Below, piece after piece: positions 1 through 24,000 of a stretch of 24,000 nucleotides of DNA. The stretch spans positions 145,280-169,279 of the forward strand of contig NZ_JAPWBZ010000004.1 of assembly GCF_041433685.1 (NCBI RefSeq), read 5' to 3'. Under the pieces are notes generated by a model. That model did not search any database. It was not told the origin of the DNA and saw only the letters and a program-made list of their open reading frames with translations. The position numbers and the translations under genes were made by a program. This DNA comes from Gemella sp. 27098_8_92. GTDB taxonomy: Bacteria > Bacillota > Bacilli > Staphylococcales > Gemellaceae. Position 1 is the stretch's first letter. Each line of letters starts with the position of its first letter.

Positions 1-1358
1 CAATAGTTAATATTGAGTTTTATTTTAACAAATTCGTTCCTCAGATGTTCGCGACGTTGTTCATCGTCTTAAGTTCGTTTATTGTTTATGGTAAAATTCA
101 TATTCTGCTATTTATCGCGATGTTGGTTCTTTATCCATTAATACCTATATCTATTATGGTTATTATTAAAAAATCAAAAAAAGCCAACAAACAAAACTTT
201 AGTGATTTCCTTAGTTTATCAGAAGTTTTCTATGATAGATTATCTGGTTTCACTACTGCAAAAATTTATGGGAAAGAAGATAACGTAGCTGGCGATGTTG
301 ATAATCGTAGTGCCCGTTATAGAAAATCAACAATGGCTCTATTACGCCACCAACTTAACTCAATTAATGTAATGGATGCGATAACTTATGTTTCGATTTT
401 TGTTTTATCTATTATTGCGATTTTCATCGTAAAAGATCAAAAGCTTATCGTCTTTGTTATTGTTGCTACACTTGAGTGTTTTAAACCACTTCGCGCTTTA
501 GGTGGGTTATTCCATATTTCTATGAAAGGAAATGTTGAGTTAGATAATATCTACAAACTTCTTGATTATCCTGAACAAGAAAAAAACCGCAATATTACTC
601 TAACACCTGGGAAAAACATTGTCTTAAGCAATGTAAGTTTTTCTTATAACGAAGATCCTACTCTTAAGGATATTAATATGATTTTTAAACCTAACACAAA
701 AACTGCCCTTGTTGGAGAAAGCGGTAGCGGTAAGTCTACTATTATAAAATTAATACTAGGATTAAATTCTAACTATGCAGGAAGTATTAAATATGACACT
801 TTTGATATAGATACTATTCCAACAAATGAAATGTCTAAGATAGCAACTCTTATTACTAACGATAGCTATCTTGTCCAAGGTTCAATACGATCTCATCTTT
901 CTGTCAACAAACATATTACAGAAGAGGATATGTACAACGCTCTTGAAAAGGTTAATCTAAAAGACTTTGTAATTGAAAATGGTGGTCTTGATTATGAGCT
1001 TAGCTGTGGTGCTGGCAATCTTTCTGGTGGGCAAAAACAACGTTTACTTGCTGCAAAAGCTATTTTGAAAGATAGTTATATCTACATATTAGATGAAGCT
1101 GTTTCTAATATTGATGATTATAGTAAAAAAATTGTTCTTGATGCATTTGATTCAATTAAGGATGGAAAGATTATCGTTGTTATTTCTCACGATTTAGAGA
1201 CAATTACTAATTCTGATAATATTTATGTATTAAAAGATCAAAAAATAATCGAAGAAGGTACCCATGAACAGCTTATAGACCAACCTTCTCTATACAAAAA
1301 ATTATTTAATGATCAACAACAACTAAAAGAAAAATTTTTAGCTAAGGAGGTAGAGTAA
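1..1358 (+). CDS. ABC exporter half-transporter (fused membrane domain + ATPase), CydD-like; 5' end lies outside the window
   Basis: The frame of ORF 45..1358 stays open back to nt 3 with no upstream stop, so the N-terminus is truncated by the window edge. NBD motifs are readable: Walker A GESGSGKST, signature LSGGQKQR, Walker B YILDEA, H-loop ISHD. Hydrophobic membrane segments precede them. Confidence 0.85.
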   Translation, partial: IVNIEFYFNKFVPQMFATLFIVLSSFIVYGKIHILLFIAMLVLYPLIPISIMVIIKKSKKANKQNFSDFLSLSEVFYDRLSGFTTAKIYGKEDNVAGDVDNRSARYRKSTMALLRHQLNSINVMDAITYVSIFVLSIIAIFIVKDQKLIVFVIVATLECFKPLRALGGLFHISMKGNVELDNIYKLLDYPEQEKNRNITLTPGKNIVLSNVSFSYNEDPTLKDINMIFKPNTKTALVGESGSGKSTIIKLILGLNSNYAGSIKYDTFDIDTIPTNEMSKIATLITNDSYLVQGSIRSHLSVNKHITEEDMYNALEKVNLKDFVIENGGLDYELSCGAGNLSGGQKQRLLAAKAILKDSYIYILDEAVSNIDDYSKKIVLDAFDSIKDGKIIVVISHDLETITNSDNIYVLKDQKIIEEGTHEQLIDQPSLYKKLFNDQQQLKEKFLAKEVE

Positions 1359-2965
1359 TGACATCACTAAAACAATTAAAACAACTTTTAGCAATTGCTA
1401 AAGAGTTTAAGCGACCACTTTTACGTGCAACATTGTTCGGAAGTCTAGGACATCTTACTTTAGTAGTATTTACCTATCTTATAGCTTTATTCTTTATAAC
1501 AAAAATCACAACGGTAGCAGCTATTTTATTTATTTTAATATTTGTTCTATCGATACTGAAAGGTCTATTTAGTTATACAGAACAACTACTAAATCACTAT
1601 GTGGCATTTAAAGTTTTACATGCACTACGTATTAAAGTGCTAGATAAATTCAAACGTATTTCTATTGATAGCTTTACAAAAAATACGTCTGGAGATTATA
1701 TGACAATGATTACAACCGATATAGAATTATTAGAGGTGTTCTATGCTCATACTATTACACCGTTTCTAATTTATATCGCTCAAAGCTTGGTTGTTAGTAT
1801 ATTTTTACTATTTTTTAGCGTAAAACTTGCACTTGTTGCTTTGTTTATTTATATCGTTATTGGATTGGTTTATCCTCTTACTTTTCGTAATAAGGGGCAA
1901 GAAGTTGGCGAGGCTTATCGTCGCAAACTAACGGTCGTTAATAACAATTCTTCTGAACAAGCCTATGGTATTTTTGAAGCTCTTCAATATGATAAAATCA
2001 AAGAGGAAAAAGCTAATATCCGCATGGAAACAGAAGAATTAACCCATAGTTCTTACATCAAAAATAAGTTCTTGATAGATTTAAATACTTTAAACGTTAT
2101 TACTTACAATTTTGGAGTGCTTGGTTTTATTTACCTCGCTACAACGCTTGGTAACCCTAATACAACTATCGCCCTTAGTGCAATGTTTATCGTATCATTT
2201 ATTCCTATCTTGTATATGGGGAATCTTGCTTCTACTCTAAGTCAAACTATGGCGAGTGGAAAGAGATTTTTAGAACTTATGAATACACCAGAAGAGCCAG
2301 AGAACACTGGACAAATCGTTGATTTTAAAGAGTTAAAAGTAGATAATCTTACTTATAGTTATAACGGTTCTAACGTTGTTGAAAATCTAAGTTTTTCTGC
2401 AAAACGTGGTGAAATCATCGGTATTAGCGGACCAAGCGGCTGCGGTAAATCAACAGTTGCAAAACTCATTATGAAATTTATCTCTGATGAGAATATGGAT
2501 GGTAATATTACTATTGATAATATAGACTTACGCGATATAGATAGCCGCTTCTTTAGAGAAAATAGTTCGATAATCTTACAAGATAGCTATCTATTCAACG
2601 CCTCAATCAAAAATAATATCAGCTTCTTTGACAAAGATATTTACAAAGAGCGCTTAGCTGATTCACTTAAACACACTAACCTTAAAAATTTCGTCGATAA
2701 CTTACGCCGTCGCGAAAACGAGATTGTTGGTGAACGTAGTTCTAATATCAGCTCTGGACAAAAACAACGTCTTTCAGTTGCTCGTTCGTTCTATAATGAA
2801 AGTAAACTTTTGATACTAGATGAGGCAACAGCAAACATTGATATTTTCAGTGAAATCGAGCTCTTAAAAGCATTAGAAGCAGAAAAAGAAGATAAGATTA
2901 CTATTATTATCTCACACAACAAATCTACCTTATCAATTTGTGATAAGATAATTAAATTGGGATAA
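1358..2965 (+). CDS. ABC exporter half-transporter (fused membrane domain + ATPase), CydC-like partner
   Basis: 535 aa with an N-terminal six-helix-type hydrophobic domain. Walker A GPSGCGKST, signature SSGQKQR, Walker B LILDEA, H-loop ISHN. SD AAGGAGG at 1344-1350. The start overlaps the upstream stop as TAATG (1356-1360), which suggests translational coupling and a heterodimeric pair. Confidence 0.85.
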   Translation: MTSLKQLKQLLAIAKEFKRPLLRATLFGSLGHLTLVVFTYLIALFFITKITTVAAILFILIFVLSILKGLFSYTEQLLNHYVAFKVLHALRIKVLDKFKRISIDSFTKNTSGDYMTMITTDIELLEVFYAHTITPFLIYIAQSLVVSIFLLFFSVKLALVALFIYIVIGLVYPLTFRNKGQEVGEAYRRKLTVVNNNSSEQAYGIFEALQYDKIKEEKANIRMETEELTHSSYIKNKFLIDLNTLNVITYNFGVLGFIYLATTLGNPNTTIALSAMFIVSFIPILYMGNLASTLSQTMASGKRFLELMNTPEEPENTGQIVDFKELKVDNLTYSYNGSNVVENLSFSAKRGEIIGISGPSGCGKSTVAKLIMKFISDENMDGNITIDNIDLRDIDSRFFRENSSIILQDSYLFNASIKNNISFFDKDIYKERLADSLKHTNLKNFVDNLRRRENEIVGERSSNISSGQKQRLSVARSFYNESKLLILDEATANIDIFSEIELLKALEAEKEDKITIIISHNKSTLSICDKIIKLG

Positions 2966-3003
2966 AAAAGAAGGTATAGGTTTTTAACCTATACCTTTTT
3001 AAG
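2965..3003. terminator. Bidirectional rho-independent terminator between convergent genes
   Basis: Perfect 10-bp stem AAGGTATAGG (2971-2980) / CCTATACCTT (2988-2997). It is flanked by an A-run on the left and a T-run on the right. Confidence 0.7.
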
Positions 3004-3648
3004 TTATATTGTCCAAAATTTATATATTTGGCGCTCTATCACATCTAAATCATGTTCTTCTGTTTCGCAGATAACTCCATCAAAGACGATGAATCTCTGA
3101 ATAAAATATGTAATTAACGCTCCCGAAACAGGTCTCATTATTTCAGGTAATGTCAATTCTTTATTGATTTCTGGATTATTCTGTTTTACACATTCGAAAA
3201 ACTCATCCAATCTTCTTTCTTTAAAGACTTCTTCTGCACCTATAATTATCTTTTGTTTTAGCTGTTCATTAGTTAATACTTCCGAGAAAATAATCTTTAT
3301 AATATCTTTATTTTCTTTCATAAATCTAAAACGATCTCTCACTATATAATGAATAATTTCTTTAACAGTTATAGTATTAATATTTTTTACCCTACCTAAA
3401 AAATTTGAGAATAATTTTGGGATAATTGGTGCGATTATTGAGCTAAGTAAGTCTTCTTTTGTCTTAAAGTATTTGAACACTGTCGCTTGACTTACCCCAG
3501 CAGCTTTTGCTATTTCTAGTGTTGAAGTCCCGTTATAACCTTTTTTACCAAATAATATTATGGCTGCTTCTAATGTTTTTTTCTTACCAGGAGGCATATC
3601 TCCTTCGGATATTAAATCCAAAGATGATTTCAATATATTTTCTACCAT
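3004..3648 (-). CDS. TetR/AcrR family transcriptional regulator
   Basis: N-terminal TetR-type HTH: TLEAAIILFGKKGYNGTSTLEIAKAAGVSQATVFKYFKTKEDLL. SD GGAAGGAG lies upstream. It is the last gene of the ABC operon, 23 nt after the permease stop. Confidence 0.9.
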   Translation of the reverse strand: MVENILKSSLDLISEGDMPPGKKKTLEAAIILFGKKGYNGTSTLEIAKAAGVSQATVFKYFKTKEDLLSSIIAPIIPKLFSNFLGRVKNINTITVKEIIHYIVRDRFRFMKENKDIIKIIFSEVLTNEQLKQKIIIGAEEVFKERRLDEFFECVKQNNPEINKELTLPEIMRPVSGALITYFIQRFIVFDGVICETEEHDLDVIERQIYKFWTI

Positions 3649-3671
3649 TTGTTTCTCCTTCCTATTTCTTT

Positions 3672-4754
3672 TTAAACTTTTCTATAGCGTTTCAATCCTA
3701 TTATATTTAACGTAATTAAAACTACAAAAAAGATCGTTAAGATTATAATATCCCCTTTTATATCTAATAGTGTTTTCCCTTCTAAAATAATTTTACTTAA
3801 TCCATCTCCGCTATAAGTTACAGGTAAAACTTTACTTATATATACTGCTACTTTCCCCATATTTTCAACAGGAACAATACCACTAAAGAACATCTGCGGT
3901 ATAATTACTAATGGTATAAACTGCATAACTTGAAACTCTGATTTCGCGGCTGTCGATAGAAGCATACCTAGTGCCAATGCTCCAAGTGCTAGCAGCATAT
4001 TCACTATTATCACATAAACCAAACTTCCCGCAACTTCTATTTTTAGCAGGTATATAGCAGACAATGTAATAACAATAGTTTGCATTATTGCAAGAATTCC
4101 ATAAGAAATAGTGTAGCCGAAAATAATTTCACTTCTTTTTACCGGTGTTGCTAGTAATCTATCTAATGTTCCACTCGTACGTTCTTTTAGTAAAGCTATA
4201 CCAGAGATTAAAAACACAAAGAAAAATGATATATATCCGATTACTATCGGTGCTATCTTATTGAAAAATGTCGTATCTCCACTTCCATAATTATAACTCT
4301 CTGTTATCTCTGGTTTTTGTTTAGTTAGCGCTAGATTTGGATTAACTTTTTGTATAGTTTCTATAAATCCTTTTATCTCTGCGCCGGTTAGACTAGCTTT
4401 TAAGACTTGGCGAGCTTGGGTAGTTTTTACAGAATCAATATTCGCATATGTTACTTCATACTTATTATCTTTATAATATATTATCGTATCAAACTGTCCA
4501 TCTTTTAATTTTTTCTCCGCTTCTTCTTTTGTAGTTATACCTTCTAAACTAACATTATCTACATTTTTCATAACCTCTTCTACTTTTGTCGGTACATCTA
4601 CCGCACCAATGCGGACATTTTCTGTTGTATCGGCTGAAAAAACTATATTTAACAGCCACATTATAAGTATCGGAGCAATAAACATCAATGCAAAAGTTCT
4701 CTTATCCCTAAGCAACTCTTTAAAAACTTTTTTAGCAATAGCTATTGTTCTCAT
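3672..4754 (-). CDS. ABC-2 type transporter permease
   Basis: 360 aa. One N-terminal TM, a roughly 150-aa extracytoplasmic segment, then five or six C-terminal TM helices, which is the ABC-2 layout. It directly follows the ATPase gene with a 1-nt gap. Confidence 0.85.
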   Translation of the reverse strand: MRTIAIAKKVFKELLRDKRTFALMFIAPILIMWLLNIVFSADTTENVRIGAVDVPTKVEEVMKNVDNVSLEGITTKEEAEKKLKDGQFDTIIYYKDNKYEVTYANIDSVKTTQARQVLKASLTGAEIKGFIETIQKVNPNLALTKQKPEITESYNYGSGDTTFFNKIAPIVIGYISFFFVFLISGIALLKERTSGTLDRLLATPVKRSEIIFGYTISYGILAIMQTIVITLSAIYLLKIEVAGSLVYVIIVNMLLALGALALGMLLSTAAKSEFQVMQFIPLVIIPQMFFSGIVPVENMGKVAVYISKVLPVTYSGDGLSKIILEGKTLLDIKGDIIILTIFFVVLITLNIIGLKRYRKV

Positions 4755-4755
4755 T

Positions 4756-5472
4756 TTATTTTACCTCCGTTTTTAAAAACACATCTTCAATAGTATCTAC
4801 ATTATTCTTTTCTTTTAGGTTTTTAGGGGTATCAAAGGCAATTATTTTCCCACCTAAAAGAAGCCCTACCTTATTGCAAAGTTCCGCTTCATCCATAACA
4901 TGAGTAGTAATCAAAATACCCACGCCATTGTCGCGTTGTTTATAAAGTTCTCTCCAAATTTTTCTTCGCAAAGCAGGATCTATACCTACGGTTGGTTCAT
5001 CTAATACTAATAACTTCGGTTCTCCTAATAGTGCAATCGCCAAAGATAAGCGACGTTTCATCCCACCAGAATAATTTTCCACTTGCTTTTTCAAGTCTGC
5101 CGATAAATCTACCACTTCTGCGACATAACTTATTTCTTCTTTTAATTTTTCTCCTTTAAGGTTTTTCATCTTCCCAAAAAATTCTAAGTTTTCATAACCG
5201 GTCAATGCTTCATATAGCGCGTCACTTTGCGCCATATAACCTATATCTCCCAATATCTTTCTTTCTGGCATTATTTTATCTAACACGAGTGCCTTTCCCA
5301 TATCTGCTTTTTCCATACCTAACATAGTTTTTATCAATGTAGATTTCCCCGATCCGCTCGGTCCTATTAAGCCTATTATCTCAGATTTTTTTAGCTGAAA
5401 ATCTATATTATCCAAAACCTTTTGTTGACCAAAACTCTTACTAAGTTGCATTATATCTATAAACTTCTCCAT
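4756..5472 (-). CDS. ABC transporter ATP-binding protein (ABC-2 / drug-exporter type)
   Basis: Walker A GPSGSGKST, signature YSGGMKRRLSLA, Walker B LLVLDEPT, H-loop TTHVMDEA. Confidence 0.9.
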   Translation of the reverse strand: MEKFIDIMQLSKSFGQQKVLDNIDFQLKKSEIIGLIGPSGSGKSTLIKTMLGMEKADMGKALVLDKIMPERKILGDIGYMAQSDALYEALTGYENLEFFGKMKNLKGEKLKEEISYVAEVVDLSADLKKQVENYSGGMKRRLSLAIALLGEPKLLVLDEPTVGIDPALRRKIWRELYKQRDNGVGILITTHVMDEAELCNKVGLLLGGKIIAFDTPKNLKEKNNVDTIEDVFLKTEVK

Positions 5473-5519
5473 ATTAATAACCCTTTCGTTATTTTATATA
5501 AAATTATTTTGTTTTAACA

Positions 5520-5535
5520 GTGAGTAGACACTCAC
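5520..5535. promoter_or_regulatory. Palindromic operator O2 (GTGAGT-N4-ACTCAC) in the leader of the ABC/TetR operon
   Basis: GTGAGTAGACACTCAC has perfect 6-bp arms. It sits 48 nt upstream of the ATPase start codon. The same arms recur at 5661-5676. Confidence 0.55.
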
Positions 5536-5654
5536 CTTTGTTTTGAAAAATTTTTGACTTTAGTTTTTTAATAGCTCTAAAATCAAATCATTTTAAATAT
5601 CTTCTCAATAACAATTAAATTTATTATCAAAACTTATATCTATTTTCTACTTTT

Positions 5655-5683
5655 AGTATAGTGAGTAATCACTCACTTGTCAA
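5655..5683 (-). promoter_or_regulatory. Sigma-A type promoter of the ABC/TetR operon, with operator O1 (5661-5676) filling the spacer
   Basis: The minus strand reads TTGACA-agtgagtgattactcac-TATACT, a 17-nt spacer. The spacer holds the palindrome GTGAGT-GATT-ACTCAC. Confidence 0.65.
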
Positions 5684-5751
5684 GTGATAAATTAAATTAT
5701 AGGTATTATTTCTTTATTCAACCATTGTAGATTCATCCTCTATCTCATAAC

Positions 5752-5837
5752 AAAAAAACAATCTCAAGTATCGCGTAACTTTATCAACAAGATTTTTTTC
5801 AAAACTTGTCAGTTAGTTAAGATACTCAAGATTGTTT
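5752..5837 (-). terminator. Long-loop inverted repeat plus T-run downstream of the 5854..6375 gene (probable terminator/insulator)
   Basis: AAACAATCTCAAGTATC (5756-5772) and GATACTCAAGATTGTTT (5821-5837) are inverted repeats with two central mismatches. On the minus strand a T7 run follows them (plus-strand A-run 5752-5758). Confidence 0.4.
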
Positions 5838-5853
5838 TATATATTTTCAGATA

Positions 5854-6375
5854 TTATTTATTCTCTGTAATATTTACAGTTATTTCACCTTTACTATTGC
5901 GTCCTAGTGTGTATGAATAACCTTTTTTATTTTCTTTTATTAAACGAGCAATTTCTGCTTCTGCATATTTTTTAGCTTCTTCTGAAGTTTTGAATGCTCC
6001 AGATGTCGTTGTTGAAGGTGTTTTGTCATCTTTCTTATCACTTGAATTGTTATTGCTACTATTATTTGTACGTCTATTATTTGATGTAGTGTTGTTATTA
6101 GATGATTTATTTGCAGATGAGTTAGAATTTTGACTTTCACGATATTTTTCTTCATCACTTTTAGCTTTAGATGTTGATGATTTTGAATCATCGTTATCAT
6201 CTCTATCTTTTTTATCCTTATCTTTTGATTTAGATGTCGATGTCGTGTTGTTATCTTTTTTCTTACTTGCATTATCTCCACCTGAGAAATAGCTAATTGT
6301 TAAAAATAAAGCACTACATAAAAATATCGCTAGAACAATTCCCCATAATACTTTTAGTAATCTATTATCTTTCAT
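5854..6375 (-). CDS. Membrane-anchored protein with a long S/N/D/K-rich low-complexity linker and a small C-terminal domain (paralog A)
   Basis: N-terminal anchor MKDNRLLKVLWGIVLAIFLCSALFLTISYFSGGD, about 90 aa of low complexity, then FKTSEEAKKYAEAEIARLIKENKK. It is a clear paralog of 10915..11433. Confidence 0.7.
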   Translation of the reverse strand: MKDNRLLKVLWGIVLAIFLCSALFLTISYFSGGDNASKKKDNNTTSTSKSKDKDKKDRDDNDDSKSSTSKAKSDEEKYRESQNSNSSANKSSNNNTTSNNRRTNNSSNNNSSDKKDDKTPSTTTSGAFKTSEEAKKYAEAEIARLIKENKKGYSYTLGRNSKGEITVNITENK

Positions 6376-6620
6376 TTTTTATCAATCCTTTGTTTTTTTA
6401 TATTAATATTATAATACTCTTTTGAAAAATTTTCTACTATTTTTCTCACTATTTGCTTAATATAAGCTTAACATAGTTACATTAAGTTTAATTAAAAACT
6501 TATCTATAAAATCTCTTACCCAAAATTTATTTTTCATGAGAAAAAACCCTATTTTTTTCGATACATTTAGTGTCAGAGGCCAAAGACAAATAAAAAATAA
6601 ATACAAAGGAGATTTTTATT

Positions 6621-6815
6621 ATGAAATTACTTAAAAAAACATTACATTTAAACTATTCAGAGCCGAAAGGCGACAAACAAGTTGTTAAAAGTTATTCATT
6701 CAATGTTAACGCTGATACTGATGACACTAAACTTAAAGAAGTAGGCGACGAAATCGCGAAATTAGTATCTAAAAACATTGATAATACTACAATTAATACT
6801 AAATCACTAATTTAA
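6621..6815 (+). CDS. DUF1659-like small protein
   Basis: 64 aa with SD AAGGAG 9 nt upstream. The pattern L.L.Y....G....KSYSF.NV..D..D..L.EVGD.I..L fits my recollection of DUF1659 proteins. It sits in the usual position, directly upstream of a DUF2922 gene. Confidence 0.6.
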   Translation: MKLLKKTLHLNYSEPKGDKQVVKSYSFNVNADTDDTKLKEVGDEIAKLVSKNIDNTTINTKSLI

Positions 6816-6830
6816 TAGAGGAGAATTATT

Positions 6831-7043
6831 ATGGAAAAAACATTAAATATTTTTTTTACAACTACAAATAAAAAAACTTATCATATTTCTTTAGCTCATC
6901 CTAAAGATAGTTTAACTAAAGAAGTTATCCAAGGTGTCGCTCAAAAAATTATTGACGCACAATGCTTTAACAGCGATAAACACACACTTGTCGCTTTCAA
7001 AAAAGCAACTTATGTAACTCGTGAAGAAAACGAGATTCTATAA
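6831..7043 (+). CDS. DUF2922-like small protein
   Basis: 70 aa with SD GAGGAG. MEKTLNIFFTTTNKKTYHISLAHPKDSLTKEVIQGVAQKII...ATYVTREENEIL follows the DUF2922 pattern (KTL.L.F.T..GK...I.....K..L....V...M..II). Confidence 0.65.
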   Translation: MEKTLNIFFTTTNKKTYHISLAHPKDSLTKEVIQGVAQKIIDAQCFNSDKHTLVAFKKATYVTREENEIL

Positions 7044-7050
7044 TTAAGCA

Positions 7051-7082
7051 AAAAAGGTGCGATATCTATCGTACCTTTTTTA
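7051..7082 (+). terminator. Rho-independent terminator after the DUF2922 gene
   Basis: The stem pairs 7054-7063 with 7068-7077 (AAGGTGCGAT / ATCGTACCTT, one G.U pair). The loop is 4 nt and a T-run follows. Confidence 0.65.
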
Positions 7083-7145
7083 TGCGTATATTATTCTCTA
7101 GAAAAGTATTAAAGAAAAAATCATAAATTCTAAGGAGGGGTTTTT

Positions 7146-7298
7146 ATGGATATTTTGAATTTTATCAACACCGTAGGTTTCCCTATTTTTGTTGCTGTTT
7201 TTTTCTTATTAAAACTAGATAAAACTCTGCAAAATATTGGGAAAAGTGTAAATGATTTAACCGAAATCATCAAAATAAAACTTAACGCTAAAGACTAA
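7146..7298 (+). CDS. YvrJ-family small membrane protein (50 aa), absent from the supplied ORF track
   Basis: My own translation: MDILNFINTVGFPIFVAVFFLLKLDKTLQNIGKSVNDLTEIIKIKLNAKD*. Strong SD TAAGGAGGGG at 7131-7140, 5 nt before the ATG. It has one TM helix then an amphipathic tail. The N-terminal ...NVGFPI...FLL...L motif resembles YvrJ. Confidence 0.6.
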   Translation: MDILNFINTVGFPIFVAVFFLLKLDKTLQNIGKSVNDLTEIIKIKLNAKD

Positions 7299-7395
7299 TT
7301 TCTTAGACTTAGTCACAATCAACTTACAAAATTATATTTTTGTGGGTACTTTATTTTTCTATTAGTAAACTTATTATTCGATAAGGAGGCATATT

Positions 7396-8073
7396 ATGGC
7401 AACTCAACAAACAATGGTTAATTGGGCAAAAGATCAAATTTATAAATGGATAGATATGGATGGTGCTTATGGAGCACAGTGCGTCGACTTAATTATGGCT
7501 TACATCAAAAACTTCGCAAACTTTCGTGTATCTGGTAACGCCATTGACTACTTGACAAACACTCTTCCTAATGGGTGGCGCCGATATCGTAAAGGAGAAG
7601 ACACCATTGCCCCTGGTGATATCGCAATATGGCATTGGGGCGCATGGGATAAATACGGACACATCGGTATTGTTATTGATGTTCGTAGTAATATTATTAC
7701 TTCTGTCGAACAAAACGTTGACGGCACCCCAGAGCATGGTGGCGCAGCAAAAATTATGGCGCGCGATGATACTTATCTTGTAGGTTTTATCCGCCCATCT
7801 TATGATACTGATGAAAGTTGGACAAGAATACCTGAACAAGGAAGATTTATAGTTGAAGTCACAGAAATTAACGTTCGAACAAAACCTAGTATTTTTAGTC
7901 AAAAAGTCGACTCTTACACTGCTGGAGAAAAGGTTTTTTACGACAGTTATGTTATCAATGAAGGGCTAATTTGGATTAGTTATATTTCTTACAAAGGAGA
8001 ACGTCACTACCTCGCTACAGGTGCTTGTAAAAATGGACAAAGAATAAGCAACTGGGGACGATTTTTGCAATAA
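7396..8073 (+). CDS. CHAP-domain peptidoglycan hydrolase with C-terminal SH3b (SH3_5-like) wall-binding domain; phage-endolysin architecture, no signal peptide
   Basis: The CHAP catalytic Cys context is DGAYGAQCVDLI and the His context is GHIGIVI, similar to the staphylococcal LysK CHAP domain. The C-terminus ...WISYISYKGERHYLATGACKNGQRISNWGRF resembles the SH3b of PlySs2-type lysins. SD AAGGAGG at 7385-7391. Confidence 0.9.
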   Translation: MATQQTMVNWAKDQIYKWIDMDGAYGAQCVDLIMAYIKNFANFRVSGNAIDYLTNTLPNGWRRYRKGEDTIAPGDIAIWHWGAWDKYGHIGIVIDVRSNIITSVEQNVDGTPEHGGAAKIMARDDTYLVGFIRPSYDTDESWTRIPEQGRFIVEVTEINVRTKPSIFSQKVDSYTAGEKVFYDSYVINEGLIWISYISYKGERHYLATGACKNGQRISNWGRFLQ

Positions 8074-8095
8074 TTCATATATAATCATGTGAAAC

Positions 8096-8131
8096 AAAAA
8101 AAGAAAGATACTCTTACCTATCTTTCTTTTT
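8096..8131. terminator. Rho-independent terminator after the lysin gene (bidirectional flanks)
   Basis: Stem AAGAAAGATA (8101-8110) / TATCTTTCTT (8119-8128) with an 8-nt loop. An A-run precedes it and a T-run follows. Confidence 0.75.
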
Positions 8132-8773
8132 AATATTTACCCCCAAAGGTCCCTGACCACCAATTATTAACCCTACATTATGTTGATGAAAGATTATAAT
8201 TCAATAGAGTCCGCCTTAGCGGCCAAGGCGCTTTAGGCAAGGGGATTATCAAGGTATTTTTATCAAAAGTTGGCGGTTTAAATCAACTTTTAGAAATACT
8301 CAAAATTTTTAAATTTACTGTTTTTCTCTTATCTCTATATTAAGTGTATCAGAGTTTCCGTAATAAATCAACACCTATTTATTAAAATATTTTGTTTATT
8401 ATATAGTAGTCTGAAGTTTTTATATTTTGTTTTTTAGACTAAAATCAAAATATTAATAATTATTTTCACTTTATGTATACCATAATAAAACAAACTTTTA
8501 TTTATCTTTACGTTTTCATAAATTTTTATTTTTATGTAAATAATAATAATTTTAAAATTTATAAAATATTATTTTTTTATGTTTTTTTATGTTTAAAGAT
8601 TAAAATTTTTATTTTTCTTTATCTAGTGTTTTTCAATAATATATATTTTCACTCCACTAACATACACCTGTATTTTTCACAAACACCTCCCTAAAGCAGC
8701 CACCTTTTTTATCTTCCTTAATTTTTCTAATTATGTTACAATGAAAATAACTTTAATACCGAGGAGAAACGTT

Positions 8774-9616
8774 ATGATTACTAAAGAAATGATTAAAAAA
8801 GTTATCGAAAAAGTTATCGCAGAAAACCAAAAAGAATGTATTAATATTAAGACCCACATAAACAAAAATCTAACTATCTTCGACAGCAAATTTGGAGGTA
8901 TTCCTTATCTTCCTAAAGATTTCGAAGTACCATGTGATTCATCTTCTAATCAAGAGCAGTTTGCCCTACTCGCACAAATAAACTGTGCTGAACTGCCGGA
9001 AAACAACCTTTATCCTAAAGTTGGTATTTTGCAATTTTGGATTGGTCGCGATGATCTTATGGGGCTTGAAAATGATTATAAAGTAGTTTACTTTGAAAAT
9101 ATCGATAATACTATTACTAGCGAAGAAGTTCTTACTAAATACAAACCTCTTGATCCAGAAGACTATGATCAATATTCTCCATTTGATCCGACAAACGCCG
9201 AATTTGGTCTAACTTTCGAAAAAGGTATTTCTACAATCACCGTTGCAGATTATAGATTTGAAGATATAGTAATAAACGCTATTCGCGAATTATATCCAGA
9301 TGAAAAAGTGTCAAATCTTTATTGTGATTTAGATAATGATGTTTACGAATATTTTTATGATTCATTAAAAGGATTAAGTCACGCTATTGGTGGATATCCA
9401 AACTTTACACAATGGGATCCTCGCGGTTACAATTCCGAAGCGGGAGAACAGTCACCTTATGACATAATGCTCCTTCAGGTAGAAACTGAATGGGAGAAAG
9501 ACAGTGATGTTGAAATTATGTGGGGCGATTCCGGTGTTGGGAACTTCTTTATCTCGGAAGAAAATTTAAAAAATCTTAACTTTGATGATGTCCTTTTTAA
9601 TTGGGATTGTAGTTAG
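8774..9616 (+). CDS. DUF1963 / YwqG-family protein
   Basis: Family-typical blocks: FGGIPYLP, LLAQINCAELP, GILQFWI and MWGDSGVGNFFI. I prefer the ATG at 8774 (SD GAGGAG at 8761-8766) over the tracked 8741 start, which has no SD. Confidence 0.85.
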   Translation: MITKEMIKKVIEKVIAENQKECINIKTHINKNLTIFDSKFGGIPYLPKDFEVPCDSSSNQEQFALLAQINCAELPENNLYPKVGILQFWIGRDDLMGLENDYKVVYFENIDNTITSEEVLTKYKPLDPEDYDQYSPFDPTNAEFGLTFEKGISTITVADYRFEDIVINAIRELYPDEKVSNLYCDLDNDVYEYFYDSLKGLSHAIGGYPNFTQWDPRGYNSEAGEQSPYDIMLLQVETEWEKDSDVEIMWGDSGVGNFFISEENLKNLNFDDVLFNWDCS

Positions 9617-9625
9617 ATAAAAAGA

Positions 9626-9657
9626 AAAAGTGATGAATTTTTTTCATCACTTTTTTT
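9626..9657. terminator. Bidirectional terminator between convergent DUF1963 and tmcAL genes
   Basis: Perfect 12-bp stem AAAAGTGATGAA (9626-9637) / TTCATCACTTTT (9643-9654) with a 5-nt loop and T/A runs on both sides. Confidence 0.75.
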
Positions 9658-10789
9658 ATACCAATTCTATTTTTTCTCTAAATATGTCTGGTTTTTCCGC
9701 TATTAAATTATAAATACGGGCCACCTTAATGTCTTGTACAAAGTACATGCTGTTAGAGCTGTTTAACACCGAAACTAAAGTTATCTTTTCTTCTTTGTTA
9801 ATTTCGCGTATCAACCCTGATTTCTCACTTTTTACCGCAAGCACACGAAATACCTTCGTTCCGAAGATCTTTTCATAATCATCACGAGTAGTATTTGTTA
9901 AAATATGGATTAACAAGCGTTGGATTTTCTTTTTGCTATACCTTTTTGTAATGACTAACTCTACCAACTCTCCATAGTTTTTCGCACTAAGAGCCGCTTC
10001 GAAAATTCTATTTTCCAAACCTTCTCTCATGTCATAGATGTTTTTTAATCCATCTTTTCCTAAAGAGATAATTTTATACTTTAATAATTCGAAAAAATCT
10101 TCTTCCGTTGGTATTTTACTAGCTCTAATATCCTCAAGTAGTTCTTTTGATATATAACTCGTTATCTCTTCTGACATAATATTTTTTCTAATAGCAGTAG
10201 CACTCAAGTGCTGTACCATTTCTAAATTTTCATTATTAAGATTTTGCCCTGTTCTTTTTACAGGTACTAGTTTTATATGTGGTGCAAATTCTTTTATCAT
10301 CTTGTAATAGCTATACGCTAGATTAAAATTGGGATTATTGTTGGAAATTCCATACAACTCGCCATTGATTTTGGCAAAACTATATCCTTGCTTTAATAAC
10401 TCTCGGTATTTTTCAGGAGGCGTTTCCTGTTGCTTTTTGTATATTTCTTCAAAAATTTCAATATCTATTTCTTCTGTTCCAAAAATAAGGTGTGTTGTCC
10501 CCGCACCATCAAGGATTTCAATGCTTTTCCTTGCAAAATCATCACTATAAGCAACGCTTCCCAAATAAGGTAAGGCGATAACTAAACTACAACCACTCTT
10601 TACAGCTTCCTTTGCACGAGTATAGCCATCTGTAATAGCAACTTCACCCCTTTGGGTGAAATATTCACTCATAACACAGACTATTTCTCCATCAGCTCCA
10701 TTAGCAGCTATTAAATTTTGTGCTTGTTCTATTAAGTATTTATGCCCACTATGGAGAGGATTAAACTCCGCGATTATTCCTATTCTCAT
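9656..10789 (-). CDS. tmcAL: tRNA(Met) cytidine acetate ligase (YlbM/UPF0348 family)
   Basis: The N-terminal nucleotidyltransferase motif IIAEFNPLHSGHKYLI matches the HxGH-type motif of B. subtilis YlbM/TmcAL. Length and downstream blocks (MSEYFTQRGE, ALPY, FGTE) also match. Confidence 0.85.
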   Translation of the reverse strand: MRIGIIAEFNPLHSGHKYLIEQAQNLIAANGADGEIVCVMSEYFTQRGEVAITDGYTRAKEAVKSGCSLVIALPYLGSVAYSDDFARKSIEILDGAGTTHLIFGTEEIDIEIFEEIYKKQQETPPEKYRELLKQGYSFAKINGELYGISNNNPNFNLAYSYYKMIKEFAPHIKLVPVKRTGQNLNNENLEMVQHLSATAIRKNIMSEEITSYISKELLEDIRASKIPTEEDFFELLKYKIISLGKDGLKNIYDMREGLENRIFEAALSAKNYGELVELVITKRYSKKKIQRLLIHILTNTTRDDYEKIFGTKVFRVLAVKSEKSGLIREINKEEKITLVSVLNSSNSMYFVQDIKVARIYNLIAEKPDIFREKIELV

Positions 10790-10914
10790 CTCTTACCTCC
10801 TTTACCTAAATTCTAAATCATCAATCTATAAATCTATATAATAAAGGGATGATCCTGTTGCAACTCCATTTCTCTTGGAAACTTCATCTATAGCATCACC
10901 CCTGTTATAAGTTA

Positions 10915-11433
10915 CTAGTTATCTTTTTTTGCACTCGTATCTTCAAAAATGTCCACAGTCCAACCAAGAAGAGTACCATCTTCTGCACTTACCTTACTGA
11001 TAGAAAATTGTCTTGGTTTTTTATCTTCTTTTACCAATCGTTCTATCTCTTTATTACCGTATTCTAGCGCTTCACTTTGAGTTTTAAACACTTTTCCAGT
11101 TGTTCCAACCCCTTCATTATGAGAAACTTTTTTACCATTATATTCTTTAGTTCCTACATAATTATTTTTATTGCTCGCTTGATTATTTGCACCTTGGCTT
11201 CCTATTATATTGCCAGATTCTTGTTTTTCTTGAGTGTTTTTACTATTTTGAGATTTGTATCTTTCCTCGTCAGTATTTTTATCTTGTTTTTTATCCAATT
11301 TTTGAGCAGAGGTTTTTTCAGATTTCTTAGAATCTCCTCCACTAAAGTAACTATATCCTAAAAATACTATGCAAACAACAAATATCGCTAATACAACTCC
11401 CCAAAGTATTTTTAATAATTTATTATTCTTCAT
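10915..11433 (-). CDS. Membrane-anchored protein with a Q/K/N/E-rich low-complexity linker and a small C-terminal domain (paralog B)
   Basis: MKNNKLLKILWGVVLAIFVVCIVFLGYSYFSGGD and FKTQSEALEYGNKEIERLVKEDKK align with the termini of the 5854..6375 product. The lengths are almost identical (172 vs 173 aa). Confidence 0.7.
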   Translation of the reverse strand: MKNNKLLKILWGVVLAIFVVCIVFLGYSYFSGGDSKKSEKTSAQKLDKKQDKNTDEERYKSQNSKNTQEKQESGNIIGSQGANNQASNKNNYVGTKEYNGKKVSHNEGVGTTGKVFKTQSEALEYGNKEIERLVKEDKKPRQFSISKVSAEDGTLLGWTVDIFEDTSAKKDN

Positions 11434-11468
11434 AATATAAGACCTCTATAAATTTAAAATTCAAGTAT

Positions 11469-11497
11469 ATTATACCACTTATTAAATATTTTAGCAA
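11469..11497 (-). promoter_or_regulatory. Sigma-A promoter with extended -10 for paralog B
   Basis: The minus strand reads TTGCTA-17 nt-TATAAT, with TGG immediately upstream of the -10 (TGnTATAAT). It lies about 35 nt upstream of the ATG. Confidence 0.55.
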
Positions 11498-11544
11498 AAT
11501 TAGACGATATTTTGCATTTTGACTCTAATAGCTATCCGTTTTTT

Positions 11545-11985
11545 CTACTTATTAAAAATTTTAATAAAGCGTTTTTGAGTTTTATCACAAGTATAACCAA
11601 TACTTTCATAGAATCTATGAGCTCCTATACGGTAGCTTGCAGAATTTAACCTAATGTACTTTACATTATTTTTTAAGGCTATTTCCTCAATAAATTTCAT
11701 TAGATTTTGACCAATACCTTTCCCTTGGAAACTAGACTCAACCGCTAATCCTAATATATTTAATCCAACATCACTATATAAATTTTCATACATCTCCGCA
11801 TGAACAAAACCAACAACCTTTTTCGTCCTGTTATCTTCATATACCGCTATTATATGATGTTTATTATCAATAGATAACTTTTCAATCTGTGTTTCCACTA
11901 CATTAATACCCACATTATAACCTAACTCATTTTTACAAAGTTGTTGTATATCTTTTGCATCCAGTACATTTATAACTCTTATCAT
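11545..11985 (-). CDS. GNAT family N-acetyltransferase
   Basis: 146 aa. The acetyl-CoA binding motif A region is LAVESSFQGKGIGQNLMKFIEEIA, followed by a typical ...FYESIGY tail. Confidence 0.85.
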   Translation of the reverse strand: MIRVINVLDAKDIQQLCKNELGYNVGINVVETQIEKLSIDNKHHIIAVYEDNRTKKVVGFVHAEMYENLYSDVGLNILGLAVESSFQGKGIGQNLMKFIEEIALKNNVKYIRLNSASYRIGAHRFYESIGYTCDKTQKRFIKIFNK

Positions 11986-12291
11986 ATTATACCCCCTAGC
12001 ATACCTATCTGTTCAAGTTTAATGATACACCCCTAAAAATAATGCTTACCATTCGTTAGTCTATATCTTTCGTTAGTTTGTTAAACCTCTTAAGATAAGA
12101 CCCCCAATCTTATTATTCTCTTTAAATATCTATTTATATTATATTATTCCTGAAAAATTATTTCTACTATCAACCTAGCTAATTTCTTTTAAAACTCTAT
12201 CTACAGATTCTTTAATAGCCTTTATCCCAGAGAGCGTTTGGTTAGATGTCTTTTTGGGCTCATTGACGTTTTATTTTGGAAATTGAGTAAG

Positions 12292-12320
12292 AAAAAACAG
12301 CAAACCTTTGTGGTTTACTG
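12292..12320 (-). terminator. Rho-independent terminator of the yjdF-like gene (copy A of a repeated terminator)
   Basis: On the minus strand CAGTAAACC-acaaa-GGTTTGCTG is followed by T6. There is one internal mismatch. It lies 42 nt after the stop codon. Confidence 0.6.
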
Positions 12321-12361
12321 TTTTGGTGGTTTAGGATAATCCTTTTGGGGAGAATACCTTA

Positions 12362-12778
12362 TTATTTTCCTCTATGTTTTTGTTTGCGTTTTTCTTGTTT
12401 TAATTCAAATTTTCTTCGGTTTTCTAACTCTCTTATTTGCTTACTTTCTTTTTTTCTTTCCAATTTCATTTCTTCTCTTTGTTTCTGTAATGCTAACTGA
12501 GATTTTGTTCCTATCCCTACTTGTTTACTTTGTTTTTTCACTTCTCTTTGCAATCTTTTAGGATTATTCTTTATTTTTTTAACCTTAACTTCTAGGCTTA
12601 AACCAAACTTTAAATTTTTATAATTTTTTAAAATAAAATCATATACTTCATAATCCTTTGGTTCTGCACCAAATACTACTCTGCATACTGATAACTTATT
12701 TTTTTCTACACATTCAAAAACACCTACCCAAAATGGATTATCAAAAAAAACCGTTAATTTGCCTGCTATTTTTTCCAT
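12362..12778 (-). CDS. yjdF: YjdF-family (DUF2992) protein
   Basis: The N-terminal half LTVFFDNPFWVGVFE......LSVCRVVFGAEPKDYEVYDFI matches what I recall of B. subtilis YjdF. It is followed by the lysine/arginine-rich tail NPKRL....KK.....GIGTKSQ.AL....E..K.ERK........E.....K.....K..KHRGK. SD AAGGAGGG. Confidence 0.8.
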   Translation of the reverse strand: MEKIAGKLTVFFDNPFWVGVFECVEKNKLSVCRVVFGAEPKDYEVYDFILKNYKNLKFGLSLEVKVKKIKNNPKRLQREVKKQSKQVGIGTKSQLALQKQREEMKLERKKESKQIRELENRRKFELKQEKRKQKHRGK

Positions 12779-12924
12779 AACAGAACCCTCCTTAATACTT
12801 TATTGAAGAATGGACAACCCGGAGGGGAAGGTTACTTACCTAAATAAAATAATTTAGATGACTGGGCTACCTACCAGTTCTAATACATTAAAAAATATAT
12901 ATTGCGTTTTTATCTTCAAATTAT
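12779..12924 (-). promoter_or_regulatory. Structured 5' leader of the yjdF-like gene; candidate yjdF-type riboswitch with an anti-SD element
   Basis: The leader carries unusually G+C-rich blocks for this region. CCCUCC (12826-12821) is complementary to the SD GGAGGG (12791-12786). A separate hairpin ACTGG-N8-CCAGT lies at 12861-12878. I did not verify the consensus. Confidence 0.3.
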
Positions 12925-13289
12925 TTTCTTATTATACCATATTTCACCTTGATTTTATAGCTATACTTCATACAGTTTTTTCTATATTCTTTATTGGTAG
13001 CTTTTTGAATGAGAAAGCTGTCAGCGGGGTTTGCGGAGCATTATTAACAAATATTGCAGGTTGGTTATCTGGAGTTTTTATTCCTATTGACTTGATAGGT
13101 GGTGCATTCAAAGCTATAACCAATATCTTATCGTTTTATCATAGTGTAGAGGCAATAAAGTTAAGTTTAATAAATGGTGATTTCAGTAACATTCTCCCTC
13201 ACTTAAGTATTGTAATGGGTTATACAAGCATTATTTTTGTTTTTGCCATTATCACTTTTAATCGTAAAATGGCCGGAGAAAAAGCATAA
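12858..13289 (+). pseudogene. 3' remnant of an ABC-2 type permease gene (N-terminal two thirds missing)
   Basis: Only the last 100-110 codons look genuine: GALLTNIAGWLSGVFIPIDLIGGAFKAITNILSFYHSVEAIKLSL...IVMGYTSIIFVFAIITFNRKM, a typical ABC-2 C-terminus. The first 30-45 codons overlap the yjdF promoter and leader. There is no SD and no upstream ATPase gene. Confidence 0.4.
12931..12939 (-). promoter_or_regulatory. Extended -10 promoter element for the yjdF-like gene
   Basis: The minus strand reads TGGTATAAT (TGnTATAAT). Only a weak -35 is present. It would give a leader of about 145 nt. Confidence 0.4.
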
Positions 13290-13343
13290 AAAGTAAAGTC
13301 TAACTAATTATTTCAAAATATATAAAAAATTAGAGGTGTACTT

Positions 13344-13595
13344 TCATTTATATTGATTATATTTTATTTTTCGTCTATACTTAGGTATAAATACAATATG
13401 GTATTTATATAACCATTTTGTATACGATAAACTATTATGTTTATTTGCCATATGAAAAACATCCTTTCTTATAGAGTTTGAACTACTTTTACTTTATCAA
13501 GAAAGGATGTTTTTTTACTTATTTAACTTTTTTCTCACACCCGCATAACAGGTGGTTTTTCATAGGCTTTGCCCCCTCAACTGGTTAAAACCACA
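13344..13595 (-). mobile_element. IS200/IS605-family remnant: left-end hairpins plus the first ~30 codons of tnpA, remainder deleted
   Basis: The minus-strand mini-ORF 13451..13344 reads MANKHNSLSYTKWLYKYHIVFIPKYRRKIKYNQYK*. SL.YTKW..KYHIVF.PKYRRK is the conserved N-terminus of Y1 transposases (IS200 TnpA), which are normally about 150 aa. Just upstream lie a perfect 16-bp inverted repeat (13455-13470 / 13499-13514) and a GTGGTTTT/AAAACCAC repeat (13552-13559 / 13588-13595). Confidence 0.6.
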
Positions 13596-13625
13596 AAAAA
13601 ATAGCAAACCTATTTGATTTACTAT
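13595..13625 (-). terminator. Rho-independent terminator of the merR-family gene (copy B of the repeated terminator)
   Basis: On the minus strand ATAGTAAA-N9-TTTGCTAT is followed by a T-run. It is sequence-related to 12292-12320. Confidence 0.5.
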
Positions 13626-13643
13626 TTTTGGGCAAATTAAATT

Positions 13644-14390
13644 CTATTTTTCACCTTTTTCTTGCTTTACATATTGTTGAATAGCATCACATACATATTG
13701 CGCTGTTCCCTCACCAAATTTATCTAGGTTGTTTTTAAATTCTATATTTTGAACATATCCATGACCAATACTTGAAAATACATCTATTGAGCAATCAAAA
13801 GCATATTTACAAAGATGTTTATGAAGTTTTTCTGCTAAATCTATATTTTCTTTAGATGTAGCACTTATTTCTTTTGTTATATTTTCAGAAAAAGCAAAGA
13901 ATATTTCATTGAAACCATCCGCTATTTCTTGTTCTTTTCCTTTTTGTTTTTCAACAGCTTCTTCTATAACTTCTTTCCCATACATATCAATTGCAGCTTG
14001 TTTATATTTTTGGTTATCTTGATATCTAAACCCACTAAATTTTTCTTTTGCTGACATAGTAATTCTCCTTTCTTGTGACTCTATTGTTTTCTCCAATGTT
14101 TTTAATAAAGTTAAGAGTTTTTGTTTTTCTTTTTGCATTAAATCAAGTTGTTTTCTCAGATGATATAATACTTCACTATCTTCTTTTTTTAACAATTCTT
14201 TTATTTTCTTTAAAGGAAACCCCAAGTACTTATAGAACAATATCATTTGTAAAAATGAAATATCTTCTTCAGAATAATATCTATATCCATTTTCTTTTTT
14301 TTGGGGAGATAGCAAACCAATTTCATCATAATGGTGTAAAGTGCGCACCGATACACCGCTTAATTCGCTAACTTTTTTAATCAAATACAT
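13644..14390 (-). CDS. MerR family transcriptional regulator with a TipAS-like C-terminal effector domain (TipA/Mta type)
   Basis: N-terminal MerR HTH: YLIKKVSELSGVSVRTLHHYDEIGLLSPQKKENGYRYYSEEDISFLQMILFYKYLGFPLKKIKELL. A coiled-coil follows, then a roughly 130-aa C-terminal domain of the TipAS kind. Confidence 0.9.
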   Translation of the reverse strand: MYLIKKVSELSGVSVRTLHHYDEIGLLSPQKKENGYRYYSEEDISFLQMILFYKYLGFPLKKIKELLKKEDSEVLYHLRKQLDLMQKEKQKLLTLLKTLEKTIESQERRITMSAKEKFSGFRYQDNQKYKQAAIDMYGKEVIEEAVEKQKGKEQEIADGFNEIFFAFSENITKEISATSKENIDLAEKLHKHLCKYAFDCSIDVFSSIGHGYVQNIEFKNNLDKFGEGTAQYVCDAIQQYVKQEKGEK

Positions 14391-14413
14391 TCAATCTCCT
14401 CCTAACAATTATA

Positions 14414-14444
14414 AGTATATACTATTACGTTGCGTTATAGTCAA
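14414..14444 (-). promoter_or_regulatory. MerR-type promoter (19-bp spacer) with an imperfect dyad operator
   Basis: The minus strand reads TTGACT-19 nt-TATACT. The dyad ACTAT.ACG.-T-.CGT.ATAGT (14421-14441, 8/10 symmetric positions) occupies the spacer. The -10 lies about 23 nt upstream of the ATG. Confidence 0.6.
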
Positions 14445-14490
14445 CATATTTTTTCTTTTTTTTATTTTTTCTTTTTTTTTGATTTGAGCT

Positions 14491-14535
14491 AAAAAATAAC
14501 TAAGTATAAGATTTACAGTTTCTATCTTAGTTATT
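14491..14535 (-). terminator. Terminator of the 15809..14568 two-gene unit
   Basis: 10-bp stem AATAACTAAG (14495-14504) / CTTAGTTATT (14526-14535) with a 21-nt loop. A T-run follows on the minus strand. Confidence 0.5.
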
Positions 14536-14567
14536 ATTGAATTATTAACTAATAAATAAGTACCAAT

Positions 14568-15185
14568 CTACTTACGATACTCTTCTAGTTTATACGCATA
14601 TTCTGTTAAAAGATTCTTTGAATAGATTTTTTCCTTTTCTGAGTTTCTAACTTCTTTCCAAAGAATAGAAGCTACTTTTAATTTATTCGAATAATTTCTA
14701 CTATTTTCATCTGCACAAAAATCCTTTAAAAATTGATTCCATTGACAAACAGAATTATCATATTTTGCATAGTCCGATTTGCCATAATAAACTTTTAGCA
14801 AATCTTCTATTGTAAATTTTATATTTTTCTCGCTTTTTACTTTTCTCCAAGCGGTAGCCATATCAGCAGTAAATTTAAACGGTGAGATTCCTGTTAAAGT
14901 GGAGAAGTATTCCCTAAACTTTGCATTGAAGGAAAAACCACATTCAAGTAATGGCGTATCCAAAGTAATATTTTCCACTTGTTTTTTTGTGTTTTTTATT
15001 GATGATTTTTTAATTAAATTTCCTTTAAAATACTGCTCAATAATATGATTTAGTTCTTGCTTTGTACCTCTATATTCTAATCCTAACGACTTGCATATCT
15101 GTGAAATTTCTTCACGATACCAATAATATTTATTAAACTCGTCAAACGATGTAATTTTTTCAAATTTTGGTCTTTTTTCTATCAA
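14568..15185 (-). CDS. Hypothetical cytoplasmic protein; N-terminal SAP/HeH-like segment (uncertain)
   Basis: 205 aa. TTG start with SD AAGAGGAG 8 nt upstream. The N-terminal FDEFNKYYWYREEISQICKSLGLEYRGTKQELNHIIEQYF looks like a helix-extension-helix (SAP-like) module. The rest is unassigned. Confidence 0.7.
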   Translation of the reverse strand: MIEKRPKFEKITSFDEFNKYYWYREEISQICKSLGLEYRGTKQELNHIIEQYFKGNLIKKSSIKNTKKQVENITLDTPLLECGFSFNAKFREYFSTLTGISPFKFTADMATAWRKVKSEKNIKFTIEDLLKVYYGKSDYAKYDNSVCQWNQFLKDFCADENSRNYSNKLKVASILWKEVRNSEKEKIYSKNLLTEYAYKLEEYRK

Positions 15186-15290
15186 TCTTTTAACTCCTCT
15201 TAAACAATCTATTTCATACTATTATTCTCTCAATAACCCTATTACTTCTTTATTTCCACAAAATCCTCACTTTATAATTTTTGTTTTATC

Positions 15291-15809
15291 TTAAGTAATA
15301 TCCTTCAATTTTCTACCTAGAGATAACAAACTTTCTATATCTGATACTTCGCCTGTTCCTAGAGGATTCCATGTATACTCCCCTTCAATCGTTCTAACAT
15401 GCTTAGATCTAGCCCGAAATTTTATTTTATCTGTGTGGGTATATATATCGACTCGTAAGGCTTTATCCCCTACTTTTTGTTTGTTATAATCTATCTCACA
15501 AAATATAACTGTTCCAGACATAATTTCCTTATCATTACCCCAGATTCTAATATTATTGCCATCTAACTCTACAACATACTTTTTTGAAAAGAGTTCTTGT
15601 AGTTTTCTCGCTAAAAGAAAACACCCCCCAAGGATTAATACTATTGTTAAAGATTTAAATAATGAATATGGTTTAATATAGTTATCTAGTTCAAAGTAAT
15701 ATGAAACTAGTGCTAGTCCTACCAAAAGTCCTACCATTACGATAGGAATAATAACATTAATCATCTTCTCTTTATTTGTTGTTGTCGCTACAAATTCATA
15801 CCTTTCCAT
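15291..15809 (-). CDS. Hypothetical membrane protein: two N-terminal TM helices plus a ~100-aa cytoplasmic beta-rich domain (possibly bacterial PH-like)
   Basis: I prefer the ATG at 15809 (SD AAGAGG 5 nt upstream) over the tracked GTG at 15815. TM helices are INVIIPIVMVGLLVGLALVSYYF and LTIVLILGGCFLLA. There is no terminator in the 105-nt gap to the next gene. Confidence 0.7.
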   Translation of the reverse strand: MERYEFVATTTNKEKMINVIIPIVMVGLLVGLALVSYYFELDNYIKPYSLFKSLTIVLILGGCFLLARKLQELFSKKYVVELDGNNIRIWGNDKEIMSGTVIFCEIDYNKQKVGDKALRVDIYTHTDKIKFRARSKHVRTIEGEYTWNPLGTGEVSDIESLLSLGRKLKDIT

Positions 15810-15874
15810 ACACACCTCTTAAATAACAGTTTTATAATTCCCTTTTATTTCCTTTATTCTTATATATTTTTTAC

Positions 15875-15913
15875 TAAAAAATACACATGGTAATTATACC
15901 ATGTGTACTTTTT
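15875..15913. terminator. Strong terminator after the BceB-like permease gene
   Basis: Perfect 11-bp stem TACACATGGTA (15882-15892) / TACCATGTGTA (15897-15907) with a 4-nt loop, flanked by an A6 run and a T5 run. Confidence 0.8.
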
Positions 15914-16019
15914 ATAATCAATTTTCCATTTATCTAGATTGTACTTTTTAGTTTACTGACTAACATTTTACTTTTGGTCTGTAGAAAATCTTTAGCCAAG
16001 CTATCTCTAAATCGTTGTA

Positions 16020-18014
16020 CTATTCTTTTATAATTCTATAATATATTCTTGAGGTAATTAGATATACTATTAGATAGAATACCCCAAAGACTGCTATTGT
16101 CACAGCTAAAGCTATTAAGAAAACATTATTATCTGTCGCTAAGAATAATTTTAATATTTTTTCAATAAATGGATATGCTACTATCGTGTGTAGTGTCGCT
16201 ATTGCTAGTGGGGCAAAGAAGATCATCAATACCTGACTTCTTATGCTTTGTTTGATTTGTCTGTCGGTTAACCCCACTTTACGCATAATTCCAAATTTAC
16301 CTTTATCTTCGTATCCCTCTGAAATTTGTTTATAGTACATTATTACTACTTGAGAGACTACGAAAATCATACTTATAAACATACCTATAAATAAGAATGA
16401 TGCATAGAAACCTTTGAAATTTATTTCATTTTCTGCTTTTCCTTCGATATTTATATTACCCTCTTTTTCTAGTTGTTTAAAGTTTTCTATTACTTTCGCT
16501 TCTTTTGACTTATCACTAATATTGAAACCTACATAGTTGAAGATTTCACCTTCACCGTCTGAAATATTCAGTTTTTTCTTCAGAGCTGACTCTATTTTCT
16601 TAACGTCAGCATTATCTTTTACTACAACATAATATGTATCCATAATGTTAGCTGCAGCTGTGCCTAAAGCGCCTGGAAAGTCTGTTAACTTTTCTTTTAT
16701 TTTTAAATTTACACCTTGGACCGCTATTTCATTTGCTTCATATTTACCTTTTTTATCGATAAATAATAAAGCTTCTCCATTGTTTAAAGTTTTTTGTTCT
16801 TTTGATACTTTATTGTAGTCTTTTAATTCAAGCACAACAATAGATTTAATCTTATCAAACGAACCAGTAAACTCTGATTCATAGTTAATCTCGGTCCCGT
16901 TTAGACGCCCTACTACATTCAACATATTATATGATACTAAATCTTTTGTTTCTACTCCCGCATCTTGCGTGGCTTTTTTTACATTTTTTTCTATTTCAGC
17001 CAACTTACCTTCTGTTGAACGATAACCATTTATTATTATGTCTCTTGGAAAACGTGTATTATATGCATCTTCACTACCTGCATAGAGCGCTGATGTTGTT
17101 CCCATAGTTACAAGAACCATCGTTGATAGTATACAAATATTAGCAAGCCCTACAGCATTTCGTTTCATTCTGTATAAAAGCCCTGAAACACTGATAAAGT
17201 TCTTTGGTTTATAATAAAAAGTCTTGTTATTTTTCATCAATTTTAGAACAGTTATACTTACCGCCATAAATATTAAATATGTCCCGAATATCACCGCTAA
17301 AACTGCAATGAAAAACATTGTTATAGCTTTTATTGGATTTTGTATAGTTTGAGCTAAATAATACCCATATCCTGTTAATCCTAATCCTAAAATAGCTAAA
17401 ATAAAACGTGCTTTTGGTTCGCGTTCTCCATTATTTTCTTCTTTAAGAAGTGCTACTATTTTTAGACGAGAAATCTTTATTACTGTGTAGATTAGTAATA
17501 AGAAGAAAATTCCTCCGAATAATAAGATTGTTAAAAATACTGCGATTGGTGTTATTACAAAACCAAAACTTACTCCTGCTGTAAATAATTTTAACAATAC
17601 TAAAAGCATTAGTTTATCGAATAACAGACCGAACGCAAGTCCAAACACTAATGTTATCACCGCGATAAAGATAGTTTCTAATATTAAAATACGTGCTATT
17701 TGTTTTTTTGTCATACCTAATACAGAATATAATCCAAACTCTCGAACACGACGTTTAATTAGGAAACTATAAGTGTAAAACAGGAATATCGCTGAAAATA
17801 TCGCAATAACTATAACCCCAAACCCGAGAACTTGTTTTGTTGCACTTATACCTTGAGGTAATTTATCCAGATTTTTCCCTAATGATAATGATGTTAGTAT
17901 ATAAAATGATGCAATAGTGAAAATCGTCGATAAAATATACGGTAGTATAAAACGTTTATTTTTTACTAAATTGTTTAGCGCAAATTTGCTATAAAATAAA
18001 TTCATGTTACTCAC
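16020..18014 (-). CDS. BceB-type ABC transporter permease (FtsX-like, 10 TM with a large extracellular domain)
   Basis: 664 aa. Four TM helices, a roughly 230-aa hydrophilic domain (residues ~310-535), and further TM helices on each side. It overlaps the upstream ATPase gene by 8 nt. Confidence 0.9.
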   Translation of the reverse strand: MSNMNLFYSKFALNNLVKNKRFILPYILSTIFTIASFYILTSLSLGKNLDKLPQGISATKQVLGFGVIVIAIFSAIFLFYTYSFLIKRRVREFGLYSVLGMTKKQIARILILETIFIAVITLVFGLAFGLLFDKLMLLVLLKLFTAGVSFGFVITPIAVFLTILLFGGIFFLLLIYTVIKISRLKIVALLKEENNGEREPKARFILAILGLGLTGYGYYLAQTIQNPIKAITMFFIAVLAVIFGTYLIFMAVSITVLKLMKNNKTFYYKPKNFISVSGLLYRMKRNAVGLANICILSTMVLVTMGTTSALYAGSEDAYNTRFPRDIIINGYRSTEGKLAEIEKNVKKATQDAGVETKDLVSYNMLNVVGRLNGTEINYESEFTGSFDKIKSIVVLELKDYNKVSKEQKTLNNGEALLFIDKKGKYEANEIAVQGVNLKIKEKLTDFPGALGTAAANIMDTYYVVVKDNADVKKIESALKKKLNISDGEGEIFNYVGFNISDKSKEAKVIENFKQLEKEGNINIEGKAENEINFKGFYASFLFIGMFISMIFVVSQVVIMYYKQISEGYEDKGKFGIMRKVGLTDRQIKQSIRSQVLMIFFAPLAIATLHTIVAYPFIEKILKLFLATDNNVFLIALAVTIAVFGVFYLIVYLITSRIYYRIIKE

Positions 18015-18759
18015 CTGCCTGCATTAATGTTAGTGTGTCATTAATTTTTTGGAACATTTCGTTATTTGTTGAATTTCCTTTTCTGATTTCATGGAAAACA
18101 ACACCATCTTTTATAAATAACACTCTTTTTGCACGAGCTGCTGTTTTTACAGAGTGCGTCACCATTATAAGTGTTTGCCCTGCTTCATTTAATCTGTCAA
18201 AGACTTCTAATAATTGGTCTGTAGATTTTGAATCTAATGCTCCTGTTGGCTCATCCGCTAGGATTATCGCCGGATTTGTTATAATTGCACGAGCAACTGC
18301 CACACGTTGTTTTTGACCACCTGATATTTCATAAGGATATTTATCGATAAGTTTTTCTATTCCAAGTGGTTTTATTACTTTTTCTAGTCTTTTCTCCATA
18401 TCTTTATAGTTTTTATTCGCTAAAACCAGCGGTAGTAGTATATTATCTTTTACTGAAAAATTATCAAGTAGGTTAAAATCTTGGAAAACAAATCCTAGAT
18501 TATCTCGACGAAAATCAGCTAAATCTTTATCTTTTAGTTTGCTAAGATCTTGACCTTTTAATAGAACACTTCCACTTGTTGCTTTATCAAATGTTGCTAA
18601 AATATTTAATAGTGTAGTTTTCCCACTTCCACTTTCACCCATAATAGCTACATATTCATTGTTATCAACAGCGAAATTTACATTTTTTAATGCCTCTGTA
18701 CTTTGTGTACTTAATCTTGTTGTGTATACTTTTCTTACGTTGTTTACTTCTAATAACAT
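18007..18759 (-). CDS. BceA-type ABC transporter ATP-binding protein
   Basis: Walker A GESGSGKTT, signature ISGGQKQRVAVARA, Walker B ILADEPT, H-loop VTHS. This is the MacB/BceA-like NBD. Confidence 0.9.
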   Translation of the reverse strand: MLLEVNNVRKVYTTRLSTQSTEALKNVNFAVDNNEYVAIMGESGSGKTTLLNILATFDKATSGSVLLKGQDLSKLKDKDLADFRRDNLGFVFQDFNLLDNFSVKDNILLPLVLANKNYKDMEKRLEKVIKPLGIEKLIDKYPYEISGGQKQRVAVARAIITNPAIILADEPTGALDSKSTDQLLEVFDRLNEAGQTLIMVTHSVKTAARAKRVLFIKDGVVFHEIRKGNSTNNEMFQKINDTLTLMQAGE

Positions 18760-18878
18760 TGTTAATCTCCTCTTTTCATCCTAATCGACTAATTGTTTCC
18801 ACTTACTTAATCGATCTATTGTTTCTTTGTTACAACTATATTGTATCTTATATTTTTTTGTCGTTCTATCGATTTTCC

Positions 18879-18915
18879 TTACAAAAAAGCCTGTAATCTT
18901 ACACTTTTGTAAGAT
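18879..18915. promoter_or_regulatory. BceR-type response-regulator binding region upstream of the BceA-like gene
   Basis: The perfect palindrome ATCTTACA-CTTT-TGTAAGAT (18896-18915) matches the TNACA-N4-TGTAA motif reported for Bce-type regulators. A second pair, TTACA-N8-TGTAA, lies at 18879-18896. CTTACA recurs with a 20-bp period. Confidence 0.6.
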
Positions 18916-18958
18916 TGCAGACTTGTTTGTTATCCTACTTTTTTAATTCTTACTACTA

Positions 18959-19945
18959 TTACTCCCTAAATCTATCTTCTTCAGGGAATATTATTTCTAC
19001 TTTAGTTCCAACATTAACCTTCGAGGTAATTATTATTTTATGCCCTAGATTATCTAACGTCTTTTTACAAAGGTATAACCCTAGTCCACTAGATTTTTTC
19101 TCATATCTTCCATTAAATCCTGTAAAACCTTTTTCGAAAATACGCGGTAAGTCTTCTTCGCTTATTCCTAAACCATTATCTTCTATAATAAGTTTATTTT
19201 TTTCGAAGAAAATACTTATCTCACCACCTGTTTTCGTGTATTTAATCGCATTACTTAAGATTTGTTCAAATGCAAATCCTAGCCATTTTTTATCACTAAT
19301 AACAAATGTTTCATGTGGAACATAATTTAATTTTATCTTTTTATTTATAAATAATGGAGCATATTTTTTTATATTATCTTTTGTTACACCAGCTAAATCT
19401 GTTCTTTCTATAAGATAGTCCGAACTCTCACTACCAAGCCTTAAGTACGTCAGTACCATCTCTACATAGCGTTCTATTTTGAATAATTCTTGTTTTACTA
19501 TTTTCACATCTACTTCTTCATTGTCTAATAGAAAGTTTAGCGCAGCTATTGGGGTTTTAATTTGATGTACCCACATACTAAAGTAATCTTCTATCTCTGT
19601 GTTCTTTTTATACGCTTGATGATTAAGTTTTTCTACTTCATCATGTAATCTTCTTATAATTTTATGATAATATTCAACTCTTACATCTAAACTTCGTGGT
19701 AAACCTTCCATATCATTTAGTATATGATTTTCTAAAAATTTTAATTTTTTATAGCTATCTTTATAGTTATAAAAATCCACAACACTCGTCAGAAGTGCTA
19801 ATATAAAACAAAAACTCCCACCATAATACAACGCTTCAAAAGGCAAAGAATATAGATAAAAAATCCCAAAGAAGACTAATATGAAGCTTACAAATAGCAA
19901 ATAGACTTTTATGTTTTTCTTTAAATAATTCGCTAAAATTTTCAT
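18959..19945 (-). CDS. BceS-type intramembrane-sensing histidine kinase
   Basis: Two closely spaced N-terminal TM helices with almost no extracellular loop. H-box WVHQIKTPIAAL. N and G boxes SNAIKYT, DNGLGI and GLGLYLC. Confidence 0.9.
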   Translation of the reverse strand: MKILANYLKKNIKVYLLFVSFILVFFGIFYLYSLPFEALYYGGSFCFILALLTSVVDFYNYKDSYKKLKFLENHILNDMEGLPRSLDVRVEYYHKIIRRLHDEVEKLNHQAYKKNTEIEDYFSMWVHQIKTPIAALNFLLDNEEVDVKIVKQELFKIERYVEMVLTYLRLGSESSDYLIERTDLAGVTKDNIKKYAPLFINKKIKLNYVPHETFVISDKKWLGFAFEQILSNAIKYTKTGGEISIFFEKNKLIIEDNGLGISEEDLPRIFEKGFTGFNGRYEKKSSGLGLYLCKKTLDNLGHKIIITSKVNVGTKVEIIFPEEDRFRE

Positions 19946-20613
19946 TATACTATGTATCCTTTTCCTTTTTTAGTCGTTATAAACTCATCTACTCCTATAC
20001 TTTTCAACTTCGCTCTTAATCTATTAACGTTAACAGATAAAGTATTCTCATCTATAAAATTATCACTTTGCCATAAAGCGTTGATAATTTCTTCACGACT
20101 TACTATTTTTTCGCGATTTTCTAACAATACAGTTAATATTTTACTCTCATTTTTTGTTAGTTCCGCCAACTCTTCTCCACATTTGATTTCATCTCGACTC
20201 ATATCGAAAATTACATCTTTATATACTATTAGATTTGTTCCGCTATTAAAGTTGTAAACACGTCTTAATAACGCTTCTATTTTCGCTTTTAATACTACTA
20301 ATTTGAAAGGTTTTTCTATAAAATCATCTGCACCGATATTCATCGCCATTACTATATTCATATCATCGTTCGCCGAAGAGATAAAAATAATAGGCACTTT
20401 AGAAATTTTTCTTATTTCCTCGCAAAAGTAGTACCCATCAAAATAAGGCAAGTTAATATCCATAAGCACCAAATCAGGAGAGTATTCAACAAATTCATGC
20501 ACTACATTTTGAAAATTTTGCACTTCACATGTGCTATACTGCCATTTTTCTAAATAGCCCGCTATTGAATTTGATATAATCTCGTCATCCTCAACTATCA
20601 TAATTTTATACAT
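19945..20613 (-). CDS. OmpR-family response regulator (BceR type)
   Basis: Receiver domain IMIVEDD....DLVLMDINLP, then a winged-helix output domain LTKNESKIL..L........SREEII..LW...........LSVNVNRLRAKL. Its stop overlaps the kinase start as TAATG. Confidence 0.9.
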   Translation of the reverse strand: MYKIMIVEDDEIISNSIAGYLEKWQYSTCEVQNFQNVVHEFVEYSPDLVLMDINLPYFDGYYFCEEIRKISKVPIIFISSANDDMNIVMAMNIGADDFIEKPFKLVVLKAKIEALLRRVYNFNSGTNLIVYKDVIFDMSRDEIKCGEELAELTKNESKILTVLLENREKIVSREEIINALWQSDNFIDENTLSVNVNRLRAKLKSIGVDEFITTKKGKGYIV

Positions 20614-20658
20614 ACACTCTCACCTGCTTTTTATTTTATCGTAATTACATTTAGTAAA

Positions 20659-20667
20659 ATTATACCA
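20659..20667 (-). promoter_or_regulatory. Extended -10 element upstream of the response-regulator gene
   Basis: The minus strand reads TGGTATAAT, about 45 nt upstream of the ATG at 20613. The -35 is weak. Confidence 0.4.
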
Positions 20668-21381
20668 CAAACTTTCTACAAACGATGAAAATTCTTAATT
20701 ATTATTCTATTAAATTTTTCTTTTATACTTTTTTTCTTGTACATTTTCTTTTCTCTTGATTTTTTTAAGAGTAAAAAGGAGAGTTTTGTATAATATTTTT
20801 TATAAAAATAAATGGGTATTAATTAAAATTATTATTAAGATTAAAATTTTAATTAAACAATAATTTTTGGTTATTTATTTTTTAAAAAACAAAATGGGTG
20901 AGGGTGATGTTTCACGTGAAACCTCTAACAATAAATAAATTGATTTTTGCGTTTGTTTTTGCTGATTTTATAAAAATGTTTTTACCCTACTTATTTTCTT
21001 GTTTAGAAGTGTTTGGGCACTCTTGTTTGTTCTTTGATTTTTATTCACCGCTTAATTTTTCGAAAAAGAAAATTATCAACACCACCATCGAAATTATTTT
21101 AAAAATCTCTCCATTTGTTTTATTGTGGTGTTTTATTGTTGTTTTTAATAAATTAATTTTGATTAATCAATATAATTTTTACTAAATATTTAATATTTGA
21201 TTTTTTGAAAAAGAAATTATTTTTTTGAAAAATTCGATTTAAAAAAGTGGAAAATTAATAAAAAGAGTAGGGGAGCAGGAGTAAAAAAAGAGGAAGAGAA
21301 TTCTTTACCGTAGATTTTATAATATGTTATAATAATAGAAAAGAATAAAACTCTATATAGATAATGGCAAGGAGGTTCAAT

Positions 21382-21663
21382 ATGGAATTTACAAAAACTG
21401 AAAATGGCTTTGTTAAATACGACGAGAACGGTAAAGTTATCGCAGAAATTACTTATTCACCAACCGATAACCCTGATATAGTAGTTGCTGATCACACTTT
21501 CGTTGATTCTTCGTTACGCGGGCAAGGTGTTGCTGGTAAACTTTTAAATACTCTTGTTGAAGATATGAAACAACAAAACAAAAAAATTAAAGCTAGCTGT
21601 TCATATGTAGTTAAGAAGTTTTCAGAAGATTCTTCTTACGACTTCATTAATGTAGATAAATAA
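21382..21663 (+). CDS. Small GNAT-like N-acetyltransferase (~93 aa, single-domain YjdJ-like type)
   Basis: FVDSSLRGQGVAGKLLNTLVEDMKQQNKKIKASCSYV is the R-G-x-G-x-A CoA-binding loop, followed by the conserved C.Y of this short GNAT class. I prefer the ATG at 21382 (SD AAGGAGG at 21369-21375) over the tracked 21364. Confidence 0.8.
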   Translation: MEFTKTENGFVKYDENGKVIAEITYSPTDNPDIVVADHTFVDSSLRGQGVAGKLLNTLVEDMKQQNKKIKASCSYVVKKFSEDSSYDFINVDK

Positions 21664-21670
21664 AAACATA

Positions 21671-21715
21671 AAAACATAAAATTTATTCCATCGATAAATT
21701 TTATGTTTTTCTTTG
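21671..21715. terminator. Bidirectional terminator between convergent genes
   Basis: Perfect 16-bp stem AAAACATAAAATTTAT (21671-21686) / ATAAATTTTATGTTTT (21694-21709) with a 7-nt loop and T-rich flanks. Confidence 0.75.
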
Positions 21716-21733
21716 ATTATATACTTTATTACT

Positions 21734-22366
21734 TTAATATTCTACTATATGTAATTGTCCTTTGTCGTATTCTGCCAAGAAGATATTTTTTATATCTTTG
21801 TATCCCATTTCTTTTAAAGTGGACATTAACCATTCTTCTGTTTTATCCATAGATTCTAATGAATTGATTTGAACTTTTCCATCTGTAATTATAGGGTATT
21901 TTGGATTTTCATCTCCAGTTAACACCACTATTAATTGACCGTTTTGTTCTATTACCGCTCTTTTTACATTTTTTATACTATATATACCTTGGCTGCGGAG
22001 TTTAAACGCTAAGTCATTCGCTGATAATCCACTTTTTCTTGTTGCCTCCACGTTTATTTTCCCTCTTTTTATTACTGTAGTTGGTTCTCCATCTACCATT
22101 TTTTTCAAGAACATGTTATTGGTTTTTAACCATTTTTGAGTTAACACTAATATAACCCATATTAATAATATATTAATAAATTGTAAAATTGAAATGCTTG
22201 GGTTGTAGATAACACCACCTATTATTCCCCCTAGTACATAGTTTTGAACTTGATCACTTGCTGATGCAGGAGCTAGGTTACCTTTTCCTGATACATTTAT
22301 TACGAATACTAATGATAATAATCCTAAAGCTAATTTTATTGCTATATCTATATATGAAAGTTGCAT
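21734..22366 (-). CDS. DUF421 / YetF-family membrane protein
   Basis: The N-terminal membrane part GKGNLAPASASDQVQNYVLGGIIGGVIYN and the C-terminal soluble domain (...VIEQNGQLIVV...) fit the YetF/YdfS/YkjA family. Confidence 0.85.
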   Translation of the reverse strand: MQLSYIDIAIKLALGLLSLVFVINVSGKGNLAPASASDQVQNYVLGGIIGGVIYNPSISILQFINILLIWVILVLTQKWLKTNNMFLKKMVDGEPTTVIKRGKINVEATRKSGLSANDLAFKLRSQGIYSIKNVKRAVIEQNGQLIVVLTGDENPKYPIITDGKVQINSLESMDKTEEWLMSTLKEMGYKDIKNIFLAEYDKGQLHIVEY

Positions 22367-22818
22367 TATTTATTTACCTCCATTTTTTCTATTACTGGAT
22401 CTACTAATTCTATTTTTTCTAATAGGTACTCATCTTTCTTTCCACTACTTATAACTCTGTAGTAAGTATTATCTACTTTTACAAACGAGTTTTCTATTGA
22501 TGCTTCACTATTTATATATATGTGTGTTTTATCGATATTCAAATCGTTAGATATTTTTTCTATAAAATGAATAGAACTTTTATATTGATTAGACGATACT
22601 GCGTTTGATTTGTACTCATTAATACTTATACCTACCGCTAGTAGAGTACTCAAGACCAATATAATCGATAATTCTCTGTATTTTGTATCTTGTCTATTTT
22701 TATAATATTTTATTAATGTGATACATAATATAACTATTAGAACAGCTATTATTATATAAGATATTAAATTATTTTGTTGTAATTTACTTTGTAAATAATC
22801 GTATGAATAAAATTTCAT
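22366..22818 (-). CDS. DUF3290-like small membrane protein, translationally coupled to the DUF421 gene
   Basis: MKFYSYDYL..., two TM helices and the TKYRELSIIL motif match my recollection of DUF3290. Its stop overlaps the DUF421 start as TAATG. SD AAGGAGAAAG. Confidence 0.6.
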   Translation of the reverse strand: MKFYSYDYLQSKLQQNNLISYIIIAVLIVILCITLIKYYKNRQDTKYRELSIILVLSTLLAVGISINEYKSNAVSSNQYKSSIHFIEKISNDLNIDKTHIYINSEASIENSFVKVDNTYYRVISSGKKDEYLLEKIELVDPVIEKMEVNK

Positions 22819-22863
22819 CTTCTTTCTCCTTTTTTATTTGTTTCACATGAAACTTTTAATTTG

Positions 22864-23373
22864 TTATACTTTAATTTCATAAGCTATTCTTTCTTTGTCA
22901 TCTAAATTATTTTTTATTGTTAATTTTATTTCACCTGACTCAACGAATCCAAAGTTACTCAAAAATTTTCTCATTATTTTATTATCTTTATGCGTGTCTA
23001 TTCTTATGTAATCTATATTTTCTTTTTTAGCAAAATCCATTATTGCTGATAAAAATTGACGACCAATTCCTTGATTACGAATGTTTTTTAACGTAGCCAT
23101 ACGATGAATTACCAAGTAGTTATCACATTTAGACCATAGAGTGGGGTAGTTCTCATAATCTCTATCGCAGTTAGTTAGCATAGCTGTCGCTACTATGTTT
23201 ATATCTATTTCATAAACGTAGGATGTTTGCTCTTTTATATCTTGTTTTATCGTTTCTTTACTCGGAGATCCATGCTGCCATTGGTTTATTCCTTGTTGTC
23301 GTAGAAATTCTCGACCATCTTCTATAATTAGCATTATCTCATCTAATTCTGTACTTTTTGCTTTTCTTAACAT
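22864..23373 (-). CDS. GNAT family N-acetyltransferase
   Basis: 169 aa. Motif A is IHRMATLKNIRNQGIGRQFLSAIMDFA, with the downstream ...KFLSNFGF. Confidence 0.85.
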   Translation of the reverse strand: MLRKAKSTELDEIMLIIEDGREFLRQQGINQWQHGSPSKETIKQDIKEQTSYVYEIDINIVATAMLTNCDRDYENYPTLWSKCDNYLVIHRMATLKNIRNQGIGRQFLSAIMDFAKKENIDYIRIDTHKDNKIMRKFLSNFGFVESGEIKLTIKNNLDDKERIAYEIKV

Positions 23374-23421
23374 AACTTATCCTTCTGCTTAAATACTTTT
23401 TTTTAATTAATAATAGAGAAG

Positions 23422-23445
23422 GGGAGAATAATAAATTATTCTCCC
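23422..23445 (-). terminator. Hairpin downstream of exoA (probable terminator)
   Basis: GGGAGAATAA / TTATTCTCCC, a 10-bp stem, lies 14 nt after the exoA stop. The T-tract on the minus strand is interrupted. Confidence 0.45.
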
Positions 23446-23458
23446 TAGTCTTTTTATT

Positions 23459-24000
23459 TTATAATAAATCTTTATTCAAGACAACCTCTACAGGACAGTG
23501 ATCACTTCCTAGTATGTCGTTATGAATTTTTGCGCTCACTAGATATTTTTCTAAATCTCGACTTGTTAAAAAGTAGTCTATTCTCCATCCTGCGTTGTTT
23601 TTACGAGCGTTGAAACGATAACTCCACCAAGAATATGCACCTGTTAATTCTGGGTTAAAATATCTGAATGTGTCGATAAAACCTGCGTCAAGTAGTTTTG
23701 TGAATTTTTCTCGTTCTTCTGGTGTGAATCCAGCATTTTTCGTATTTGATTTTGGGTTTTTTAAATCTATTTCTGTGTGTGCTACGTTTAAATCTCCACA
23801 AACAACAACACCTTTTGTTTTGTTTAATTCTAGTAAATAGTTTTTAAAATCTTCTTCCCACGTCATACGATAATCTAATCTTTTTAATTCACTTCCTGAG
23901 TTCGGTGTGTAGACTGTAATAAAGAAGAATTTATCGTACTCTAATGTTATTATGCGACCTTCTGTATCATGCTCATCTATCCCCATACCGTAATTTACAT
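23459..24000 (-). CDS. exoA: Exodeoxyribonuclease III (ExoA/Xth AP endonuclease); N-terminus lies outside the window
   Basis: Conserved blocks: VYTPNSG, VVCGDLNVAH, DL.NP..N...AGFT.EER, WWSYR, GWRIDYF and SDHCPV. The frame stays open upstream of the tracked Met to nt 24000. Confidence 0.9.
   Translation of the reverse strand, partial: VNYGMGIDEHDTEGRIITLEYDKFFFITVYTPNSGSELKRLDYRMTWEEDFKNYLLELNKTKGVVVCGDLNVAHTEIDLKNPKSNTKNAGFTPEEREKFTKLLDAGFIDTFRYFNPELTGAYSWWSYRFNARKNNAGWRIDYFLTSRDLEKYLVSAKIHNDILGSDHCPVEVVLNKDLL

Follow-up and report, generated by a model that had tools for sequence, protein, structure and literature searches.

A cassette of four genes, encoding a DUF1659 protein, a DUF2922 protein, a small YvrJ-family protein and a CHAP/SH3b lysin, was found at 6621-8073 of a 24,000-nucleotide stretch of Gemella sp. 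27098_8_92 DNA (hereafter the window), and we consider it, with a probability of about one half, to be a domesticated holin-endolysin module that is kept by the cell and placed, along with a pair like SroA and SroB of Staphylococcus aureus, under an alternative sigma factor. The analysis established which genes are present, to which protein families they belong, how they are conserved, which operon signals accompany them and what ties the cassette by comparison to phage holin slots, hydrolases and sigma factors. We infer the rest: that YvrJ is active as a holin, that lysis follows, that expression in Gemella depends on a sigma factor, and what the DUF pair does.

As shown in Table 1, the four genes are co-oriented on the + strand, each behind a strong Shine-Dalgarno sequence (SD), according to the open reading frame list and the sequence itself. 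The families were assigned by profile matches above the curated Pfam gathering cut-offs. These results agreed with the preliminary description of the cassette, with exact reading frames, strong SDs and Pfam matches for every gene, and the profile search it suggested for the three small proteins placed DUF1659, DUF2922 and YvrJ all above cut-off.

Table 1 Genes and signals of the cassette (positions in the window).
Feature	Position	Strand	Details
Promoter/leader block	6550..6616	+	-10-like CGATACATTTAG at 6559-6570; palindromic TGTC-N3-GGCC-N3-GACA at 6571-6588; SD
DUF1659 gene, SroA-like	6621-6815	+	64 aa; PF07872, E 1.4e-7, 31.7 bits (cut-off 24.1), residues 3-63
DUF2922 gene, SroB-like	6831-7043	+	70 aa; PF11148, E 3.7e-20, 72 bits (cut-off 25.5), full length
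Intrinsic-terminator-like hairpin and T-run, DUF2922-YvrJ gap	7050..7081	+	15-nt arms 7050-7064 and 7067-7081, 93% complementary
YvrJ-family gene, putative holin	7146-7298	+	50 aa; PF12841, E 1.2e-9, 37.9 bits (cut-off 29.5)
CHAP+SH3_5 lysin gene, without signal peptide	7396-8073	+	225 aa; CHAP E 3.6e-13, SH3_5 E 3.1e-12
A+T-rich hairpin and T-run 3' of lysin, putative operon end	8100..8131	+	read from sequence: AAAGAAAGATA-CTCTTACC-TATCTTTCTTT-TT

The lysin showed the sequence features of a phage-type endolysin, namely a CHAP domain with Cys-His, an SH3b wall-binding domain and no signal peptide. The catalytic domain begins at about residue 20, the N-terminus has no hydrophobic leader, and residues C29, H89 and E105-N107 are invariant, also in the prophage endolysin P0107. 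The lysin matched PHROG endolysin families (best phrog_1309, 2.9e-42), and distant homologues were located in a prophage and in phage-like contigs. Judged from its sequence, it is a phage-type enzyme with predicted lytic activity.

A holin identity of YvrJ is suggested by several lines of comparison. The 50-aa protein has a hydrophobic stretch at about residues 6-23 followed by a K/D/E-rich tail, and thus shows the sequence features of the holin class: small size, at least one transmembrane helix, a charged C-terminus and an adjoining endolysin gene. It matched PHROG 4898 'holin' (E 6.4e-13) and was 42-50% identical to holin-slot genes of Bacillus podophages, the phage 'holin' labels being based on position and annotation only. 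According to the open reading frame coordinates, the phage homologues sit directly 5' of endolysins, with the two genes either touching or separated by a few bases, and their endolysin partners in unrelated phages are of the GH25, phage-lysozyme and Amidase_2 types. A Pfam search of the protein at E up to 1 returned the YvrJ family only, and a literature search found no experiments on any YvrJ-family protein. YvrJ would be the holin of the cassette by family and position, and the earlier idea that it gives the lysin a passage through the membrane gained support from both the PHROG match and the holin slot. Many metagenomic YvrJ genes follow a sigma gene without the DUF pair or a lysin; the slot 3' of a sigma gene is also the usual position of anti-sigma factors.

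To the genus the cassette is no accident. All four genes were intact and in the identical order in 12/12 Gemella loci examined, which show at least four local gene arrangements, so the cassette is not a chance grouping. The dN/dS of its genes was 0.02-0.26 in nearly all informative pairs (0-0.26 for DUF1659 between Gemella lineages, and 0.02-0.2 for DUF2922 in informative pairs), and all four genes are under purifying selection. The intact genes, the fixed order and the low dN/dS together indicated that the cassette is not a decaying scar. YvrJ was the most conserved of the four within Gemella (80-87% amino-acid identity). The pattern scan of genome contigs, which used a narrow pattern, reached Gemella and Gemelliphila only. 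In the Gemelliphila module the hydrolase is Amidase_2+CW_7, and the module is adjoined by a region-4-only sigma fragment, which recalls the split SigO of Bacillus subtilis. Neither this fragment, nor the amidase, nor the L029 regulators were found in any of the Gemella flanks searched, and neither the window nor these flanks yielded a sigma factor gene.

Related units were found in many other Firmicutes, and as a unit they are so far unstudied. The DUF1659-DUF2922 pair adjoins YvrJ in 30/61 informative metagenomic YvrJ loci, so that the trio is indeed a conserved Firmicute neighbourhood as the preliminary description held; its statement that the trio has no assigned function was overstated, because the SroA/SroB pair had already been described in an S. 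aureus preprint. Among metagenomic trios with enough flank, a peptidoglycan hydrolase adjoins 10/22, and about half of the trios have no adjoining hydrolase. Together with plasmid modules of Peribacillus (Amidase_3), Parageobacillus (M15) and Clostridium (Amidase_3+SH3_3), this put the co-occurrence of trio and hydrolase, which had been proposed for checking, far above chance. Five catalytic families of hydrolase are linked to the trio when Gemella is counted; the type varies between modules while the adjacency is retained, and the signal peptide was absent in 15/16 of the other hydrolases adjoining such modules. Furthermore, a sigma-70-family gene adjoins the module in 17/80 metagenomic loci and on two Clostridium plasmids. 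The modules lie on chromosomes and plasmids, often next to small recombinases.

The two DUF genes are 15 nt apart in the window, DUF2922 having its own SD, and neither protein carries a signal peptide. AF2 models gave the same strand-strand-helix-strand order for DUF1659 (single-sequence model, pLDDT 73.7) and DUF2922 (pLDDT 88.6), and the comparison of their profiles was in register but weak (E 1.2e-3, probability 20%). The profile alignment and the identical secondary-structure order suggested that the two share ancestry. Searching the solved structures by sequence with the profiles of both DUFs turned up nothing under E 0.09, and the DUF2922 model had no Foldseek match below E 0.01 in PDB or BFVD, the best ones being generic small alpha/beta domains or uncharacterised proteins. 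As to phages, tblastn of the Gemella DUF2922 and a clostridial DUF2922 against GenBank phages gave zero matches, scanning 2.9 million viral contigs for a DUF2922 motif brought up none either, and DUF2922 weakly matched phrog_21372 (2.8e-5). The pair had first been proposed to act as antiholins or lysin chaperones; this gained no support, since the pair is absent from the phage lysis modules searched and occurs elsewhere without YvrJ or lysin (Mammaliicoccus, L025 and L027). One apparently truncated DUF2922 protein (P0132) turned out to be an artefact of a heavily frameshifted assembly. The truncations of two others (P0124 and P0128) are apparently real insertions, on a contig too short for the identity of the insert to be read.

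Putative signals for regulated expression lie on both sides of the DUF pair. Of the intergenic DNA 5' of the cassette, only the 66-nt leader block is conserved (80-85%) in every Gemella and Gemelliphila locus, and its 18-mer occurs once in the window, with 0 copies expected by chance, and once per Gemella locus. The -10-like element TTCGATATATA..GTG is common to the Gemella and Mammaliicoccus sroAB-like loci, so that the shared motif upstream of DUF1659 spans genera. The pattern TATATA-N0-4-GTG, a motif defined post hoc from the data themselves, lies 5' of DUF1659 in 10/38 dereplicated loci compared with 0.2% of control windows. An Rfam scan of 6300-8500 at E up to 1 returned nothing, and the leader as a known RNA family was ruled out on this ground.

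The terminator claimed earlier at 7051-7082 proved to be a real hairpin with a T-run after it (fold z-score -3.3). In the other Gemella lineages this position also holds a hairpin, of another sequence. The DUF2922-YvrJ spacer of G. haemolysans-type loci is 44 nt and consists entirely of SD and hairpin, and therefore YvrJ and the lysin can be transcribed there from the DUF1659 promoter only; the 3' arm of that hairpin base-pairs with the SD (-23.5 kcal/mol, z = -4.9), which would make a double brake on the holin. The window version is unlike most Gemella loci in that its hairpin is followed by 60 nt with a free SD and its YvrJ-lysin gap is 97 nt, and YvrJ and lysin may have separate promoters in it. 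A sigma-70-like site lies at 7310-7338, 5' of the lysin. The hairpin behind the lysin was not called by the terminator scan, which demands G+C-rich stems. The alternative-sigma link, the conserved promoter/leader and the genus-wide conservation of the hairpin were absent from the preliminary description.

From these observations the following course of events can be proposed. A dedicated sigma factor encoded outside the window would fire the conserved promoter at about 6550-6590, and DUF1659 and DUF2922 would be made in quantity and form a heterodimer. Most transcripts would stop at the hairpin at 7050-7081, with YvrJ and the lysin made from read-through only. YvrJ, with its one N-terminal transmembrane helix and charged amphipathic tail, would build up in the membrane until lesions form, through which the signal-less CHAP/SH3b enzyme would get to the wall and cut it. 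The producing cell, probably one of a subpopulation, would be lysed or its wall locally opened, and DNA, proteins and the DUF pair would be released. The DUF pair most likely sets the switch via sigma feedback of the kind reported for SroA/SroB, rather than joining the lysis machinery.

The same gene layout might also serve the release of a cargo, a reading that we regard as unlikely. The DUF1659/DUF2922 heterodimer would then be bulk-made ahead of the terminator and released by read-through YvrJ and lysin, in a type 10 secretion-like way, as in a colicin operon with its lysis gene behind a terminator. Colicin operons are induced by DNA damage, as is S. aureus SigS. The order of abundant products, hairpin, holin and lysin would suit such a device, and so would a pair that has no signal peptide, evolves faster than YvrJ across the Gemella loci, is missing from the phages searched and is tied to the cellular version of the module. 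DUF1659 and DUF2922 are the only cargo candidates in the cassette, their export being putative. Genes for a putative holin and a peptidoglycan hydrolase lie together here outside a phage, and secretion by holin plus peptidoglycan hydrolase is established (PMC10847048, PMC13284979, PMC12150058). However, the pair exists without YvrJ or lysin at the three places named above, there is no sign of an extracellular function for it, the fold searches gave no informative match, and the sole experimental data, from S. aureus, indicate an intracellular role at the mRNA level. It also seems improbable that the cassette consists of two or three independent neighbouring units, the DUF pair being cytoplasmic sigma regulators, YvrJ not a holin but a small membrane protein that regulates this sigma factor as a mini anti-sigma or as a signal peptide, and the lysin an ordinary autolysin exported otherwise. 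Such independence could explain the many loci with sigma and YvrJ only, in the classic anti-sigma position, the trios without a hydrolase, and, in the window, the long upstream spacers and free SDs of YvrJ and lysin and the sigma-70-like site before the latter. It fits poorly with the obligatory holin place that YvrJ takes in small phage genomes, next to three endolysin types, with adjoining hydrolases that nearly always have no signal peptide, with an adjacency that outlasts the change of hydrolase type, and with most Gemella loci, which leave no promoter space ahead of YvrJ.

The idea that the cassette is what remains of a prophage, its last lysis genes lying by accident beside an sroAB-like operon after the phage decayed, is largely refuted and has very little probability left. 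The lysin and YvrJ are phage-type, the G+C of the lysin (0.39-0.43) is above that of the flanks, and one Gemella YvrJ-lysin pair was found in an IMG/VR 'viral' contig; but that pair sits outside a prophage, which is inserted into DUF2922 and splits the operon. As the preliminary description had noted, there is no prophage in the window: Pfam/NCBIfam scans of 26 of the other large open reading frames in the 24 kb found no integrase, terminase, capsid or tail genes; what they showed was ABC transporters, TetR, MerR, GNATs, a BceAB-like transporter with a two-component system, and exonuclease III. The window has no tRNAs, and no att-like repeats flank the cassette. Moreover, the four genes stay together under purifying selection genus-wide in differing contexts, and plasmids and distant Firmicutes also carry the module, there combined with other hydrolases. 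We consider it quite unlikely, too, that the cassette serves defence by abortive infection or altruistic suicide, with the sigma factor triggered by phage attack and the cell destroyed by holin and lysin ahead of phage maturation. A self-lysis device under tight repression, carried by chromosomes as well as plasmids and in many cases adjoined by small recombinases, could be of this kind, and the prophage that splits the operon targets the DUF2922 gene; yet PADLOC gave no match for the four cassette proteins or the associated regulators, a typical sensor or NTPase is absent, and the window flanks hold housekeeping and transport genes rather than a defence island.

The proposed cell-kept holin-endolysin module under an alternative sigma factor has counterparts on both the phage and the bacterial side. 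In phi29-like podophages of the Bacillus cereus group (Northropvirinae: DK1, LY3, Goe4, Aurora and others), a YvrJ-family protein of 49-55 aa is encoded directly 5' of a signal-less endolysin. Those pairs differ in lying in phage genomes, between tail lysin and terminase, in having GH25 or lysozyme-type endolysins, and in the absence of DUF1659/DUF2922, a hairpin before the holin and an alternative-sigma promoter. In S. aureus, the DUF1659/DUF2922 proteins SroA and SroB are reported to interact with one another and to influence sigS mRNA, and their genes are transcribed directly by the ECF sigma factor SigS, which DNA damage induces; the regulatory role given to SroAB comes from one preprint with largely over-expression data (bioRxiv 10.1101/2022.10.19.512975). 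DUF1659 is followed there by DUF2922 at 16 bp, each with its own SD, much as in Gemella, whereas Staphylococcaceae carry the pair only, with YvrJ and lysin absent downstream; no SigS-like gene was seen in the Gemella window or flanks, and sigma dependence in Gemella is putative. At the B. subtilis yvrJ locus, the neighbour is an oxalate decarboxylase, and we know of no lysin and no DUF pair. The SigO-RsoA (YvrI-YvrHa) regulon of B. subtilis comprises oxdC-yvrL, yvrJ and sigO-rsoA, and the sigma factor that transcribes its YvrJ-family gene is a dedicated, unusual one whose own gene lies alongside (PMC8103513).

Type 10 secretion and the TcdR-TcdE-TcdL system of Clostridioides difficile rely on a holin of phage origin that the cell has kept, in some cases joined by a hydrolase, that is driven by a private sigma factor and serves regulated release or subpopulation lysis (PMC10847048, PMC12150058, PMC12485765). 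The Gemella cassette differs from the type 10, TcdE and UviB systems in its holin family, for which Pfam gave YvrJ only, and in having no toxin or obvious cargo, an intact hydrolase and the DUF pair in addition. UviA-UviB-Bcn of Clostridium perfringens is a comparable holin release system with a private sigma factor. CbpD of Streptococcus pneumoniae, an oral/nasopharyngeal coccus, is a CHAP+SH3b murein hydrolase, like the Gemella lysin in its domains, that is expressed from a ComX alternative-sigma promoter for regulated lysis; it is secreted via a signal peptide, binds choline and kills siblings. The Gemella enzyme, in contrast, lacks a signal peptide and has a putative holin as its partner, and therefore should act on the producing cell.

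A far-reaching extension, which we put forward as doubtful, is that DUF1659-DUF2922-YvrJ with a swappable signal-less hydrolase and a private sigma-70-family factor makes up a widespread unrecognised release system of Firmicutes, chromosomal and plasmid-borne, with a common promoter. A bistable sigma/SroAB switch would commit few cells, terminator read-through would dose the one-helix holin, and the opened cell would release heterodimer, DNA or both. If this is true, SigS-SroAB of S. aureus and SigO-yvrJ of B. subtilis would be reduced remnants of the same system.

The domesticated-module reading would give a testable role to DUF1659, DUF2922 and YvrJ, which are common in Firmicutes and so far have no accepted function. 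It would also tie two puzzles, the targets of the cryptic SigS of S. aureus and the 50-residue membrane protein driven by SigO-RsoA, to a holin-lysin device dosed through a terminator. Practical leads would be a very small holin, a matched set of lysins and a compact promoter/terminator arrangement by which a lethal gene could be dosed. Gemella is an oral commensal and a cause of endocarditis, and regulated self-lysis in it would bear on extracellular DNA, biofilm, gene exchange and inflammatory wall fragments.

All four family assignments of the preliminary description held in Pfam profile searches, and the shared orientation and the strong SDs were confirmed in the sequence. The N-terminus of the window lysin carries no hydrophobic segment, in agreement with its description as signal-less. 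The products of the 26 other large ORFs scanned in the window are transporters, regulators, acetyltransferases and exonuclease III. None of these ORFs is a phage gene for structure, packaging or integration, and neither tRNAs nor att-like repeats were found in the window.

Positions of the cassette genes and of other features in the window and in compared loci (L-numbers)
Locus	Feature	Position	Strand	Remarks
Window	DUF1659	6621-6815	+	Above Pfam curated cut-off; strong SD
Window	DUF2922	6831-7043	+	Above Pfam curated cut-off; strong SD
Window	Hairpin	7050-7081		15-bp arms, then T-run; between DUF2922 and YvrJ
Window	YvrJ	7146-7298	+	Above Pfam curated cut-off; strong SD
Window	CHAP+SH3_5 lysin	7396-8073	+	Above Pfam curated cut-off; strong SD
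Window	Paralogue, ~172 aa	5854-6375	-	
Window	Paralogue, ~172 aa	10915-11433	-	
Window	BceAB-type module	16020-20613	-	
L021	Short tyrosine recombinase	4072-4623		
L062	Short tyrosine recombinase	5019-5591		
L063	Short tyrosine recombinase	2328-2891		
L064	Short tyrosine recombinase	5255-5824		
L066	Short tyrosine recombinase	2457-3035		
L062	ComK-like	2787-3293		
L064	ComK-like	2825-3355		
L116, L119, L133, L144	ComK-like			

The same gene order was present in 12/12 Gemella loci fetched, including G. haemolysans, G. bergeri, Gemella sp. GH3 and several MAGs; the lysin adjacency is not peculiar to this strain. A scan of genome contigs with a narrow search pattern reached related loci from Gemella and Gemelliphila only. 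The flanks varied between Gemella lineages, as shown in the second table. Among the Gemella loci, YvrJ had the highest amino-acid identity (80-87%); the lysin reached 59-72% and the two DUF proteins 56-67%. For each of the four genes, dN/dS stayed within 0-0.26 in almost every informative pair. In Gemella the cassette is a conserved unit and not a scar.

Gene orders around the cassette in Gemella and in related modules
Source	Gene order
Window	173-aa gene (-), cassette, DUF1963, HIGH_NTase (-)
G. haemolysans type	HIGH_NTase (-), 172-aa (-), 173-aa (-), cassette
MAG L014	DUF1963 (+), cassette
G. bergeri	tRNA-binding protein, 786-aa protein, cassette, fructose PTS (-)
Gemelliphila asaccharolytica	XRE (-), sigma region-4-only protein (109 aa), Amidase_2+CW_7 lysin, conserved promoter, DUF1659, DUF2922, YvrJ
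Peribacillus asahii plasmid	ComK-like, DUF1659, DUF2922, YvrJ, Amidase_3, short tyrosine recombinase
Parageobacillus pNCI001	ComK-like, DUF1659, DUF2922, YvrJ, M15/VanY peptidase, short tyrosine recombinase
Clostridium sp. CM028 plasmid	recombinase (-), sigma-70 family, YvrJ, 51-aa ORF, DUF1659, DUF2922, Amidase_3+SH3_3
C. felsineum p239	YvrJ, sigma-70 family, DUF1659, DUF2922
High-G+C clostridial contig L029	DUF1659, DUF2922, Amidase_2, membrane protein, sigma region-4 protein

Several further features were observed around the cassette. Both ~172-aa paralogues carry a membrane anchor at the N-terminus and contain a long region rich in Ser/Asn/Asp/Lys; one is divergent from and adjacent to the cassette, in the window and in G. 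haemolysans-type loci, and it weakly matched PADLOC PD-T4-6 (E 1.3e-4) and the SAG1386/EF1546 surface proteins. The 667 nt 3' of the lysin (8074-8740) hold no convincing ORF, and include a G+C-richer island at ~8140-8290 with very A+T-rich DNA beyond. Conservation of this stretch is seen only in L060, an assembly from the same species; Rfam gave no match in this stretch up to position 8500. A BceAB-type ABC transporter (FtsX permease and ATPase) adjoins a histidine kinase and an OmpR-type response regulator, a typical peptide-antibiotic sensing/detoxification module, which appears unrelated to the cassette.

In the upstream intergenic region, only ~66 nt (6550-6616) were conserved across the genus and Gemelliphila, consisting of TTTCGATATATATARTG-TCAGAGGCCAAAGACA followed by the SD; no Rfam family was found at this position. 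The 18-mer TGTCAGAGGCCAAAGACA is a palindrome (TGTC-N3-GGCC-N3-GACA) that occurs once in the window and once per locus. A -10-like TATATA-N0-4-GTG lay within 90 nt upstream of DUF1659 in 10/38 dereplicated loci of many lineages and in 0.2% of control windows, a motif defined after inspection of the data, so that its p-value is only indicative. In most Gemella loci the DUF2922-YvrJ spacer is only 44 nt and contains GGGAGGGAGG, a 7-bp G+C stem and a T-run, then ATG; in its predicted fold (-23.5 kcal/mol, z = -4.9), which stops at the start codon, the SD is base-paired to the 3' arm. The G. bergeri spacer has the same hairpin design with another stem sequence. Since SD and hairpin fill the spacer, we infer that no promoter fits there in most Gemella loci, that expression of YvrJ and the lysin would need transcripts reading through from the DUF1659 promoter, and that the putative holin would be under a double brake of termination and SD occlusion. 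The window version keeps the hairpin; a free SD lies within the 60 nt that come next, and the YvrJ-lysin gap is 97 nt, so extra promoters are possible in this species. Just 3' of the hairpin, GCGTATATTATTCTCTAG (7083-7105) loosely resembles the CG(A)TATATA..(A)GTG element upstream of DUF1659 and may be a second, species-specific sigma-dependent promoter for YvrJ.

The holin reading of YvrJ was strengthened by a match to PHROG 4898, annotated 'holin' (E 6.4e-13), and by relatives of 42-50% identity in 42 GenBank phage records, nearly all small Bacillus cereus-group podophages. In phages DK1 and LY3 the YvrJ-family gene lies between the tail lysin and the endolysin, which is the holin position in phi29-like phages, and in viral contigs it abuts, or lies a few bases from, an endolysin of GH25+PlyG-CBD, phage-lysozyme or Amidase_2 type. 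The holin label is one of position and annotation, since the literature search found no experimental paper on any YvrJ-family member. The window lysin matched many PHROG endolysin families; its close homologues are Gemella proteins, and its relatives at 45-48% identity are genuine phage enzymes. One comes after a Phage_holin_1 gene at a prophage end. Another (P0093, 45% identity) lies on contigs of 77-240 kb at three loci (L008-L010), with an RNA-polymerase-beta-like gene, an NAD-dependent DNA ligase and many ORFs without family match, possibly jumbo phages of oral cocci. C29, H89 and E105-N107 were invariant in the alignment of the lysin with its phage-type relatives. From these comparisons, YvrJ appears to be the holin, and the lysin the endolysin, of a pair.

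Outside Gemella, metagenomes were surveyed with a YvrJ profile of clostridial/bacillar type. At least 510 loci were confirmed, and 80 of them were retained; DUF1659 and DUF2922 were called with HMMs built for this analysis. DUF2922, nearly always with DUF1659, was immediately upstream of YvrJ in 28 of the 61 loci with >=700 nt upstream, and downstream of it in 2 more. A peptidoglycan hydrolase (Amidase_2, Amidase_3, M15 or GH25, all Pfam-checked) directly adjoined 10/22 trio loci with >=700 nt downstream of YvrJ (9/21 minus one duplicate), which, with the Gemelliphila, Peribacillus, Parageobacillus and Clostridium modules, supported the proposed link between trio and lysin. Signal peptides were absent from 15/16 hydrolases adjoining such modules outside the window. 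A sigma-70-family gene adjoined the module in 17/80 metagenomic loci, and all eight full-length sigma genes tested (six metagenomic, two from Clostridium plasmids) exceeded the TIGR02937 cut-off, while none reached that of a named sigma equivalog model. Bacillaceae-type modules have a ComK-like gene (Pfam ComK E 1.4e-5, above cut-off) and no sigma factor upstream of DUF1659. A short tyrosine recombinase of ~183-193 aa, with the catalytic domain only, repeatedly adjoins DUF1659-DUF2922(-YvrJ-lysin) in Mammaliicoccus chromosomes and Peribacillus, Parageobacillus and Clostridium plasmids; it may act as an invertase-type switch or in mobility.

The DUF pair also occurs alone, in Mammaliicoccus, beside a sarA-like gene and a short recombinase, and in two other lineages. 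DUF2922 was not found in phages by tblastn against GenBank phages or by a motif scan of 2.9 million viral contigs. In a 2022 preprint the S. aureus DUF1659/DUF2922 pair, named SroA/SroB, is reported to be ~1000-fold induced by the ECF sigma factor SigS, to be directly transcribed by it in vitro and to interact in two-hybrid assays; stabilisation of sigS mRNA by SroA and, separately, a modest virulence defect are also reported (bioRxiv 10.1101/2022.10.19.512975). Because the pair exists without lysis genes, was not found in phages and has only been linked by experiment to regulation, it probably belongs to the sigma switch rather than to the lysis machinery. The DUF1659 and DUF2922 models share a strand-strand-helix-strand order and their profiles align weakly, in register; the two may be paralogues forming a heterodimer.

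An insertion, and breaks that look like insertions, were also seen in DUF2922. In L059 (9673-9830; IMG/VR UViG_3300008330_000052), a Gemella prophage with early genes, a CI-like HTH+S24 repressor and a large serine recombinase lies inside the gene at about codons 47-50 (window ~6970-6985), and the recombinase is followed by the DUF2922 3' stub, hairpin, YvrJ and lysin. This separates the operon from its promoter and is reminiscent of phage 'regulatory switches' in other Firmicutes. In two strains of the window's own species (P0124 and P0128; L061 538-708), DUF2922 breaks at codon 50 (window ~6978-6980) after FNSDK and continues into shared foreign sequence with the tail ...AFTNSC; the strand opposite this foreign part encodes a protein with PKD-like repeats by eye, on a contig of only 1.5 kb. 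As the break coincides with the prophage junction, the site may be an insertion hot spot. A further truncated DUF2922 (P0132) was rejected as an artefact of the frameshift-ridden assembly L060 (GCA_015473165.1, contig BNJT01001587.1), of the same species and gene order, with nearly every gene fragmented.

In the best-supported reading, the cassette is a holin-endolysin module that belongs to the cell, is controlled by a dedicated alternative sigma factor and is dosed by the terminator/SD-occluding hairpin; its output would be regulated autolysis or release. In B. subtilis, the split sigma factor SigO-RsoA has three known transcription units, yvrJ among them (PMC8103513). Holin/hydrolase release outside phages is established for type 10 secretion and TcdE/TcdL (PMC10847048, PMC13284979, PMC12150058). 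Alternatively, the DUF pair could be released cargo, which fits the layout of abundant product, terminator and lysis genes. In another possible reading, YvrJ would act as a small regulator of the anti-sigma kind and the lysin as an autolysin of its own; the phage YvrJ homologues in the holin slot speak against it. A known defence system is poorly supported, with no PADLOC model matched by any cassette component, and so is a prophage scar.

The preliminary description had proposed the small proteins as a non-canonical holin/antiholin-like or lysin-chaperone set. Its holin and its lysin link stood; an antiholin or chaperone role of the DUF pair was unsupported, and the sigma link and the SroA/SroB work had been missed. 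The literature search found no paper linking DUF1659, DUF2922, YvrJ and lysins. Domesticated holin-lysin modules are already known; what is new here is the composition, control logic and wide distribution of the cassette, and several families of unknown function become directly testable.
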